A DNA stretch of 64,000 bases, taken from positions 1-64,000 of the IMG/VR virus record IMGVR_UViG_2895847146_000001; one strand, 5' to 3'. Position 1 is the first letter of the stretch. Every line of letters begins with the position of its first letter. A program made the translations under genes and the position numbers. Shown piece by piece: positions 1 to 64,000 of this stretch. The notes beneath the pieces were generated by a model. The model was not told where the DNA came from and did no database searches. It was given only the letters and a program-made list of their open reading frames with translations. Source of the DNA: a virus. Lineage: Duplodnaviria; Caudoviricetes.

Positions 1-405
1 ATGTCGCTCCCCACTGCTACCGCCTGCGCCCTGTGGTGCCCCGACTACTTCAATAAAGCCGCCGTGCTGGATTTCTGGTTGAGCCATCCCGCAGTACCGG
101 CCACCAAAGCCGAGGCCACCCGCGCCGAGCTGCCCACCTGGTTGCCGGCCCGAGTAGCGAAGTCCTGGCTCAACCTCTATCTCTTCTTGGAAGCCGCTCG
201 CACCGCTGGGCCGCTGGCCGACCGGGATGAAGTAGCGGCCCTGCTCACAGAGCTAAAAGAGTCCGGAGTAGTGGAGCCCGAAGAGCGCATAGACCTTAAA
301 CCAAAGCTGCTGCGCAGCACCCAGGCGGAATTCGAGTGGCACGCTGCCCGCATCCGCAGCGCCGTCGAGGCCCGCCACCACGCACAACACGAGCACGCCG
401 CTTAA
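1..405 (+). CDS. Phage hypothetical protein
   Basis: 134-aa ORF with high-GC codon usage, co-oriented with the early operon. Confidence 0.6.
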   Translation: MSLPTATACALWCPDYFNKAAVLDFWLSHPAVPATKAEATRAELPTWLPARVAKSWLNLYLFLEAARTAGPLADRDEVAALLTELKESGVVEPEERIDLKPKLLRSTQAEFEWHAARIRSAVEARHHAQHEHAA

Positions 406-945
406 TCATCCTCTCATCATACCCGCATTTGCCCTGTGATTACGCTCTCCACTACTACCAACAGAGTCCTACGGGAAACCACTGTAACGGCTAAAACAAC
501 CGCTGGCGTTTTTCTATGCGCTGAAACGTGGTCAGGCACTGGGGCCCGCGTGGCCGTGCAGCTGGCTCAGCACGTGCGCCGCTCGGCCGAGAACCTGGAG
601 CGCCGCCTCCACATTGCCCAGGCTACTTCTACCACCCAGGCTCGCCTGCTAGCTGAGCGTCTGTAATGCGAATTACTGCTATCCGCGCCGCTGCTATCCG
701 GGCCAATAGAATCACGCTCGTGGCTATGCTCAGCCTGCTGCTGGCCCAGGCCTGCCACCGCAAGGCCTTCACCCAGAGCTCAGGCACAAAGCACACCCGC
801 CCCGCCTGGAAGCGCACTAGTCTGCTCCTGCTGGAGCAGGAGCAAGCCGACCCGGCCCGCCTGTAAACAAACAAGGGCCGCGCCCGGCATGGCACAGCCC
901 TCATTAAACCTCTCAATTACGAAAGGCATCACACGCCACAAACTT

Positions 946-1848
946 ATGCAAACCAAAGAACAATTAGAAACTTTCCGCAACCTGTGCAAGGCTAACAACC
1001 TGGGAAAGGTCGATGTATGGCAGCACAAACAGTCTGGAAATTGGATTATCGGTCGGGCTGGCATTGAGAAAATCCAGGGCCTGAACAACATTCAGATCGG
1101 CATTGAGGTAGCCGCCGCCGGCGTAGACTTCGCTGTGGTGAAAGCCACCGCCGCGCGCACCATAGAGCGCAAGAAGCTCAAAGTAGAGTCGCTGGGCAGC
1201 GCCAATGCCAAGAATAGCCAAGTAAGCTACTACGCTGAAATGGCGGAGAAGCGCGCCAAATCTCGCTCCATCCTGATGCTGATGGGCTTCTATGAGCTGG
1301 GCGTGTATGGGGAAGAGGAAGCCGATGAATTCAAGCAGTCCAAGAATGTAGGTGCTCCTACGCTGGACGATGTAGAGGCCGCACCCGGTGCGCGCCCTAC
1401 CCAGCCGGCTGCCACACCCGTGGCCACCGAGCCGGCTTCAACAACTGCCGCAGCACCCGCTGCCCTGGCCGAAAGTGGTGAACCTGTCCTGGTCATTCGT
1501 GCCTCCGAGAAGGAGTTGAATGAGTTGAATCTACTCATTGCCAACCCACTGCTCGATGCCGATGAGCGCACCCTGCTGCTGTCCAAGCCAGTAGATCAGC
1601 GGCCAGCGGAATGGGTAGCCCGCACCATTGCCGGGCTAAAGAAAATCTATGCGGAGCGCCAGGACCCCAAGACGGCTTTGGAGGCCGCCCGCAAACAGCT
1701 GCGCACAGCTGCTGCCAAATACAGCAAGGAAATGGGCGAAGGAGAATACAACCGGCTCATGCAGCGGGCCCAGGCGCTGACGGCTAAGCCCGAAGAGCTG
1801 CGCGCCGAGGCCCGTCAGTGCCAGAATCAGTTCGCTGTAGCTGCCTAG
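946..1848 (+). CDS. Putative single-strand annealing (recombination) protein
   Basis: N-terminal domain with YYAEMAEKRAKSR...GVYGEEEAD, typical of phage SSAPs; Pro/Ala linker; start moved to ATG 946. Confidence 0.6.
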   Translation: MQTKEQLETFRNLCKANNLGKVDVWQHKQSGNWIIGRAGIEKIQGLNNIQIGIEVAAAGVDFAVVKATAARTIERKKLKVESLGSANAKNSQVSYYAEMAEKRAKSRSILMLMGFYELGVYGEEEADEFKQSKNVGAPTLDDVEAAPGARPTQPAATPVATEPASTTAAAPAALAESGEPVLVIRASEKELNELNLLIANPLLDADERTLLLSKPVDQRPAEWVARTIAGLKKIYAERQDPKTALEAARKQLRTAAAKYSKEMGEGEYNRLMQRAQALTAKPEELRAEARQCQNQFAVAA

Positions 1849-1939
1849 TCATCATGCCCCGCTGCCACTGGTGGCGGGGCTTTCTCGTGCCAATTCGAAG
1901 GTATTGCACTCACGCCAGAACATAGAAGATTCTATATAG

Positions 1940-2176
1940 ATGTCTACTTACCTCTCCATCTCTGCTCTTCGTGATAGTGCCAACCCAGAGCAGGTACTAG
2001 CCGACTACTACGCTACCTGCTCAGATGAGCAGGTAGCTAAGACGTACTCTGCTGTAGCTCGTGGCCTGGCTGTATTTGAAGAAACTCCTCGAGGAGAATT
2101 GGGTCCCGCCCTGCGTCGGCATCTGAATGTCCTAGCTGCTGAGCAGCAGCGCAGAAAGGAGGTAGCACGTGCCTAG
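1940..2176 (+). CDS. Phage hypothetical protein
   Basis: 78-aa ORF overlapping the next start. Confidence 0.55.
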   Translation: MSTYLSISALRDSANPEQVLADYYATCSDEQVAKTYSAVARGLAVFEETPRGELGPALRRHLNVLAAEQQRRKEVARA

Positions 2177-3152
2177 CTACTTCAAACTCCGCACAGGCCT
2201 GAGCCGTGGTACCGATAACCCCACGGCTAACAAGAAGGTGTGCACCTATAAGGAGGAGTACTTCTGCCAGGATGCTACGGGTGTGTACTCAGTGAATGTG
2301 TACGAGGATGGCTTTGTCTACATGAGCCCCGTGCCCAGCAAGGAACTGCGGGCTAAGTACCCCAACGCCGTTCTAGTGGTACCAGCTGAGGCAGAGCCCT
2401 GCACCGCGGCCGACTACGAGGCTGCGCACACGCTGTTCGTCGTAGCCGAGGCTAAGCGAAAGGCAGAGGAGGAAGCCTTGAAGTCGCTGCGCAAAGGCAT
2501 GAGCCGCAATCAGCATGCGGCCGAGGAAGCCGATGTAGCCGAGCCCGTACCGGTGGGGAGTGCTCCAACGCCGCACTTCCTGGCCGACTTCACGGTGCTG
2601 GACCTGGAATTCCAGGGCACCGACCTGCTGGAGCTGGCAGCCATCCGCTACCAAGACTGGCAACCAGTCAACCAGCTACAGAGCTTTGTGCGCTTCCGTG
2701 GCCCACTCAATCACCATGTCACAAAGCTGACAGGCATCACGTCGGCCGACGTGTGGAATGCTCCCGAGGAAAAGGCCGTGCTGCGCCAGTTCAAGGCGCT
2801 GGCCGATGACTCGCTGCTGGTGTGCCACAACCTGAGTGCCGACCGGCGCATCCTGGAAGCCGCCCGCACCCGTCAGGGCGCGCCGGTTCCTTTGCCTAAT
2901 CAATGGTTTTGCACGCTGGCCCTTTCCCGCCAGCGACTGCCCACTGCACCCAGCCATAAGCTAGGCGACCTGTGCACCAGCTTCGGTATTTCTGCCCACG
3001 GTGCCCACCGGGCCCTGCGTGATGTCGAGATGTGCGCTGGCCTGCTCCAGCGCTTTCACCAGCTCGAACCCATTAATGGGCCCCTGGTGGTCAAGGCCAA
3101 AGGCAAGAAGGCCACGGTCGGCACTCCCTCGCTTTTTACCGTTGCTGCCTAA
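2169..3152 (+). CDS. DEDDh 3'-5' exonuclease (DnaQ-like) with N-terminal extension
   Basis: VLDLEF (ExoI), VCHNLSAD (ExoII), HRALRD (ExoIII). Confidence 0.85.
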   Translation: MPSYFKLRTGLSRGTDNPTANKKVCTYKEEYFCQDATGVYSVNVYEDGFVYMSPVPSKELRAKYPNAVLVVPAEAEPCTAADYEAAHTLFVVAEAKRKAEEEALKSLRKGMSRNQHAAEEADVAEPVPVGSAPTPHFLADFTVLDLEFQGTDLLELAAIRYQDWQPVNQLQSFVRFRGPLNHHVTKLTGITSADVWNAPEEKAVLRQFKALADDSLLVCHNLSADRRILEAARTRQGAPVPLPNQWFCTLALSRQRLPTAPSHKLGDLCTSFGISAHGAHRALRDVEMCAGLLQRFHQLEPINGPLVVKAKGKKATVGTPSLFTVAA

Positions 3153-3182
3153 GTAATTGCTGCCCACCTACAATCAACGACC

Positions 3183-3758
3183 ATGAACCATACGCATTCC
3201 TTACACCTGCTTTATTCTGAGTTTATAAAGCAGCATAGCTCATTTAGTGACTTTCAGTCGGATGTCAACATTGAGCACCTTTCTAATGGGCAGCCTATCG
3301 TCTGCAACCATTCCTTGTACCTGTTTGATGAAAAGAGCCTTATAGAGCTTGAGCAATGGATGGAGCGAATGAAGCAGGCTATTGCTGCTTATCGCCCATT
3401 GCTTGAGGCCGCGCCCGGTCTGGTTGCTCAATACACCGAAGACCGCCGAGCTATGGTGACTCGGCAGCTTGACAGCCAACTCAAAGCCCGCCAAAAGAAG
3501 ACCACGCGTCCGGGCTGGGTATACCTGATGTACAACCAGCGAAATGGGTACTACAAAATAGGATATTCTGCGGTACCTGAATTTCGTGAAAAGACACTGC
3601 AGTCGGAAGAGCCGGAGGTAGTGTTGCTCTGTGCCTGGGAGGGCTCTACCGCTGACGAGAGGGACTTGCATCAACGATTCGCAGACAAGCGCTTGCGAGG
3701 TGAGTGGTTTGCGCTGACCGCCTTAGATGTTGAGTCTGTACGCTCCCTATCAGCATGA
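3183..3758 (+). CDS. GIY-YIG nuclease, T5orf172/MUG113-like
   Basis: WVYLM..YYKIGYS..R...LQ..ERDLHQRF..KRLRGEWF. Confidence 0.85.
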   Translation: MNHTHSLHLLYSEFIKQHSSFSDFQSDVNIEHLSNGQPIVCNHSLYLFDEKSLIELEQWMERMKQAIAAYRPLLEAAPGLVAQYTEDRRAMVTRQLDSQLKARQKKTTRPGWVYLMYNQRNGYYKIGYSAVPEFREKTLQSEEPEVVLLCAWEGSTADERDLHQRFADKRLRGEWFALTALDVESVRSLSA

Positions 3759-4729
3759 GTTCCGCTGCTCAGCTCTTCGTGAGCCATTCCGTTACGCCCA
3801 GTACCTCCGCGAAAATGTCCCTGATTTCAAACCGCCCTCTTGTGATACCACCAGCGGTGCTGGCTCTTGAAGCGCCTTCCTTAAATGCGAAGGCGCTACT
3901 AGCCGATATATTGGACTTGAACAAGGTGAGCGGGCACGTATTTGCGCGGGATGAGTACTTCGCTGAACGGTATAAAATTGGTAAACGAAGCGTTGGGGAT
4001 GCCTTAAAATGGCTGGAGGATAATGGCTGGATTACGCGTGAGCTGGACAACTCGGCGCGTAATAAGCGTAACCTTCTGCCTACGGAAAAAGCAACATTGC
4101 TCTTAGGTAAGTCCTTGCGGATTTCGCAACCATTAGCCGAAGAGCATGCGAAATCCGCCATTACTTCATGCGAAATCCGCATGGAGTCCATGCGAAATCC
4201 GCAAGGACTCCATGCGAAATCCGCAGACATAAACACCAGTTTAAACAAAAGGGGAAACCAAAGTAAAAACGAAGAAGAAGGCACGTCCTCGCCTTCGTCG
4301 GCCCAGGCTTTCGATAAAAAGGTTACCTCTCAACCTGCCAGCCAAAACCCGGTACCGGGAACAGAGGGGGGCGCGGCGCTGCCGGCGGCCGATGCGGTAG
4401 CCGACGCTACCGATGCCGACGGCGCGCTGGTGCTGACCAACCCGAAAATCTTCCGGGCCGCATGCCTCGAACTCAACCCCGCCTACGCTACCATCGACTT
4501 CGAACACTACCGCCTGGAAATCCTCTTCGAAGCCCGTGGGCAGAAGTTGCGCAAAACGGCCTACGAGTGGCGCAAATACCTCCGGCACTGGCTCAACAAC
4601 TCCAAGAAGAGCCGTGACGGGCTAATCCTGGCCGCTGTGCCCGGCCAAACCAAAGGCGACCCGCGCGCCATCCAACCGCTGGCTGCTCGGTCCAGCGCTT
4701 CCCCCACCATGAAAAAATCCTGGAGCTAA
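3755..4729 (+). CDS. Phage replication initiator (winged-HTH) containing the origin
   Basis: N-terminal HTH, internal iterons, directly upstream of DnaB. Confidence 0.75.
   Translation: MSSAAQLFVSHSVTPSTSAKMSLISNRPLVIPPAVLALEAPSLNAKALLADILDLNKVSGHVFARDEYFAERYKIGKRSVGDALKWLEDNGWITRELDNSARNKRNLLPTEKATLLLGKSLRISQPLAEEHAKSAITSCEIRMESMRNPQGLHAKSADINTSLNKRGNQSKNEEEGTSSPSSAQAFDKKVTSQPASQNPVPGTEGGAALPAADAVADATDADGALVLTNPKIFRAACLELNPAYATIDFEHYRLEILFEARGQKLRKTAYEWRKYLRHWLNNSKKSRDGLILAAVPGQTKGDPRAIQPLAARSSASPTMKKSWS
4117..4224 (+). repeat. Origin iterons of prophage A
   Basis: CATGCGAAATCCGC at 4145, 4167, 4189, 4211 (22-bp period), inverted copy at 4117-4128, followed by an A-rich tract. Confidence 0.85.
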
Positions 4730-6198
4730 TGCACGCTGCTGCCCATCTATCTCCGAATTCCATTAAAATCGAAATGTCCGTGCTGGGCATCATCCTGGCT
4801 GAGGCTCGCACCCTGCACACGGTGCTATCGATTCTGAGCACTGCCGACGTGTTTTACGTCGAAAAGCACCAACTCATTTACACCGCCATTCTGCACCTGC
4901 ACCAGCAGAAGGAAGCCGTTGACCTGCTGACGGTGGTGCAGCACCTGCGTGGCAAAGGCACCCTGAAAAAGGCCGGCGACACGCACTACATCGCGTCGCT
5001 GAGCCAGAACCTGGGCAACGTAGCCAACCTGGAATCCTACTGCCGTATCCTGCAGCAGCAGTACGCCCGCCGTGTGGTTATCAAGGCCGGGCATCTGCTC
5101 GAGCAGCACGGATACGACGAAGGCCAGGACCCGCTGGAGGTCGTAGCCCAGGCGCAAATGCAGCTCACTCGCTTGCAACAGGGCCTTGATACCCGAGGTG
5201 CTGTGTCGGCCGCTGCGCTGCTGCCCTCCGTACTCGACAGCATTCGCAAGGCCGTCGGCCAAAAGGGCATGACGGGCGTGCCCACGGGCCTGACCGAGCT
5301 GAACGACGCTACCGGCGGCTGGCAGCCCACGGACTTCGTGGTGATTGGCGCCCGGCCCGGGATGGGCAAAACGGCGGCCCTGCTCTACCACGCCCGGGAA
5401 GCGGCCATTGTCAACAACATTCCCACGGCCATCTTCTCGATGGAGATGCCGGCGGCCCAGCTGGTGCTGCGCCTGCTGGCCACCGAGGTTGACGGTTATT
5501 CTAACAACGACCTGCGCCGAGGCAAGTTTGCTGGTGGTGTCGAAGAGGTGGATCACATTGCCAGCAAAGCCCAGCGCCTGGGTGGCGCTCACAACCTGTT
5601 CATCGACGATACACCGGCGCTGAACATTCACCAACTCAGCGCCAAGGCTGCGCGCCTGGTGGCCGAGCACGGGGTGGGCCTGATCCTGATTGACTACCTG
5701 CAGTTGATGTCCGGTACCAACAAGGGCCGGGGCGGCAACCGGGAAACCGATATTGCCGAAATCAGCCGCGGCTGTAAGGCCTTAGCCAAAGAGCTGAACG
5801 TGCCGGTCATTGCGTTGTCCCAACTTAGTCGCTCGGTCGAGCAGCGCGGCGGGGAGAAGCGGCCCCAGCTCAGCGACCTGCGCGAGTCGGGCACTATCGA
5901 GCAGGATGCGGACATGGTGATTTTCCTCTGGCGTGGTGAGTACTACAACATCGAGGAGTACGCTGACGGCACACCCACCAAGGATACCATCCTCTACGAC
6001 ATTGCCAAGCACCGGGGTGGGGCCCTGGGGGAGATGGTGTTCGGCTGCCGCATTCAGCGGGGGCTCTTCTCCGACCTGAACGGCAGCCCGGCTCCGGCCG
6101 GGGAGCGGCCCTTCTACGACAAGGAGTCCAAGCAGACGGTGCAGCTAGGCAAGCTGCCAGCCAGCCGCTTCGAGGAGGAAGTTGATCTGCCTTTCTGA
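4729..6198 (+). CDS. dnaB: Replicative DNA helicase
   Basis: GARPGMGKT Walker A, IDYLQLM, LSQLSR, DLRESGTIEQDAD. Confidence 0.95.
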   Translation: MHAAAHLSPNSIKIEMSVLGIILAEARTLHTVLSILSTADVFYVEKHQLIYTAILHLHQQKEAVDLLTVVQHLRGKGTLKKAGDTHYIASLSQNLGNVANLESYCRILQQQYARRVVIKAGHLLEQHGYDEGQDPLEVVAQAQMQLTRLQQGLDTRGAVSAAALLPSVLDSIRKAVGQKGMTGVPTGLTELNDATGGWQPTDFVVIGARPGMGKTAALLYHAREAAIVNNIPTAIFSMEMPAAQLVLRLLATEVDGYSNNDLRRGKFAGGVEEVDHIASKAQRLGGAHNLFIDDTPALNIHQLSAKAARLVAEHGVGLILIDYLQLMSGTNKGRGGNRETDIAEISRGCKALAKELNVPVIALSQLSRSVEQRGGEKRPQLSDLRESGTIEQDADMVIFLWRGEYYNIEEYADGTPTKDTILYDIAKHRGGALGEMVFGCRIQRGLFSDLNGSPAPAGERPFYDKESKQTVQLGKLPASRFEEEVDLPF

Positions 6199-6632
6199 TG
6201 GAAGCCTACTCCCCCGAAATGGCCCAGTGGGTAGCCAAGGTGCTACGTAAGGCCTCCCCCAAAGAATTCGACAACTGGCGCAAATACTACGAGCAGCGCG
6301 GCGGCCCCGGCCTGGAGCTGGTCAAAGCCGAACTCCAAGCACGTCAACAAGTCAACGTATGAGTGCCATCACCAAAATCAAAGCGCGTCTGCGCACCGAG
6401 CACACGGAGGGGCTGCCGCGTTTGCTGCGACTCTATGCCGCCGATTCTGAGGCCCTGCGCCTGATTACCGCCGAAATCAATCACCGCCAGCAGCTGGCGA
6501 ACATTAAAGCCAAAGTTCAACGATACCGACCATGAAGCACCAAGTAGAAACTGAAGCCCAGCTTGTCCTGATGAAATTTGAGCTGGAAGAAAAGGCAAGA
6601 GCCGTACTCGTCGTGAACCCGCCGCGCTGGGC

Positions 6633-6956
6633 CTATTTCTCCTTCACAAAAATGAGAGTTGCTCCAAAGCCACCTGATCCACTAAACGTGCTTTTGAGCA
6701 CATAGCCCTCCTGGTAGAGGCCGGTAGTTACGTGTTGGATTGTTAGAGCCGCCTCTTGCATACTGCTCGAGTTTGTCCCGCCATTCAACTTCATTTCTTC
6801 TGTCTTATCGCCGGGGCGCGCAATGATCAGTTTGCCTGTGCCCGATACCGTGTCAACTATTCGCACGACTACTACATCCGTCCCAGCGGTTTGTGCCATC
6901 ACGGGTGAAGCTCTTAGTGCCAACAGGAACACCCCTAAGAATACAAGTTTTTTCAT
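6633..6956 (-). CDS. Small secreted protein, paralog 1
   Basis: Signal peptide MKKLVFLG...AQT; similar to 7198-7533; TATATTGG box 4 nt before ATG. Confidence 0.75.
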   Translation of the reverse strand: MKKLVFLGVFLLALRASPVMAQTAGTDVVVVRIVDTVSGTGKLIIARPGDKTEEMKLNGGTNSSSMQEAALTIQHVTTGLYQEGYVLKSTFSGSGGFGATLIFVKEK

Positions 6957-6988
6957 GCTACCAATATACATCAGAAAGGAAGCAGGTA

Positions 6989-7192
6989 ATGGCTAAAGGC
7001 TTCACCCCTGAAGGCCTGGCCGGGCGCATCATCACGCCCGGCCCCAAGCCTCCTACCGACCGGCCCCGCTACATGGCCGCCGAATCCAAGACGGAGCCCG
7101 GCTTATGGCACTGCAAAATCAACAGCATGAGTCCTGAACGCTGGCGGGCGCTAGAGCTACTGCTAAAGCAACATGGCTTCCATCCCTATTAA
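6989..7192 (+). CDS. Phage hypothetical protein
   Basis: MAKGFTPEG... ORF with phage-like codon usage between the two antisense genes. Confidence 0.5.
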   Translation: MAKGFTPEGLAGRIITPGPKPPTDRPRYMAAESKTEPGLWHCKINSMSPERWRALELLLKQHGFHPY

Positions 7193-7197
7193 GCCGC

Positions 7198-7533
7198 CTA
7201 CGGCTTCGAGGGTTTGACGAAGACGAGGGTTGTGCTATTGCTGATTTGTGATGGCACACCCACGATGCTTGCCTGAAGAATGTACCCCTGCTGATACAAC
7301 TTGTTCAGGAAATCAAAATACCCCTTTGCCGCAACCTGGTTGTCCTTACGGGTATAGCCGGATCTGAACTCTAATTCCTCCTGCTTACCCGTTCCTCGTT
7401 CGATCACAAGCCGAACCAAATCTGTGTCTTCGGTCACGCGCACTACGATCATAGGAGGCTCACTCGTTTGCGCCCACACTGGTGCACTGCCCAGCACCAG
7501 CAGGCAGCTCAGAAGAAAGAATAGCTTTTTCAT
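7198..7533 (-). CDS. Small secreted protein, paralog 2
   Basis: Signal peptide MKKLFFLL...AQT; shares VVRV, LYQQGY, TLVFVK with paralog 1; TATCTTGG box 5 nt before ATG. Confidence 0.75.
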   Translation of the reverse strand: MKKLFFLLSCLLVLGSAPVWAQTSEPPMIVVRVTEDTDLVRLVIERGTGKQEELEFRSGYTRKDNQVAAKGYFDFLNKLYQQGYILQASIVGVPSQISNSTTLVFVKPSKP

Positions 7534-7611
7534 AGCGCCCAAGATATCTCAGAAACTCCGAGAAACTCCCCCCTTCCAGAAAGCATTATCGACCCACATT
7601 CCTCTTTCCCA

Positions 7612-7794
7612 ATGTCCCCTACCCGTACTGTGCAATCCCGGCGGGCCTACCGTACTGCCGACTACAATTACCTGCTGATCAACTATGGCCAAAAGAAGGC
7701 GGCGGCCTGTGCCTCTGACCTGGGCCGCACGGTTGGCAGCCTCAAATACTTCATCAACGCCCACCCAGAGCTGAAGAAGCGGGGGCGGGCATGA
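7612..7794 (+). CDS. Small HTH-like phage protein
   Basis: AAACASDLGRTVGSLKY helix-turn-helix-like segment. Confidence 0.55.
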   Translation: MSPTRTVQSRRAYRTADYNYLLINYGQKKAAACASDLGRTVGSLKYFINAHPELKKRGRA

Positions 7795-7824
7795 AAAAGC
7801 CCCGCTAGTATGGCGGGGCTTCTT
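7794..7824. terminator. Bidirectional intrinsic terminator
   Basis: AAGCCCCGC-loop-GCGGGGCTT between convergent genes. Confidence 0.7.
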
Positions 7825-7835
7825 CATTCGACTAA

Positions 7836-8900
7836 TTAGGAGTTAGGTTTCCGCTTTTTTGCTAGCTCTTCCCGTTCCTCAATGACTGATTGCACCCAAT
7901 CAGTTCCTTCACGCCCTCTAAGCCTAAGTTTAAAGTAGGCATCATTTCCAACTTCCATTACCATTCGAAAGGCTCCAACTTGAGCTAGACGTGTTCTATG
8001 CTGCGGTGCCTCTCGTACCCACCTTGCTTCAAGTTTTGGCAGTGATTCGATTCCTATTGAATAGGCCTCTTGTATCTCTTTCATCCCTAAGCCTAATGTA
8101 AGAAGCTCATTAAATACGTCACTCACAGATAATACATTCGATCTTTTGTGGTGAGGAAAATGCTTATCTATAAATATCTTAAGCACATCAAGGTTAAATT
8201 CTTGTTCAGGGAATGGTTCGGCTTCGCCTACTTGGTTCGCAAGAGTTTCACGGTACTCCTGCAAGCCATACCTCAAGGTTTCAAATTGCTCATCGGCCTC
8301 TTCGAATTTTGCGCTTAATCGATAAAGCTGTCGTTTAAACTGATCAGGGACCTGTTCGGTGCTCTTGTAAGCTAACTTATGCTCTATCTCTGCCCAAGCA
8401 TGCATTAGAATAGTTCTGACCTGAACTTCTACCTTAAGATTTTCAAGGCCACGATAATTTGGAGGCTTTAACCAGGACTCCTTTATAGTTAAGATAAAGT
8501 GAGTCGACCGATATCCGAACTCATGCGGGGCTAACCTCGAAGCTGTATCTTCTTGGGTTTTTACGTCAAACTCGGTGGTAAAAATCTCACAAATCCGATC
8601 TACATCACTCGGGTAATAGCATATAACCCGTAGGCCACACCAATCTTCAATCTGTTCAAAAGGACTATTATAATTTTTCCGAGTTATTTTTTCGTAAGCA
8701 GAAGCGGCGTCCTTCACTCTGTACAGGACGTCTAGATAAGGAATCTTCTTCTCGCCCAAGAAGCTTTTTATGGCTTGCTGCATATTGATTCCCAATCTTT
8801 CATAATCAGGTCGAAGCTCATCATATTGTCTGTAGAACTCTTCTTGGGTTATAACTGGGATATTTTCCTCTACTGTCTTGGGTTGGTTCCTAGCAGGCAT
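7836..8900 (-). CDS. RelA/SpoT-domain small alarmone synthetase
   Basis: RVK..S..EK, D..GLRV, GYRSTH, EVQVRT..MHAWAEIEH..YK motifs; AT-rich. Confidence 0.9.
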   Translation of the reverse strand: MPARNQPKTVEENIPVITQEEFYRQYDELRPDYERLGINMQQAIKSFLGEKKIPYLDVLYRVKDAASAYEKITRKNYNSPFEQIEDWCGLRVICYYPSDVDRICEIFTTEFDVKTQEDTASRLAPHEFGYRSTHFILTIKESWLKPPNYRGLENLKVEVQVRTILMHAWAEIEHKLAYKSTEQVPDQFKRQLYRLSAKFEEADEQFETLRYGLQEYRETLANQVGEAEPFPEQEFNLDVLKIFIDKHFPHHKRSNVLSVSDVFNELLTLGLGMKEIQEAYSIGIESLPKLEARWVREAPQHRTRLAQVGAFRMVMEVGNDAYFKLRLRGREGTDWVQSVIEEREELAKKRKPNS

Positions 8901-9040
8901 TTATAGAATTTTGAAACGTTCAGACCCAAAGTATGATTAAACATTAGAATTGTAAAATTTTAACTATCCTTTTCTAGCTCTAAATGCTGAATGGAGCCAG
9001 TTTTGATACCTGCGAAGTCCAACTGGATAGGAAAATCAAA

Positions 9041-9343
9041 ATGGCTTTTCTTCAGACTATTTCCCAGCCTTGGCAACAGCACGCCGAGCACCTTCGCCAA
9101 GTACTGGCTCAGCTCGACCCCAAGGAGCGCCGCCGCATCCTCGATTACATCAGCATGCCCCCTGAGCCACCGAAGCCCAAGGCCTACCCCATCGGGGAAT
9201 GCATGCGGGCCGCCCGCCGGGTGGCGGAGCTTCTCCAATTGCATCAGAAGTGGACCCAGGCCAAGGCCCGCCGGGAGACGGCTCGGGAGCTGGGGGTAAG
9301 CCCGGTACAGCTGCGCCGGATGCTGCGCCACGTCGAACAATAA
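9041..9343 (+). CDS. HTH protein, candidate late-gene activator
   Basis: C-terminal ARRETARELGVSPVQLRRML HTH; last phage gene before the terminase operon. Confidence 0.6.
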   Translation: MAFLQTISQPWQQHAEHLRQVLAQLDPKERRRILDYISMPPEPPKPKAYPIGECMRAARRVAELLQLHQKWTQAKARRETARELGVSPVQLRRMLRHVEQ

Positions 9344-9594
9344 ACTGCGCGACGTTTCCAGCAGATAAGCAAAGCCAGGAGTTCACGAAACTCATCTCGA
9401 ATCCGAGTTTTGTGAATTTTGAAAATTGAACCTATTTCTTGAACTCAATCTGAGCTTTAGGACCACTTTGCCATGCTAGTGGACATGGATGGGCAGCGGT
9501 TCACGAATAGGAGTTAATTGAAGAAGTCGAGGTCACCGAATGTCAAAAAGCCCCAGCTTGATAGGCTGAGGCTTTTGCGTAGGTGAGGTAGAAG

Positions 9595-11100
9595 CTAGCG
9601 CTTTACAATACGGAAGCGGTCCTGGAAGTCGGCGCCGGTGTGCACCAAGTACAGACCGGTGGGCAACTCTGCTAGCGACACCTGGAATCCGGTGCCATGG
9701 AGCAGCACCCGCCCTGCTAGGTCGCTCACACGGTAGGCACCACGGACGGGCAGTTGCAACATGTCGTCCGTTGGGTTCGGGAAAGGCGCGGGCCGCTTCG
9801 TGGCAACTGGCCGCGCGGCCAGGGTCGTGCAGGCCTGCCGAATGGCCGCCTCCGAACAACCGGTCGCGTTACCGCTGATGTTGGCGCCGCCGCCGCGGAC
9901 CAAGTGCTGGCATAGCCAAGGCACGTTGCACCCCGTCAGGCTGCTGTTGTTGCGCAAATAGAGATAATTCAGCGTCGAATAGGTGGTAAACGTCAACCCC
10001 TGCGTGAGCGTGCGCAGCGCAGGGTTGTCGTCGATTGCGAGGTTTGTCGGGGCCGTGGCACCCGTGAAGCCGCTGATGCTGTCGAGCAAGACGTTTTGCG
10101 AGATACTTAGGTCCCGCGGCGGTGCGGCCATCGACCGAAAGCCGGTGATCTGTTCCAGGCCCGCGTTGTAGGTTATGGCGATAGACACGCCAAAGCGGCT
10201 GTTATTGAAGTTGGCAATCTCTTTCAAGCGCGGGTTGCGGCTGATGTTCACGAGCGAGACATCGCTGTTATCGAAGCCGGACAGGGTTTCCAAAACCGGG
10301 TTTTCCATGATGCCCACTTGCCCCGTAGCGACCAGTCCTCCATTAAAGCCTGAAATGGTGCGCAAGGCATCGTTTACGGTAATATTGACGGAACCAAGGC
10401 TGCGCAACGCGTTGAAGCCGACTATTGCCTGCAGCTGGGGATTACTTTGGACTTGAATATCTGCCGCGGCAGTGAGCGCGCCAAATGTCGAAATTCTATC
10501 CAGCAAGGGGTTGTTGGTGATGGTCAGCCGGCTCGTTAACGTGCGCAGGTTGTTAAAAGCATTGACGGAGCGCAGGGCGGAGTTTTGCGAAATGTAGACC
10601 TCCCCTGCGCTGGACAATAGTCCAAACCCGCGAATTTCTGTGAAAGACGTACCAGAGAAGGCCACACCGCCCGCGCTTACTAAGAAGGGGAAGTCGTCGA
10701 ACGTGCCCACTCCGCTTTGAATGTGCACCACTCCACCGACAGTGCCAATGTCATTGAGACCCGCCAAGCTGGCCAGCAGGTTCTTTTGAATAATTACGTC
10801 CCCTGTCACAGCAGTGATGTGTAGCAAGCCGCTCACGTCTGTAACACCTCCGTCCGGCGTGCCGTCGGCGTTGCGGTTGTAGCCCCGGATAAAGATGGAC
10901 TGAGCGGTGGAGCAGCGAGTTCCAGAGCCAAGGTAGTTGTTCAGCTCTTCCTGGGTGTTGAACCGAAGGGCGCAGGTTTGGCTTTGGGCGTGGGCCGATG
11001 AGGCCATTGCCAAGGCCAGCAGTAGCACAGGCAGCCAACTAAGGAGCCAGAGCAGACGGCGGGAGATAGAAGGGGGCGTGAAAGTGGAGCAGTAGGGCAT
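9595..11100 (-). CDS. T9SS-secreted leucine-rich/receptor-L-like repeat protein (moron)
   Basis: Signal peptide, repeated I..NP.L..I..F..L units, C-terminal PFPNPT...GLYLV type-A sorting domain. Confidence 0.85.
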   Translation of the reverse strand: MPYCSTFTPPSISRRLLWLLSWLPVLLLALAMASSAHAQSQTCALRFNTQEELNNYLGSGTRCSTAQSIFIRGYNRNADGTPDGGVTDVSGLLHITAVTGDVIIQKNLLASLAGLNDIGTVGGVVHIQSGVGTFDDFPFLVSAGGVAFSGTSFTEIRGFGLLSSAGEVYISQNSALRSVNAFNNLRTLTSRLTITNNPLLDRISTFGALTAAADIQVQSNPQLQAIVGFNALRSLGSVNITVNDALRTISGFNGGLVATGQVGIMENPVLETLSGFDNSDVSLVNISRNPRLKEIANFNNSRFGVSIAITYNAGLEQITGFRSMAAPPRDLSISQNVLLDSISGFTGATAPTNLAIDDNPALRTLTQGLTFTTYSTLNYLYLRNNSSLTGCNVPWLCQHLVRGGGANISGNATGCSEAAIRQACTTLAARPVATKRPAPFPNPTDDMLQLPVRGAYRVSDLAGRVLLHGTGFQVSLAELPTGLYLVHTGADFQDRFRIVKR

Positions 11101-11332
11101 GAAATCGATAAGAAACTTGATAACCAACGGGTTATCTGACGGCCTGGAAGCTCCAAAGCTACGCGTAGTTCGGGCCCTTTCCCATACCCAGTTTTGGGTA
11201 TTTTGCTACTTTCCCAATTACCTGCGTCAGAATAGTGTCTAAGCGTTCAGGGTAACGGTGGTTTAGGTTCGCAGCCACTCTGCAACGGCTAGAAGGTGAC
11301 GAAGGAAGCCTTTTTGCCTTCTTCCCAAACTG

Positions 11333-11412
11333 CGCGACGTTTTACCCCACCTCCGCGACGTTTCGGTCTATGGACGTTTTGTACCCACTCGGGATGGTTG
11401 GAGTTTCGTGGT
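11333..11412 (+). promoter_or_regulatory. Putative late promoter 1 (paired CGCGACG boxes, GAGTTTCG -7-like box)
   Basis: Identical geometry at 20118 and 25423. Confidence 0.7.
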
Positions 11413-12219
11413 ATGTCCACCTCCGCCGAGAAAACCGCCTTCCAGAAATTGACGCCGAAGCAGAAAGCTTTCGTCAATGCTATCTGTGCGGACCCCAATA
11501 TTTCGGCCACGGCAGCTGCGCTGAAGGCGGGTTACACGGGCACCGGCGTTCGGGTGGAGGCCCACCGCTTGCTAACAAATGCTAACATCCGCAAAGCCTT
11601 CGGTGAGAAGCTGAAGGATGTAGGGCCCAGCACCGAGGAAATTGCCCACCGTTGGGATCGGGTGAGTCGGGCCAGCCTCGACGACTTTTACACGCTGAAG
11701 CTGGTGGAGGTCGAAAACAAAGTCCCGCAGCATCTGTCGCTGGCCATCGAGCAGGAGCAGGAGGCCATTGCCTACGAACGGGCGTATGCGCCCCGGGCTG
11801 CGCAGGTGCTAGGGTACCAGGGAGAAGAGTTGTCACAATACATGGACAAATCCGAAGGCAAAGTCCGTCGGATGCAGCTGCGTATTCTGGAGTGGGAAAT
11901 GGCCTTGGAGCGCAATCCCGAGGCGACTCGTTTGGTTGACGGGCCACAGAAGTTTGAGGAGCGGCTGGAGCTGGACTTAGTGAAGGCTCAAAAGCTGGGC
12001 GTGCTGGACCTGGCGAAATCCATCAAGGAAACTACCAACGGCACCGGCCTGGAAATGCGTGATGTGGATGGTGCACTGGACAAGCTGGCCCGCATCAAAG
12101 GAGCCTACGAGAAGGACAATGAGCAGAGCCGTGCGGTAGCGGTCATCAACACCAAGACGGAAATCATCAACACCGGCCCGCCCATTGCGCGCTCGGAAAA
12201 GGACATTGATGATGTTTAA
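11413..12219 (+). CDS. terS: Terminase small subunit
   Basis: LTPKQKAFV...SATAAALKAGY...AHRLL.N..I; upstream of the large subunit. Confidence 0.85.
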   Translation: MSTSAEKTAFQKLTPKQKAFVNAICADPNISATAAALKAGYTGTGVRVEAHRLLTNANIRKAFGEKLKDVGPSTEEIAHRWDRVSRASLDDFYTLKLVEVENKVPQHLSLAIEQEQEAIAYERAYAPRAAQVLGYQGEELSQYMDKSEGKVRRMQLRILEWEMALERNPEATRLVDGPQKFEERLELDLVKAQKLGVLDLAKSIKETTNGTGLEMRDVDGALDKLARIKGAYEKDNEQSRAVAVINTKTEIINTGPPIARSEKDIDDV

Positions 12220-13414
12220 GTCCGGCCAGCTTTTCGTGGAGAACTACAACAGCAGCGCCGAAACGCTGGTGAATCAGGGCGGCACGTCGTCGGGCAAGAC
12301 GTACGCCATTCTGCAGGTCCTGTTTCAGAAGCTCTCCGAGCGGCGCCGCAAAGTGTGCACCGTCGTCGGGCAGGACATTCCTAACCTCAAGGCCGGCGCG
12401 CTGCGGGATGCCCTGGACATCTACAACAACACCCCTGAGCTGCAGAGCCTGATCAAGTCCTACAATAAGTCGGAGCGCATCTTCGAATTCCATAACGGGT
12501 GCGTGATGGAGTTCAAGAGCTACACGGACGCCCAGGATGCCAAGAGTGGTAAGCGGGACTTCCTCTTCGTCAACGAAGCCCAAGGCGTCATCAAGCCCAT
12601 TTTTGACGAGTTGGAGCTGCGCACGAAGGAGCAGGCCTTTATTGACTACAACCCCAACGCCGAGTTCTGGGTGCATGAGGAAATCATCGGGCGGTCGGGC
12701 GTCGAGCTGCTGATCAGTGACCACCGGCAGAACCCGTTCCTGCTGGAGAAGCAACGGGCCAAGATTGAGGGCCTCAAGGAGAAGGATCTGGAACTGTGGC
12801 GCGTGTACGCCCGGGGCAAGACAGGCAAGATCGAGGGCCTGGTGCTGCGCAACTGGAGCCTGTGCAATTACGAGGACATCCCGGCCGGGGCCCGCTTCTT
12901 GGGCCGCGGCATTGACTTTGGCTTCACCAATGACCCGACCACGGCCATCGACGTGTACCTGTCCGGTGGCGAGCTGTGGGTAGATGAAGTGCTCTACGAG
13001 GAAGGCCTGACCAATCCGGATATCCACCGGCGCCTGCTGGCCGAAGACCCAGCGGCCACGCTGAAAGTGACCATTGCCGACTCGGCCGAGCCCAAGAGCA
13101 TCGAGGAGCTACGGCGCCTGGGCTTCTCGAAAATTGAAGGGGCCGTGAAGGGCGCCGATTCGGTGAGCAACGGCCTTGATATCCTGAAGCGCTACCACCT
13201 CAACGTCACCCGCCGCAGCACCCACCTGCGCAAGGAGCTCAGCAACTACAAATGGCGAGTAGACCGCACCACGGGCAAAGCCACCAATGAGCCCGTCGAC
13301 GCTTTCAACCACTGCATTGACCCGCTGCGCTACGTGGTCCTGAATGTCCTGGGCAAGCCCCGGGCGGCGCCCATCACGCACTTCCAATCCTTCGGCACAA
13401 CCCGCCGCCGTTAA
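12209..13414 (+). CDS. terL: Terminase large subunit (PBSX-like)
   Basis: QGGTSSGKT, FVNEA, DYNP, GIDFGFTNDPT, ADSAEPKSI, DAFNHCID..RY. Confidence 0.95.
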   Translation: MMFKSGQLFVENYNSSAETLVNQGGTSSGKTYAILQVLFQKLSERRRKVCTVVGQDIPNLKAGALRDALDIYNNTPELQSLIKSYNKSERIFEFHNGCVMEFKSYTDAQDAKSGKRDFLFVNEAQGVIKPIFDELELRTKEQAFIDYNPNAEFWVHEEIIGRSGVELLISDHRQNPFLLEKQRAKIEGLKEKDLELWRVYARGKTGKIEGLVLRNWSLCNYEDIPAGARFLGRGIDFGFTNDPTTAIDVYLSGGELWVDEVLYEEGLTNPDIHRRLLAEDPAATLKVTIADSAEPKSIEELRRLGFSKIEGAVKGADSVSNGLDILKRYHLNVTRRSTHLRKELSNYKWRVDRTTGKATNEPVDAFNHCIDPLRYVVLNVLGKPRAAPITHFQSFGTTRRR

Positions 13415-13418
13415 GCCT

Positions 13419-14182
13419 ATGCTCGCACTACACACCTTGCCCACTGAGTGGGGCGCTGTTACCCTAAGCCAAGCCGCCGGCCTGGCTGCCCTCGGTGAGG
13501 GTGCCACCATCCAGGATTGCCTCTCGGTGCTGGCGGGCTCCTCCCCTGCGGATCTGCTCACCACTGCACCTAAGCAGCTGAGCCGGGCCCTGGCGTCTGT
13601 TTTGTTCCTCTCCGAGCCGATGCCCACCCGTGAAGCCTGGGTGCGGCCAACTGAGTTGCTGCTGGGCGAAGTGGAGGTGCCTGTACTCGACACGTTGGAA
13701 GATCTGAGCTTTGGTCAGGCCGCCGATATCGGAGCAGCCATTCAGGAACTGGGCCAGGACGTACCCGCCCTGCGCTTGCGGGTGCTGGCTACCATCCTGC
13801 AGCCCGCCTACCATGGTACGGGCTACGATACGGACAAGGTGGCTGAGGTAGAGATTCTCTGCGGCCAGGTACCCTTGCGGGAGGCGCTGCCGCTCACGGA
13901 TTTTTTTTTGCCGAGTTCGACCGCATCCGACGCGCCCACGCCGCCCAGCTCAAACGCATCCCCCTCAGCCAGGCCGAGCGAGCGGCCAACATCGGGCAGT
14001 TCAGCCAGGAGTGGGATACGCTGGCCGTCGTGGATGCGCTGGCCGGCGGCGACAAGACCCGCTGGAACTACTTCTACCAGCTGAGCTGGGCCGAGGTCAA
14101 CACCATGATCGAGCTGGAAAACCACAAAGCCTACTACCGCCACCAAGTGCACTTGCAGCAGGAGCGGCAACAGAAACGATAA
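13419..14182 (+). CDS. Probable tail assembly chaperone G/GT with -1 programmed frameshift
   Basis: Frame 0 from ATG 13419 (stop 14084); T9 run 13901-13909 opens a well-formed -1 frame ending 14182, just before the next ATG. Confidence 0.7.
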
Positions 14183-14183
14183 A

Positions 14184-14624
14184 ATGCAGTACCCCATCCC
14201 AACCCTGCGTGCCTGCGCCGAGCAGGCCATTCCCGGCTGCCATTTCGCCCATGGCGAGCAGGAGGAGCAGAACATCGTTGTCGACCAGCTCACGCCCACG
14301 GAGCGCGTGGTGCTGGTGGAGGATAAGATGCTGGTCACGCCTGCTGTCAACAAGTTCGGACAGCGCACCACGGTCACGTTTCAGGCTACCGTCAGTGTGT
14401 TTGCCTACTCGAAGCTCACCGATGATGCACATACGCGCCTGCCGCGCATGGACGAGCTGCTCACGGATGCCTTTGCCCTGCTGGCCGCTCTGGAGAAGCA
14501 CCCAGCCCTGTCGAAGGTGGTGGCCCGCAACATCGTCAGCAGCTACAACGCCTTCGACGCCAACCTGGATGGCGTGGTGATGCAGCTCGACCTCACGCCC
14601 GCCGAGCGGGCCAGCCGCTGCTAA
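14184..14624 (+). CDS. Putative tail completion/terminator protein
   Basis: 146 aa, size and position in the morphogenesis operon. Confidence 0.5.
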   Translation: MQYPIPTLRACAEQAIPGCHFAHGEQEEQNIVVDQLTPTERVVLVEDKMLVTPAVNKFGQRTTVTFQATVSVFAYSKLTDDAHTRLPRMDELLTDAFALLAALEKHPALSKVVARNIVSSYNAFDANLDGVVMQLDLTPAERASRC

Positions 14625-14627
14625 GGG

Positions 14628-15104
14628 ATGAATCTGGCCCAGCTGCTCCATACCGAAATCAACCGCACCCAGCAGGAGCTGGGCCAGGCCATTACGTCCA
14701 AGGGTCAGCGGGCGACGGGGCGCACGATTGCCGCCCTACGCCATGAGTCCGCGCCCGAGCTGGCCCGGCTCTACGGTCCCTCCCACATCGGGGCGCTGGA
14801 GGAGGGCAGCGGGCCGGCGGCCGACCCCAAGGCCAAGCCCGGCCGGGCCATGGTGGCCGACATCACCGCCTGGCTGCAGGCCCGCGGCTCGGACGCCAAC
14901 CCCTGGGCCGTGGCCACTACCATTCTGCGCCGCGGTACCCGCCTGTCTCGCGGGGAGGATCCACGCTTCGGCAAGCCTACGGGCACACTGCGCGACGTGC
15001 TGGCCGCCAGCAAGGACCGGCTACGGCTGGCCCTGGGCGGGGAAGTGCGCCGCTCTATTCGCTCGGAGGTGCTTTCCGGCTTCACCTCTTCTACTGCCTA
15101 CTAA
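14628..15104 (+). CDS. Putative virion morphogenesis protein
   Basis: ATGRT..AL, LEEGSGP, I.AW...RG, GT motifs typical of neck/HK97-gp10-like proteins. Confidence 0.5.
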   Translation: MNLAQLLHTEINRTQQELGQAITSKGQRATGRTIAALRHESAPELARLYGPSHIGALEEGSGPAADPKAKPGRAMVADITAWLQARGSDANPWAVATTILRRGTRLSRGEDPRFGKPTGTLRDVLAASKDRLRLALGGEVRRSIRSEVLSGFTSSTAY

Positions 15105-15109
15105 GAACC

Positions 15110-17026
15110 ATGCTCTATCTCTTTGGCCTGCGCTGGGAAGCCTACAACACGGAACGCTCGGTCTACTATGATGCGGGCCCGCCGCGGCGCATCACGTTCG
15201 TAGATGCCAAGATTGACCCTGACCGGCCCCGCCTCACCCCTTCCGGGCCGCCGGATGGTGGCTACAACGTTGCTCCGGGAGCTGTGGTGCTGGAACAGTT
15301 CTGCGAGGAAACCACCGGCATTGCCATCTATGCGCAGAACGCGGCCCCGCATGCCTACCTGATCGTTGATGCGACGGCCACTGCCTGCGCAGCACCCAGC
15401 GCTGACACCCTGGAGGTAAGCAAGATGGTCAACGGGGCTGCCGTTACTTTCTCCTTTACCACCGATAACCCGCCGGTTCGGTATTCGCCCAATGATATCA
15501 ACTACGGCGACCCGATTACCAGCCCCTACACACTGAGCTACCCCAACGGCAGCCGCATGGTGTACTTTAAGGACGCGGCCAATTCCCGGCGGGAAATCAG
15601 CTTTATCATCAACGTCGATACCGGGGGCGGCGGTGGTGAACCCGTTGACCCGCGCCCGGGGGAGAAGCTCTTCGACTTCGAAGCCGCTGACGGAGGCCTG
15701 TACGACGTGTACTATGAAGCCGGCAGCCCGCGCAAAATTATGCACTACTACAACGGAGGTGGTGCGGTCAATAAGCCAGTAGTAACAGCCGAGGAGCTAG
15801 GCTTCGAGGATGGAGAAGAGATTACCTTCGTCTGCGAGGCGAACAACACCAAGGTGCTGTTTCGGGCCTCACTGGACAAGCCGTTTGCCACCTTCACCGC
15901 CGAGGCCAACAGCGTCGAATGCGGTTACGTCGACTGCTCGCTCTCCGTGTCGGGCCTGCAGGTCTACCAGCCTACTCAAACCGGCGACCTGGGTGGGCTG
16001 CGGGTTATCATTTCCACTGAGGCGATCAGCTTCACGGTCTCGATAACGCAGCTTGCGGATAACACAACCGAGTTTCTGACCGGGGCCTTTACCCCCGGGC
16101 CGTTTCAGCTCTACAACCTCAAGTCCGGCGCGTATCGGCTCAACGTGACGGATGCCAACGGATGCCAGGCCTCCGTGGACTACACCATCACGGCTTTTGT
16201 ACCGCCGGTGGAAGATCCAGATCCGCTGCCGGCAACCCGCTGGCACGCTGTGGGGGGCTTACTGCCCCGCCCGGCCTTGCTGGCCACGCCCGTTACGAGC
16301 CTGACCGACACGAATAACGAGGCCCGCTTTGGCCTGCATGTAGAGGTAGAGCTGACCCGCGAGGGAGATGAGCAGCCCTTTGCACGCCTGCGCAAGACAG
16401 CCCGGCAACTGACGGAAGTAGTGGATGTCTCAACGCTACTGCATGCCCAGCTACGGCCCGAGCTAGCCTACCCCCAGGGCATTGTCACGCCCGACCGGGC
16501 CGCCTTTCTGGATTTCCGCTACCGCTACCGGGAGGTAGATGCGCTTGGGGTTGCCGACTGGGTAGCACCGCCAGGCCTGCAGCGGGCTGCGCTGTGTGCG
16601 CTTCCCATTGGGCCTTTCGATGAGAACAACCCCAACCTGTATGTGGCCTCTGCGCAGGATCCGGCCTACTTGGTGATGGCCTTCCCCTCGGGGCAAGCAG
16701 TGCAATGGGTGGGCCTACCACAGGAGGTGACCGTGTGGCTGCCGGATGCGCGCGAAGCGGACCTGTTTGCCGAGTTCGTGTACCGGGATGCCGCCGGGGC
16801 CGAATTGGAAATCAAAACGCTGGTCGTGGCCCGCCAGCTACCCGCCGGCGTCACCCGCATTCCCTTGCCCGCAAACGTGCTGCCTTGTGCCGCTACCGTC
16901 ACCTTCCGGCTCACGGATACCGACCGCGCCTACGCAGGCAGCTGTGTGGAAGCCGGCCCCGTGGATCCACCCGCCACCGCGCACGACTTCAATATTTCTG
17001 ATCTCTCTGATAACGATTTCCGCTAA
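15110..17026 (+). CDS. Minor tail/structural protein with SprB-like repeat
   Basis: NLKSGAYRLNVTDANGC repeat-like segment; in the tail cluster. Confidence 0.6.
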   Translation: MLYLFGLRWEAYNTERSVYYDAGPPRRITFVDAKIDPDRPRLTPSGPPDGGYNVAPGAVVLEQFCEETTGIAIYAQNAAPHAYLIVDATATACAAPSADTLEVSKMVNGAAVTFSFTTDNPPVRYSPNDINYGDPITSPYTLSYPNGSRMVYFKDAANSRREISFIINVDTGGGGGEPVDPRPGEKLFDFEAADGGLYDVYYEAGSPRKIMHYYNGGGAVNKPVVTAEELGFEDGEEITFVCEANNTKVLFRASLDKPFATFTAEANSVECGYVDCSLSVSGLQVYQPTQTGDLGGLRVIISTEAISFTVSITQLADNTTEFLTGAFTPGPFQLYNLKSGAYRLNVTDANGCQASVDYTITAFVPPVEDPDPLPATRWHAVGGLLPRPALLATPVTSLTDTNNEARFGLHVEVELTREGDEQPFARLRKTARQLTEVVDVSTLLHAQLRPELAYPQGIVTPDRAAFLDFRYRYREVDALGVADWVAPPGLQRAALCALPIGPFDENNPNLYVASAQDPAYLVMAFPSGQAVQWVGLPQEVTVWLPDAREADLFAEFVYRDAAGAELEIKTLVVARQLPAGVTRIPLPANVLPCAATVTFRLTDTDRAYAGSCVEAGPVDPPATAHDFNISDLSDNDFR

Positions 17027-20000
17027 TGGACCAAACTCTGGAAATAAAAACGGCCGCCCAGATTCAGGCCGAACTAGTGCAGCTCAGCCTCGACCTAGGC
17101 AACACCCTCCAGCCCGGGGCCAATGTCGGCGGCCCGGTGCTGGGCGCCCTGCTCACCCGTCAGGCTGTCCTGGTGGCCGACCTGTGCACGCTGCAGGTGT
17201 CGCAGGCCGCGGCCCTGCGCTATGGTTCTGGGGTGCCGCTCAATACGCTGGGCGTCAATAACGACCTGTACCGCAACACGCTGACCGGAGACGAGTATCA
17301 GAAAGTGAACGGAGCCTACGTCCTACGCTTGAACCTGAAGGGCCAGCCTGGGTATACCCCCGTTAAAAACCGGGACTACTTCGATGGGAAAGATGGGAAG
17401 GATGGCGTTGTCACCTTCCTGGAAACCTACGCCCCCGAAAATGAGCTGGGCAGCGAGGGCAACCTGTGGATTTACGTCAACACCACGGATAAAACAGCCA
17501 CCCATTACAAGAAAGTAAGGGGAAAATGGCGCCTGATTGGGGCGGCCATCGGTGGCGGCCTCGGGACAGCACCCACCAACCAGAATCCGGTGGTTGCTAT
17601 TTCTACACCTGTCGCCGGCGCCACGGCCACGGCGGGCACGCTGCTGAACCTGGTGGCCGTGGCCACCGATGACGTGTCGGTGAGCAGTGTGGACTTTCTC
17701 AACGCCGGCGGCGTGGTGCTGGCCCCCGGCACGAAAAACGGCAACCAGTACACGGCCACTATCACGGTACCGAATACGCCGGGCACCTTTGGTATTACAG
17801 CCAAGGCAACAGATGGGGCCGGTCTGACTAATACGGCTACGGTCAACATTACCATTCAGGCCGCTACGCCGGCCAACACCGCGCCGGTGGTGAGTATCAG
17901 CTCGCCGGCTGCAGGGGCCACCGTTACGGCCGGTACCTCACTGCCTCTGTCGGCCACGGCCACCGATGATGTGTCCGTAAGCAGCGTAGAATTCTATAAC
18001 GCGGCGGGGGCTTTGCTGGCGCCTGGTGTCAAAAACGGCAACCAGTACACGGCCAGCATCACCGTGCCCAATACGCCCGGCGCATTCATCATCACGGCCA
18101 AGGCCCTCGACGGGGCTGGCCTGACCAACACGGCCGCCGTGAGCATCACGATTCAGGCCGCCGTAGCCACGGCGCTACCGGCCCCGCAAAACGTACAGGC
18201 TACAGCTATTAGCAGCTCGGCTATTTCGATAGCTTGGTCCCCTGTGCCCAACGCCACCGGCTATGCACTGGAGGCGGCCCTGACTGCCAATGGCAGTTAT
18301 ACCGAAATCTACCGCAATACCAGCACCAACTACACCCACGGCGGCCTGCCAGCCTCTTCGCCCCGCCACTACCGGGTAAAGGCCCTGGGCACCGGTGCAA
18401 ACGCGGATTCTCCCTACTCGGTAAAAGTTAACGCCACGACCCAGGCGGTGCCCTCGACCTATAACAAAACCATTCTGGCCCTGACCATCAGCCAGAGCAA
18501 TGGCAGCACGCTGGGACGGATGGACACGCGCCCGGCCGGGCAGTTCGAGACCGAGTACACAGCCATGCAAACGCCGCGCACTCGCGCTTTCCTCTTCAAT
18601 GAAACGACACAGGCAATTGAGCCCATCAGCCGCAGCAATGGCCGTTGCTATACCGCTTCGGAGGCGGAGCTAGCGCTGATTGGAGGTGCTGAACTACTGG
18701 CTATTGAGTTCGAGAAGCGGAGCACGGGCAAGCTGTTCTACAACAACCGTTGGAAAAACGGCAGCCCGATTACCGATTTCGCGAAAACGGCGCCTGATAC
18801 CTACTACTACAACAGTGCCGTGTCAGCGTCGATTGAAACCAAGGAGGCTTTCGTAGCGGCGGGTGGTCAACTGCTTCCAGAAAACATCAAGCTAGGTATC
18901 TGGCAGGGGGAAACCTGGGCTGACCTGGATAACTGGATTCCAACGGCAACGGAGTGGACGGACAACTTCACCGACGACGTGGGGCTGCCCGATGGCTGCG
19001 ACCTGATTGTAGTGTTGCCCAAAACGCAGACGGATTTCCACAACGTGGCCCAGGCCCGCGTGAACATCGCCCAGTTTGCTGCGACCTATACCCGCCACAA
19101 CGTGCTGGTATGGGATGCCGAGGGCATGAATCTGCAGGACGAGCCGGAAAAGCACCACTACGACTTCCCCAGCCACGTGCTGCGCGCGCAGCAGATGGTG
19201 GCCCTGTGGATGGGAGAAACCATCACCAAAACATGGGTATCTGAGCGGAAAACGGCCTCGTGTGGGGCGGGTACCACGGGCCCCGACGTGGTACGTCAGG
19301 CCTTCAGCACGGTGAACCTGGCTGACGCTAACACCAAGGCCCAGACCCTGGCCAACGCGGATCTGCAGTGCGAGGTGGTTGTGTCTGATGCCGACCCGGA
19401 TTATCCGTACCTGCACGTCCGTAAGCAGGAAATTACGGCCACGCAGGGTATCACGGTCACGAACACCAACACGATTACCGCTACCGGCTTTGTAGGTGGC
19501 AACGGGAGCACCCAGCCTCGCTTTGCCAAGCACCGCTACGGCTGGCGGGATAACACCCAGCACCCGATTATTGCCTATCAGCGCTTCAAGCTGGTGGACA
19601 TTGCTCAGCTCATTGGCCCCGAAACGGATGGCCAGTACGCCAACCAGGGAGTAAACCAGTTCCTGTATGGAGCGCGCTCCGGTACGCCCAACTACAGCAA
19701 CGATTTGGAGGATATCCACTTCGGTACTTATGTGAAGGTGAGCAGTTCAGCGGGCCAGGTCGATGTAGGCGCCAATATGTTCACGGTCAACAACAGCCCG
19801 GCCTTTGACCCGCGGGCCTTAGTGGGCAAGTACCTGCGCATTGTCTATGAGCAGACCCGCACCATCCTGCTCCTAGAGGGTGCCACCCGCGCCCAGGACG
19901 TGGTGTTGTCGGTGGAAAAATATCGGATGGAAACCGGCCCGAGCATTGTGATGACACCCACCATTGCTTGGCTGTGGCAGGGGTGCCGCATCGAGGATAT

Positions 20001-20046
20001 TTCCCTGGCGGCCGTGACGATTGTAGACTTTTCAGCTCCCGCATAG
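17026..20046 (+). CDS. Tail fibre/receptor-binding protein: 2 Ig-like repeats, FN3, SGNH acetylesterase-like domain
   Basis: Duplicated N..P.V.I..P..ATDDVSVSSV.F domain, FN3 (PAPQNV..WSPV..YRVKA), SQSN / WQGE / HHY motifs. Confidence 0.75.
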   Translation: MDQTLEIKTAAQIQAELVQLSLDLGNTLQPGANVGGPVLGALLTRQAVLVADLCTLQVSQAAALRYGSGVPLNTLGVNNDLYRNTLTGDEYQKVNGAYVLRLNLKGQPGYTPVKNRDYFDGKDGKDGVVTFLETYAPENELGSEGNLWIYVNTTDKTATHYKKVRGKWRLIGAAIGGGLGTAPTNQNPVVAISTPVAGATATAGTLLNLVAVATDDVSVSSVDFLNAGGVVLAPGTKNGNQYTATITVPNTPGTFGITAKATDGAGLTNTATVNITIQAATPANTAPVVSISSPAAGATVTAGTSLPLSATATDDVSVSSVEFYNAAGALLAPGVKNGNQYTASITVPNTPGAFIITAKALDGAGLTNTAAVSITIQAAVATALPAPQNVQATAISSSAISIAWSPVPNATGYALEAALTANGSYTEIYRNTSTNYTHGGLPASSPRHYRVKALGTGANADSPYSVKVNATTQAVPSTYNKTILALTISQSNGSTLGRMDTRPAGQFETEYTAMQTPRTRAFLFNETTQAIEPISRSNGRCYTASEAELALIGGAELLAIEFEKRSTGKLFYNNRWKNGSPITDFAKTAPDTYYYNSAVSASIETKEAFVAAGGQLLPENIKLGIWQGETWADLDNWIPTATEWTDNFTDDVGLPDGCDLIVVLPKTQTDFHNVAQARVNIAQFAATYTRHNVLVWDAEGMNLQDEPEKHHYDFPSHVLRAQQMVALWMGETITKTWVSERKTASCGAGTTGPDVVRQAFSTVNLADANTKAQTLANADLQCEVVVSDADPDYPYLHVRKQEITATQGITVTNTNTITATGFVGGNGSTQPRFAKHRYGWRDNTQHPIIAYQRFKLVDIAQLIGPETDGQYANQGVNQFLYGARSGTPNYSNDLEDIHFGTYVKVSSSAGQVDVGANMFTVNNSPAFDPRALVGKYLRIVYEQTRTILLLEGATRAQDVVLSVEKYRMETGPSIVMTPTIAWLWQGCRIEDISLAAVTIVDFSAPA

Positions 20047-20070
20047 CGCCAAATGTGCCCCTCTCAAATT

Positions 20071-20100
20071 AAGCCGCCAGTCCACCCTGGCGGCTTTTTT
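20071..20100 (+). terminator. Intrinsic terminator
   Basis: AAGCCGCCAG-loop-CTGGCGGCTTTTTT. Confidence 0.8.
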
Positions 20101-20117
20101 GGGTGCTCAGCAAGTTG

Positions 20118-20197
20118 CGCGACGGATTGGGCCAGCTCCGCGACGTTTCGGGCCCTGCGCATTTTGTCGGGTATCAAGATGGTGGGAGTTTCGTGGT
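20118..20197 (+). promoter_or_regulatory. Putative late promoter 2
   Basis: CGCGACG at 20118 and 20139; GGAGTTTCGTGGTATG identical to promoter 1. Confidence 0.7.
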
Positions 20198-20611
20198 ATG
20201 ACGCAACCCTACACCTTGCAGCTACGCCCGTCTTGCCCTGCGCACGGCGTCTACCTGCGCTGGCTCAGCCCGCTGGGCAACTGGGAACCGTGGCTTTTCG
20301 ATGGCGACATGGACCCCACCACAGTACCAGAAGCCGGTACCGTATTTCGGCCTGAGCAGGGGCCGACCCTACTGCTGCGCCGGGGCGGCGTCGACAAGCT
20401 GTTGCTCCGGGCCGGCAATCTAACCCCAGCCCAGCATGCCACGCTGACCACGTTGCTGGATTCCCCCCAGGTATATATGCAGGAAGCGTCCGGCCAGCTC
20501 ACCGCTGTGTTGGTGACGGCCGCCCCGGCCGGCCGCACGTCGTCGGACAACCGCACCACTTTCGATGTGGAAGTCGTGCTGCGTCCGCGTAATCCTTTGA
20601 CCCGCGTGTAA
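20198..20611 (+). CDS. Tail protein
   Basis: GVYLRWLSPLGNWEPWLF motif, recalled from Bacteroidota phage tail proteins. Confidence 0.6.
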   Translation: MTQPYTLQLRPSCPAHGVYLRWLSPLGNWEPWLFDGDMDPTTVPEAGTVFRPEQGPTLLLRRGGVDKLLLRAGNLTPAQHATLTTLLDSPQVYMQEASGQLTAVLVTAAPAGRTSSDNRTTFDVEVVLRPRNPLTRV

Positions 20612-22677
20612 TGGCAGCTGCTCTGGTTTTAGCCGATGGCCGCCGCTTGCCGCTGACTGCTGAGCAGCGCGTCGGCGTGACGGTGCAGGCCAACAACCTG
20701 CTGAAGGTAAACTCGGTGCAAAGCGACTACTCGTCGACGTTGAACCTAGCCGACACGCCCGAGGTGCGTGCGGCCCTGGAACAGGCGCAGCACGGGCCCG
20801 CATTGACGGAGCTGCCCTACCAGCTGCTTCCCTGTACGCTGGAGTCCAACAGCCTGGAAGTACTGCCCAATGCCGTGGCCATTGTCGAGCAGCACGAGAC
20901 AGGCAAGGGCTTCGAAGCGCAGGTCGTGGGCGGCAATGAGCCGTTCTATGCGGCTATCGAGGGCAAGAAGCTGCAGGAGTTGACCTTCCCCGAATCGACG
21001 GAGCACGACTGGCTGCATGCCCAGGCCGTCACCGGTGCAGGCCATACTTCCTGGAAGCAGGGCTACGTGTACGACCTCTACGACCGGGGCAAAGGCGGTC
21101 CCGCCGAGGGCGACAAGGTGCACCTGTTCACCGATGACGTATTCCCCAGCGTGTACGTGCGCGCCGTCTGGGAGCAGCTCTTTGCTGAGTCGGGCTACCG
21201 GTGGGCCGGGCCACTGCCCGAGCTCTTTGACCGGCTACTGCTGCCCACCACCGTGATGGCCGGCTATGGGGAAGCGTTCCGGAAGGCCCGCAAGCTCCGA
21301 GCCGGGATTGGCCCGGGCAACGCCCAGTACGGCAACGCCTACGAAGGACGGGAGGAAATCATCTTTACCGTGCCCTACGACTCGGTGGATGCGAAATACG
21401 GCTATGCCGCCCCAACGGCCAAGGGCATCTATAACCCCGTCACGCGCACCTGGAAGGCGCTGGAGCCCTGCTACGTCAATGCCAGCGCTCTGACCAACGT
21501 CATTCTGGATTCGCCCTACGGTAGCGGCCGGGCCCAACTCTTCTTCTACATGGGCTCGAAAGAGCTGGCCGGCGGTACGCTGACTGAGAGTAAGAAAGGG
21601 GCCGGCCACACGACGGTTTCGCCGTCAGTGAACCTGAACCGCTTCCTGCTGCAGGCCGGCGAGGAGCTGCACGTGCGCATCAAGCTCAGCCCGGGCGAGG
21701 GCGTGCTGGCCAAGTGGGGTTTCGAAGCCTTCAATGGGGTAGTGTATGCCGTCAACGGCAACGTGCTGACGCTGGACCACTTCACGGTGGAAGTGCTGCC
21801 GGACTTTCCGCCCGGGGGCCGCGTTCGGCTGCAGGACCTGCTGCCCGACCTCTCCCAGCAGGATTTTGTCAAAGCCATCATCGGCCTTTTCGGGCTTACC
21901 CAGCAAACCGACCCTTACACCCGCACGGTACACTTCACACCCACGGGCCCGGCTCTCGTAGCGGGCCTGAGCCGGGCTCCGGACTGGCAGCCGCGCATCG
22001 ATGCCGACGAGCCCGCGCCGCGGCTCTTCCATCTGCCCGGCGTGGCCCAGCAAAACTGGTTTCGCTGGAAGAAGGATGAGACCAATCTGGACGGCTCCAG
22101 CGAGCTGGGCAATGGTTTCTTGGCCTGCAATGACACCACGCTCGAGCGGACCCAGGATGTGCTGACCCTGCCGTGGGCAGCAACGGTCGTTTCAGAAAGC
22201 GGGCTGCTCTTGCTGCCTACCTACAAGGTGCGTGAAGGGGAAGTGTCGGTGGAAATTGTCTACGACGAGAAGCGGCGGCCCTTCTTTCGGCGGCGGGGGA
22301 CAGCGGTGGTAACCCCGGTATATGACAAGCAGACGCCGACGCCGCGTCTGGTCGTGCAGACCAACCAGACGCGTACCGTGACCTTGGAGGATGGTCAGGC
22401 CTCGGCCGTTATCCGGCCCCGTATCACCACGTTTGCCGGCCTGGACTTCGCGGCTGACCTGCTCCCCTCCTACTACCAGCACCTGCGGGCTGTGTATGCC
22501 CGCCCCCTGATACTCAAGCCCTCCGTGCGCCTGAGCGCGCAGCAGGTCATGGATTTCAGCCAGCTCCAGCCCGTGTGGTTGGAAACGGAAGGCAGCTACT
22601 TCTACTGCAATAAAATCGACAATTGGGAAGAGGCCGACGCCTCTACGCCGGTGGAGTTGCTGCGGTTGACGTTCTGA
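20611..22677 (+). CDS. Tail tip/hub-like structural protein
   Basis: 688 aa; PSVYVRAV, LPDLSQQDFVK, YFYCNKIDNW...VELLRL. Confidence 0.65.
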   Translation: MAAALVLADGRRLPLTAEQRVGVTVQANNLLKVNSVQSDYSSTLNLADTPEVRAALEQAQHGPALTELPYQLLPCTLESNSLEVLPNAVAIVEQHETGKGFEAQVVGGNEPFYAAIEGKKLQELTFPESTEHDWLHAQAVTGAGHTSWKQGYVYDLYDRGKGGPAEGDKVHLFTDDVFPSVYVRAVWEQLFAESGYRWAGPLPELFDRLLLPTTVMAGYGEAFRKARKLRAGIGPGNAQYGNAYEGREEIIFTVPYDSVDAKYGYAAPTAKGIYNPVTRTWKALEPCYVNASALTNVILDSPYGSGRAQLFFYMGSKELAGGTLTESKKGAGHTTVSPSVNLNRFLLQAGEELHVRIKLSPGEGVLAKWGFEAFNGVVYAVNGNVLTLDHFTVEVLPDFPPGGRVRLQDLLPDLSQQDFVKAIIGLFGLTQQTDPYTRTVHFTPTGPALVAGLSRAPDWQPRIDADEPAPRLFHLPGVAQQNWFRWKKDETNLDGSSELGNGFLACNDTTLERTQDVLTLPWAATVVSESGLLLLPTYKVREGEVSVEIVYDEKRRPFFRRRGTAVVTPVYDKQTPTPRLVVQTNQTRTVTLEDGQASAVIRPRITTFAGLDFAADLLPSYYQHLRAVYARPLILKPSVRLSAQQVMDFSQLQPVWLETEGSYFYCNKIDNWEEADASTPVELLRLTF

Positions 22678-22874
22678 AGGTAAAGATAGGTTGGCTACTT
22701 CAGGATTGGAAAGTCGGGGTGCCGCGTGGGCGGTTGCGTTGGTTGCAGTTTGCGCACCTTTGGGGTGTGTAAATAAATAATGGCCTTTGCCGGGGCTGTT
22801 TTTCGCAGGAGGTCATCCCTTGCCGGGGTTGGCCTCTTTTGTCTTGTTGATGGATCAAATACAGCTAATTTTTG

Positions 22875-22913
22875 CCATTGTAAAAAACATTTGTGCAATG
22901 TTTTTTACAATGG
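22875..22913. promoter_or_regulatory. 17-bp perfect inverted repeat, putative operator
   Basis: CCATTGTAAAAAACATT-N5-AATGTTTTTTACAATGG upstream of the RHH gene. Confidence 0.65.
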
Positions 22914-22943
22914 GAATAAATGATTTATTGTACCTTCGATATT

Positions 22944-23120
22944 ATGGAACAGCAACCCAAGCGGCAGGGCCGCCCACCTAAAGACCCAGCTCGACACAAG
23001 CGGAACCGCACACTATCTCTTACTGATGAGGAGTATGCCAAGCTGGCCCACTTAGCGACAGCAGCAAATAGGGGAATAAGCGAATATGTAATTGAGAAAC
23101 TTGGGCTAAATCAACCTTGA
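22944..23120 (+). CDS. Small ribbon-helix-helix DNA-binding protein
   Basis: GRPP..RTLSLTDEEY..L..LA....ISEYV. Confidence 0.7.
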   Translation: MEQQPKRQGRPPKDPARHKRNRTLSLTDEEYAKLAHLATAANRGISEYVIEKLGLNQP

Positions 23121-23227
23121 ATGTATAGTACATATAAGCACTTTAGCCAATAATAATGGCTTAAGCTTATCGTGATACACGAGGACACCCAATTCAAAAA
23201 AAACTTTTGACCAATACTTGTCTTGAC

Positions 23228-24616
23228 ATGGTTTACTTATTGAAATTATATATAGGAGATTTCCAGCAATTTAAAAGGTTTGTTCTTGACCTAACATATT
23301 CAGAAGGGCCTATGAAGGGTAAACCATTGAATAAGTTATGCTTTATTGGCAAAAATGGAACAGGAAAGTCAACATTACTTCAAATTATAGAGGAAGTAAT
23401 ACACGATAACACTGTTGCCTCTAATGCTACTCGGCCAGCCGGTTCTTGCGTGGCTAAAATACAGAGCAATGAAAAGATATTTTACATACACTATGGCAGT
23501 AACTTGCGACATAACCGCAAAAGTCGCAGGATATTTTCGCAAGAAATAGAAACAATAAGCGATTATGAAAACAAGATCCTTGACTTAATGTCATCTGATG
23601 ATTTAGCTTTTCAAGTATCAGAAAGCTATTTTGTACGATTCGAATTACCCATGTCTGAACATGCTAATTTTTTAACTCCCAAAGTTTTAAACAAATTACT
23701 AATTACTGTACCTGCTGAGACACATCAAAATACTTACAAAACTTTGGACGATGTTCCTGAGACTAGTGTAAATGAAGCATTAAGCCTTTTTCATACAACT
23801 CCATACAAGCATGTAGTATCTTCAGAAACAGTGACGAATTTTTGGAAAACAATAATATATTTAATAAAGAAGCGCGAAAGTGACCTGACAGTATTCAGGA
23901 ATATGGAAGCAAATCTAGACAGAACTGTAAGAGAAGTAAATCTAGATTTTGAAAAAACAAACCCAAAGATTTTAGAAGAACTTTCGAAATTATGGAATAA
24001 CATTCTTGAAAAGGGTGGTTTGATTTTCGATATCCAGAGCGCAAACAACCCTGTGCAACTCAATGATAATTTGAAAGCATATATAAAAATTCGATCTACC
24101 GGCGATAATATAAGCTACAGTAGACTTAGTACAGGTATACGAAATTTTATTTTTAAGCTAGGACATGTGTTCTCTTTATATTTTGGCAGAGAAATACAAC
24201 AAGGCTATCTATTGCTTGATGAGCCAGAGAATAGCTTGTTTCCAGACCTTTTATATGATTTGATTGATTTGTATACTAGAATAACCCATAATACACAGCT
24301 ATTTGTATCGACACATAGCCCTATTGTGGCTGCACAGTTTGATGCTAACGAAAGGCTCGTTCTAGATTTTGATGAATATGGTAAAATTATCAGCAAGCGA
24401 GGTGTAACTCCAGTAGGAGATGACCCTAATGATATTCTTGTAAAAGATTTTGGCATTAGAAGTTTATTAGGAAGAGAGGGCTTGAGTAAATGGGAGCGAT
24501 ACATTGAACTAAGCCTATTAATTAAAAATGAAAGTGATCAAATAAGACAAATGGAGTTACTGCAAGAATATATGACCATTGGTACGTTGTATAATTTCAA
24601 CCAAAATTCAATCTAA
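23228..24616 (+). CDS. ABC/AAA ATPase, PtuA-like
   Basis: GKNGTGKST, LSTG signature, LLLDEPENSLFP, STHSP; AT-rich. Confidence 0.8.
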   Translation: MVYLLKLYIGDFQQFKRFVLDLTYSEGPMKGKPLNKLCFIGKNGTGKSTLLQIIEEVIHDNTVASNATRPAGSCVAKIQSNEKIFYIHYGSNLRHNRKSRRIFSQEIETISDYENKILDLMSSDDLAFQVSESYFVRFELPMSEHANFLTPKVLNKLLITVPAETHQNTYKTLDDVPETSVNEALSLFHTTPYKHVVSSETVTNFWKTIIYLIKKRESDLTVFRNMEANLDRTVREVNLDFEKTNPKILEELSKLWNNILEKGGLIFDIQSANNPVQLNDNLKAYIKIRSTGDNISYSRLSTGIRNFIFKLGHVFSLYFGREIQQGYLLLDEPENSLFPDLLYDLIDLYTRITHNTQLFVSTHSPIVAAQFDANERLVLDFDEYGKIISKRGVTPVGDDPNDILVKDFGIRSLLGREGLSKWERYIELSLLIKNESDQIRQMELLQEYMTIGTLYNFNQNSI

Positions 24617-24618
24617 AA

Positions 24619-25203
24619 ATGAAGTACCTGAATAAACTGGTTAATTCAGATATAGTCATTGAAAATTTATCATATGAAACGTCTAGTGATAGAATTAAGA
24701 TAAAGTCGTCTTTATTACGCGAGCAATACTGTTTTTGTGCCTACTCGGAGAAATATATATGTAAGATTGATGAAGCGCATATTGAGCATTTCGACCCTCG
24801 TTTGAAGAAAACACAAGAGGATGGATATATGAATTGGTATGCAACGCTGCCATGGATGAATTCACATAAGCCAAAGAAAATAGGTCCATACTTGCCAATT
24901 TTACTACCATCATCACCTGATATTACTAATAGAATAACATACAACATTGCAACCAATACATTTGAGGTTGTCAGGTTGGATGATTGCGAAGCAGATAATC
25001 TTATTAAATATTTGGGATTTAATAAGTTTGAATTGGTTGAGGAACGAAAAAAACAAATTAATAGAATAAAACTAATATTTGACACTGTTGGCAAGGACAG
25101 TATGCTATTAATACTTTCTTCACATAAAGAGTATGTGAGCTTTGCAACAGCTCTAGAACATGTGTTTTGCATTGATCTTATGCCTTATATCACTGCCGCA
25201 TAG
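24619..25203 (+). CDS. HNH endonuclease, PtuB-like
   Basis: LLREQ..FCAYSE..HIEHFDP..N..N..K; 2 nt after the ATPase. Confidence 0.75.
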   Translation: MKYLNKLVNSDIVIENLSYETSSDRIKIKSSLLREQYCFCAYSEKYICKIDEAHIEHFDPRLKKTQEDGYMNWYATLPWMNSHKPKKIGPYLPILLPSSPDITNRITYNIATNTFEVVRLDDCEADNLIKYLGFNKFELVEERKKQINRIKLIFDTVGKDSMLLILSSHKEYVSFATALEHVFCIDLMPYITAA

Positions 25204-25422
25204 CTCTAGTATGTATTAGCTGAGCTTAGTTGTTACTGCTCCCACTCCCAATAGGTCTTTAGCGCTTATAAGGATTTTTTCGTATTGTCAGCCATTATGC
25301 CAAACTAGCGAACTTGCCTCTTCCACACTAATGGCACATAAACCAAATCCAACCATTAACTTGCTGGATATTACAAGCACTTATCCTAAGGTTAAAGTCT
25401 AATTTACTCATAAACTATATCA

Positions 25423-25502
25423 CGCGACGTTTTAATCAATCTTCGCGACGAAATGGGGCCACTGCAATTGCAGTGGTTTTTTTTGTGCGGTAGGTTCGGG
25501 GT
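25423..25502 (+). promoter_or_regulatory. Putative late promoter 3
   Basis: CGCGACG at 25423 and 25444; TAGGTTCG 4 nt before ATG 25503. Confidence 0.7.
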
Positions 25503-28379
25503 ATGGCTCAAAACAACACCGAAACCGTTCTTTTCGAAGTCCGGCTTTCAAGCGAACAGCTAAAGGCGGAGATGCAGAAGGTGCGCACCCAGCAGCGCGG
25601 CCTCACCACCGAAATTGCCAAGACGCGGGAAATGCAGAAGCTGCTCACAGCAGACTTCAAGAATGGCAGCGTCTCGGAAAAGGAGTATGGCATCGAGGCC
25701 CAGCGCTTGAGCGAGTTGCTTCGCGCCCAAACCAAGGAACAGGCTGCTGCTACCAAGCAGTTGGATAGCCTCAACACGGTCACTAGTGAAGCAGAGGGCT
25801 CGATCAACCAATTGCGTGCGGAGTTAGCCTTGACGACGGCTAGCTGGAATAGTCTCAGCGAAGTAGAACGAGAAAACTCGGAAGCAGGTAAAGCCCTGCA
25901 GGCACGTACCCGGGCCCTCTCCGATGAGTTGAAAGTACTAGAGGGCAAGGTGGGTGACACCCGCCGTAACGTGGGCAACTATGCCGATGCGCTGAAGGGG
26001 GTGGGTGGTGAGCTGGTTAGCGCAGCCAAAGACAGTGACCTCTTCGGCGGTGCCATGAGCAAGCTCGAAGCGGCCCAACAAACCTACACGAAGGCCCAGG
26101 AGCTGGCAACGCTGGCTATGGGTCAAGGAGCGGCGGCCTCCTCTACCCTGCGCGTGGCCATGCTAGCTATTCCCATCTTTCTGGTAATCGCCGGGCTGGC
26201 CGTGCTGTTCAACTTCCTGAGCAAAACCCAGTCTGGGGCCGACTTCCTGGCTAAGAAAATGGGCGCACTCAAGGGCATTTTCGCCGTCGTAAATCTGGCC
26301 GTTACCGGGTTTGGGGAGATACTGTTCAAGGCCGTGACCAACCCCAAGCAGGGCCTAATTGATCTGGTCGATTTCATCGAGACGAACCTGCTCAACCGGC
26401 TCAAATCCATCGGCGTCATCATCGACGGCATCAAAACGGGTAATGTGACCAAGATTGCCGACGGCTTTGTGCAGGCCGGTACGGGGGTAGCCAATGCCTC
26501 GGCTAAAATCCGGGCCTTCGGGGCTGAGCTGGATGCGGCCGCCGCCGCAGGTGAACGGCTGGCCGCCGTCGAGCGCCAGCTGCAGCGCGACACGGATGAC
26601 AACATCGATACCAATAAGAAGCTCCTCAACCAGGTAGAGCGGCTCAAGAACATCCGGGATAATGAATTCAACTCCCTGGCCGTGCGCAAGCAAGCCAATG
26701 AGGAGGCCTTCAAGTTGGACATGCAGCGTGAAGCCACGCTGGTCGATCTGGCCCGCCGTCGGGTGCAGCTGCTGGCGGCCCAGATTGCCCAGGAGGGCGG
26801 CCGGGATAAGGTCAGCCGGGAACGGTACCAGGAGTTGAAGGAAGCGGAAAACGAGCTGGCCGATATTCAGGAGGACGCGGCGGGGAAGCAAAACGAGTTT
26901 ATTACCACGCGTTTCTCCCTGCAAAAAGAAGTCGAAGAGAAGCTGCGCAAACTGCGGCAGGACTTCCTGAATCTGGAAATAGCCCAGATTGATGCCCGCC
27001 TGCAAAAGGTTGTCGTCGGCAGTGAGCAGGAATTGCAGCTCCAGAAAGCCAAGCTGGGCAAGCAGCGGGCCTTGGAGTTGTCGGAAGCGGACCTGACGGC
27101 CAGTCGGAAAAAGGCAATCGAGGAGAAGTACCGGGCCGATATCGAGCAGTTGAACCGGGACCACCTGCAGAAGCTACGCGAGCAGGCTGCCGAGTCGCAG
27201 CAGATTGCTATTGCCACCCAGCTGGCCCGGGCCCGGGAAGGCAGCCAAGAAGAGTTTCTGCTGAAGGCCCAGGCCATACAGGCCGAACTGGCTGCTAACC
27301 TGGCCGGCATTGACCGGCGCCAAAGTGCCGAGCAGCAGGCTGCGCAGGAGGCTCGTTTCCGAGCGGAAGCAGCCAAGCAGCAAGCCGATCTGGAGTATCA
27401 GCAGTCGTTAACTAATCTGGAAAACAACTTAACTCAACAGCGCACCCTTACCAACCAGCAGTACGCGGCTGGTCAAATAACCAAGGCCCAGCATGAAGCC
27501 GCACTGGAGGCTATCGAGCGGGCTGGTACCGCGGCTCGCATCGTGGTGCAGCAGGATTACAGTCGAGAAACAGTAGCCGAGCAGGAAACACAATCCACTC
27601 AAAGCATACAGACGCTTGAAAAGGAATTAGCACGCAAGGAAGCCATTGCCCAGCAAGAAAATCAGGTGCGTTTGGCCGTTGCCGCTACCGCTGGGGAGGC
27701 AGCAGATCTTGTTATTCAGGCTTTTGGTCAAGAAACTGCGGCTGGGCAAGCGGCTTTGGCGCTGAAGAAAGCAGCAGCATTAGCCGAAATCAGCATCAAT
27801 CTGGCTGTGGAGCTTTCAGCCATTGCGAAAAATGCTTCGGCAAACCCCTTAAACATTCCAACTGCTGGCATTGCTGGTATTTCGCAGGCTGCTATACTTT
27901 CTGGTATTGCGGTAGCAAAAGCTGCATTCGCTACCGCCAAAGTATTAGCCTTTGCTGATGGAGGTATGGTCCGTGGTCCTGGAGGCCCAAAGGACGATCT
28001 TGTCCCAGCCATGCTTTCGGATGGCGAGGCAGTCATGACGGCTGAGGCAGTCCGCAAATTCGGCCCTCTACTGTCTTTCCTCAACGTAGCCGGTGGCGGA
28101 AAATCATTTGGTTATCGAGACCCAATGCCCCGCTCTACCTTGGCTCGGCTGGCAGATGGCGGCGTAGTTCGTTACGATGCCAGCTATATGGCTCAAATGT
28201 CGGGCCGCTTCGGAGGGGGCCAAATCGACTATGAGCAGCTGGCCCAAGCCATTGCCGATAAAGTAGTGCCTGGCTTCTATGCTGCAAACAAAGCCTTGCC
28301 TGCACCAAATCTTAATATCACCGAGTTGCGCGAAAAGCAGAACAAGGTGGCCACCAATGAAAGAAGAGCTGACCGATGA
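25503..28379 (+). CDS. Tail tape measure protein
   Basis: 958 aa Ala/Gln-rich coiled coil, RNVGNY, hydrophobic segment, C-terminal FADGG.V.GPG..DLVPAMLSDGE.V. Confidence 0.85.
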   Translation: MAQNNTETVLFEVRLSSEQLKAEMQKVRTQQRGLTTEIAKTREMQKLLTADFKNGSVSEKEYGIEAQRLSELLRAQTKEQAAATKQLDSLNTVTSEAEGSINQLRAELALTTASWNSLSEVERENSEAGKALQARTRALSDELKVLEGKVGDTRRNVGNYADALKGVGGELVSAAKDSDLFGGAMSKLEAAQQTYTKAQELATLAMGQGAAASSTLRVAMLAIPIFLVIAGLAVLFNFLSKTQSGADFLAKKMGALKGIFAVVNLAVTGFGEILFKAVTNPKQGLIDLVDFIETNLLNRLKSIGVIIDGIKTGNVTKIADGFVQAGTGVANASAKIRAFGAELDAAAAAGERLAAVERQLQRDTDDNIDTNKKLLNQVERLKNIRDNEFNSLAVRKQANEEAFKLDMQREATLVDLARRRVQLLAAQIAQEGGRDKVSRERYQELKEAENELADIQEDAAGKQNEFITTRFSLQKEVEEKLRKLRQDFLNLEIAQIDARLQKVVVGSEQELQLQKAKLGKQRALELSEADLTASRKKAIEEKYRADIEQLNRDHLQKLREQAAESQQIAIATQLARAREGSQEEFLLKAQAIQAELAANLAGIDRRQSAEQQAAQEARFRAEAAKQQADLEYQQSLTNLENNLTQQRTLTNQQYAAGQITKAQHEAALEAIERAGTAARIVVQQDYSRETVAEQETQSTQSIQTLEKELARKEAIAQQENQVRLAVAATAGEAADLVIQAFGQETAAGQAALALKKAAALAEISINLAVELSAIAKNASANPLNIPTAGIAGISQAAILSGIAVAKAAFATAKVLAFADGGMVRGPGGPKDDLVPAMLSDGEAVMTAEAVRKFGPLLSFLNVAGGGKSFGYRDPMPRSTLARLADGGVVRYDASYMAQMSGRFGGGQIDYEQLAQAIADKVVPGFYAANKALPAPNLNITELREKQNKVATNERRADR

Positions 28380-28627
28380 AAGTCATTGATATTTTAAACC
28401 AACTGGATGAAAAAGGGCAGTTGGTTGCACTCTATCGAAGCGGGTGCATCAATGTGCGCACCTATGCATATCGTGATGTTTACCTTCGCTGGCAGACCTT
28501 AAGGGCGTCTATGCGCTATTATGAGGACAACGCCGGTGCCGTGCGTCAGGTCGCTGCTGAAATGGAAATATCCGTTCCCTCAGTGTACAGGGCAATTGCT
28601 GGTATGGAAAAGACTACTGAGGCTTAA
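28376..28627 (+). CDS. Small HTH protein
   Basis: AVRQVAAEMEISVPSVYRAI. Confidence 0.7.
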   Translation: MKVIDILNQLDEKGQLVALYRSGCINVRTYAYRDVYLRWQTLRASMRYYEDNAGAVRQVAAEMEISVPSVYRAIAGMEKTTEA

Positions 28628-29135
28628 CAATGTATTCAAAGCGAAGGTGCTCGAAAGAGTCCGCTACAAATACTTTCGAACCTGGGAGTAGTGGTGCATC
28701 AAGTGGCACCGGTACAGTAGTAGAATAAATCACATACTGTCCTGATGCCCGCGCTGAAGGAGTGGCTGACTCTGGCTCCACACGCTTTATCTCTTTCCCA
28801 TCAGGATCTTGAATGATAATTGTAAGATTATGCGGGTCAGCCTTTTCTAGTTTGTTGCGAGTGAGCATCACCAGCACGTAACCACCGCCAGGTATTTTAG
28901 CTCGCTCCTGAGCAATACGTTCCGCATCCCACATTTTCAAGGCTGCATCCTTGCTTATCTGTTGGTCTATCTCCTTGGCCTGAGCATACATAATTGGCAA
29001 CCCATCATTATAGGTCACATTCCACACATCAGGGTCAAACTTAGATTGCTTAGGCTCTTTATGCTTCGGTAGCTCCTTTTGAGCAGTAGCCAAAGAAGGA
29101 AGTGCAAGAAGAAGCAAGAGAGCAAAATGGCGCAT
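28614..29135 (-). CDS. Secreted hypothetical protein (moron)
   Basis: Signal peptide MRHFALLLLLALPSLATAQ; own TATCTTGG box; antisense to the late operon. Confidence 0.7.
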   Translation of the reverse strand: MRHFALLLLLALPSLATAQKELPKHKEPKQSKFDPDVWNVTYNDGLPIMYAQAKEIDQQISKDAALKMWDAERIAQERAKIPGGGYVLVMLTRNKLEKADPHNLTIIIQDPDGKEIKRVEPESATPSARASGQYVIYSTTVPVPLDAPLLPGSKVFVADSFEHLRFEYIVKPQ

Positions 29136-29237
29136 AAGCAGTGCGAAAATGAAAATACGTCGCCAAGATAACTAACTGTATCAGAATGATGATACAGTAG
29201 TTCAACGTTCGCGGAATAGTACACAGACCTTCGTAGC

Positions 29238-30440
29238 ATGTCTGAAGCGAAGGTTCTTATTAGTGGCCCAATTGTCGGTGACTCCAGCGAGGCTGGGGAC
29301 GCCTGGCCGTATACAACGCTGGAAGATGTTCTCTCCCAGCTTGAATGGCAGAGGCCCTACGACTCGGTGCGCGTGCTGATTAACTCGCCCGGCGGCCGGC
29401 TTGATAAGGGCCTCGGCATCTACGACAAGCTACGCACCCTGGGCCCCGACATCACGGTTACCACCGAAGCCATCGGGCAGTGCTCCAGTATTGCCACGAT
29501 TGTTTTTCTGGCTGGCTCGACGCGCTTGATCCACGAGCATACCGAATGCCTGATTCACCTGCCCCGTGGTGGTTGTGAGGGGGCTACTCCTGCCCAGGCC
29601 CAACAGTGGGCCGACGATATGCTGGCTGCTCAGCAGAAAATGATTGATATCAGCGTGGAGCGCACTGGGCAAGCTGCCGAGGTGATTGCTGCCCGCATGG
29701 CCGAGGAAAAGAATGTTTCGCCCTCGGATATGCTGGCCTTGGGCTTTGCCACGCTCGTGCTCAAACCCGTGACGGCCTTGGCCACGCTGCCTATCCTGGC
29801 AGCTTCTCCCGCTTCTTCCACCGATGATACGCCCAGCTGGGCGCAAACGCTCATGTCCAAATTCACTGCAGCCCTCGCGGCTATGACCCTGGCTGTTGCC
29901 GGGGCAAACAAACCCGTTACCGCTCTGGCTCCTACCGCCACCGATACTTCTAGCGCGACGACGGCGCTGGCCGTGGAGTCGGATAAAGGGCAACTCACCA
30001 TCGAAACAGGCGACCGGACCACCTACGAAGTGGGCGACAAGGTAACGGCCCCCGATTCGCCTTCTGACCCAGTAGCCGACGGAGACTACGTGCTGACCGA
30101 TGGCCATACCATCACCGTCACGGCTGAACTCATTTCCGCTATAGTTCCCACGGTAGAAGCAACAGCCAGCGCTGAACAGGATGAGACGATGGGCCAGGTG
30201 CTGGCAGCCATCACGAATCTGGCCAATGAGGTGAAAGGAATCAAGCAAACAGTAGCCGCTACCACGGCAGCCACCAACAATCGGCTGAACACGATTGCTG
30301 CTGCAACAGGCAGCACAGGCATCGTCGAGCCTGATTCAGTTATCACAGCCTCGCAGCAAGGCAAGAATACCACCATTGCCACAGGCCAATCGGCTGCGGA
30401 CCGCCGCGCCGAAAAGCAGAAGCAAACCCGTCGCCTCTAA
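29238..30440 (+). CDS. Clp-type head maturation protease with scaffold-like C-terminus
   Basis: INSPGG, CSSIAT, IHLP; upstream of the capsid gene. Confidence 0.85.
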   Translation: MSEAKVLISGPIVGDSSEAGDAWPYTTLEDVLSQLEWQRPYDSVRVLINSPGGRLDKGLGIYDKLRTLGPDITVTTEAIGQCSSIATIVFLAGSTRLIHEHTECLIHLPRGGCEGATPAQAQQWADDMLAAQQKMIDISVERTGQAAEVIAARMAEEKNVSPSDMLALGFATLVLKPVTALATLPILAASPASSTDDTPSWAQTLMSKFTAALAAMTLAVAGANKPVTALAPTATDTSSATTALAVESDKGQLTIETGDRTTYEVGDKVTAPDSPSDPVADGDYVLTDGHTITVTAELISAIVPTVEATASAEQDETMGQVLAAITNLANEVKGIKQTVAATTAATNNRLNTIAAATGSTGIVEPDSVITASQQGKNTTIATGQSAADRRAEKQKQTRRL

Positions 30441-30506
30441 TCCAGCATCCGCCTTTGCCTGCGCCCAGGCATTCTCTTTTCTACACGTTCATTTTCAACT
30501 ACAGCG

Positions 30507-31613
30507 ATGGCTGACAAGATTCTCGATTACGCCTGGGTGACGGGTAACGCGCCCTTCTACGGTCCGGAAGAGTTCCGGGCCTTCATTCTCAAGTTCATTC
30601 AGGAAGATCCGGAGCTCAATGCCATCATGGTCATTGAGGACGGCATCAAAGCCAAGATGGATGTGCCCTTCGTGGGCCGCTTCGAGAAGGTGACCCACCT
30701 CGACCCCGGTTGCGGTGCGCAGCCCTCGACGCCCCGCATCCCCTTCGACAAGCTCACCTGGGACCCCATGCCCATGCTGGCCTGGATCAAGGAGTGCGCT
30801 ACCGACCTGGACCGCACCTTCATGGCCTGGGGTCTGGACGTGGGCTACAAGCGGGACGACCTGCAAAATGCCCTGATCCGCATCAAAACCGGCAACCTGG
30901 TGCCCGGTGATGCCGGTACCGAGCAGACGGTGGATTACTGGAATGAGTTCGTGCAGGAGCAGTTCATCTCGGCCATCCGTCGCGACATCTACCGCTTCGC
31001 CCTGATGGGCGACAAAACCATCACGGCGGCCCAGCTGACCAAAGGTGCCGATGATGTAAAGAACTACAACGCCGTCGATGGGGCCTTCAAGCAGGTCATT
31101 GCCGCCGGTGCCGACAACCGCGCCTACGAAATCACGGCCAACCAGTCGGCCGATCAGGAGTTGCCCGCCGGCGAGTCCTACAAAATCTTCAAGGCCCTCG
31201 ACAATGCCGCCGAAGGCGACCTGGAGGATGCCGATGACAAGATTCTGCTGGTCACCAGCTCCATTGCCAAGAACTGGCAGGACTACCGTGAGTCGAACGA
31301 CAAGGTGCAGGTGAGCTGGGAGCTCCAGGAAGGTCGCCTGGTGGCGCCCACCTTCCGCGACATTCCGATCATCAAGATCAAGGACCTCGACAAAATCCTG
31401 AAGGCTGACTTCAAGCTGAACGGCAAAATCGACTTGCCGCACCGCGCTCTTCTGACCACGCGCCGCAACCTGCGCGCCGGCTTCGACAGCTACGACGCGG
31501 CTACCGAGGTCGATGCCTTCTATGACCGCAAGGACCGGGAAACCCACCTGCGCGCCATGTTCAAAATGGACGTGAAGGTGATGTCATCGGACCTGATGCT
31601 GGCCGCTTACTAA
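30507..31613 (+). CDS. Major capsid protein
   Basis: 368 aa, strong codon bias, follows the protease; no diagnostic motif. Confidence 0.75.
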   Translation: MADKILDYAWVTGNAPFYGPEEFRAFILKFIQEDPELNAIMVIEDGIKAKMDVPFVGRFEKVTHLDPGCGAQPSTPRIPFDKLTWDPMPMLAWIKECATDLDRTFMAWGLDVGYKRDDLQNALIRIKTGNLVPGDAGTEQTVDYWNEFVQEQFISAIRRDIYRFALMGDKTITAAQLTKGADDVKNYNAVDGAFKQVIAAGADNRAYEITANQSADQELPAGESYKIFKALDNAAEGDLEDADDKILLVTSSIAKNWQDYRESNDKVQVSWELQEGRLVAPTFRDIPIIKIKDLDKILKADFKLNGKIDLPHRALLTTRRNLRAGFDSYDAATEVDAFYDRKDRETHLRAMFKMDVKVMSSDLMLAAY

Positions 31614-31689
31614 GCCTATCCTAGACGAAACAGCCCCGGCCCTACTAAGCCGGGGCCACTGCTCACGAAACTCATAGGAGACTCACGAC

Positions 31690-32253
31690 ATGGCCGTTTG
31701 CCGTCAACTCAAAAAAGGCTCTTCTGCCCCGTGCGAAACGGGTGTAGCGGGCATGAAACCCAAAACCGTGCTGGTGCGCAAGGCCGACATTGCCGGCGTT
31801 GCGCGCCATGCCACCATCAAAAAGGCGGTCACGCTGACGCTGGTTGCCGCCAAAAAAGGCTTCCTCTTCGAAGGCCTGGGCAGCAGCAATGCTGCCCGCG
31901 CCGAGCTGGTACCGGGCAAGTACGGCCCCGGCTACAAGCACGAACTGGACCTGGTGGCCTTTGGCGCCGACCCGGAAACGGCCGAAACGATGGAAGATCT
32001 GGCCGCCGATCCGGAAGGCGTCGTTTCCATCACGCCCGACAACAACGGCTACTACAAGATGCTCGGCCTCAATGCTGGCCTGCGGCCCAGTGCCCTGAAG
32101 AAGGACAGCGAGGATGCTGACCTGGGCGGCGGCATTCAGGGCACCCTCTCGTCGGAGAAGGAAAAAGGCCTGGAAGATTACTTCATGGTGCTCACCGACA
32201 GCGTCTATGACCCGGCGGCCACTAAAGCAGCCTTCGAGGCCCTGTACGCCTAA
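31690..32253 (+). CDS. Probable major tail tube protein
   Basis: 187 aa, strong codon bias, Y..LGL..GL motif. Confidence 0.6.
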   Translation: MAVCRQLKKGSSAPCETGVAGMKPKTVLVRKADIAGVARHATIKKAVTLTLVAAKKGFLFEGLGSSNAARAELVPGKYGPGYKHELDLVAFGADPETAETMEDLAADPEGVVSITPDNNGYYKMLGLNAGLRPSALKKDSEDADLGGGIQGTLSSEKEKGLEDYFMVLTDSVYDPAATKAAFEALYA

Positions 32254-32936
32254 TGCAGGGGGTGAGTGAGCAGTGGGCGGAACGGGCTCGTCAGATAAAA
32301 CTGGCGGGCCTAAGCCGCACCGACTCGACTGAGCTAGCGGCCGTGCATGCCGGCTTATACCCCATGGCCGAGCCCGTTCGGGTAGGCTGCTACAAGTGCC
32401 TGGCCGAAGCCTTCCAAGCCATCCTGCGCGCTGTGCGCACTTTAACCGATTCCCCCAACCCTTCTTTTCCAGCCCCTACGGCCATGAACAAAGTAGATCG
32501 CACGTACTCGTTTACCGACCCCAAGCAAACCTACCGCCCGCACAACTCCCCGGTGGTTTTCTCCAATGAGAACCTGACCGACGCCCGGGTGGCGATGATT
32601 CTGAAAGGCGACCCGGCTGCCGCCGTGCACTTCAGTATTACCGAGGAAGAAGGCCAGGCCTTTGTCCAGGAGCAGGATGCCGTCTTGCAAGCCCTGGCTC
32701 AGAGCCAGCAGCCGACGGGCGACACCGGTACGACCATCACCATCAAGACGGGCGCCAACCCGCTGGCGGACGAGAACAGCGACGACTACAAGGCCGAGTA
32801 CGCCAAGCTCGATACGCTGAAGCGCGACGAGTTGGACAACCTGTTTTCGACCGAGGTTGTCGACGGCCAGGACCCCAAGGCCTTCGCCAACAAAGGCGAA
32901 CTGATCAAAGCCCTGCTGGCCTACCGCGCCAAGTAA
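32253..32936 (+). CDS. Phage structural/hypothetical protein
   Basis: Coupled ORF with CxxC and a C-terminal small helical motif. Confidence 0.55.
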   Translation: MQGVSEQWAERARQIKLAGLSRTDSTELAAVHAGLYPMAEPVRVGCYKCLAEAFQAILRAVRTLTDSPNPSFPAPTAMNKVDRTYSFTDPKQTYRPHNSPVVFSNENLTDARVAMILKGDPAAAVHFSITEEEGQAFVQEQDAVLQALAQSQQPTGDTGTTITIKTGANPLADENSDDYKAEYAKLDTLKRDELDNLFSTEVVDGQDPKAFANKGELIKALLAYRAK

Positions 32937-33019
32937 GCTGCTGTCTCCAATTACTGAAAAAGGCCCGCACCGCACTTGCGGGGCGGGCCTTTTTGCTACC
33001 CTTTCTTCTTTCGCTTGCC

Positions 33020-34309
33020 GTGTCCACTGCTCCAGCTGCTTCTGAATCCAAGCCCCTTACTCCGTTAGCGCAGGCCCAGCGCCAGGTAATCAAGGCCCAG
33101 GTGCCGCTGCGGCCGGACATCATCACGCTGAGCACGCCCACCGACTACCCGAAATGGGGCGATGACAACCTGTATCCGCAGCGCCTGCTCTCGGCCATGG
33201 CCGCCAGTGGTACCGCATCCGTGTGTGCGGAGCGCAAAGCGCAGTTTATCGAAGGCAACGGCTTTATCGATCAGACCTTTTACAAGTCCGTCATTGACCG
33301 GGCCGGCGGCACGCTCGATAGTCTGCTACAGCCTGTAGCCAACAACTCTGCCTACCTGGAAGGCTGGGCCGTGCGCGTAAACATCAACGCCAACGGTTTT
33401 CCCTGCGAAGTGCTGCACCAGCCCAAAGAGCAGGTACGGCCCTATTATCCGGACGCCGATGGCGTGACCCGCTGGTGTGGTTTGGTGCGCAACCCGGCCG
33501 CCATGGCGCGCCGCGGGGCTACCTACGCTAGCCGCTCGGGCTTGCAGAAAGTGCCCGTGTTCAACCCGCGTGAAAAGCCCGAGGAGCGACTGAAGCGGAT
33601 TTCGGAGTGGAAAAACGAGAAGGGCGAACTCGTGGGCCTGAAGGGCTACCCGGGAGAAATCTACTACTGGTTCCAGAAACGAACCGGAGCCTATCTGCAC
33701 CCGCGCCCGCTCATTGATGCGGTGCTGGATGACGTGTATTCGGAGCCAATGCTCAAGCGCAGCCGAGCCGCTGACTTGGATGGCCGCTATTCGGCGCAGG
33801 TAATGATTACCGAGTTCGGCACTGCCAGCCCGCCGCAGGAAGTGCTGGACGCGAACGTGGTGAAGTACGGTGCCTTCGTAGGCCCCGACGGCGGCCGGGT
33901 GCTGGTGCAGTATGCCGACCGGGTAGAAAACAAGCCCGCTGTCGATACGCTTACGGCGCCGGATGCCAGCAAGCGCTACGTGACCGATGAAGAGGCAATC
34001 AAAGGCAACATCCGAGAAGCCATGCAAATGCCGGGTGTACTGCTGGGTCGGGAAATAGCAGGTAAGCTGGGAAGCTGGCAGGAGTTTCAGGATGCCGTGG
34101 CCTACGTGCAGGCCCTAGTGGTCAACTCGGCTCAGCGCAGCATCGAGCGGGGCTTCGAAGCCGTGTTCCGGAATTTTCAGAAAGCGGACGGCACGTTCCC
34201 CTTCCAGCAGCTGCAGGATTTCTCTATTCAAAACCTGACACTGGAGCAAGCCGCGAAGCTAGCCGGCGTGTCGCAACCCGCCTCGACGGATGGAACATCT
34301 ACTGTTTAG
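33020..34309 (+). CDS. Portal protein
   Basis: WGDDNLYPQ.L..SGTA..C...K..FIEGNGF, PGVLLG...GKLG; GTG start assumed. Confidence 0.8.
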   Translation: MSTAPAASESKPLTPLAQAQRQVIKAQVPLRPDIITLSTPTDYPKWGDDNLYPQRLLSAMAASGTASVCAERKAQFIEGNGFIDQTFYKSVIDRAGGTLDSLLQPVANNSAYLEGWAVRVNINANGFPCEVLHQPKEQVRPYYPDADGVTRWCGLVRNPAAMARRGATYASRSGLQKVPVFNPREKPEERLKRISEWKNEKGELVGLKGYPGEIYYWFQKRTGAYLHPRPLIDAVLDDVYSEPMLKRSRAADLDGRYSAQVMITEFGTASPPQEVLDANVVKYGAFVGPDGGRVLVQYADRVENKPAVDTLTAPDASKRYVTDEEAIKGNIREAMQMPGVLLGREIAGKLGSWQEFQDAVAYVQALVVNSAQRSIERGFEAVFRNFQKADGTFPFQQLQDFSIQNLTLEQAAKLAGVSQPASTDGTSTV

Positions 34310-34802
34310 CCTGGAAGATTTCAAGCCTTACCAGGAACTGCCCGAGAATATGCGGCTGGATCGAATGGCACCCCACATGTACGAGGCGCAGCGGCGGTTG
34401 AAGACTGTGCTTACGGGGCCGTTACTGGCGGAGTTGGCCCGGCGTCACAAGGCCACGGAGTTGACAGAGGACTACCTGGAGCTGCACAGCAAGGCGCTGC
34501 CGGTGCTCGTGCATGCCGCGCTGGCGTACTTCTGGCCCTTCTCCCAAACGACGCTTACGGCAGTGGGCCTGCGGCAAAAGAACAGCCAGTACTCGGATCC
34601 AGTGGACCCACGCACACTGGCTAGCCAGGCCGCAATTTTCGACGGCCGGGCCCTGAGCTACGAGGTGGAGCTGCGCGCTTGGCTCATCGTCCACGCGGCC
34701 AGCTTTGTCGGCTTCTATCCGGATGCCTCGCACTGCGGAGCTCAGCCGGTCCCGAGCCGCATGCCGACGGTGGTGGTACAGGCAATCCGTCGACCCCGCT
34801 AA
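34290..34802 (+). CDS. Putative head-tail adaptor
   Basis: Follows the portal; EAQ..L..VL..L, helical 170 aa. Confidence 0.55.
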   Translation: MEHLLFSLEDFKPYQELPENMRLDRMAPHMYEAQRRLKTVLTGPLLAELARRHKATELTEDYLELHSKALPVLVHAALAYFWPFSQTTLTAVGLRQKNSQYSDPVDPRTLASQAAIFDGRALSYEVELRAWLIVHAASFVGFYPDASHCGAQPVPSRMPTVVVQAIRRPR

Positions 34803-34813
34803 TTCCCTTATCC

Positions 34814-35425
34814 GTGAATCCCGTGCGTCATACCCACACTGAATTCTTTAAGCTTCTGGGCTTCCAGGGCGCACGGGACATGGTGGCTTCTGCTTTCGGG
34901 CTGAAGGCCTATCCCCTACCCTTGCTCAAAATCCAGCTCAGCGGCACATTGTTGGCAGCCGTGGTGGCCTTCTGCGCCAAGTGGATCTGGAGCCCGCCCT
35001 CGGCCATGTTCCTGCTGCTGGCCCTGGACCTACTCAATGCCCGCTACGGCTACCTGGCCGACGTGAAACTACGGGGCGGGCGCTTCCACTGGGATGAGCT
35101 GCAGCGCACGGCCGGCAAGATGCTGGCCACGCTGCTGGTGCTCATGGCCGTCAAGAATGCCATCAACAGCTACGAGTACTACAGCTACGCGGCTGACGTG
35201 GTGTTTGCCTGGCTCTTCACCCATAAGCTGCGCAAGCTGGTGGTCAAGATGGTGGCCCTGAAAGTCGTCGAGGGCGGTCTGCCCAAACTCATTCTGGGCC
35301 TGCTGGCCAGCAAGTTCGGCCCCTACATCGTCGATGCGGTGCAGAAGAAAGAGCCGGCCCCTGAACCTGCTTCCGAATTGGTAGCCGCCGGCGGTACTCC
35401 ACCAGCTGGCCCAACTACTCCTTAA
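34814..35425 (+). CDS. Holin-like membrane protein
   Basis: Several transmembrane segments, upstream of the endolysin. Confidence 0.65.
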   Translation: MNPVRHTHTEFFKLLGFQGARDMVASAFGLKAYPLPLLKIQLSGTLLAAVVAFCAKWIWSPPSAMFLLLALDLLNARYGYLADVKLRGGRFHWDELQRTAGKMLATLLVLMAVKNAINSYEYYSYAADVVFAWLFTHKLRKLVVKMVALKVVEGGLPKLILGLLASKFGPYIVDAVQKKEPAPEPASELVAAGGTPPAGPTTP

Positions 35426-35436
35426 CCCTATCGAGC

Positions 35437-35994
35437 ATGCTACTCACCAAACAACTCCTGCTGGCGGCCGTGACCGGCTGCAGCGCGGCCGAAGCCGACA
35501 AGTTCCTCAAACCCCTGAACGACACGCTGGCCCGCTACAACATCAGCACGCCGCTGCGCATCGCCCACTTCCTGGCCCAGATCGGGCACGAGTCCGTGGG
35601 CCTGGATGCCGTCCGGGAATACGCTTCCGGAGCTGCCTACGAGGGGCGCAAGGACCTGGGCAACATCCTGCCCGGCGACGGGGTGCGCTTCCGGGGGCGC
35701 GGCTTGATTCAGATTACTGGTCGGGCCAACTACTACGCCCTAAGCCGGGCTTTCGGCGTGGACTTCGTGGCCAACCCCGTGCTGCTGGAGAGTCCCCAAT
35801 ACGCCGCCCTCTCGGCCGGCTGGTACTGGAAAGGCCGAGGCCTGAACGAGTTGGCCGACGGCAACTTCTTTCTGACCATCACCAAGCGCATCAACGGCGG
35901 TACCAATGGCCTGGCTGATCGAGAGCGCCGCTTCCTGGTAGCCGCCAAAGCGCTGGGTGTGCCCGGTGGCATCGTGCCCAAAGTCACTGCCTAG
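35437..35994 (+). CDS. GH19 endolysin
   Basis: AHFLAQIGHES, RFRGRGLIQITGRANY, TKRINGGTNGLADR. Confidence 0.95.
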   Translation: MLLTKQLLLAAVTGCSAAEADKFLKPLNDTLARYNISTPLRIAHFLAQIGHESVGLDAVREYASGAAYEGRKDLGNILPGDGVRFRGRGLIQITGRANYYALSRAFGVDFVANPVLLESPQYAALSAGWYWKGRGLNELADGNFFLTITKRINGGTNGLADRERRFLVAAKALGVPGGIVPKVTA

Positions 35995-36037
35995 CATTTC
36001 ACCACTTTACCAACTCACCTTTTAACCTCTTCCTGCC

Positions 36038-36217
36038 ATGCTGAAGCGTCTGCCTACTATCGTCGTTTTCCTGATTCTCGTGCTCGAGCTGGTGCTGGCC
36101 TGGCAGCTGCGCCTGCCCGAAGGCTGGCCCCGGGCCGTGGCTGCCCTTGTCGTGGTGCTCACCCTGGTGGTGCTCTACCTCGTGACCCACAAGGCCGCCG
36201 GCGAAAAGCTGCTCTGA
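36038..36217 (+). CDS. Small two-TM membrane protein
   Basis: MLKRLPTIVVFLILVLELVLAW...; 59 aa, coupled to the next gene. Confidence 0.6.
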   Translation: MLKRLPTIVVFLILVLELVLAWQLRLPEGWPRAVAALVVVLTLVVLYLVTHKAAGEKLL

Positions 36218-36675
36218 TGTTCTGGCTGCTCTACAATCTGTTCGCGCTGGTGGATGGGCTTTGTGATGCGCTGCTCTACGGGCTAAAGGGTGCCGAGTCC
36301 TTCAAGTGGAATGAGCACCAGCCGCTCGTCGCGCGGCGCATCCTGGCCGTGCTGGCTTCCCTGGGTGCCGGTATCGATGCCGTGCTGATCGGAGTTGGCT
36401 CGGTAGAAGGCTGGCCCGTGTGGCTCATCTGGCTACTCTGGGAAGTGGCTGCGGCCGGGCTGAGCTTTTCGCTCTTCCACAACGAGGCCTACAACTTCGG
36501 CCGGGTCTGGATCCGGGAGCAAACCCTGCGCAAGGCCTGGGCCGTGTTCGAATTCAATTACAAATCTGCTACCACGTCCGCCCGCTGGGACTTCGACGGC
36601 ACCCAGCGCTGGGTCATGGCCGGCGGGGCCGTGGTGTGGCTTGGGGTGGGGCTTGTCTTACTTATGAAACTGTAA
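36217..36675 (+). CDS. Membrane protein in the lysis region
   Basis: Several hydrophobic helices. Confidence 0.6.
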   Translation: MFWLLYNLFALVDGLCDALLYGLKGAESFKWNEHQPLVARRILAVLASLGAGIDAVLIGVGSVEGWPVWLIWLLWEVAAAGLSFSLFHNEAYNFGRVWIREQTLRKAWAVFEFNYKSATTSARWDFDGTQRWVMAGGAVVWLGVGLVLLMKL

Positions 36676-36679
36676 CAGT

Positions 36680-37237
36680 ATGCGCTACTTTTTATTCCTC
36701 GCGCTGGCGCTGGCCAGCTGCACTACTACCCGCCACGCTGAGCAACCCGACGTGCTGAGCCTGCTCACGCCCGACATTCTACCACCGACCAGCGAACTGC
36801 CCGACTCGCTGCCCAAGCAGGGCTCTTCACACGCTCCGCCTGACAGGCCTGGGTTTGTCAAGCGGACCGCGGCCAAAGTCGTGGCGGCCGTGAAAGGCTC
36901 GGGGAAGTTCAAGAACAAGGGCACCATCATCTACCAGGTGGGCGCCAGCAACACAGCCAGCTCAGCTACGAAGCCCGGCACCATGGCCACCGGTACCGGC
37001 GCCTCGGCTACCGATGTCAAGAAAGCTGACGGTCCGATACAGGTGGGGCGGGGCAATCAGGCTACCGACAACAGTAAGGCCGGCCAGCGAGGTGGCGCAG
37101 CTGCGACAGGCGAAGGCAGCACCCTCACTGCGCCAACTGCACCGACTACTTGGTGGAAGTGGCTGCTACTCGGACTTGGACTGGGTTTCTTGGCGCCGAA
37201 GGTGGTAATGAAATTCATTCCGTCACTATTCACTTAG
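36680..37237 (+). CDS. Candidate unimolecular spanin
   Basis: Lipobox LASC plus C-terminal TM (WWKWLLLGLGLGFLA). Confidence 0.6.
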   Translation: MRYFLFLALALASCTTTRHAEQPDVLSLLTPDILPPTSELPDSLPKQGSSHAPPDRPGFVKRTAAKVVAAVKGSGKFKNKGTIIYQVGASNTASSATKPGTMATGTGASATDVKKADGPIQVGRGNQATDNSKAGQRGGAAATGEGSTLTAPTAPTTWWKWLLLGLGLGFLAPKVVMKFIPSLFT

Positions 37238-37316
37238 AGCGTTCATAACGAATAATTCACACTGGCTGCAGAAATATTCAACTAAGTTTACTCCTCATTC
37301 ATTTCAGCCAATTTAT

Positions 37317-38216
37317 ATGTCTCAGATTATCTACTCGCGGCTTGGTCGCCATTTTTCTGCCCTTCTGCTAGGAGGTGCGCTCCTCCTTTCATCTTGCTCG
37401 AAAGACCTAGACGTGGTGCCAAGCTCAGCACCAACCCCTGTTGCTCAATCAGGTAACGCGTTGGCCGCCTATGGTGATGTCGTAGCGGGATATCAAGCGT
37501 GGTTCCGGTATGACTCGGGCACACCTTTCTATAGTGTAACACTGCTTTACCCTGAGCTAGCAGAAGATATCCGCCTAGAGTTTTGGCAAGGATCTAACCT
37601 GGTTCTTGTTGCGCATGACGCATATACCTATATCGGTGATGATACCTCGGCTAATTCAGCGCGCTTCTTCCAATTTCACTATACCATCCCGACGCAACTA
37701 GCCCCGGGTACCTATACCCTAATTATCCGGACACAATCGGATGATAAAACGCTCACGGTTCCATACAACCATGATCCTAGTAATTATGTACGTTCACTGT
37801 CGGCCACTGTGAATGTTCTACCCACCCCTGTTGCCACGCGTTTGGGGACCGGCCTTTACCCTAGTACTCAGCCATCTTCGAGTCCTTATTCCCAGACCTT
37901 GAACTGGGACCCCTCTCGGTTCTCGGCTGGTACAGATTACCTTCGAGCATTTGCGAAAAATCAGTCTACCGGTACGTTATATCAACTGACTGATGCGAAT
38001 GAGTACTACCTGCGAGCGACGCCTCCTTATGGAGGCCCCGTTTATTACAGCTATTTTCAGAATACCGGCACAACGGAAGTGACCTTGAACGAGGCGAATC
38101 AGCCTCCGTTTTTGCCCGATGGATATTACTCCTTCTTCATTAATGACTTTGCGTTAAAGACGATTGGTGGATACTCGGCACCGATCGGAACAGGAATTGC
38201 GCCTGAGGTGCCATAG
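37317..38216 (+). CDS. Lipoprotein (moron)
   Basis: LLLSSC lipobox, Tyr/beta-rich; terminator at ~38237-38268. Confidence 0.7.
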   Translation: MSQIIYSRLGRHFSALLLGGALLLSSCSKDLDVVPSSAPTPVAQSGNALAAYGDVVAGYQAWFRYDSGTPFYSVTLLYPELAEDIRLEFWQGSNLVLVAHDAYTYIGDDTSANSARFFQFHYTIPTQLAPGTYTLIIRTQSDDKTLTVPYNHDPSNYVRSLSATVNVLPTPVATRLGTGLYPSTQPSSSPYSQTLNWDPSRFSAGTDYLRAFAKNQSTGTLYQLTDANEYYLRATPPYGGPVYYSYFQNTGTTEVTLNEANQPPFLPDGYYSFFINDFALKTIGGYSAPIGTGIAPEVP

Positions 38217-38434
38217 AAGAGGCCTCTAGCAACATATAAAAAAGCCCCGTCGTAGGTCGGGGCTTTTTCGTTTCTTACCCTCGTGAATAGACGCTTCTCT
38301 ACGTTAGAAAACCTGCTGGACTTTCTGGCTTATCACCCCTGGTTACGGTGGCCGAGGAAAATCTTGAAGTGGGCCTTCCTGGCATTACTTGTTTTCGGAG
38401 TAGGCAAGTACCTGCTCTTAACGTTTCTGGCCTG

Positions 38435-38689
38435 ATGCCTATTTCCCACTACGGCTTCCGCGCACTTCCATTCCCGGAGCAACTAGCTGTCATCTGGGCC
38501 GAGGGCACCTTCCTGGCCACGCGCTGGGAGGAAGAGGATGCCGTGAACCTGTACCACATGGGCACCTTCTTCGCCGAGGTGTTTTATGACCCAGACGAGA
38601 ACAAGATGTTGAGCACACGCACTTTCACGAGTAGGGAGTGCCTATTAGACTATGCTGTATTTATCAAGCTGAATGACTTGGAAACATGA
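38435..38689 (+). CDS. Hypothetical protein
   Basis: GTFLATR.E...VNLY....FFAEVFY, small Bacteroidota-type protein. Confidence 0.65.
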   Translation: MPISHYGFRALPFPEQLAVIWAEGTFLATRWEEEDAVNLYHMGTFFAEVFYDPDENKMLSTRTFTSRECLLDYAVFIKLNDLET

Positions 38690-38740
38690 AAAAGTCCTAG
38701 CCATTTGGTCAGGGCTTTTTTGTAACGTTGTAGTTCCACT

Positions 38741-39595
38741 ATGACAGTTCTTACGTCAATGACAGAAAAAGTAGGTTTAATCAGAAACCCTCTTACAATT
38801 ATTGCGATTTTCGCTGGTATCGCAGAAGTAAGTGGTACTATCGTAGCACCATTGTTAGAGAAGGAAAACCAAAAGATATTCGTATGGTTTTTAATGTTCT
38901 TTCCGACTTTACTTATTGGCTTATTTTTTTATATTTTATACAATAAAAATAAAGTTTTATATGCTCCTTCTGACTTTGCAGATGAAAGACATATAGCCTA
39001 TATTTTTGATAAGGAAGCATCGAAATCTGTTCCAGTAGAAGTGGTTTATGATAGTTCAAGTTCTATTAATGTTAGTGCTTCAGGGCAGATAAATGTTTCT
39101 CAAGAAGGTAATCTTTCTACATCGCTAGGTGAGAATAGTGTTCAAAAAGATAATGTAATACTGGATTATAGTGTTCTCTCTACTTTATATGAAGTTGGAG
39201 GATTTGTAAGACATATGTCAACATTTGGCTACAATTTCGATATATATAACCCGGTTAACAAGGAAGATCATCCATCTATTAACCCTATTATCAACAATAG
39301 AGGATTGTGGATTGGAACTAATGTTCCATTGAATATTGCAAAGCAGGTAATTCAAGAGACTACAAATTATTACCGACACATAGAATACATAGCTTTGGTA
39401 GGTGGCCGCACTACTAATTTTTTGAATAATGATAAGAATAGTCCAAGAAATATGGTATTCGTTGGAGGAGCAACTAAGGCTGCTATTGATATGTATAATC
39501 TAAGACCGATGTCAGCGCAAGATTTAAGCAAAGTGCAAACGTTGACAAGCGTGAGTGAGCTACACTCCTTTTTATTAAGTTTCGTAGTTACATAG
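38741..39595 (+). CDS. Two-TM N-terminus protein, candidate defence effector
   Basis: NPLTIIAIFAGIAE...FP.LL..LFF..L....LYAPSDF; AT-rich. Confidence 0.7.
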   Translation: MTVLTSMTEKVGLIRNPLTIIAIFAGIAEVSGTIVAPLLEKENQKIFVWFLMFFPTLLIGLFFYILYNKNKVLYAPSDFADERHIAYIFDKEASKSVPVEVVYDSSSSINVSASGQINVSQEGNLSTSLGENSVQKDNVILDYSVLSTLYEVGGFVRHMSTFGYNFDIYNPVNKEDHPSINPIINNRGLWIGTNVPLNIAKQVIQETTNYYRHIEYIALVGGRTTNFLNNDKNSPRNMVFVGGATKAAIDMYNLRPMSAQDLSKVQTLTSVSELHSFLLSFVVT

Positions 39596-39770
39596 ATTGT
39601 TGCTAATAAACTGGCTATGAAGTATGCTAAATGGGTAGATGTCGTATTTATCCATTTTCTCCTTTTTGCTTGTTTCTAACCCGAGATCGTTTCAACCAAT
39701 ATACCCTGACTTACATCTCGGGACATTTCTGTAACGTTGTAATTCTGACCTTCCTCTCAACTTATCCTAT

Positions 39771-40874
39771 ATGTCCGACGAAGAAAACAAGTCTCTAATT
39801 AATGTTAAAGATTTAGCTGGGCTATCAGGACCGCTAACTAAACTGGTAGAAACCATTAACAATGCAGGTGCTCGTGTAAGCGATGCAGTCCAATGCTTAG
39901 CCAACGTGCTTGTTCTAGATAAAAAAAGAGCTGAAAACGAAGCTCACCGCATCCGAACTGTTGGCGCAGCCGAAACTCAGACAACTACTGAGAGGGCGAA
40001 GGCTTATATGGAGTTTATTAATGGGGGACAGGCCCAACTACAGGAAATGAATTTCGACGGAAAAGAGGCCTCTGCTAAGCTCATAGGTATCCCTGCTGAG
40101 GTAAAGAACCTTAAGCAGCGAGTAGAAAATAGAGTGATGTATGAAAACGTCCTGCATCAACTGAATAGGGAGGCTGTTCAGGACTTTGCAGCTCAAGCTC
40201 TAGCTAATGAAGAAGATGTTTCTGAGGAGCCTGTTAACCCAGATTGGACAGCAAGGCTCTTCAATATATCTCAGGAAGTGAGCTCAGAAGAGATGCACGC
40301 TCTATTTGGAAAGATACTTGCGGGTGAAATTAAAAAGCCAGGTTCCTTCTCTCTAAGAACTCTAGAGGTAGTAAGGAATCTTACAAGTAACGAAGCCGCA
40401 CTGCTAAAAAAGGTAGCACCTTTTGTTTGTAATAGTAAAGGAACCGGGGTTCTACTAACAGGGCTAAGTGATTACGATGGCGAGTTTCTATCAAGACAGG
40501 GTATATCGCATTTAGATAAAGTGACTTTAAGCGACGCAGGTTTGCTATCTGCCCATGATACGGTACTTGCTTCCGTTACAGGGCCCTGTCGTTCAGGTCT
40601 CGCTCTTGGTAATATTGCTTTCATCTACGAATTTGATGAAGAAAAGAAATTTACTTTCAAGGGCCTGCCTCTTACTTCAGCGGGCTTTAACCTATTTAAA
40701 CTGATTGTCAAAGACATAGAAGTTAATATTGAAGTTATAGAAGAAATAGGAAAGAAAATGTTCAAGGCTGGTGTAGACAGACTTTCTTATGGTCGTGTTA
40801 TCGGTAGCACTGAGACTGGTATGCTTGTCGAGGACAACCCTACTAATCTCGATTACCTAAAAGAAGTAAGATAA
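39771..40874 (+). CDS. DUF2806-family protein
   Basis: V.PDW..RLF....VSSEEM..LFGKILAGEIKKPGSFSLRTL. Confidence 0.8.
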   Translation: MSDEENKSLINVKDLAGLSGPLTKLVETINNAGARVSDAVQCLANVLVLDKKRAENEAHRIRTVGAAETQTTTERAKAYMEFINGGQAQLQEMNFDGKEASAKLIGIPAEVKNLKQRVENRVMYENVLHQLNREAVQDFAAQALANEEDVSEEPVNPDWTARLFNISQEVSSEEMHALFGKILAGEIKKPGSFSLRTLEVVRNLTSNEAALLKKVAPFVCNSKGTGVLLTGLSDYDGEFLSRQGISHLDKVTLSDAGLLSAHDTVLASVTGPCRSGLALGNIAFIYEFDEEKKFTFKGLPLTSAGFNLFKLIVKDIEVNIEVIEEIGKKMFKAGVDRLSYGRVIGSTETGMLVEDNPTNLDYLKEVR

Positions 40875-40881
40875 TGAGGCG

Positions 40882-41088
40882 GTGCATATACGTTCTTCTT
40901 TTTTTTGCTTGCTCTTAGTACTTCTACGGTTGCTCAAAAGTACGAGTACAAAGGGCTGCAGAACTTTCCTGGATAGTACTACCCACAAAGTGAGCTATTC
41001 CGGCGTTATCGAAGTGCCAGGCGTTACCCAAGCCAAGCTTCTCACCAAAATCAAAGCCTTGCTACAGGCAATTACCGTTCAGCCGTAG
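40882..41088 (+). pseudogene. Truncated secreted-protein remnant (DUF4468-like start)
   Basis: DSTTHKVSYSGVIEVPGVTQ..L cut off by the integrase 3' end. Confidence 0.4.
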
Positions 41089-42368
41089 ATGCCCCAGTCA
41101 GCTGGGCCATCGGTGCCGGTGGCCCGCATCGGTAGGCGCTCGGGCCCAATGTCCAGCGGATGCTTACGCGGCGCGCCGAACACCCGATTGATATCCTCGG
41201 CAATCGTCTTGTCCAGAATCTTGGCGTAGATGCGCTCGGTCATCTTGATGCTGGAGTGGCCCAGGATTTTGCTGACGACTTCCATGCGCACGCCGGCATT
41301 GAGCAGCAACACGCCGGCCGTCTTGCGGCCGATATGCGTGGTCAGACGTTCCACACTCAAGCCGCACAACGCGGCCACCTCTTTCAAGTAGCGGTTATAG
41401 TTCTGGTTGGAGATGACCGGCAGCTGCTGCTCATAGCGGGCCAGGATGCGCTCGGCCTCGGGAAGCAGTGGCACGATACACTCGTAGGGTTTATCCATCG
41501 TGCTCTTCTGACGAACGATCTTCAGCCAGCGGCGCCCGTCATGGCCCCGGCTCACGTCCCGTGGTATGCGCAGATTCGCTAGGTCAGCATACGCTAGCCC
41601 TGTCCAGCATTGAAACACGAAGCAATCGGCCGCACGCTGCACCGCCTGTAGGGAAAAAGGATAGTAGCTGACTCTGCCCAGCTCATCCAGGTCCAGGAAG
41701 ATGAGTTCTTTCGGGGCGGCCTTGCGCATGGTGTAGCCGGCCATGGGATTCGTGGTCAGGTGCTTGCGCCGTATGCCCCAAAGCAGGACCTGCTTCACAC
41801 ATTCCAGCGTCTTTTGCGCGTAGGGCTTCCCAGCACTTTTGGAGAGACGCAGCCAGTGGAAGTAGGCATCGGCCGTATTGTGGTCGAACGTTTCGGGCCG
41901 CATGTCCAACTCCTCCCGGGCTTTTAGAAAGGCCTCCAACGAGCGACGACGGGTGCGGTACACGGCCAGGGTCGAAGTCGAGATTTCTACATCGACCAAC
42001 GAGGCCTTTTCTTGTAGGAAGCTATCGAATAGCTCCAGCAGGTTCAGCTTCGAATAGCCTCCTGCCTTGTAGAGCTTCACCAGCGCGGCGGCGGTGTAGG
42101 GGGTTTTCTCACGAATGAAATGATCTTCCAATTCCTCGAAGGCGTCCCGTACTCGTTTGAGCTTTGCATTGGCGTAATCGGCGGCTTCTCCCCTACCCTT
42201 CACCCGTTGCTGCCCTGGGTTCCAATCTTTATAGAGCACCTTCACCTCGGTTGCAAACGGCGTCGTCTGCTCGCCATCGACAGTGACACGGACAGTAATC
42301 GTACCGGGCCGCGCCTTGTCTGTGGTGTTGGCGCGGAATAAGAATCGAATGAGCATGCGCTGTTTCAT
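41079..42368 (-). CDS. int: Tyrosine integrase of prophage A
   Basis: Arm-binding N-terminus, WTGLAYAD, H.GRKT, ILGHSSI.MTE.IY. Confidence 0.92.
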   Translation of the reverse strand: MKQRMLIRFLFRANTTDKARPGTITVRVTVDGEQTTPFATEVKVLYKDWNPGQQRVKGRGEAADYANAKLKRVRDAFEELEDHFIREKTPYTAAALVKLYKAGGYSKLNLLELFDSFLQEKASLVDVEISTSTLAVYRTRRRSLEAFLKAREELDMRPETFDHNTADAYFHWLRLSKSAGKPYAQKTLECVKQVLLWGIRRKHLTTNPMAGYTMRKAAPKELIFLDLDELGRVSYYPFSLQAVQRAADCFVFQCWTGLAYADLANLRIPRDVSRGHDGRRWLKIVRQKSTMDKPYECIVPLLPEAERILARYEQQLPVISNQNYNRYLKEVAALCGLSVERLTTHIGRKTAGVLLLNAGVRMEVVSKILGHSSIKMTERIYAKILDKTIAEDINRVFGAPRKHPLDIGPERLPMRATGTDGPADWGIYG

Positions 42369-42534
42369 GGCCAACCATTTTGACTAATCTGGTTGGCAAT
42401 TTTACTAAGAAGGTTATCGGATAGATACAGCGCAACGGGGGTTGTATCCAAAAGTAATTGCTGTATACAGGGCTGTATACAAAACTCAAACCGCCTTTAC
42501 TGCCCAAAAACCGCGTTTTCACTAGCGTAAGGGC

Positions 42535-42570
42535 AAAAAAGAAGCCCCGTTCCAAAGCTGAAACGGGGCT
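42535..42570 (-). terminator. Terminator after tRNA-Ser
   Basis: AGCCCCGTT-loop-AACGGGGCT followed by a U-tract on the minus strand. Confidence 0.75.
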
Positions 42571-42585
42571 GCAAGCACTCAGATG

Positions 42586-42670
42586 CAGAGGAGGAGGGAT
42601 TCGAACCCCCGGACCTTTAACAGTCAACGGTTTTCAAGACCGCCGCAATCGACCACTCTGCCACTCCTCT
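42586..42670 (-). tRNA. tRNA-Ser(TGA)
   Basis: AGAGGAG/CTCCTCT acceptor, anticodon loop CTTGAAA, long variable arm, GGGGG-TTCGAAT-CCCTC T-arm, G73. Confidence 0.95.
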
Positions 42671-42715
42671 AAAAGCATTCAACAGCCTTGGGGGCTGTTA
42701 AATGGTAACTAACAA

Positions 42716-42730
42716 TGCAGAGAGGGGGGA
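42716..42730 (-). repeat. Candidate att core: 3' fragment of a second tRNA-Ser-like gene
   Basis: Minus strand TCCCCCCTCTCTGCA resembles a tRNA-Ser 3' end, 45 bp upstream of tRNA-Ser(TGA) and beside integrase B. Confidence 0.55.
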
Positions 42731-42860
42731 ACTCAAGTTTCAGACGCCCCAGAACACTCATTGTCTTCCCGGCCACGTTCTGGCCGATTGACATTGCAAA
42801 TATAAACACCTTTTTAGCTTGGTTGTACACGGTTTGTTCTACTTATGTTATACAACTGTT

Positions 42861-44291
42861 CTACTGGTTCTGAGACTCAGGACCATATAATTCATGGGCG
42901 CGGTGGGCCAGCTGGTCTTTTTCCAGCGAGCCGGCGTATCGTTCGGTTTGTTCAACGCTTTCGTGGTTGAGCATGTCGCGCAGGTCGAAAGAGCCGACGC
43001 CCTTTCGGCGGGCCATTGCCGTGAAGGAATGGCGGGCTACGTGGTTGGTGATGTGCTTCTGAATGCCAGCGTGCTCGGTGGCTACTTTCTTAATGTATTG
43101 GTTTAATAAGGTGGTCAAGGATTCAATGCGCTTGAGCAGGGCCACGTAGTGCGCCCGGAACTCGTGGCTTTCTTCGAGCTGGGTGACGCTCCAGCCTTCG
43201 GGGTATTTGGTGTACCACTCCCGGGCATCGAGCAGGGGCAGCACGAAGTCGTTTTCCGTAACGTGGCCCGCATAGCGGTGCAGCACCCGGTCCAGGCGCT
43301 CGTGGCGGGCCACGGTCTTCCACTTGCCGGTTTTCTGCTCCTGAAATTTAATGTCCTGCTGCACCGTGCGCCAGCGCAGCAGCAGCACGTCGGCCACCCG
43401 GGCGCCGAATAGATAATACTGCAGCAGCCAGGCGTCGCGCGAAACCTGGTACCACTTCTCGGCGGGCAGCTCCACGGTTTCCAGGGCCAGCACCTCCTCG
43501 TCGGATAGCTTTTCCTTTTCCTTGGCCTCCCCGGTACCCAGGCTCATGCGCTTGAAAGGGTTCTGGTGGTATTCGAGTTTGTTATCATCAATGGCCAGGG
43601 CCACGATGGTTTTGATAAAGGAGAGTTCTTTGGCCGGGGTCTGGCCCTTGTTGCCTACTACTTTTTCCAGCCACACGCGGTAGTCGCGGATAAAGGAGGC
43701 CGTCAACTCCGAGAAGGGCAACGGGCGGGCGGGCTGGCCCTCGGTCAGGGGAACCCAGCCCGTGAGCAGTTGGGAGCGGTCCGCACCGTCGGCAATCTTT
43801 TTCAGGCGGCCGGGCTTCATGCTTGGATCTATCCAGCCCCGGTACACCTTGAGCTTGTTGAGAATGCTTTCCAGCTTCTCAGCGGAGCGGGGGTTGCCGT
43901 GCACCTTGCGGCGAGCTACTTCCTTGGCAAAGTAGGCCAGAAAGTCTTCCTGGGCGGGCGTGGGCGCGGCCGGGGCCTTGCCGGGCTCGTGGCCGGCCTT
44001 CACCGCATCACGCCACGCCGCCGAAGTCAGGGTGGGGTCGTAGTTAATCCAGGCCATGGCCAGCTTGAGGCGGCGCTGAATGGTTTTGTTGAAGGACTCG
44101 GCGCCCGTGTTCTTGCTACGAATCCAGTTCGGCTTCTGCAGGCTGCCGTCTTCGTTCCAGTCCTTTTCAGGGACGGCAAAGCCCAGGCTCAGGTATTTGG
44201 CCTGGCGGTTGACGGTAAACACTAAGTTGACCGGGCGCGGCCCACCCGGTTGCAAGGCGGGCCGCAGAATGGCTTTGCAGGTAGCGGCCAT
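42861..44291 (-). CDS. int: Tyrosine integrase of prophage B
   Basis: GARVAD, QKTGK, HVARHSF, LNHESVEQTERY. Confidence 0.92.
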   Translation of the reverse strand: MAATCKAILRPALQPGGPRPVNLVFTVNRQAKYLSLGFAVPEKDWNEDGSLQKPNWIRSKNTGAESFNKTIQRRLKLAMAWINYDPTLTSAAWRDAVKAGHEPGKAPAAPTPAQEDFLAYFAKEVARRKVHGNPRSAEKLESILNKLKVYRGWIDPSMKPGRLKKIADGADRSQLLTGWVPLTEGQPARPLPFSELTASFIRDYRVWLEKVVGNKGQTPAKELSFIKTIVALAIDDNKLEYHQNPFKRMSLGTGEAKEKEKLSDEEVLALETVELPAEKWYQVSRDAWLLQYYLFGARVADVLLLRWRTVQQDIKFQEQKTGKWKTVARHERLDRVLHRYAGHVTENDFVLPLLDAREWYTKYPEGWSVTQLEESHEFRAHYVALLKRIESLTTLLNQYIKKVATEHAGIQKHITNHVARHSFTAMARRKGVGSFDLRDMLNHESVEQTERYAGSLEKDQLAHRAHELYGPESQNQ

Positions 44292-44399
44292 AGGAAATCA
44301 GGGAAAGGAATGGGGTGTAAGCAGGGAGCCAGCCCCGTTTCCGGAGCGGTTGCAGCAGTAAAAGTTGCACGCAACTTCCCTGTAAAGTAAAAAAACAGC

Positions 44400-45134
44400 T
44401 TAGCGAATCGGAGCCCGTTCCGCGAACTCCTGGACCAGCCACATGGAGCGTATCTGGTTGCGGGGCACGGGGTACGGAGACATGGGCGTTTCCGAATCCG
44501 AGTGCAGCATCAGGAAGCCCTGGGTGGACAAATCGTTGCCGTGGATGCGTTTAATAACTAGGTATTCTCCAAAACAAATAATCACTACCCGCTCGTAAAT
44601 GGAGTGCCATTTCGCTTCGGCAATGAGGTCTGCCACCACTTTAGAGCCGTGGGGCAGGGTCTTTTCCATACTGTCTCCGTTCACTTCGAAGATAGCGGAA
44701 TTAGCATATTTGTTTCCCGGATCATTGGCTAGGGTCAGCTTGAATGTATCCAGGCTGGCGAGCGACTTAATAACATTGGATGAAGCCATTTCTGCAAAGC
44801 CCGCGCGGGCCACAATAGGTATGTAAGGTAGGTCGAGAGCAAACGCGCGAGGGTATTCGTCTGGTACAATTTTAACATTGTTTTCGACCAACGGCACGTC
44901 TCCACCGTGCAACATAGCCAGTTCGTCGGGCAATAACAATTGTTCTAATGGATAATCGAACACTTGCGCAATCTTTTCGCGCATATCACGCTTGGGAAAA
45001 CTCTTGCCTTCCACCCAGCGCGTTACGGTAGACTTGTCTACTCCTAGCATTGCAGCGAACTTATTGTTGCGCAACTTCCTCTCTTCTAAAATCCGCTGGA
45101 TTAACATATTTATGGTACTTGGCGTGGTTGGCAT
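44400..45134 (-). CDS. CI-like repressor (XRE HTH + S24 peptidase)
   Basis: FAAMLGVDKSTVTRWVEG, ARAG, VNGDSME, VIKRI. Confidence 0.9.
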   Translation of the reverse strand: MPTTPSTINMLIQRILEERKLRNNKFAAMLGVDKSTVTRWVEGKSFPKRDMREKIAQVFDYPLEQLLLPDELAMLHGGDVPLVENNVKIVPDEYPRAFALDLPYIPIVARAGFAEMASSNVIKSLASLDTFKLTLANDPGNKYANSAIFEVNGDSMEKTLPHGSKVVADLIAEAKWHSIYERVVIICFGEYLVIKRIHGNDLSTQGFLMLHSDSETPMSPYPVPRNQIRSMWLVQEFAERAPIR

Positions 45135-45254
45135 TGGAGAGATTGAAGAATATGCAACTTTTTAGACAATTTCCTTGCAACTGACTAGGAATTGTTGCGC
45201 ACATCTTGCAACTTTGTTCTACTTCCAATGAGGATGCAACTAAGGTACGCAACT
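45066..45254. promoter_or_regulatory. Operator region of the CI/Cro switch
   Basis: Clustered (T/C)GCAACT at 45153, 45176, 45207, 45235, 45248 plus GTTGC copies between the divergent genes. Confidence 0.55.
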
Positions 45255-45343
45255 ATTCCAGAAATCGTTGTACGCGGCTTCCAAAAAAGTTCCACCGCGC
45301 TTCCACAAAGGTTGTTAAAACCGCTTCAAAATAGAACCAGCCG

Positions 45344-45604
45344 ATGAGTTTAGATCTTGAAAAGCTGCGCAAATCCCTGCTGAAAGGCGAAAGAAGGAAG
45401 ATTGAGGAGAAAGCAGGCGTGAAAAAATCCACGGTGCACGCTGTCCTCACCGGGAAAATAATCGGCACGCCTACAGTTGCACGAGTCGTCACGGCGGCAA
45501 TGGAGGTGGTAAAGGAGCGGGAACGTTCCCAGGAACGGCAAATCAACAAGGTTGCAACTTTCCTTGAAGAACGTGCAACAAAATTGAAAACCGCGCAACC
45601 ATGA
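45344..45604 (+). CDS. Cro-like HTH protein
   Basis: IEEKAGVKKSTVHAVLTG; divergent from CI. Confidence 0.75.
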   Translation: MSLDLEKLRKSLLKGERRKIEEKAGVKKSTVHAVLTGKIIGTPTVARVVTAAMEVVKERERSQERQINKVATFLEERATKLKTAQP

Positions 45605-45975
45605 CCATGACTGCCCGTTACCCCGCCCCCACCCCGCTGGCTTCGTTGCTGGCCCAGGCTGACTCCCTGGCCTTTACGCAGGTGGAACACCACGACTCCT
45701 TATTTAAGGAGCTGCTGGCGGCCGTGAAAACCCTGGCCCTGGAGGTGCAGACGCTCAAAGAAGGACAGGCCGAATGGGTCAGCCAGAAAGAGGCCATGAA
45801 GCTATGCGGCCGTAGCCGCGCCTGGTTCTACGAGCAGCGCAACCGAGACACGTTACCCATCCGGGTGCTGCCGCCGACCAAGGGCAGCCGTGAAGTGAAA
45901 TACAACCGGGCTGATTGCCTGGCCTACGCCCAGGCCAACCTTATTGCTCCACCGCCTACTCAGCAACTCCAATGA
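45601..45975 (+). CDS. Excisionase-like HTH protein
   Basis: WVSQKEAMKLCGRSRAWFY...VKYNR.D. Confidence 0.7.
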   Translation: MTMTARYPAPTPLASLLAQADSLAFTQVEHHDSLFKELLAAVKTLALEVQTLKEGQAEWVSQKEAMKLCGRSRAWFYEQRNRDTLPIRVLPPTKGSREVKYNRADCLAYAQANLIAPPPTQQLQ

Positions 45976-46235
45976 AACGCACCTCACAGAAGCAGCTGCT
46001 TACCGATTTTGCCACCGAGGCCGCCGCCCTGGGCGCCCGCTACGGAGTAAACCACATCTACACCAAGCACGACCCGCGCAGTGAAGGCGGCCCCTACAGC
46101 TGCTTTTTCCGGCTGCTGACGGATGCCATGCACCAGCAGGCGGCCGGCGCCTACACCCCCGAGGATGCGCTGGAAAACTTGGAGGACGCCCTGTATCAGG
46201 CCCACCGAGACAACAAAACCTTTTCGGCCAATTAA
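45972..46235 (+). CDS. Phage hypothetical protein
   Basis: Coupled ORF (ATGA overlap). Confidence 0.6.
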   Translation: MKRTSQKQLLTDFATEAAALGARYGVNHIYTKHDPRSEGGPYSCFFRLLTDAMHQQAAGAYTPEDALENLEDALYQAHRDNKTFSAN

Positions 46236-46274
46236 CACCTCTTCCCCTCCCTAACCTCTTCTACCTCCTACGTC

Positions 46275-46658
46275 ATGAACAACACCACAAAATCTCAGAC
46301 CATGAACACTACAACATTCGGAGCGGCCATTGAAGCCGCAAAAGACGGTTTCAAAATCACTCGCTCGGGCTGGAATGGCAAGGGTATGTGGCTGATAATG
46401 TTTAGTCACTCGACTTTCATCACCGTGGATACTAACGATGGGGAAGTCGTGCCAAATGATATTTCCGAGCTAGGCTATTGCGCACACATTGGCGACGAGG
46501 GCACTCGCATCGAGCACATAGGTATCACCGATACGGGCGCCGACTTCTATCCAATCAGCGACTTCCTTTTGATGAAAACTGCTGACAACAAAGTGGTTCC
46601 GTGGCTTGCATCACAAACTGATGTGCTGGCTGAAGACTGGCTTATCCTGCCCCGCTAA
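46275..46658 (+). CDS. DUF2829 / Tad2-like anti-defence sponge protein
   Basis: TFG.AIEA.K.G.K..R.GWNGKGMW ... MKTAD...VPWLASQTD.LAEDW. Confidence 0.85.
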   Translation: MNNTTKSQTMNTTTFGAAIEAAKDGFKITRSGWNGKGMWLIMFSHSTFITVDTNDGEVVPNDISELGYCAHIGDEGTRIEHIGITDTGADFYPISDFLLMKTADNKVVPWLASQTDVLAEDWLILPR

Positions 46659-46727
46659 CACCCCCAAGCAAAAAGCTCGGCTGCTACTGGACATAGCGCC
46701 GGGCCCCACACAGAATTCAAACACACT

Positions 46728-47000
46728 ATGCTGTTACTCCTGCTTGCCCTCTCGCTTTTCAGCCACCAGCAGCCCGAACCCGCCGAACCAGGGACGGACC
46801 CTGAAAGCACCGAGCTGGTGCGCCAACTGGCCGCCCAACACCACCTCAACGAAGCGGCCATTATTCGACTCCGCGCCGTCTGCCGGCCGTTCGATGCGCA
46901 GCTGGCCCAGGCCACGCCCGAGGAACAAGCCGCTATTCGCCTGCAGCGCGAAGCCGCCATTCACTCCCTTCTCACACAATACTATGCAACCAGCAAATGA
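46728..47000 (+). CDS. Phage hypothetical protein
   Basis: 90-aa ORF with a hydrophobic N-terminus. Confidence 0.5.
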   Translation: MLLLLLALSLFSHQQPEPAEPGTDPESTELVRQLAAQHHLNEAAIIRLRAVCRPFDAQLAQATPEEQAAIRLQREAAIHSLLTQYYATSK

Positions 47001-47356
47001 AAAACGGCAATTCCCGGCCCGCCTTGCGGCCCGCCACCCGCGAACTGGTACAGCGTTTCGCCGTCGGCGCCGTGCTCTGCGCCGTCTTGTATATACTCTG
47101 GTCGATGCTCCACTTCCCCATCCGGCCCCTCTGGTAAAACCCATCCGGGTTATTCGGGCCACTGCCAGCCGGCTTACGGCGGCCATGCGCATGCACTTGT
47201 TTAATGACTACGACTCTGCTTACGACCAGCCCCGATGAAACATCACTCCATTTTCACCCGCGTTATCGGCCTCTTTCTACTCTGCATCATTTTCCCCTGC
47301 ATCTGGCTGGGCTACAAGATTTTCTCTTAATTTTTTTCACTCCAACCCCTTACCCA

Positions 47357-47791
47357 ATGGAAACGCTACTGTATCCAAATGCTGATGAGCAGACGCGCCG
47401 CGACATGCTCGAATCCGAAGCCTTCAAAGTCGTTGACGGCGAAAAGTATGACCGGCGCCTGAGTGACGCGGAAATCGAAGACCGTCGCCACGAGGCTGTT
47501 AAGTTGCTCGACAAGCAGGACGAGCTGGCCGTGGAGAAGAAAGAAGTGATGGATGACTTCAAGGCCCGGGCCAGCAGCCTGAACAAAAAGCTAAGCACCC
47601 TGCGCCAGGAAGCCCGCACGGGTGTCACCAACGAAACCGGTAAGCTCTACTACATTCCCGATTACGACGCACGCCGGATGGGTATTTACAACGGCGCCGG
47701 CGAACTGATTAATAGCCGTGGCCTGCTGCCCGAGGAGCGCCAGCAGAATATGTTTGCCTCACGCGGCGGCGCTTCCGGCACGGAAGGCTAA
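47357..47791 (+). CDS. Phage hypothetical coiled-coil protein
   Basis: Strong codon bias; start moved to ATG 47357. Confidence 0.7.
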   Translation: METLLYPNADEQTRRDMLESEAFKVVDGEKYDRRLSDAEIEDRRHEAVKLLDKQDELAVEKKEVMDDFKARASSLNKKLSTLRQEARTGVTNETGKLYYIPDYDARRMGIYNGAGELINSRGLLPEERQQNMFASRGGASGTEG

Positions 47792-47846
47792 GCCTACCCG
47801 CCCCCTCCCCTGTCCCTATTTTCCATAGATCAATAACACCTTTCGT

Positions 47847-48563
47847 ATGTCTACTACCCCCACAGAGCACTTCACGTTCGAAACCCCCGGTACCCACACC
47901 ATCGTGCACGTTCAGGGCGCCCCCGAGCGCGAGCCCAAAGCCCTAACCTATACCGGCCGCATTGACGCGCCCAGCAGCTTCCTCAAGCCCAAGGAAGGCA
48001 ACTACGACCCCAAGCGGGCCACGGCAACCATCGACACGGACGCTGGCTCCATTACATTGGTGCTGGACGAAAAAGAGCACGCCACCGATACCATTACCGG
48101 CAAGCTGGAGCCCGAAACCTCCTTGGTGGACCTGGGTGTCAACAGCGCGACCAAGAAATACGACTCCAAGGACCTGGCCAAGGTGGTCAAGCGCCTGGGC
48201 CACCTGTTTCCGAATCGCGAGGAGCACGTTACGCTGATGGCGCGGCTCAACAACTTCTCGGCCCGCGTGACCAAGTTTACCGAGGACAATCTGGCCACCA
48301 GTGGCAATGCCAAGAAAAGCCTGGAGACGGTGGTTGATGGCTTCGACCCGATTTCTTTCAAGCTGCAGGCTCCCGTGTTCAAAGGTGGCGAGAAGCAGAT
48401 CATTCGAGTGGATGTGGGCGTGGACGCGAGCAGCAACAACGTGCTGCTGTTCCTCGACTCGCAGGACTTGTATGACCTGGACGCCTCGCTGCGCCAGGAA
48501 CTGCTGAAGAAGGAAGCCGAGTATTTCACCTCGCTGGGTGTAGCCGTACTCTATAAGTCGTAA
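47847..48563 (+). CDS. Phage hypothetical protein (possibly DUF2303/YfdQ-like)
   Basis: 238 aa, P.SFKL..PVFKG motif, strong codon bias. Confidence 0.55.
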   Translation: MSTTPTEHFTFETPGTHTIVHVQGAPEREPKALTYTGRIDAPSSFLKPKEGNYDPKRATATIDTDAGSITLVLDEKEHATDTITGKLEPETSLVDLGVNSATKKYDSKDLAKVVKRLGHLFPNREEHVTLMARLNNFSARVTKFTEDNLATSGNAKKSLETVVDGFDPISFKLQAPVFKGGEKQIIRVDVGVDASSNNVLLFLDSQDLYDLDASLRQELLKKEAEYFTSLGVAVLYKS

Positions 48564-48628
48564 TTCCTCACCGCCGCGCCCGGAATCTGCTGGGCGCGGC
48601 ACTTTTCAACCTGTTGACTCAAAAGTAA

Positions 48629-49609
48629 ATGGCCAACCAGCAGAAGACAGAACCCAATACCAAAAACCTCTACCAGCGCATCCGGGCGGTTATGGAGGAT
48701 GTGGAGTACCTGCAAAAGGACAAAGAGGTATCCACGGGCGGCGCCGGCTCCTACAAAGCCCTGAGCGAGGAAACCGTAACCAAGAACGTGCGCGAGGCCA
48801 TGATCCGCCACGGGCTGGTTATCCTGCCCATCGGCCAGGAGCACCACTTGGTAGACCATGTGCGCGGCCCGGGCAAGGTGGTCAGCCTGACTACCGTAAA
48901 CACACAGTATAAGATTGTCAACGTGGACAATCCAACTGAGTTTGAAATTCTGGCCTCGTCGGGCACCGGCGTAGACAGCCAGGACAAGGGCGTGGGCAAG
49001 GCCATGACCTACAGCTATAAGTACTTGCTGTTGCGCACCTTCGGTATTGCCACCGGCCGCGACGCCGACAGCGTAGGCAACGCCGAGCTGGAACGCGAGC
49101 AGGCCCTGGCCGCCCAAAAGGCCATTGATGCTGCTATTCTTCTGCTGGAAGGAGCCACTACTGAAAAGGAGCTGAAGCAGGTAGGCGTCAAGGATTACAT
49201 GACGGACCCAAAGTACAAGGCGGCAGCCCTGGCCGCCAACAATCGAATCAAGGCAGCCGAGGCCAACGCGCTGGCTACGGAAACCGCCGCTCCACCCGTT
49301 GCTGCGGAAAAAAGTGGTGAGGCCAAACCGGAAGCCAAGGCCATGAAAGCCGTGCCGACGGAGCCCGAGCACCCTGGCACCGAAATTTCAGACGCTGAGG
49401 CCCCAGCACAGCCAGCAGTAGCGTATGCAACCGCCGCGCAGAAAGAGGAAATCATTCGCCTGCTCAACCATCCGGTAATTACCCGGCAGGAAAAGACGAA
49501 GATGCTGCTGAACGTCAACCGCCTGGATGAGGACAAAGCGGCGTCTGCCATTGCCAAGCTCAAAAAGGCCATCGAAGACCGTGAGAATGGCGAATCAGCC
49601 GCCGCGTAG
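48629..49609 (+). CDS. ERF-family single-strand annealing protein
   Basis: LQKDK..YKALSE..HGLV..G.G.DSQDKGVGKAMTY..KY.L...F.I.TG.D.D. Confidence 0.85.
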   Translation: MANQQKTEPNTKNLYQRIRAVMEDVEYLQKDKEVSTGGAGSYKALSEETVTKNVREAMIRHGLVILPIGQEHHLVDHVRGPGKVVSLTTVNTQYKIVNVDNPTEFEILASSGTGVDSQDKGVGKAMTYSYKYLLLRTFGIATGRDADSVGNAELEREQALAAQKAIDAAILLLEGATTEKELKQVGVKDYMTDPKYKAAALAANNRIKAAEANALATETAAPPVAAEKSGEAKPEAKAMKAVPTEPEHPGTEISDAEAPAQPAVAYATAAQKEEIIRLLNHPVITRQEKTKMLLNVNRLDEDKAASAIAKLKKAIEDRENGESAAA

Positions 49610-49868
49610 CCCAGACCACGTATTTATCCTGGTAGCCTTCTCCTGCGACAACTGCGCCGGGGAAGGCTACCTACGGGGCGAGCCGCTGCCGACGGCCTGC
49701 CATCACTGCGACGAGGGCACGCGCTACCGCTGGCTACCCAAAGACCAGGTGCTGGCGGCCGAGGCCACCCACCAAACAGTCACCCGCCTGGCCGACGAGC
49801 TTTCCCCCTACTGGAAACAAGGATTTCACTTACTCCCCAAGCCCCCTGTCAATGGCCCCGATCTTTAG
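49587..49868 (+). CDS. Small zinc-finger protein
   Basis: CDNCAGEG and CHHCDEG. Confidence 0.55.
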   Translation: MANQPPRSPDHVFILVAFSCDNCAGEGYLRGEPLPTACHHCDEGTRYRWLPKDQVLAAEATHQTVTRLADELSPYWKQGFHLLPKPPVNGPDL

Positions 49869-50646
49869 TCACGACTCGTATTGCGCCGCAATGGCCGGCA
49901 GCATGTCTCACAAGTTATTCTTTGTCGAGCACCTGCCCCGCCTGGGCACTATCCTGGATTATGGCTGCGCCGATGGCAAGATGGCCGAGGCGCTGGCGGG
50001 AGAGGAATTTGCGGGCCGGTTTTCGTTTGGCAGCATGGCCCTGTTCGACATTGACCAGCAGATGCTTGACCGCATTCCAGAGGACTTTTGGATTTGGAAG
50101 TTCCGCGAGGAGCAGCCGGCCCTAGACATGCTGGCGCAGAGCGGAGCCGCGCCATACCCGAGCGCCATTCTGTTTTCCTCGGTGCTACACGAAACCTACA
50201 CCCACCAGCCCGGGCAGATGAACGACTTGTGGCAGCGCGTGGCGGCTACCGGCGTGGAGTATATCATCATTCGGGATATGTTTTGGCAGGAAGGGCAAAA
50301 GGGCGCTTGCCTCGGCCCCACTCGCTCACTGACAGAGGCAGGGCTTACACAACTCTATAAAGAGCACTTAACTACGCAATGGCCCTCGCTTTCGGCAGTG
50401 GCCAACCACGTTCAGTTTCTGCTCAAATACCCGTATGTTGAAAACTGGCAACGTGAGCTGCAGGAGAACTATTTCGCCTTGCCAGATTTACGCCCCGTGT
50501 TGGCTCCGTTGGGCTACGAGCCCATGCACTGGTCCCATCACCAGGTGCCCTTCATTCAGGAGCGGATAAAGACTGACACAGGCATTGAGTTACCTTTTAA
50601 CACGCACCTGACCGCCATTTTTAAGCGAAAAAACCTCCAATCTTGA
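49852..50646 (+). CDS. Class I SAM-dependent methyltransferase-like protein
   Basis: ILDYGCADG, FDID..ML, FSSVLHE, IIIRD. Confidence 0.8.
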   Translation: MAPIFSHDSYCAAMAGSMSHKLFFVEHLPRLGTILDYGCADGKMAEALAGEEFAGRFSFGSMALFDIDQQMLDRIPEDFWIWKFREEQPALDMLAQSGAAPYPSAILFSSVLHETYTHQPGQMNDLWQRVAATGVEYIIIRDMFWQEGQKGACLGPTRSLTEAGLTQLYKEHLTTQWPSLSAVANHVQFLLKYPYVENWQRELQENYFALPDLRPVLAPLGYEPMHWSHHQVPFIQERIKTDTGIELPFNTHLTAIFKRKNLQS

Positions 50647-50768
50647 TTTTCGAGATAAAAAGTAAATTTTCTGTCTTGATTATAAAGATAGAATCAGAAG
50701 TTTCTCTACCTTTAGCACATCGAAACACCGGGCACTCGTCCGGTTTTCTTTGCTCGAAAATTTCACAA

Positions 50769-50927
50769 ATGGCACAATCAACTACCGTAAATGTGAATCG
50801 GCTGGTAACACCAGCTGAGTATGCCAGGATGAAGTATGTTACCCCTAAAACGGTATACAACTGGATCAAGTCCGGCCAAGTAGCCAGCCGAACCATTGGT
50901 AATCGTCAGTTTGTAGAGCTGAGCTAG
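50769..50927 (+). CDS. Small HTH protein
   Basis: TPAEYARM..VTPKTVYNWIKSG. Confidence 0.7.
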   Translation: MAQSTTVNVNRLVTPAEYARMKYVTPKTVYNWIKSGQVASRTIGNRQFVELS

Positions 50928-50960
50928 AATTTGCATCACCATTTTTTACCAGCCTGTGTA

Positions 50961-51653
50961 ATGGAAATTCGCAAGATGTGGCCCGAAATCAAGGGCAAAG
51001 TTGCAGCCGTCTATCTTATTGGCAATACGCTGGATGACAGGGTTTATATCGGCTCATCCTGCCATGTGAGAAACCGCATGTCGTTTCACTTTCATTGCTT
51101 AAAGCGCGATAAGCACCACTCGGCTAAGCTTCAGAACTTCTATAATAAGTACGGCGAAGGCGTTATTACCACTTCCATTCTTGAGATTTGCGAAGTTGAC
51201 AACTTGATTGTGCGGGAGCAATACTGGATTGACTCTTACGTAAAGCACCACAAGGAGTCAGATTTGATGAACATAGCCCACAAAGCCGGAAGCTGTCGAG
51301 GCATTAAGCAAAACCCCGAGGTAGTAAAAGCTCGATGTGAACGAGCTAAGGCCAATCGACTAGCCAACCACATGGCGGAAGTGAGGGAAAGCATTGACAA
51401 GCAGAAGCGCGATGAAACAGAGATCTTGCGCAGAGCAAACAGTAAATGTGAAATATGCAACAAGCACATTGACTTAGTGTCCGATGACGATTTCCGGGAT
51501 TATCACACCATTTACAATACCAACACTGACAAGTATTGGCGGTTAGCAACCATTGACAGCCAACTATTGCTGTGCTACCATTGCCACACCAACATTGTAA
51601 GGCAGCTGCGCCACACGGTGAAAATAGCAAACTGGCTTGCCAAGCAACCATGA
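50961..51653 (+). CDS. GIY-YIG homing-endonuclease-like protein with C-terminal HNH-like zinc domain
   Basis: AVYLI.N...VYIGSS..R..H, REQYWID, CEIC...LLLCYHCH. Confidence 0.8.
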   Translation: MEIRKMWPEIKGKVAAVYLIGNTLDDRVYIGSSCHVRNRMSFHFHCLKRDKHHSAKLQNFYNKYGEGVITTSILEICEVDNLIVREQYWIDSYVKHHKESDLMNIAHKAGSCRGIKQNPEVVKARCERAKANRLANHMAEVRESIDKQKRDETEILRRANSKCEICNKHIDLVSDDDFRDYHTIYNTNTDKYWRLATIDSQLLLCYHCHTNIVRQLRHTVKIANWLAKQP

Positions 51654-51898
51654 GGCTGCATCAGGCTCAACTACTGATGCGGGCGCACTTCCCCGAGGCG
51701 GACCGCTTGCTTTTCACCAAGGGCGGCCCCACACAAACCCTCACCCTGCTGGCCCACGGCCAGACCTTGTGCACCGCCATCTTCTCCCACTACGCGCTGC
51801 TTTCCTTCCGCTCCGACTACTACGACGAGCACGAAATGACCGCCGTTATCAACGAATTCTGTTTTGGTAAAACCCTTACTCTTCAACTTGCCGCTTAA
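51650..51898 (+). CDS. Phage hypothetical protein
   Basis: Coupled ORF (ATGA overlap). Confidence 0.5.
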   Translation: MRLHQAQLLMRAHFPEADRLLFTKGGPTQTLTLLAHGQTLCTAIFSHYALLSFRSDYYDEHEMTAVINEFCFGKTLTLQLAA

Positions 51899-51901
51899 GC
51901 C

Positions 51902-52450
51902 ATGAGCAACGAAGCATCTTTCACAGTAGCGAAAAGCACAGTAGAGTGCTACAAGATTCGCAGCGTCAACGGCGGGTTCGCCTGGGCTGATATTACAATT
52001 GACGCCAACAGCCGTGGTGGTCGTATTCAAATAGCCTCCGATTATGGCGACTGGCAACACTATTGGGGAGCAGCCGGCTCGGATTTCAAGGCGTTTTTGG
52101 AAGGCATAAGCCATGACTATGCTGCCTCCAAGTTTGGCGCCGAGCGGTGGATAAATGTAAAGGCCACCGTCAAGCAATATAAGCAAGACCTTATTGAAGC
52201 CCGTCGGGAGGAAGCCCTAACACAAGACGAGGCCCGCCAGATCTATGATGAGATAACGGAATTAGAACACGAATCAAACAACTCCATAGTCGCGGCTATA
52301 CAGGCCACCACTCACCTTGAAAGCTTTCTGTATGATACGTCAGGTATACCAGAATTAAGCTACGAGGACAATCCACATTTCAGACACTTCTGGGAAGAAC
52401 TGTGGCCAGTGCTATTAGCAGAGTTTAAAAAGGAGTCTGTAACGGCCTGA
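51902..52450 (+). CDS. Phage hypothetical protein
   Basis: 182 aa, I.SDYG.W...W motif. Confidence 0.65.
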   Translation: MSNEASFTVAKSTVECYKIRSVNGGFAWADITIDANSRGGRIQIASDYGDWQHYWGAAGSDFKAFLEGISHDYAASKFGAERWINVKATVKQYKQDLIEARREEALTQDEARQIYDEITELEHESNNSIVAAIQATTHLESFLYDTSGIPELSYEDNPHFRHFWEELWPVLLAEFKKESVTA

Positions 52451-52453
52451 GCC

Positions 52454-52708
52454 ATGAAAGAGTCACGCTGGCGGCTGCTGTTCCGCCCTAAGATCATGGA
52501 TCTACTGGCCGAGATACCAGCCGGAACGCCCGAACAAGAAGTTCGGCGCCTTATGCGGGGAAAGGGCCCCACGCAGACCTCGCACCTGCCAAAAATGTGG
52601 AGCAAGGAGCTAAATGCGCAGCTGGACGCCCGGTTTGACCGCACCCGCTTCACGAATCTGGGCCGCCCCATAGCCCGCCCAAATCCAAACCAACAATCAC
52701 TGTTCTAG
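52454..52708 (+). CDS. Phage hypothetical protein
   Basis: 84 aa ending QQSLF. Confidence 0.55.
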   Translation: MKESRWRLLFRPKIMDLLAEIPAGTPEQEVRRLMRGKGPTQTSHLPKMWSKELNAQLDARFDRTRFTNLGRPIARPNPNQQSLF

Positions 52709-52714
52709 CCCACC

Positions 52715-53785
52715 ATGACAGCCGCCGTCCTCCAGCACCCTAGCGCAGTTCTTACGGTATCCCGCACCGAGCCGGAGCAGCAAACCGTTCGGGGCTTCAT
52801 TCTCTCGGTGGCCGGCATGCACCCAGCTCCCAAGCAGGCGCTGGCCGAGGTTTGCGGCCAGCACTTCGCCGGCCTGACGGTAACCAACAAGACGCTGGTG
52901 CAGGCCCTGGGCATGACCGAGCCAATGGTTTCCCGCCACCTCAAGCGCCTGGTGGAAATGGACCTGATTGTGGTGCAAAGCTCGCCCCGCAGCATCCTGC
53001 CTTCTGCCTTACTGGTCGAGGCTATTGGCCGTCGGGACAGCGAAAAAGTTACCGAAACTGCCCGCAAAAGTTACCGATACTCGGAAAAAGTTACCGAAAC
53101 TCCCCGGGCCGATTTGGGAAAAGTTACCGAAACTCTCTCAAAAGTTACCGAAACTCACCCAAATCTTACCGAAACTCCGGTAAAAGTTACCGAAACTCCA
53201 AAAGTTACCGAAACTCCGGTGCTGGCCCGCCAGATACAGGAGCTTACCGCCGAAAATCAGCGGCTGACTACCGAGCTGGAAACGACCACCTCGCAACGCG
53301 ACAAGGCCGTGGCCGCCTGGAAGGAGCAGAAGAAACTGATAGCCGAGTTGCAGCAACGAGTGGCCGAACTGCAAACCTTGCCCGTGCCGGTGGCGCCAAC
53401 GCCCGCCCCGGCCGCAAAGAAGAAAATCAGCACCACGGCCAAGATGCTGCTCCGGAATTCAGCCGTCAACACCTTGGCCCTGTTCACGGCCGCCTGGACG
53501 GAAGCCGCCGCCAAGAATCCGGACCGCTACGCCAAATACGCCGCCGCCGACCTGGCCCACTACCACGAGAGTTTCCTGGATTGGTCGGACAGCAACAACG
53601 AAACCAAGGCCGACTGGCTGGCCACCATTCGCGGAGGCATGCGCCGCGACCTGGAGAAAGGCGAGTTCAAAACCGGCCGGCCGATGGCGAGCCAGCAGAC
53701 CAGCTCATCTGGTCTTACGCCCGAGCAGCGCCAAAAGCAAGTAGAGGCATTGCGAGCCCGCAACGCCCAACAACCTACCCGCTAA
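52715..53785 (+). CDS. Replication initiator of prophage B containing the origin
   Basis: N-terminal winged HTH, KVTET repeats from iterons, coiled coil. Confidence 0.75.
   Translation: MTAAVLQHPSAVLTVSRTEPEQQTVRGFILSVAGMHPAPKQALAEVCGQHFAGLTVTNKTLVQALGMTEPMVSRHLKRLVEMDLIVVQSSPRSILPSALLVEAIGRRDSEKVTETARKSYRYSEKVTETPRADLGKVTETLSKVTETHPNLTETPVKVTETPKVTETPVLARQIQELTAENQRLTTELETTTSQRDKAVAAWKEQKKLIAELQQRVAELQTLPVPVAPTPAPAAKKKISTTAKMLLRNSAVNTLALFTAAWTEAAAKNPDRYAKYAAADLAHYHESFLDWSDSNNETKADWLATIRGGMRRDLEKGEFKTGRPMASQQTSSSGLTPEQRQKQVEALRARNAQQPTR
53044..53215 (+). repeat. Origin iterons of prophage B
   Basis: Eight copies of AAAAGTTACCGAAACT (two with variants) at 53044, 53066, 53086, 53119, 53140, 53161, 53182, 53200. 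Confidence 0.85.
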
Positions 53786-53803
53786 CCCTTCACAACCCCT
53801 GTT

Positions 53804-54301
53804 ATGAGCACACTCAAAATCACCGGCAAACCCTCAGACAACACGCGCCTGCCCGGCACCGGCTCATTTTACAAGTACACCCATGTAGAGGCTTATCTTG
53901 ATAGGGGAGCCAAAATAATTGATGTACTGCGAGAAGCAGCCCGCATAATGGATAGTCAAACGGCCAGTACTGCAACCGGCGCGGGGGATGAGTTGGAGCA
54001 GCATTATTGGAGAAAGCTATACAACCAAGAGGTTGAAGTATATGCCGTTCGCAAAGGTGGTGTTACCACTATCAGTCGCTCTACGGGCCAAACGTTAGTA
54101 GTTCAAGCCCCCGTTACAGGCCGCAAAAAGATTGGCTATGGCTGGAATACTTGGACGTTTCAGTATGTGGGGGATGCCTCTATTCTAAATGATGTGGCTG
54201 GATATTTTTGGGGCCAAGACTCGCGGGGGTATGGCCCAGGGGGGATAGACTCTAAAACAGATACTGAAGTCGTTTGGGGCCAGTCGGCCAGTTGCGACTA
54301 A
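53804..54301 (+). CDS. Hypothetical protein
   Basis: 165-aa lower-GC ORF in the replication operon. Confidence 0.6.
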   Translation: MSTLKITGKPSDNTRLPGTGSFYKYTHVEAYLDRGAKIIDVLREAARIMDSQTASTATGAGDELEQHYWRKLYNQEVEVYAVRKGGVTTISRSTGQTLVVQAPVTGRKKIGYGWNTWTFQYVGDASILNDVAGYFWGQDSRGYGPGGIDSKTDTEVVWGQSASCD

Positions 54302-54304
54302 GCC

Positions 54305-54775
54305 GTGATTGCCGAGTTTGAAGCCCGCCTGCACGAAGCATTCCAGCCCTTCCTGCAGCAGGCCCAGCGCCGCCGCAACCGCATCAAGGCCCTGGAAGCC
54401 CAGCCCCAGACCGAGGCCACGGCCAAGTCCATAGAGATTGAAAAGCGCGAGGTCAAGACCATTGTGGAGGCCGCCAAGCAGTTCAACGCCCTCTTTGCCG
54501 ACATGCGGGCTGCCGTCGAGCACCAGCAGCAAGTCACCGAGAAAATGAAGGCCACCCTCATTCCCGAGGTCGAAAAGGCCGACTACTTCGAAACCCAATT
54601 CTTCCGCGCCGTCGATGCCCTGACCGAATACGCCCCTGAACTCCCAGACGAAAAGTGGCCCAGCGTGTTGCTGGCCGGCTATATGTCTATCCTGCGCGTA
54701 GTCCACCTGCGCAATGCCCCGGCCACGTACCAGGCCACCTATCCGACGCGCTACCCCATGCCTGCTCATGCTTGA
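54305..54775 (+). CDS. Phage hypothetical coiled-coil protein
   Basis: 156 aa with phage codon usage. Confidence 0.6.
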   Translation: MIAEFEARLHEAFQPFLQQAQRRRNRIKALEAQPQTEATAKSIEIEKREVKTIVEAAKQFNALFADMRAAVEHQQQVTEKMKATLIPEVEKADYFETQFFRAVDALTEYAPELPDEKWPSVLLAGYMSILRVVHLRNAPATYQATYPTRYPMPAHA

Positions 54776-56288
54776 CCTTTCCGAACTAGACGAACCTACC
54801 ACCCTAGCCGATACCAGCGCGGCCTTGCCAGCCATTGTGCCGCCGCACGCTACGGATGTGGAACGGGTTGTGCTCAACACCATTCTTACCCAACCCGACG
54901 GCCTGCGTGTAGCCCTCACTCTACTCAAAGCGCCCGAGGTCTTTTACCAGCCCATCCACCGCTTTGCCTACGAAGCGGCCGTGGAGCTGCACGGCGCCGG
55001 CCTGGCCGTGGACTACCTTTCCGTTACCGAGCAGCTGCGCACGATGGGCCGGCTTTCCGCTGCTGGCGGCCCAAACGCCATTGCCACGCTGGCCCGGGTC
55101 AACAGCAACCACGACACGGAAACCCACTGTCTGAAGCTGCTCGAATACTACACGCTCCGCCAAGTACTGGCCGCCGCCCAGCAGATGATCCGCGACGTGC
55201 AGGACAGCACCCAGAAGCCGCTGGAAATTGTGGCCAAAGCTCAGCAGGGCCTCAGCGCCTGTGTCGATGCCATGACCACGCGCAAAGCGCAGTCACTGAA
55301 CGAGCTATACGACCCGGCATTTCAGGCCATCCAGGATGCCATGACCCGTAAGGGCCTCGTGGGCGTACCCTCCGGCATTGAGGAAATCGACAAAGTAACC
55401 GGAGGCTGGCAGGGCGGTAAATTTATCATCATTGCCGCACGGCCAGGTATGGGCAAAACCAGCCTGGGCCTGCAAATGGCTCGCAACGCGGTAGTAGACT
55501 TCCGCAAGCCCGGCGCCTTCTTCTCGCTGGAAATGAGCGAGCAGGAACTAGCCATCAAGCTGATTGCCCTGGAAACCTTGTGCACGGCCAGCGAGCTGAC
55601 CAAGGGCCAACTACCCGACGGCGTGACACTAGACGATCTGCGTGCCAAATCGAAGAAGCTCCGCACCGACGGACTACTGTTCGATGATAACAGCAGCCTA
55701 ACCATTTCGCAGCTGCGGGCCAAGGCTTCGCGCATGAAGGCCGAGCAGGGCATTGAGTGGATAATGATTGACTACGTGCAATTAATGAAGGGCGAGGGCG
55801 GCAAGGCAGGTAACCGCGAGCAGGAGCTGGCGGCCATTTCCCGGGGATGCAAGCAGTTGGCCAAGGAGCTGAATATTCCTGTGATTGCTTTTGCCCAGCT
55901 GAGCCGCATCGTGGAAAACCGGCCAGACAAGAAAGCCCTGCTCAGCGACTTGCGCGAGTCGGGTGCCCTGGAGCAGGACGCGGACATGGTAATCTTTCCG
56001 TGGCGGGCAGAAGCCTACAAAATCACGGAGGACGAAATGGGCAACCCCACAGCCGGCACCGCTGAGATTCACATTGCCAAGCACCGAGGCGGGCCAACGG
56101 CCAACCCAACGATTATGTGCGACATCCAGTACGGCCGCTTCTACACGCCGGAGCCCGACTGGAACAGCTTCCACCAAGTGCCGCCCGAGCCGGAGAACAA
56201 GTTTCCCGCCAGCACCTTCGAGGACGACGCGCCCCGCAGCTTCCCGCCCCTGGACCCCAACAAAGCCACCGACGAAATTCCCTTTTGA
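54768..56288 (+). CDS. dnaB: Replicative DNA helicase
   Basis: AARPGMGKT, IDYVQLM, AQLSR, DLRESGALEQDAD. Confidence 0.95.
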   Translation: MLDLSELDEPTTLADTSAALPAIVPPHATDVERVVLNTILTQPDGLRVALTLLKAPEVFYQPIHRFAYEAAVELHGAGLAVDYLSVTEQLRTMGRLSAAGGPNAIATLARVNSNHDTETHCLKLLEYYTLRQVLAAAQQMIRDVQDSTQKPLEIVAKAQQGLSACVDAMTTRKAQSLNELYDPAFQAIQDAMTRKGLVGVPSGIEEIDKVTGGWQGGKFIIIAARPGMGKTSLGLQMARNAVVDFRKPGAFFSLEMSEQELAIKLIALETLCTASELTKGQLPDGVTLDDLRAKSKKLRTDGLLFDDNSSLTISQLRAKASRMKAEQGIEWIMIDYVQLMKGEGGKAGNREQELAAISRGCKQLAKELNIPVIAFAQLSRIVENRPDKKALLSDLRESGALEQDADMVIFPWRAEAYKITEDEMGNPTAGTAEIHIAKHRGGPTANPTIMCDIQYGRFYTPEPDWNSFHQVPPEPENKFPASTFEDDAPRSFPPLDPNKATDEIPF

Positions 56289-56453
56289 CCATGAAGCAGC
56301 CCCACGAGTACCTGCCCACGCCGACGGCCTCGCCCCTGGGCCTTGTCATTCCGCACGCCCAAGCCGTGGCCGCCATCGAGGCCGCGCTACAGGACGCCGA
56401 GAAGTACCGCACCCTGCTTCAAAAAGCTATTCGAAACTCTCAATCACCTCATT

Positions 56454-57107
56454 ATGGCAGATAATAAAGAACAAGCGTTTTGCGCCATTGTCACGGCACG
56501 CCTGACCGAGGACGGCTGGGCCATCTACCAGGAGGTAGAAACACCCGTGGGACGCGCCGATATTGTAGCCGTTCGGGACGGAATACGCTGGGCTGTTGAG
56601 GTGAAAACATCCATGAACTTGGCCGTCATGGACCAAGCCCGCGCCAACGCTGCCTACTTCCACTACAGCTCAGTGGCTGTAGCCGCGCCAAAAGGCGGGC
56701 CAGTAACGCGGTCCTGGCGCTTCGCTGAAGAATGCGGGCAGGTATTTGGCTTCGGTGTGATTTCTCTTCACCCCAAGTCACACGAAACGCAAATGATGCG
56801 CACTCGCTCCCGGGGCCGCCTGAACCGCCGACCACTACCTGTAAAGCTCCACGAGGAGCAAAAAAGCGAAGTGCAGGCCGGCAGCAACCGGGGCGGTCAG
56901 TGGACCACCTTTAAAAGTACACTGCGCAACCTGGAAATAGCCGTGCGTCACTCCCCGGGCATTCGGCTCCGGGATGCTATCAAGCGAATCTCGCATCACT
57001 ACAGCAACGAGCCCTCCGCCACCGGCTCTATTTCTCGCTACATCCGAACCGGAGTTATTAAAACGCTTCGACTTGAAAACGGCCTTCTCTACGAGGCAAA
57101 GCCATAA
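56454..57107 (+). CDS. PD-(D/E)XK nuclease-like protein
   Basis: QEV...GRADIVA...AVEVK. Confidence 0.7.
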   Translation: MADNKEQAFCAIVTARLTEDGWAIYQEVETPVGRADIVAVRDGIRWAVEVKTSMNLAVMDQARANAAYFHYSSVAVAAPKGGPVTRSWRFAEECGQVFGFGVISLHPKSHETQMMRTRSRGRLNRRPLPVKLHEEQKSEVQAGSNRGGQWTTFKSTLRNLEIAVRHSPGIRLRDAIKRISHHYSNEPSATGSISRYIRTGVIKTLRLENGLLYEAKP

Positions 57108-57151
57108 TCTAACATTTCACTTTTTCCATTCACTTTTTCCCCTTTTACCCC

Positions 57152-57541
57152 ATGAGTACTTCGTTCACCACCACCGGCACCATCAGCCACATTTTCGAAG
57201 AACGTCAGGTTTCTGAGAAATTCCGCCTGCAGGAATTCGCTATTTCGGTACCCGACGGCAACTACCCGCAGACCATCAAGTTTCAGGTGACCAATGACCG
57301 CATCGACCTGCTTTCCCCCTACGCCGTGGGCCAGGAAATAGAGGTGAGTTTCAACCTACGCGGCCGGGAGTTTACCAAGAACGGCCAGGTCAGCGTCTTT
57401 AACTCGCTCGATGCGTGGAAGATTCAGACGCCCGGCCAGGGCCAGCAGCCCGCCCAGAGCGCCAACAAGAACCCGAACCTGCGGGCTCAGCCAGCCGCAG
57501 CACCCGCCGCCAACGACGAGGATAATGACCTGCCGTTTTAG
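57152..57541 (+). CDS. DUF3127 OB-fold (SSB-like) protein
   Basis: YPQTIKFQ..VSFNLRGRE..FNSLDAWKI, acidic DNDLPF tail. Confidence 0.85.
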   Translation: MSTSFTTTGTISHIFEERQVSEKFRLQEFAISVPDGNYPQTIKFQVTNDRIDLLSPYAVGQEIEVSFNLRGREFTKNGQVSVFNSLDAWKIQTPGQGQQPAQSANKNPNLRAQPAAAPAANDEDNDLPF

Positions 57542-57609
57542 CAAGTGATTGATTATCAATTGTTTAATAGCCTCGCCGGTTCTACTGGCGGGGCTTAACA
57601 AACCCAGCC

Positions 57610-58047
57610 ATGACTAAAGAACAATTAGCCGCCAGCCTAGACGGCTGCCAGTACCGCGACGAAGTGAATAAGGAGTGGGCCAAGATTGCTGAAGAAGCGG
57701 GCCTGATTGTCGTTTTCGGCGCCTCTGACGACCTAATGGAGGTTCGCGGAGCAGTAGATGATGAGCTTAATGCTTGGGATGGTGTGGAGGCCGTGTTTTA
57801 CAAGCATAATACAGGCTTTTCCGTTATCGAGAACAACAGTGAAACCATCCGGGAAATTGAGGACGACTTTCACCTGTATAAGGCGCTTGGTGCTATGTTA
57901 GACCGCCATAACCTAGTTCGTATCACACCCGCCAAAGACTGCCAGTGGGACGTAATCACCACCCTACCCCACGCCAAATTCGATGTAAAGGAAGAGGAAG
58001 ACTTGTACTGTCGCGCCGTCGTTATCGACATTAAAGACCTGAAGTAG
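57610..58047 (+). CDS. Phage hypothetical protein
   Basis: GLIVVFGASDDLME.RGAV.DE, PHA.FDV.E....YCR. Confidence 0.7.
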   Translation: MTKEQLAASLDGCQYRDEVNKEWAKIAEEAGLIVVFGASDDLMEVRGAVDDELNAWDGVEAVFYKHNTGFSVIENNSETIREIEDDFHLYKALGAMLDRHNLVRITPAKDCQWDVITTLPHAKFDVKEEEDLYCRAVVIDIKDLK

Positions 58048-58050
58048 GTA

Positions 58051-58590
58051 ATGGCACGCATCGGCCTCAGCCAAGAACAACTCGACAAGCTCACCCAGCG
58101 CAATCCGCACCTGCGGGTTGCTGCTGCGGAGCGGCCGGCGCCCACGGCGAAAGTGGTGCCGCACCCGGCCGTGCAGGAATTCATTGACCGCATACAGACG
58201 GAATCCGCTATAGCTCCGTTAGTATTTATAGTCGAGCCAATGGGCGCCCCACGGCAAACGCGCAAAGACAAATGGGCCAACCCGCCCCGGGAGGTGATTG
58301 CCCGCTACCGGGCCACCAAGGACGTCATTCGCGCCCAGGCCCTGCAGCAGGGCTACGAGCTGGGGCCGACCCTGCACATTTGCTTCGAAGTATCCATGCC
58401 AGCCAGCTGGTCCAACAAAAAGAAAGACCAGCTACGCGGTAAGCCGCATCAGCAGAAACCGGATGTGGACAACATGAGCAAGTTGTGGATGGATGCTTTT
58501 CATATTGACGACAGCCACGTTCACACCCTCCACGCCTCCAAGGTGTGGGCCGATACCGGCCGCATCTTGGTCTATCCAGAAAAACCATGA
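58051..58590 (+). CDS. rusA: RusA-family Holliday junction resolvase
   Basis: MP.SWS.KK..H.QKPDVDN..K..MDA...DD..V....SK.W. Confidence 0.85.
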   Translation: MARIGLSQEQLDKLTQRNPHLRVAAAERPAPTAKVVPHPAVQEFIDRIQTESAIAPLVFIVEPMGAPRQTRKDKWANPPREVIARYRATKDVIRAQALQQGYELGPTLHICFEVSMPASWSNKKKDQLRGKPHQQKPDVDNMSKLWMDAFHIDDSHVHTLHASKVWADTGRILVYPEKP

Positions 58591-59084
58591 GCACTACCCT
58601 AGAAATACTACAAGCCTACCCGCTGGGCACCCTAGAAGTGGAAGTAATGAACCGCTTCAGTGGCAACTCATTTCGCGCATGGGTGCGCGGGCTTCAGGTT
58701 GGGGCTGTTGGCGTTGAAGTTGAAAAGGAGGGAGCGAACGGCTACACCTCTTTTCACGACCTAGAATATGTAACCCCGGTCCTCCGCTCCTTTGAAGACC
58801 TCTGCATTCCCTTAGAAGATGGGACAGTACCAGCGGTAGAAGTAGCAAAAATCATAGGGCCAGATAAATACGATTGGGCTAGAGCAAGGGCTGAATCCTT
58901 TAACGGGCACAAATACATCGTTGTCTTTCATCATAACGGGTCAGAGCTATTCACCCTCTACAATGATGATTACGGGCTAAGCGAGTGCAGCCTACATGAT
59001 GGACTAAGGGCTATTGCCTACCTACGCTCCAAGCACTTCGCAGTGAATCTGACCCCCGACCAGTACATCCGAAAGACCGCATGA
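58587..59084 (+). CDS. Phage hypothetical protein
   Basis: Coupled ORF (ATGA overlap). Confidence 0.6.
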   Translation: MSTTLEILQAYPLGTLEVEVMNRFSGNSFRAWVRGLQVGAVGVEVEKEGANGYTSFHDLEYVTPVLRSFEDLCIPLEDGTVPAVEVAKIIGPDKYDWARARAESFNGHKYIVVFHHNGSELFTLYNDDYGLSECSLHDGLRAIAYLRSKHFAVNLTPDQYIRKTA

Positions 59085-59451
59085 GCACCGACCGGCCCCG
59101 TGCCAGCGTGCTGGCCTGCCACCGCAAGCCGCAGTATAAAACCAAGAAGGACGCCGAGCACGCAAACCGCTTCATTCAGCAGTACGAGGCGTTGGCCTAC
59201 CGCTGCAAGCACTGCCGAAAATTCCACACCATCATCATTCAATACTGAGCATGTACCCACAAGCGAGGCCGCAGGACAAAAGCCGGGAAATCTTTCTGGA
59301 CGCACGCGGCAACCTGTGCAGAGCCAGTCTGATGTTTCCCGGCGTCCTGCGCACTATCACCCACCTGCACGTCCCCCAGGGGTTGCCGGAACTGCCCCAA
59401 TATATTGCCTTCAGCACTCTTTAGCCCCCCCCCTCACAAAGACCCAAGACC

Positions 59452-59664
59452 ATGATCCAGGATTCAGATTGTCAAGATTTTATAGAAATCCAAGCCCGTT
59501 TTACTGTCCATATCGGCCAAGGTGGGGTAAGAGAGGAAACGGTAACGGTAGAAGTGCCTGCTCACTGGGACCAACTCAGTGACAATCAGAAGCGAGAATA
59601 CCTCTTTGATGATTGGAAGGAGTGGGCTTATCAGTACGTCGATGGTAGCTACGACCCCATCTAA
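59452..59664 (+). CDS. Phage hypothetical protein
   Basis: 70-aa acidic ORF. Confidence 0.55.
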   Translation: MIQDSDCQDFIEIQARFTVHIGQGGVREETVTVEVPAHWDQLSDNQKREYLFDDWKEWAYQYVDGSYDPI

Positions 59665-59739
59665 GTCAACCCATCCAGCGAGGCCGCAGCCAAGTTGCAT
59701 TTGCCCCTGTAAGCTCTTACTGCTTGAAAACGAAGAACA

Positions 59740-60039
59740 ATGAAGACGCCCCTATTCCACGTCGGTCAGCAAATAGTCTGCACCAACGACGACTTTACCC
59801 TGCTGCTGGTCCAGAACCCGAACATCGAGGCGCCCAAGCGCGGCCCGATCTACACTGTGCGCCAGAACTGCATTTTCCCGCACGCCGTCGGGCTGTTGCT
59901 GGAGGAGATTCGCAATGAGCACGTAGCGCCGGGCTTTCCAGAGGCAAATTTCAACCAAGACCGGTTCGCCCCCGTGCCGCCCGTCGAGGAAATCAGCCTG
60001 GCAGCCGTTTTTGAGGAATCACTTTCTACACCTGCATAA
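59740..60039 (+). CDS. Phage hypothetical protein
   Basis: FHVGQ.IVC..D ...YTVR...LLEEI.N...F...RF.P. Confidence 0.65.
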   Translation: MKTPLFHVGQQIVCTNDDFTLLLVQNPNIEAPKRGPIYTVRQNCIFPHAVGLLLEEIRNEHVAPGFPEANFNQDRFAPVPPVEEISLAAVFEESLSTPA

Positions 60040-60229
60040 GAAATGGAAATCACCCTATTATTCCTCGGCACCAACGACACCCAGCCCTCGCAGGCTTACG
60101 CGCCCTGGGCGGCCAGACTTATGCGACGCCGCACCGGAACACCTCGATTAGCCTACCCCGTAAGCACAAAAACGCGGCGCCGTGCCCAGGCCAGCGCCCG
60201 CCATTTCAAACAATGGATATTGAAAACAC

Positions 60230-60520
60230 ATGGACGCACCCAATAACAAAATAAACAGAGGGCAGCGACTCCGGGAGTTGGGGTTTCGGCCGACGGGCTT
60301 CACAATGTTCGATTCTTGGGGCGAGCCCACCGACTACAATAGTTATTCCTGTTCCGTATGGGAAAACGAGGCTGGCCACAGGGCGACGGCATATGAAGAC
60401 CCTCAGCAAACCGTAGTATTCGACCCACCCCTGACCATCGACCACGGCCTGCACACCCCGAATATTAACAGGCATGCGCTGGCCCTCTTCACAGGGGTGT
60501 TGATTGCCAAGAGCCGCTAA
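60230..60520 (+). CDS. Phage hypothetical protein
   Basis: Last early-operon ORF before the terminator at ~60526-60553. Confidence 0.5.
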   Translation: MDAPNNKINRGQRLRELGFRPTGFTMFDSWGEPTDYNSYSCSVWENEAGHRATAYEDPQQTVVFDPPLTIDHGLHTPNINRHALALFTGVLIAKSR

Positions 60521-60601
60521 AGAGAAAAGCCCGCCTAACCAGCGGGCTTTTTTATTGCGCAAACCAACGTATCTTCCGGGCAAGCTATACCTGTACGCCC
60601 G

Positions 60602-61054
60602 ATGAAATCCCTCTTCTACACCCTCTTGTTGACCGCAGCCCTGGCCGGCTGCAGTAAAGAGTCGAACCCTGGGCCAGCCACCCCTCCACCCCCGCCAGCG
60701 ACTGATAATACAGTCTACCTGCGCGTGACGGCTGACAACGTGCAGCCTGGCCAGAAGGCATTTGTGCAGCAAGTAGGCACGCTGAAGGATGCGGTGACGC
60801 TTACCCTGCCAGCTGGAGCCTCCTCGCCGGCCAAGCAGATAGCCAACGAGAAGTCCGTGTTTGTCAAGGGCCAGCAAGTCCAGTTTGGCGTCTACACCAG
60901 CACGCAGCCGACCAAAGGCACCGGCACCATCCTGGCCGAGCTGGTACGCGGCACTACCGTTCTTTCCAGCGTTACCTGGGACAACGCCAGCCCACCCGCC
61001 TGGGACCAGCCGAGCCAGAGCGCGGTAGTCAATAAGACCATTACCCTGCCCTAA
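60602..61054 (+). CDS. Lipoprotein (moron)
   Basis: LAGC lipobox; flanked by terminators on both sides. Confidence 0.75.
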   Translation: MKSLFYTLLLTAALAGCSKESNPGPATPPPPPATDNTVYLRVTADNVQPGQKAFVQQVGTLKDAVTLTLPAGASSPAKQIANEKSVFVKGQQVQFGVYTSTQPTKGTGTILAELVRGTTVLSSVTWDNASPPAWDQPSQSAVVNKTITLP

Positions 61055-61057
61055 TAC

Positions 61058-61094
61058 AAAAAGCCCCGCCGTACTGCTACGGCGGGGCTTTTTT
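61058..61094. terminator. Bidirectional terminator
   Basis: AAAAAGCCCCGCCGTA-loop-TACGGCGGGGCTTTTTT. Confidence 0.85.
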
Positions 61095-61427
61095 AGCAAA
61101 GCTGCATTTCTTCCACTTGGCTCAGCCAAGGACACTTTGCGTTCCGCTTCACAGCGGGAACCTGCTCCACACATTCCAACAGCAGGTAATTTCACGAGGG
61201 CACTGCTTTCGCATTCAGTTTGCAACCTGATTTTCAGCCCTTGTATTGTAGAGAGGGCGGGATTGGATACCCGCAAGCCACGTTCTGCAAGCCAACTTTC
61301 ATTCCTGGCCTCCCGGCCCTTGCAGAGCACATGCTTGGCCGAAGCCGCACAACAAGGAGGATTTTACATATCCAGGGGCAATTGCCAACCTCTCTATTCT
61401 GTCAGCCGCTCGATTGGCGGCTGTATT
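61095..61427 (-). ncRNA. Putative large structured ncRNA of unknown class
   Basis: Nearly fully paired on the minus strand: long-range helix, multi-way junctions, UUCG and GNRA loops. Confidence 0.65.
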
Positions 61428-61646
61428 CTACTGCATTGCTTCCAAGTCCCGCCGCGCCTTGTTCCACGTCAGTAGGTGCAGCTCGAAGTTGGCCGCGTCC
61501 TGGATGCGTTTTTCGGCCACGGCCTTATCAAACCACTGTTGCTGACGCTGCTGCTCCCGACGGATGTAGTTTAGCGCATCCTGAAACGAGGGCCCGGGCT
61601 GTTTCGGCGTATAGAGCCACGAGAAGAATTTGCAAAGGAAGTCCAC
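61428..61646 (-). CDS. Phage hypothetical protein
   Basis: 72 aa, 2 nt after the upstream stop. Confidence 0.5.
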   Translation of the reverse strand: MDFLCKFFSWLYTPKQPGPSFQDALNYIRREQQRQQQWFDKAVAEKRIQDAANFELHLLTWNKARRDLEAMQ

Positions 61647-61648
61647 GG

Positions 61649-62188
61649 CTACTTTTCGATTTCGATATGAATATCATGCGGGGCTGGCTGGCTGCCGCCG
61701 AAATACAGGGAGTGCGTCAGGCCATAGCGTGGAACGCTAATTGTGTCTACCACGCGTATACAACCTATTAATCCATCGTCTTCAGCGAGAAAGGCATACT
61801 TGGGCAAACTAGATCCAGAAGACCACTGAAAGCACTTCTCAATTGTTAACCGAACCTTCTGCCCGAGCTTTACCTGGGCCACCAGCGGAAACTCCATCTG
61901 CTCGTTCCAGTTGCGTCGGCCGTTGACGTAGCAATACGCCAGCAGGTCGATGCACTGGTCTTGCTCGTTCCAGCGCCACCCAAAGCGAGCGGAATTTTCA
62001 TGCACGGCGAAGAAGCCGAAGCTCAGCCCGAACAGCTTGTTTACGTCCAGGCTGTTATACTGCGGTAGCGTGTAGCGGCAGGACTCCCCGAAGGTGACAT
62101 ACCGCGAAATGCTCTTGCGGCCCAGATGCGGCCACGAAGAGAACAGGCGGTTGTCCTGGTGCTTGCCTTGCTTGATGGTGTGCCGCAT
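61649..62188 (-). CDS. Phage hypothetical protein
   Basis: DVNKLFGLS..H.NSARFGWR...YFGG...APHD. Confidence 0.7.
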   Translation of the reverse strand: MRHTIKQGKHQDNRLFSSWPHLGRKSISRYVTFGESCRYTLPQYNSLDVNKLFGLSFGFFAVHENSARFGWRWNEQDQCIDLLAYCYVNGRRNWNEQMEFPLVAQVKLGQKVRLTIEKCFQWSSGSSLPKYAFLAEDDGLIGCIRVVDTISVPRYGLTHSLYFGGSQPAPHDIHIEIEK

Positions 62189-62403
62189 TACAGCTCGCCC
62201 TGATTACGATGCTCAGCCCGGCGCTCATTGGTAAAAGCGCCATACACAGCAAACAGGAAAGTGGGCAGTGCCACGAAGCCCGAGCCGTAGGATAGCCAGC
62301 CGAAGGTCAGCGGCGTAATCAGGTAGTAGTCGGCCAGCGTGGCAAGGAAGAAGACGGCCAGAACGATACCGGTAGGGAGTGCTTTGGGTGCTTTGATTGC
62401 CAT
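62188..62403 (-). CDS. Small two-TM membrane protein
   Basis: MAIKAPK..., two hydrophobic helices, coupled to the next gene. Confidence 0.6.
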   Translation of the reverse strand: MAIKAPKALPTGIVLAVFFLATLADYYLITPLTFGWLSYGSGFVALPTFLFAVYGAFTNERRAEHRNQGEL

Positions 62404-62428
62404 GTCGTGAGAATAAATGCGTGAAAAA

Positions 62429-62502
62429 TGGCACACCCTCGTTGGTTCGAACAACGCGCCCTCGGATTTGGAGTCCAAGGAGCCTCCACTGGCTCCGGGT
62501 GC
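62429..62502 (-). tRNA. tRNA-Trp(CCA), atypical
   Basis: GCACCCG/AGGGTGT acceptor (one mismatch), loop CTCCAAA, CGTTG-TTCGAAC-CAACG, G73, encoded CCA. Confidence 0.75.
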
Positions 62503-62510
62503 AAGTAAAG

Positions 62511-62582
62511 GGTGTTAGCGGGAGTCGAACCCTGTCCTCCGCATTCACAGTGCGGCGCTCTAACCAATTAAGCTACTAACAC
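62511..62582 (-). tRNA. tRNA-His(GTG), short T-stem
   Basis: GTGTTAG/CTAACAC, CCGCA-CTGTGAA-TGCGG, C73; 3' T-stem strand one nt short, no encoded G-1. Confidence 0.75.
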
Positions 62583-62584
62583 AG

Positions 62585-62658
62585 TCGGGGTGGCAGGACT
62601 CGAACCTGCGGCCTCCTGCTCCCAAAGCAGGCATCATAGCCAACTAGACCACACCCCG
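62585..62658 (-). tRNA. tRNA-Pro(TGG)
   Basis: CGGGGTG/CACCCCG, CCTGC-TTTGGGA-GCAGG, GCAGG-TTCGAGT-CCTGC. Confidence 0.92.
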
Positions 62659-62729
62659 GGTTGGCTTATTTCGCGTGGGAGCCACCCACCAAAGAACGAG
62701 CCGCTTGCCTATACTGCGACGAAGGTGTT

Positions 62730-62807
62730 TGGTTTGACTGGTCGATTTCGATACGACAAATGTTGGCTTATCAAGAGCCAATTGCTTTACCTTTAAGCTA
62801 CAGTCAA
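62730..62807 (-). tRNA. Non-canonical tRNA-like gene (Ile-GAT with 9-nt loop, or TGA anticodon)
   Basis: TTGACTG/CAGTCAA, normal D-arm, TTGGC-TCTTGATAA-GCCAA, T-loop ATCGAAA, A73 and encoded CCA. Confidence 0.65.
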
Positions 62808-62855
62808 ATCTTTACCCTACGCGAAGGACCACGACGTTAAGCGCCTACGGCGGTG

Positions 62856-62927
62856 TAGCGAAACACAGATTCGAACTGCGGACCCCTCGGTTATGAGCCG
62901 AGTACTCTACCCCTGAGCTACTTCGCT
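62856..62927 (-). tRNA. tRNA with CAT anticodon (Met or Ile2)
   Basis: AGCGAAG/TTTCGCT, CTCGG-CTCATAA-CCGAG, CGCAG-TTCGAAT-CTGTG. Confidence 0.9.
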
Positions 62928-62929
62928 AA

Positions 62930-63110
62930 GTGTGCCGGTTTCTCCCGGCTATCCAGGCCGCAAGGTGTCACGTTTTGCTACTTTACAACGCCAAGGGATT
63001 CGACCCTATCGGTTATTCAAAACGCGCTTCATGCGCCCCTCGGTGTGATGCGAAATGGGCCCGTAGCGTACACGGGCGCTGGCTAGATGCGTTTCATGGC
63101 TGGAATGGTT
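62930..63110 (-). ncRNA. Putative structured RNA leading the tRNA cluster
   Basis: Mini-cloverleaf at 62991-63043 and additional hairpins; no convincing ORF. Confidence 0.45.
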
Positions 63111-63147
63111 AGTGACAGTCGATGCTTGGTCGGGGAAAGAAGAGGCC

Positions 63148-63177
63148 CAAATATACCGTTTCTATCTTTAAAGTCAA
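63148..63177 (-). promoter_or_regulatory. Bacteroidota sigma-A-type promoter for the tRNA/ncRNA unit
   Basis: TATATTTG at 63155-63148 (TAnnTTTG) with TTG about 20 nt upstream. Confidence 0.65.
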
Positions 63178-63218
63178 GATTGAAATAACAATTTTTTCTC
63201 GAATATCGAGATAGACTG

Positions 63219-64000
63219 TTACGCGGCGCTTCGATTGAAGGTGTTGTTCTTGTCGAGCGGAATCAGGGGCACGTCCACAATGTGCGGGAAGCCCTTCACG
63301 GCCCTAATCAGCAGGGAGCCAGCGAGTCCGGTAAATCCAAGGTCTTCCGAGTACTGGTTGCCCGTGAAGAAGGCCGGGCTGCGCACCCAGCGTTTGCGGT
63401 TGCCGTCGAGGAATACGCCCCGGGTGTGCTTGTCGGCCGTCAGCAGCAGGGTAAACACGCCCCGCGTCTGGAAATCAGCTATCAGGTCGGTGGCCTTCTT
63501 CTCGTTGCTCACGTCGCCGGTGTAGCCGTGCTTGAGAATATAATTGATGCCGTCGATTTCCCGGGTAACCAGGGCTGGGTTAAACTCAATGTCCAGCAAC
63601 TTGCCATAATTGAGCTTGAGGAAGTAAAATACGGCCTGCGCGACTTGGGCGGCCGTGTCCTCCTTGGCGCTGGAGGTAATGCGGTCATGGTTGCCGCCAA
63701 CGGACAGGATGCCCCGCAGGTTCACGATGCGGTCAATGAAGTACACGAAGAACTCGTAGGCGTGGGCAATGGCGTCTGCTCCGAACAGATCCGCCCCCTT
63801 CCAGCTGTTGGGGTGGTTCAGGCCCGTGAGCGTTTCGATATAGTCCCCCAGACCCAGCAGCCAGACTTGGCCGGCGCCGACGGCGTTTACTTCGGCAATC
63901 AGCTGGTCGGCGTAGTCATACATTTGCTCGCGGTCATAGTCGAACGAGCGAATCATGTTCTTGATTTTGGCACCGGCGTGGGTGTCCGCCAGGGTGAAGG
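63219..64000 (-). CDS. Calcineurin-like metallophosphoesterase (5' end outside window)
   Basis: ADTHAG near the window edge, LGDYIE, GGNHDR, KHG, DKH. Confidence 0.8.
   Translation of the reverse strand, partial: FTLADTHAGAKIKNMIRSFDYDREQMYDYADQLIAEVNAVGAGQVWLLGLGDYIETLTGLNHPNSWKGADLFGADAIAHAYEFFVYFIDRIVNLRGILSVGGNHDRITSSAKEDTAAQVAQAVFYFLKLNYGKLLDIEFNPALVTREIDGINYILKHGYTGDVSNEKKATDLIADFQTRGVFTLLLTADKHTRGVFLDGNRKRWVRSPAFFTGNQYSEDLGFTGLAGSLLIRAVKGFPHIVDVPLIPLDKNNTFNRSAA

What the first reader, a model, noticed from the sequence alone, without database searches (positions are those of the whole stretch)
61095..61427. ~330-nt ornate structured RNA ending the prophage B tRNA transcript
Seen: the minus-strand gap between a stop codon (61428) and a strong terminator is almost entirely paired. 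An 8-bp long-range helix TAGAGAGG/CCTCTCTA (61396-61389 with 61256-61249) closes a multi-way junction containing GGAT/ATCC, GGC-TTCG-GCC, a long CAAGC..TCTGCAAG/CTTGCAGA..GCTTG arm with GGCC-GGGA-GGCC, and GCGGG/CCCGC. Next come an AGGGC/GCCCT three-way junction (TCAG/CTGA, TGC-GAAA-GCA), ACCTGCT/AGCAGGT, CCGCT-GTGA-AGCGG and a GCAAAG/CTTTGC domain. TCCTTGTTGT (61358-61349) can also pair with ACAATACAAGGG (61249-61238) as a pseudoknot or alternative fold. Known: large ncRNAs such as GOLLD and ROOL occur in prophages near tRNAs. Inference: I cannot match this to RNase P RNA, tmRNA, SRP or an intron, so it may be a new large phage ncRNA class.
Basis: partly seen in the sequence, partly recalled or inferred. 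Interest (0 to 1): 0.85.

Follow-up and report, generated by a model that had tools for sequence, protein, structure and literature searches.

The report
Phage RNA with a tRNA-like core
The non-coding tail of a prophage tRNA operon looks like a real structured RNA built from a tRNA-serine look-alike carrying a large insert plus a small three-armed module shared with one other prophage, and it fits no catalogued RNA family.

Summary
Folding energy alone is weak evidence. The sense strand without the terminator gives z -1.18, and the z of -3.81 depends on the terminator hairpin. Three other lines support a minus-strand RNA.

- GNRA/UNCG tetraloop mini-hairpins: 7, against 1.14 in shuffles (0 of 2000 reach 7), and 0 on the plus strand.
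- A covariance model of 61245-61398 aligns end to end with the host's own tRNA-Ser(CGA) (22.9 bits). It does not align with tRNA-Leu, tRNA-Tyr or the phage tRNAs. The 'multi-way junction' is a tRNA-Ser-like cloverleaf with about 84 extra nt at the variable-arm position. ARAGORN and the Rfam tRNA model both reject it.
- The AGGGC/GCCCU three-way junction recurs 57/63 identical, with one compensatory pair, inside a roughly 570-nt non-coding unit of another prophage of the same genus.

No Rfam family reaches its threshold; the best is manA at 17.7 bits against 55.2. No full-length homologue was found in about 420 genomes of the family and order, or in loci from IMG/VR and metagenomes. There are no expression data.

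Verdict: probably a genuine, rare, modular phage ncRNA (tRNA-framed). Its function is unknown and the comparative support is thin.

The parts
63148..63155 (-). Candidate Bacteroidota-type promoter -7 box TATATTTG, with TTG about 22 nt upstream. It is the only TAnnTTTG on the minus strand between 60950 and 63300.
Evidence: motif scan only; transcription was not shown.
62429..62927 (-). Phage tRNA array: Met, an atypical tRNA at 62730-62807, Pro, His and Trp.
61649..62188 (-). 179-aa ORF of unknown function. It is a real gene, with homologues in 94 of 274 genomes of the family, own genome included.
   Evidence: No Pfam or PHROG hit.
61428..61646 (-). 72-aa ORF (GTG start 2 nt after the stop of the 179-aa ORF). 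No homologue was found, so it is not shown to be a real gene.
61403..61423 (-). 5' hairpin CAGCCGC-(7 nt)-GCGGCUG, just ahead of the tRNA-like domain.
   Evidence: An analogous hairpin precedes the G074 element.
61249..61396 (-). tRNA-Ser-like domain. Its parts:
- acceptor-like helix 61389-61396 with 61249-61256 (its inner 7 bp are identical to the host tRNA-Ser CGA/GGA acceptor)
- UU
- mini D-like hairpin 61377-61386
- anticodon-like arm 61359-61373, with the 7-nt loop AUGUAAA
- T-like arm 61257-61274 (5 bp, 8-nt loop UAUCCAAU), which abuts the acceptor 3' strand
   Evidence: Model R1 built from it aligns end to end with tRNA-Ser(CGA) at 22.9 bits, Ser(GGA) at 15.1 and Ser(UGA) at 12.9. It gives no hit to Ser(GCU), five tRNA-Leu, tRNA-Tyr or the phage tRNAs. 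It also hits tRNA-Ser(GCU) of G130 at 23.6 bits. Host acceptor sequences.
61275..61358 (-). Insert of about 84 nt at the variable-arm position. It holds the GGC-UUCG-GCC and GGCC-GGGA-GGCC hairpins and a long arm. Its pairing is uncertain: two alternatives lie within 3.4 kcal/mol.
   Evidence: No homologue was found.
61193..61246 (-). Conserved three-way junction:
- outer helix 61243-61245 with 61193-61195
- P1 61237-61241 with 61197-61201
- P2 61227-61230 with 61215-61218, loop GUUGCAAA (contains the palindrome UUGCAA)
- P3 61211-61213 with 61204-61206, loop GAAA
   Evidence: R2 hit in G188 at 57.2 bits, E 1.6e-9. The alignment is 57/63 identical. All 30 of 30 cells are paired, one pair changes A-U to C-G and one A-U to G-U. 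By blastn it is 91% identical over 57 nt.
61096..61187 (-). Three further predicted hairpin domains: 61160-61187, 61142-61159 (GUGA loop) and 61096-61140 (GCAAAG/CUUUGC).
   Evidence: MFE only. R2 aligns a GCAAA...(35 nt)...UUUGC helix in G188, which is weak support.
61058..61094 (-). Intrinsic terminator, bidirectional in form, shared with the convergent lipoprotein gene 60602-61054 (+).

Best explanation
The stretch is the non-coding 3' end of a prophage transcription unit (promoter, five tRNAs, small ORFs, RNA, terminator). It encodes a modular structured RNA.

Module 1 (61249-61396) is a tRNA-Ser-derived frame. It has an acceptor helix identical to the host tRNA-Ser(CGA/GGA) acceptor, a stacked T-like arm, an anticodon-like arm and a stunted D arm. 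It carries an insert of about 84 nt where tRNA-Ser has its long variable arm.

Module 2 (61193-61246) is a small three-way junction that is conserved in another prophage of the same genus.

Inferred, not shown: the acceptor plus T minihelix is recognised by the host's tRNA-processing enzymes (RNase P on the 5' side, a 3' tRNA-end nuclease on the other). These would cut the RNA out of the operon transcript and stabilise it. The tRNA frame would then act as a natural scaffold for the inserted fold, and the 3' piece with the junction would end at the terminator.

The cellular role is unknown. The likeliest roles are a tRNA mimic or decoy for a tRNA-binding host factor, or a self-associating structural RNA in the manner of other phage RNAs found beside tRNA islands.
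For: 1. Strand-specific tetraloop excess: 7 against 1.14, 0/2000 shuffles reach 7, and 0 on the plus strand.
2. R1 aligns end to end with host tRNA-Ser(CGA), Ser(GGA) and Ser(UGA), and with none of the other 7 class II tRNAs or the phage tRNAs. It also aligns with tRNA-Ser(GCU) of G130.
3. With the insert removed in silico, ARAGORN at 70% threshold calls a cloverleaf in 66 of 72 variants, against 9 calls in 72 shuffled controls.
4. The inner 7 bp of the closing helix equal the tRNA-Ser acceptor in all 4 hosts checked. The same helix with the same flanks (12 + 9 nt) closes an otherwise unrelated element beside the homologous 178-aa gene in G074. AGAGAGG/CCUCUCU also closes a third, unrelated element in G171 and G175.
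5. The three-way junction is conserved in G188 with a compensatory pair while the flanks share nothing. The G188 unit has its own promoter box and terminator and folds with z -5.5.
6. Context: the element is internal to a prophage (Erf, DnaB, RusA and exonuclease genes). One promoter box lies upstream of the tRNAs and one strong terminator lies after the RNA.
7. No Pfam family matches the overlapping ORFs.
Against: - Fold energy of the sense strand without the terminator is not better than shuffles (z -1.18, -1.17, -1.38). The antisense strand scores better (z -3.35).
- The Rfam tRNA model gives no hit at E<=10.
- ARAGORN rejects the native sequence and 0 of 255 insert-deleted variants at default threshold.
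- The D loop lacks GG, and the T loop has 8 nt.
- The tRNA-like domain as a whole has no homologue. R1 gives only chance-level hits (<=20.6 bits) in 150 genus genomes. It gives none in 80 metagenome loci, and none in 11 IMG/VR loci and 3 IMG/VR records. In G074 it scores 10.1 bits, from the closing helix only.
- The junction is known from only two sequences with one compensatory pair. The shuffle control cannot discriminate (255/500), so recent DNA exchange could explain the identity.
- Tetraloop excess is not seen in the G188, G074 or G171 RNAs.
- Processing, stability and expression are all untested.
Confidence: 0.5

Rival explanations
1. Decaying gene remnant. A phage tRNA-Ser gene was disrupted by an insertion and is drifting. 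The rest is an ordinary 3' untranslated tail whose hairpins are what a G+U-rich sequence gives by chance. It has no function of its own.
For: Sense-strand fold energies are not better than shuffles. ARAGORN and the Rfam tRNA model reject it. There is no full-length homologue. The G074 relative keeps only the closing helix.
Against: Drift would not give 7 tetraloop-capped hairpins on one strand. It would not keep 12 + 9 nt of the closing helix identical in two lineages whose interiors are unrelated. It would not keep a 57/63-identical junction with a compensatory pair in an unrelated flank.
Confidence: 0.2
2. Cis-acting 3' end of the operon mRNA. The structures protect the tRNA-ORF transcript from 3' exonucleases, or the tRNA-like fold is merely an RNase P/E processing signal that separates transcript segments. 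There is no trans-acting RNA product.
For: It sits directly before the terminator, with no separate promoter box upstream. tRNA-like processing signals inside polycistronic transcripts are known (recalled, not from a call).
Against: In G188 the same junction lies in a free-standing unit with its own promoter box and terminator and no upstream ORF in the unit. About 330 nt with a conserved junction is far more than end protection needs.
Confidence: 0.12
3. DNA-level element at the point where the early (+) and late (-) gene modules converge. Candidates are a replication or packaging site, or a relic tRNA-Ser attachment site, read as inverted repeats in DNA rather than RNA.
For: Most helices are Watson-Crick, so both strands fold, and the antisense z is -3.35. 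The 3' part resembles the T arm and acceptor of tRNA-Ser, a common integration target.
Against: The element is internal to the integrated prophage. No repeat of the tRNA-Ser(CGA) region was found in the 121 kb between the window start and that gene; the one significant match was the tRNA-Ser(UGA) gene at window 42585-42670. The similarity to tRNA-Ser is not exact, as a working att core would require. The tetraloop signal is strand-specific. Both halves of the acceptor are present, which an att relic would not need.
Confidence: 0.05
4. A divergent member of the manA RNA family (RF01745), a riboswitch-like element of T4-like cyanophages.
For: manA is the only Rfam match inside the region: 61252-61422, 17.7 bits, E 0.018-0.042. 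The 5' hairpin and the GGGUAU..AAUCCC hairpin are aligned.
Against: The score is far below the gathering score of 55.2. The model's closing pseudoknot helix is deleted in the alignment. manA RNAs lie in 5' UTRs of sugar, nucleotide and photosynthesis genes in marine phages (PMC2864571, passages read). This element lies at a 3' end before a terminator in a soil-type Bacteroidota prophage.
Confidence: 0.03

Closest known systems
GOLLD and ROOL RNAs (large ornate phage/prophage RNAs)
   Same: Encoded in prophages, often beside tRNA islands and possibly co-transcribed with them, with unknown function (PMC5737381 and bioRxiv 10.1101/2024.12.08.627333, passages read). GOLLD has a conserved part and a variable part. 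Self-interacting kissing loops hold the assemblies together. Here the most conserved loop holds the palindrome UUGCAA.
   Different: No Rfam match to either family at E<=10. The size is about 330 nt, against about 580 and over 800. Conservation is limited to a junction of about 60 nt in two genomes. No multimer evidence exists; the kissing-loop idea is inference only.
tRNA-Ser (class II tRNA) of the host
   Same: Identical 7-bp acceptor, U at position 8, anticodon-stem GGAU..AUCC, a 5-bp T stem abutting the acceptor, and extra sequence at the variable-arm position.
   Different: A 3-bp D stem with a 4-nt loop and no GG. An 8-nt T loop. An anticodon-like loop reading GUA rather than a Ser anticodon. 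About 84 nt in place of a variable arm of about 15-20 nt. The discriminator is A, not G. It is rejected by ARAGORN and the Rfam tRNA model.
Phage T4 RNAC and RNAD (stable small RNAs)
   Same: Phage-encoded stable RNAs of still unknown function (PMC9697503, passages read). That they lie in the tRNA gene cluster and have tRNA-like ends is recalled, not from a call.
   Different: They come from a different host phylum and are shorter.
manA RNA (RF01745)
   Same: Phage-borne. It has a 5' hairpin followed by a multi-stem junction whose last hairpin resembles GGGUAU..AAUCCC.
   Different: 17.7 bits against a gathering score of 55.2. It differs in location, in taxa and in lacking an aligned closing helix.
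DUF3800-associated RNA motifs (DUF3800-VIII, RF03075)
   Same: Structured RNAs followed by intrinsic terminators, with many unrelated folds in one genomic niche (PMC5737381). The second domain of the G074 relative scores 36.4 bits against DUF3800-VIII.
   Different: That score is below the gathering score of 40.2. The window's own RNA gives no DUF3800-family match. No DUF3800 gene was found in G074, and the only one in the window's genome is on another contig.

Membership tests
tRNA (RF00005 / ARAGORN cloverleaf) | Scores above threshold with a tRNA covariance model | tested here: not met
   No RF00005 match in 60900-61700 at E<=10, while the phage tRNAs score 41.8-65.2 bits.
tRNA (RF00005 / ARAGORN cloverleaf) | Canonical cloverleaf with D loop GG and a 7-nt T loop, callable by ARAGORN | tested here: not met
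   The native sequence is not called even at 70% threshold. 0 of 255 insert-deleted variants are called at default. 12 of 72 are called at 80% and 66 of 72 at 70%, as anticodon GUA; shuffled controls give 1 and 9 calls in 72.
tRNA (RF00005 / ARAGORN cloverleaf) | 7-bp acceptor stacked directly on a 5-bp T stem (the minihelix recognised by RNase P) | tested here: met
   61389-61395/61250-61256 abuts 61270-61274/61257-61261 with no nucleotide between. Cleavage itself is not testable here.
manA RNA (RF01745) | Rfam gathering score of 55.2 bits | tested here: not met
   17.7 bits.
manA RNA (RF01745) | Location in 5' UTRs of sugar, nucleotide or photosynthesis genes of marine phages or gamma-proteobacteria | tested here: not met
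   It lies at the 3' end of an operon, followed by a terminator and a convergent gene. Family description from PMC2864571.
GOLLD / ROOL | Match to the family covariance model | tested here: not met
   Neither family is among the 21 matches at E<=10, nor in the G188 unit at E<=1.
GOLLD / ROOL | Prophage location near tRNA genes | tested here: met
GOLLD / ROOL | Homo-oligomeric assembly | not testable with these tools
   Only a palindromic loop (UUGCAA) was noted. The loop-loop duplex is -5.9 kcal/mol.
tmRNA | tRNA-like ends enclosing a tag reading frame and pseudoknots, callable by ARAGORN | tested here: not met
   ARAGORN reports no tmRNA in the window.
DUF3800-VIII RNA (RF03075) | Gathering score of 40.2 bits and a nearby DUF3800 gene | tested here: not met
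   The window RNA gives no match. The G074 relative scores 36.4 bits. No PF12686 gene was found in G074, and the only one in the window's genome is on contig C8.

The most novel reading that the evidence does not exclude
Prophages of this genus use the host tRNA-Ser frame (acceptor helix, with or without the T arm) as a natural scaffold. They embed unrelated structured RNA modules in it, so that host tRNA-processing enzymes excise and stabilise them. The modules are exchanged between phages like cassettes. One is the three-way junction with a self-complementary loop. Another is the 57-nt module that sits in the anticodon loop of a tRNA-like gene in G171 and in a free-standing 570-nt RNA in G188. 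They may act as tRNA decoys or as self-assembling RNAs during infection.
Probability: 0.2. Interest if true: 0.85.

Novelty: new variant of a known kind. Interest (0 to 1): 0.55.

Why it matters
Phage RNAs beside tRNA islands (GOLLD, ROOL, T4 RNAC/RNAD) are abundant yet have no known function. An example in which a recognisable host tRNA frame carries a foreign fold would give a concrete, testable handle. The tests would be RNase P/Z processing, SerRS or tRNA-nuclease binding, and dimerisation through a defined loop.

The same small modules also reappear in different RNA contexts in related prophages. This hints that such RNAs evolve by module exchange, and it would explain why sequence searches find so few full-length relatives.

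If the reading is wrong, the region is just a decayed tRNA gene in a 3' tail and of little interest.

Tried and rejected
**DNA similarity of the region.** The own genome gave only terminator-like repeats. There were 0 matches in 60 relatives and none in the phage collection.

**Synteny through the 179-aa gene.**
- Single-protein scans of IMG/VR found nothing.
- Close homologues in G197 and G130 have no such RNA next to them.
- An alignment-based scan gave 11 IMG/VR loci and 80 metagenome loci. None has an R1 hit.
- R2 found nothing in the 24 sources it was run on: the window, 4 related prophage loci, the 11 IMG/VR loci and 8 of the 80 metagenome loci.
- Three IMG/VR records searched whole gave 0 hits. 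Two metagenome records were not held.

**Closing-helix pattern.** IMG/VR gave one chance hit inside a ParA-like gene.

**Junction patterns.**
- The genome collection gave 17 loci. Only one is real; the rest lie in coding regions, for example the antisense of an ECF sigma gene or an aminopeptidase gene.
- IMG/VR gave 3 + 1 chance hits.

**R1 hits in the genus (E 0.04-0.8 per genome).** These were inspected and rejected as chance. One is the antisense of a TPR gene. Its in-frame look made me check the plus-strand frames, but no coding support followed.

**R2 hit in G121, and R3 hits of <=21.6 bits in the family and order samples.** Rejected as chance.

**L085.** The region after its tRNAs is not clearly structured (z -1.32).

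**The GUUGCAAC similarity in G074.** This is probably not homologous to the junction loop, because there it forms the stem of a DUF3800-VIII-like hairpin.

**ARAGORN's intron mode.** At lowered thresholds it gives about 90 calls in 753 kb of control DNA, so its call on the G171 gene carries little weight.

**Sequencing runs.** No RNA holder was listed; there was one DNA run with a 0.05 share of words.

**Not used.** Structure prediction, complex prediction and the protein database searches were not used, as they were not relevant to an RNA.

**Not seen.** Supplementary files of PMC2864571 and PMC5737381 (family alignments and notes on manA and DUF3800-VIII) are closed. They could bear on those two comparisons.
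Full report
**What is there.** On the minus strand a 72-aa ORF ends at 61428 (TAG 61430-61428). A strong terminator hairpin with a U run lies at about 61058-61094.

The minimum-free-energy fold reproduces the closing helix UAGAGAGG/CCUCUCUA, the GGAU and GCGGG hairpins and the whole 3' half.

**Is it more than chance?**
- With the terminator included, the fold is better than all shuffles (z -3.81, 0/100).
- Without the terminator, the sense strand is not better (z -1.18, 11/100).
- The two halves alone are not better either (z -1.17, 31/200, and -1.38, 18/200).
- The antisense strand scores better (z -3.35). The helices are mostly Watson-Crick, and the sense strand is G+U-rich, which raises its shuffle background.

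Energy therefore says little. A strand-specific signal does exist. Seven GNRA or UNCG tetraloops closed by at least three pairs lie on the minus strand, against 1.14 expected (0 of 2000 dinucleotide shuffles reach 7). None lies on the plus strand, against 0.53 expected. No Pfam family matches the two plus-strand ORFs that overlap the region.

**Known families.**
- At Rfam gathering scores the window holds only five tRNAs.
- At E<=10 the only match inside the region is manA (RF01745): 17.7 bits against a gathering score of 55.2, with the model's closing helix deleted. The other matches all sit on the terminator.
- manA RNAs are described in 5' UTRs of cyanophage and marine genes (PMC2864571, passages). 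That does not fit a 3' position before a terminator.
- ARAGORN finds no tRNA or tmRNA here.

**Context.**
- The plus-strand genes at 47-59 kb are phage recombination and replication genes: Erf, a homing endonuclease, DnaB and RusA.
- The minus-strand side holds an exonuclease gene, preceded by a run of large minus-strand ORFs up to 2304 aa that I did not annotate. Downstream of the exonuclease gene come the tRNA array and the 179-aa and 72-aa ORFs. The region therefore lies inside a prophage, where two gene modules converge.
- Only one Bacteroidota-type promoter box (TAnnTTTG) lies on the minus strand between 60950 and 63300, at 63155-63148, upstream of the tRNAs. Co-transcription with the tRNAs is therefore plausible, but it is inferred.

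**The 5' half is a tRNA-Ser look-alike.** A pattern search for the closing helix in 274 genomes of the family returned exact matches only in the window's genome and in G074. The one-mismatch matches were mostly genuine tRNA-Ser(CGA) genes.

The host's tRNA-Ser(CGA) and tRNA-Ser(GGA) have the acceptor AGAGAGG/CCUCUCU. A covariance model (R1) built from 61245-61398 gave these results:

| Target | Score |
|---|---|
| Host tRNA-Ser(CGA) | 22.9 bits, E 1.9e-4 in 132 kb |
| Host tRNA-Ser(GGA) | 15.1 bits |
| Host tRNA-Ser(UGA) | 12.9 bits |
| tRNA-Ser(GCU), five tRNA-Leu, tRNA-Tyr, the phage tRNAs | no match |
| tRNA-Ser(GCU) of G130 | 23.6 bits |

In these alignments the arms line up one to one:
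- acceptor with acceptor
- the GGC-AAUU-GCC mini-hairpin with the D arm
- GGAU-AUGUAAA-AUCC with the anticodon arm
- GCGGG-UAUCCAAU-CCCGC with the T arm

About 84 nt (61275-61358) stand where tRNA-Ser has its variable arm.

It is not a working canonical tRNA by the usual tests. ARAGORN rejects it, and also rejects 0 of 255 insert-deleted variants at default threshold. Only at 70% threshold are 66 of 72 variants called (anticodon GUA), against 9 calls in 72 shuffled controls. Two other first-stage notes on the same stretch had already proposed a tRNA mimic with a giant variable arm. The tests here support the topology and add the specific link to tRNA-Ser.

**The three-way junction is conserved.** A model of the 3' half (R2) found one strong match in 150 genomes of the genus: G188, 57.2 bits, E 1.6e-9.

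The shared part is the junction at 61193-61246. It is 57 of 63 positions identical, and all 15 pairs are kept in both sequences. One P2 pair changes from A-U to C-G and one P1 pair from A-U to G-U. With two sequences the shuffle control cannot discriminate (255/500), while slid registers pair only 23-50% of cells. Outside the junction the two RNAs share nothing but terminator-like sequence.

In G188 the junction lies in a non-coding unit of about 570 nt. That unit has its own TAAATTTG box and terminator. It sits next to an integrase and an HNH endonuclease gene beside tRNA-Lys. It folds with z -5.5 and has no Rfam match. A genome contigs record that holds this junction is titled as an uncultured Hymenobacter, which names the genus.

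Searches for further copies found none:
- A junction model (R3) found no further copy above 21.6 bits in 150 family genomes or 150 order genomes.
- Exact junction patterns found none in the species-representative genome collection or in IMG/VR.

**A partial relative, and a mosaic picture.**
- **G074.** About 250 nt downstream of the homologue of the 179-aa gene, an element is closed by the same helix with the same flanks (AUAGAGAGGUUG ... CCUCUCUAC). Its interior is an unrelated 64 nt, and a similar hairpin precedes it. The region folds with z -3.6. R1 sees only the helix (10.1 bits). Its next domain scores 36.4 bits against DUF3800-VIII, below the 40.2 threshold, and no DUF3800 gene was found in that genome.
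- **G188 and G171.** The 5' module of the G188 RNA is 86% identical to a stretch in G171. By eye, that stretch occupies the anticodon loop of a tRNA-like gene with canonical D and T arms, in a 1.1-kb non-coding tRNA island.
- **A third element.** It occurs in G171 and G175 and is again closed by AGAGAGG/CCUCUCU. Its homologue in G166 has the same core but a wholly different, complementary closing helix.

Small structured modules thus recur in different frames in prophages of this genus, and the tRNA-Ser acceptor sequence recurs as the frame.

**How it most likely works.**
- Shown: the sequence features, the orientation, the similarity to tRNA-Ser, the conserved junction and the prophage context.
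- Inferred: transcription from the promoter upstream of the tRNAs. Recognition of the 12-bp acceptor/T stack by RNase P and a 3' tRNA-end nuclease. Release of a tRNA-framed RNA of about 150 nt and a 3' RNA of about 190 nt carrying the junction. The role is open: a tRNA decoy or mimic, or self-association through the palindromic loop UUGCAA (loop-loop duplex -5.9 kcal/mol).
- The closest analogues are GOLLD and ROOL, which lie in prophages near tRNA islands and assemble through kissing loops (passages read in 10.1101/2024.12.08.627333 and PMC5737381). T4 RNAC and RNAD are also close, with function unknown (PMC9697503); their tRNA-like ends are recalled, not from a call.
- Membership in any of these, or in manA, tRNA, tmRNA or DUF3800-VIII, was tested and not met, or could not be tested.

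**Rivals.** They are a decayed tRNA-Ser gene in a 3' tail, a purely cis-acting processing or stability element, a DNA-level site, and a divergent manA. The first is the strongest. It is favoured by the weak fold energies and the lack of full-length homologues. It is disfavoured by the one-strand tetraloop excess, the identical closing helix in two lineages and the conserved junction.

**Verdict.** This is a real feature and most likely a rare, modular phage ncRNA. It is not a member of a catalogued family, and the comparative evidence rests on two or three genomes. No expression data were available: no RNA holder was listed.

Noticed in passing
L189:4786-5375 (+) (G188): A non-coding unit of about 570 nt with its own TAAATTTG promoter box and terminator. 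It lies next to an integrase and an HNH endonuclease gene beside tRNA-Lys. It folds with z -5.5 and has no Rfam match. It shares the three-way junction with the window and a 57-nt 5' module with G171.
   Followed up: partly
L225:1000-2125 (+) (G171): A 1.1-kb non-coding tRNA island. After tRNA-Glu (1302-1376) comes, by eye, a tRNA-like gene (about 1478-1600) with canonical D and T arms whose anticodon loop holds an insert of about 41 nt. That insert is 86% identical to the 5' module of the G188 RNA. The Rfam tRNA model does not call it, and the ARAGORN intron-mode call is unreliable.
   Followed up: partly
L225:1795-1966 (G171); L234 (G175); L236 (G166): An element of about 170 nt with a conserved core. 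Its closing helix is GAAGAGAGGUU/AACCUCUCUUC in two genomes and GAAAACGACG/CGUCGUUUUC in the third, which is a fully compensatory swap. It is a likely unnamed ncRNA family; the G171 locus gave no Rfam match.
   Followed up: partly
L042:9447-9512 (-) (G074): A sub-threshold match to DUF3800-VIII RNA (36.4 bits, gathering score 40.2) directly after the G074 element. No DUF3800 gene was found in that genome.
   Followed up: partly
window 62730-62807 (-): A fifth tRNA of the phage array. The Rfam tRNA model scores it 41.8 bits, but ARAGORN misses it at default. At 90% threshold ARAGORN calls it with anticodon UGA (Ser) in a short, class-I-like body.
   Followed up: partly
window 61649-62188 (-): The 179-aa protein has no Pfam or PHROG family. 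It has relatives in 94 of 274 genomes of the family (own genome included), in IMG/VR and in metagenomes. In several phages it lies next to tRNA arrays.
   Followed up: partly
L042 (rc of 9101-9900, positions about 560-745) and L040:11840-12040: G074 and G197 share a conserved leader just upstream of their phage tRNA-Pro. It has a promoter-like box, a short ORF and a GGGCCGGAUGCCUGUUGCC...terminator-like hairpin, and could be an attenuator of the tRNA array.
   Followed up: no
window 50931-51653 (+): A homing-endonuclease-like gene (GIY-YIG/HNH PHROGs) lies inside the phage replication module.
   Followed up: no
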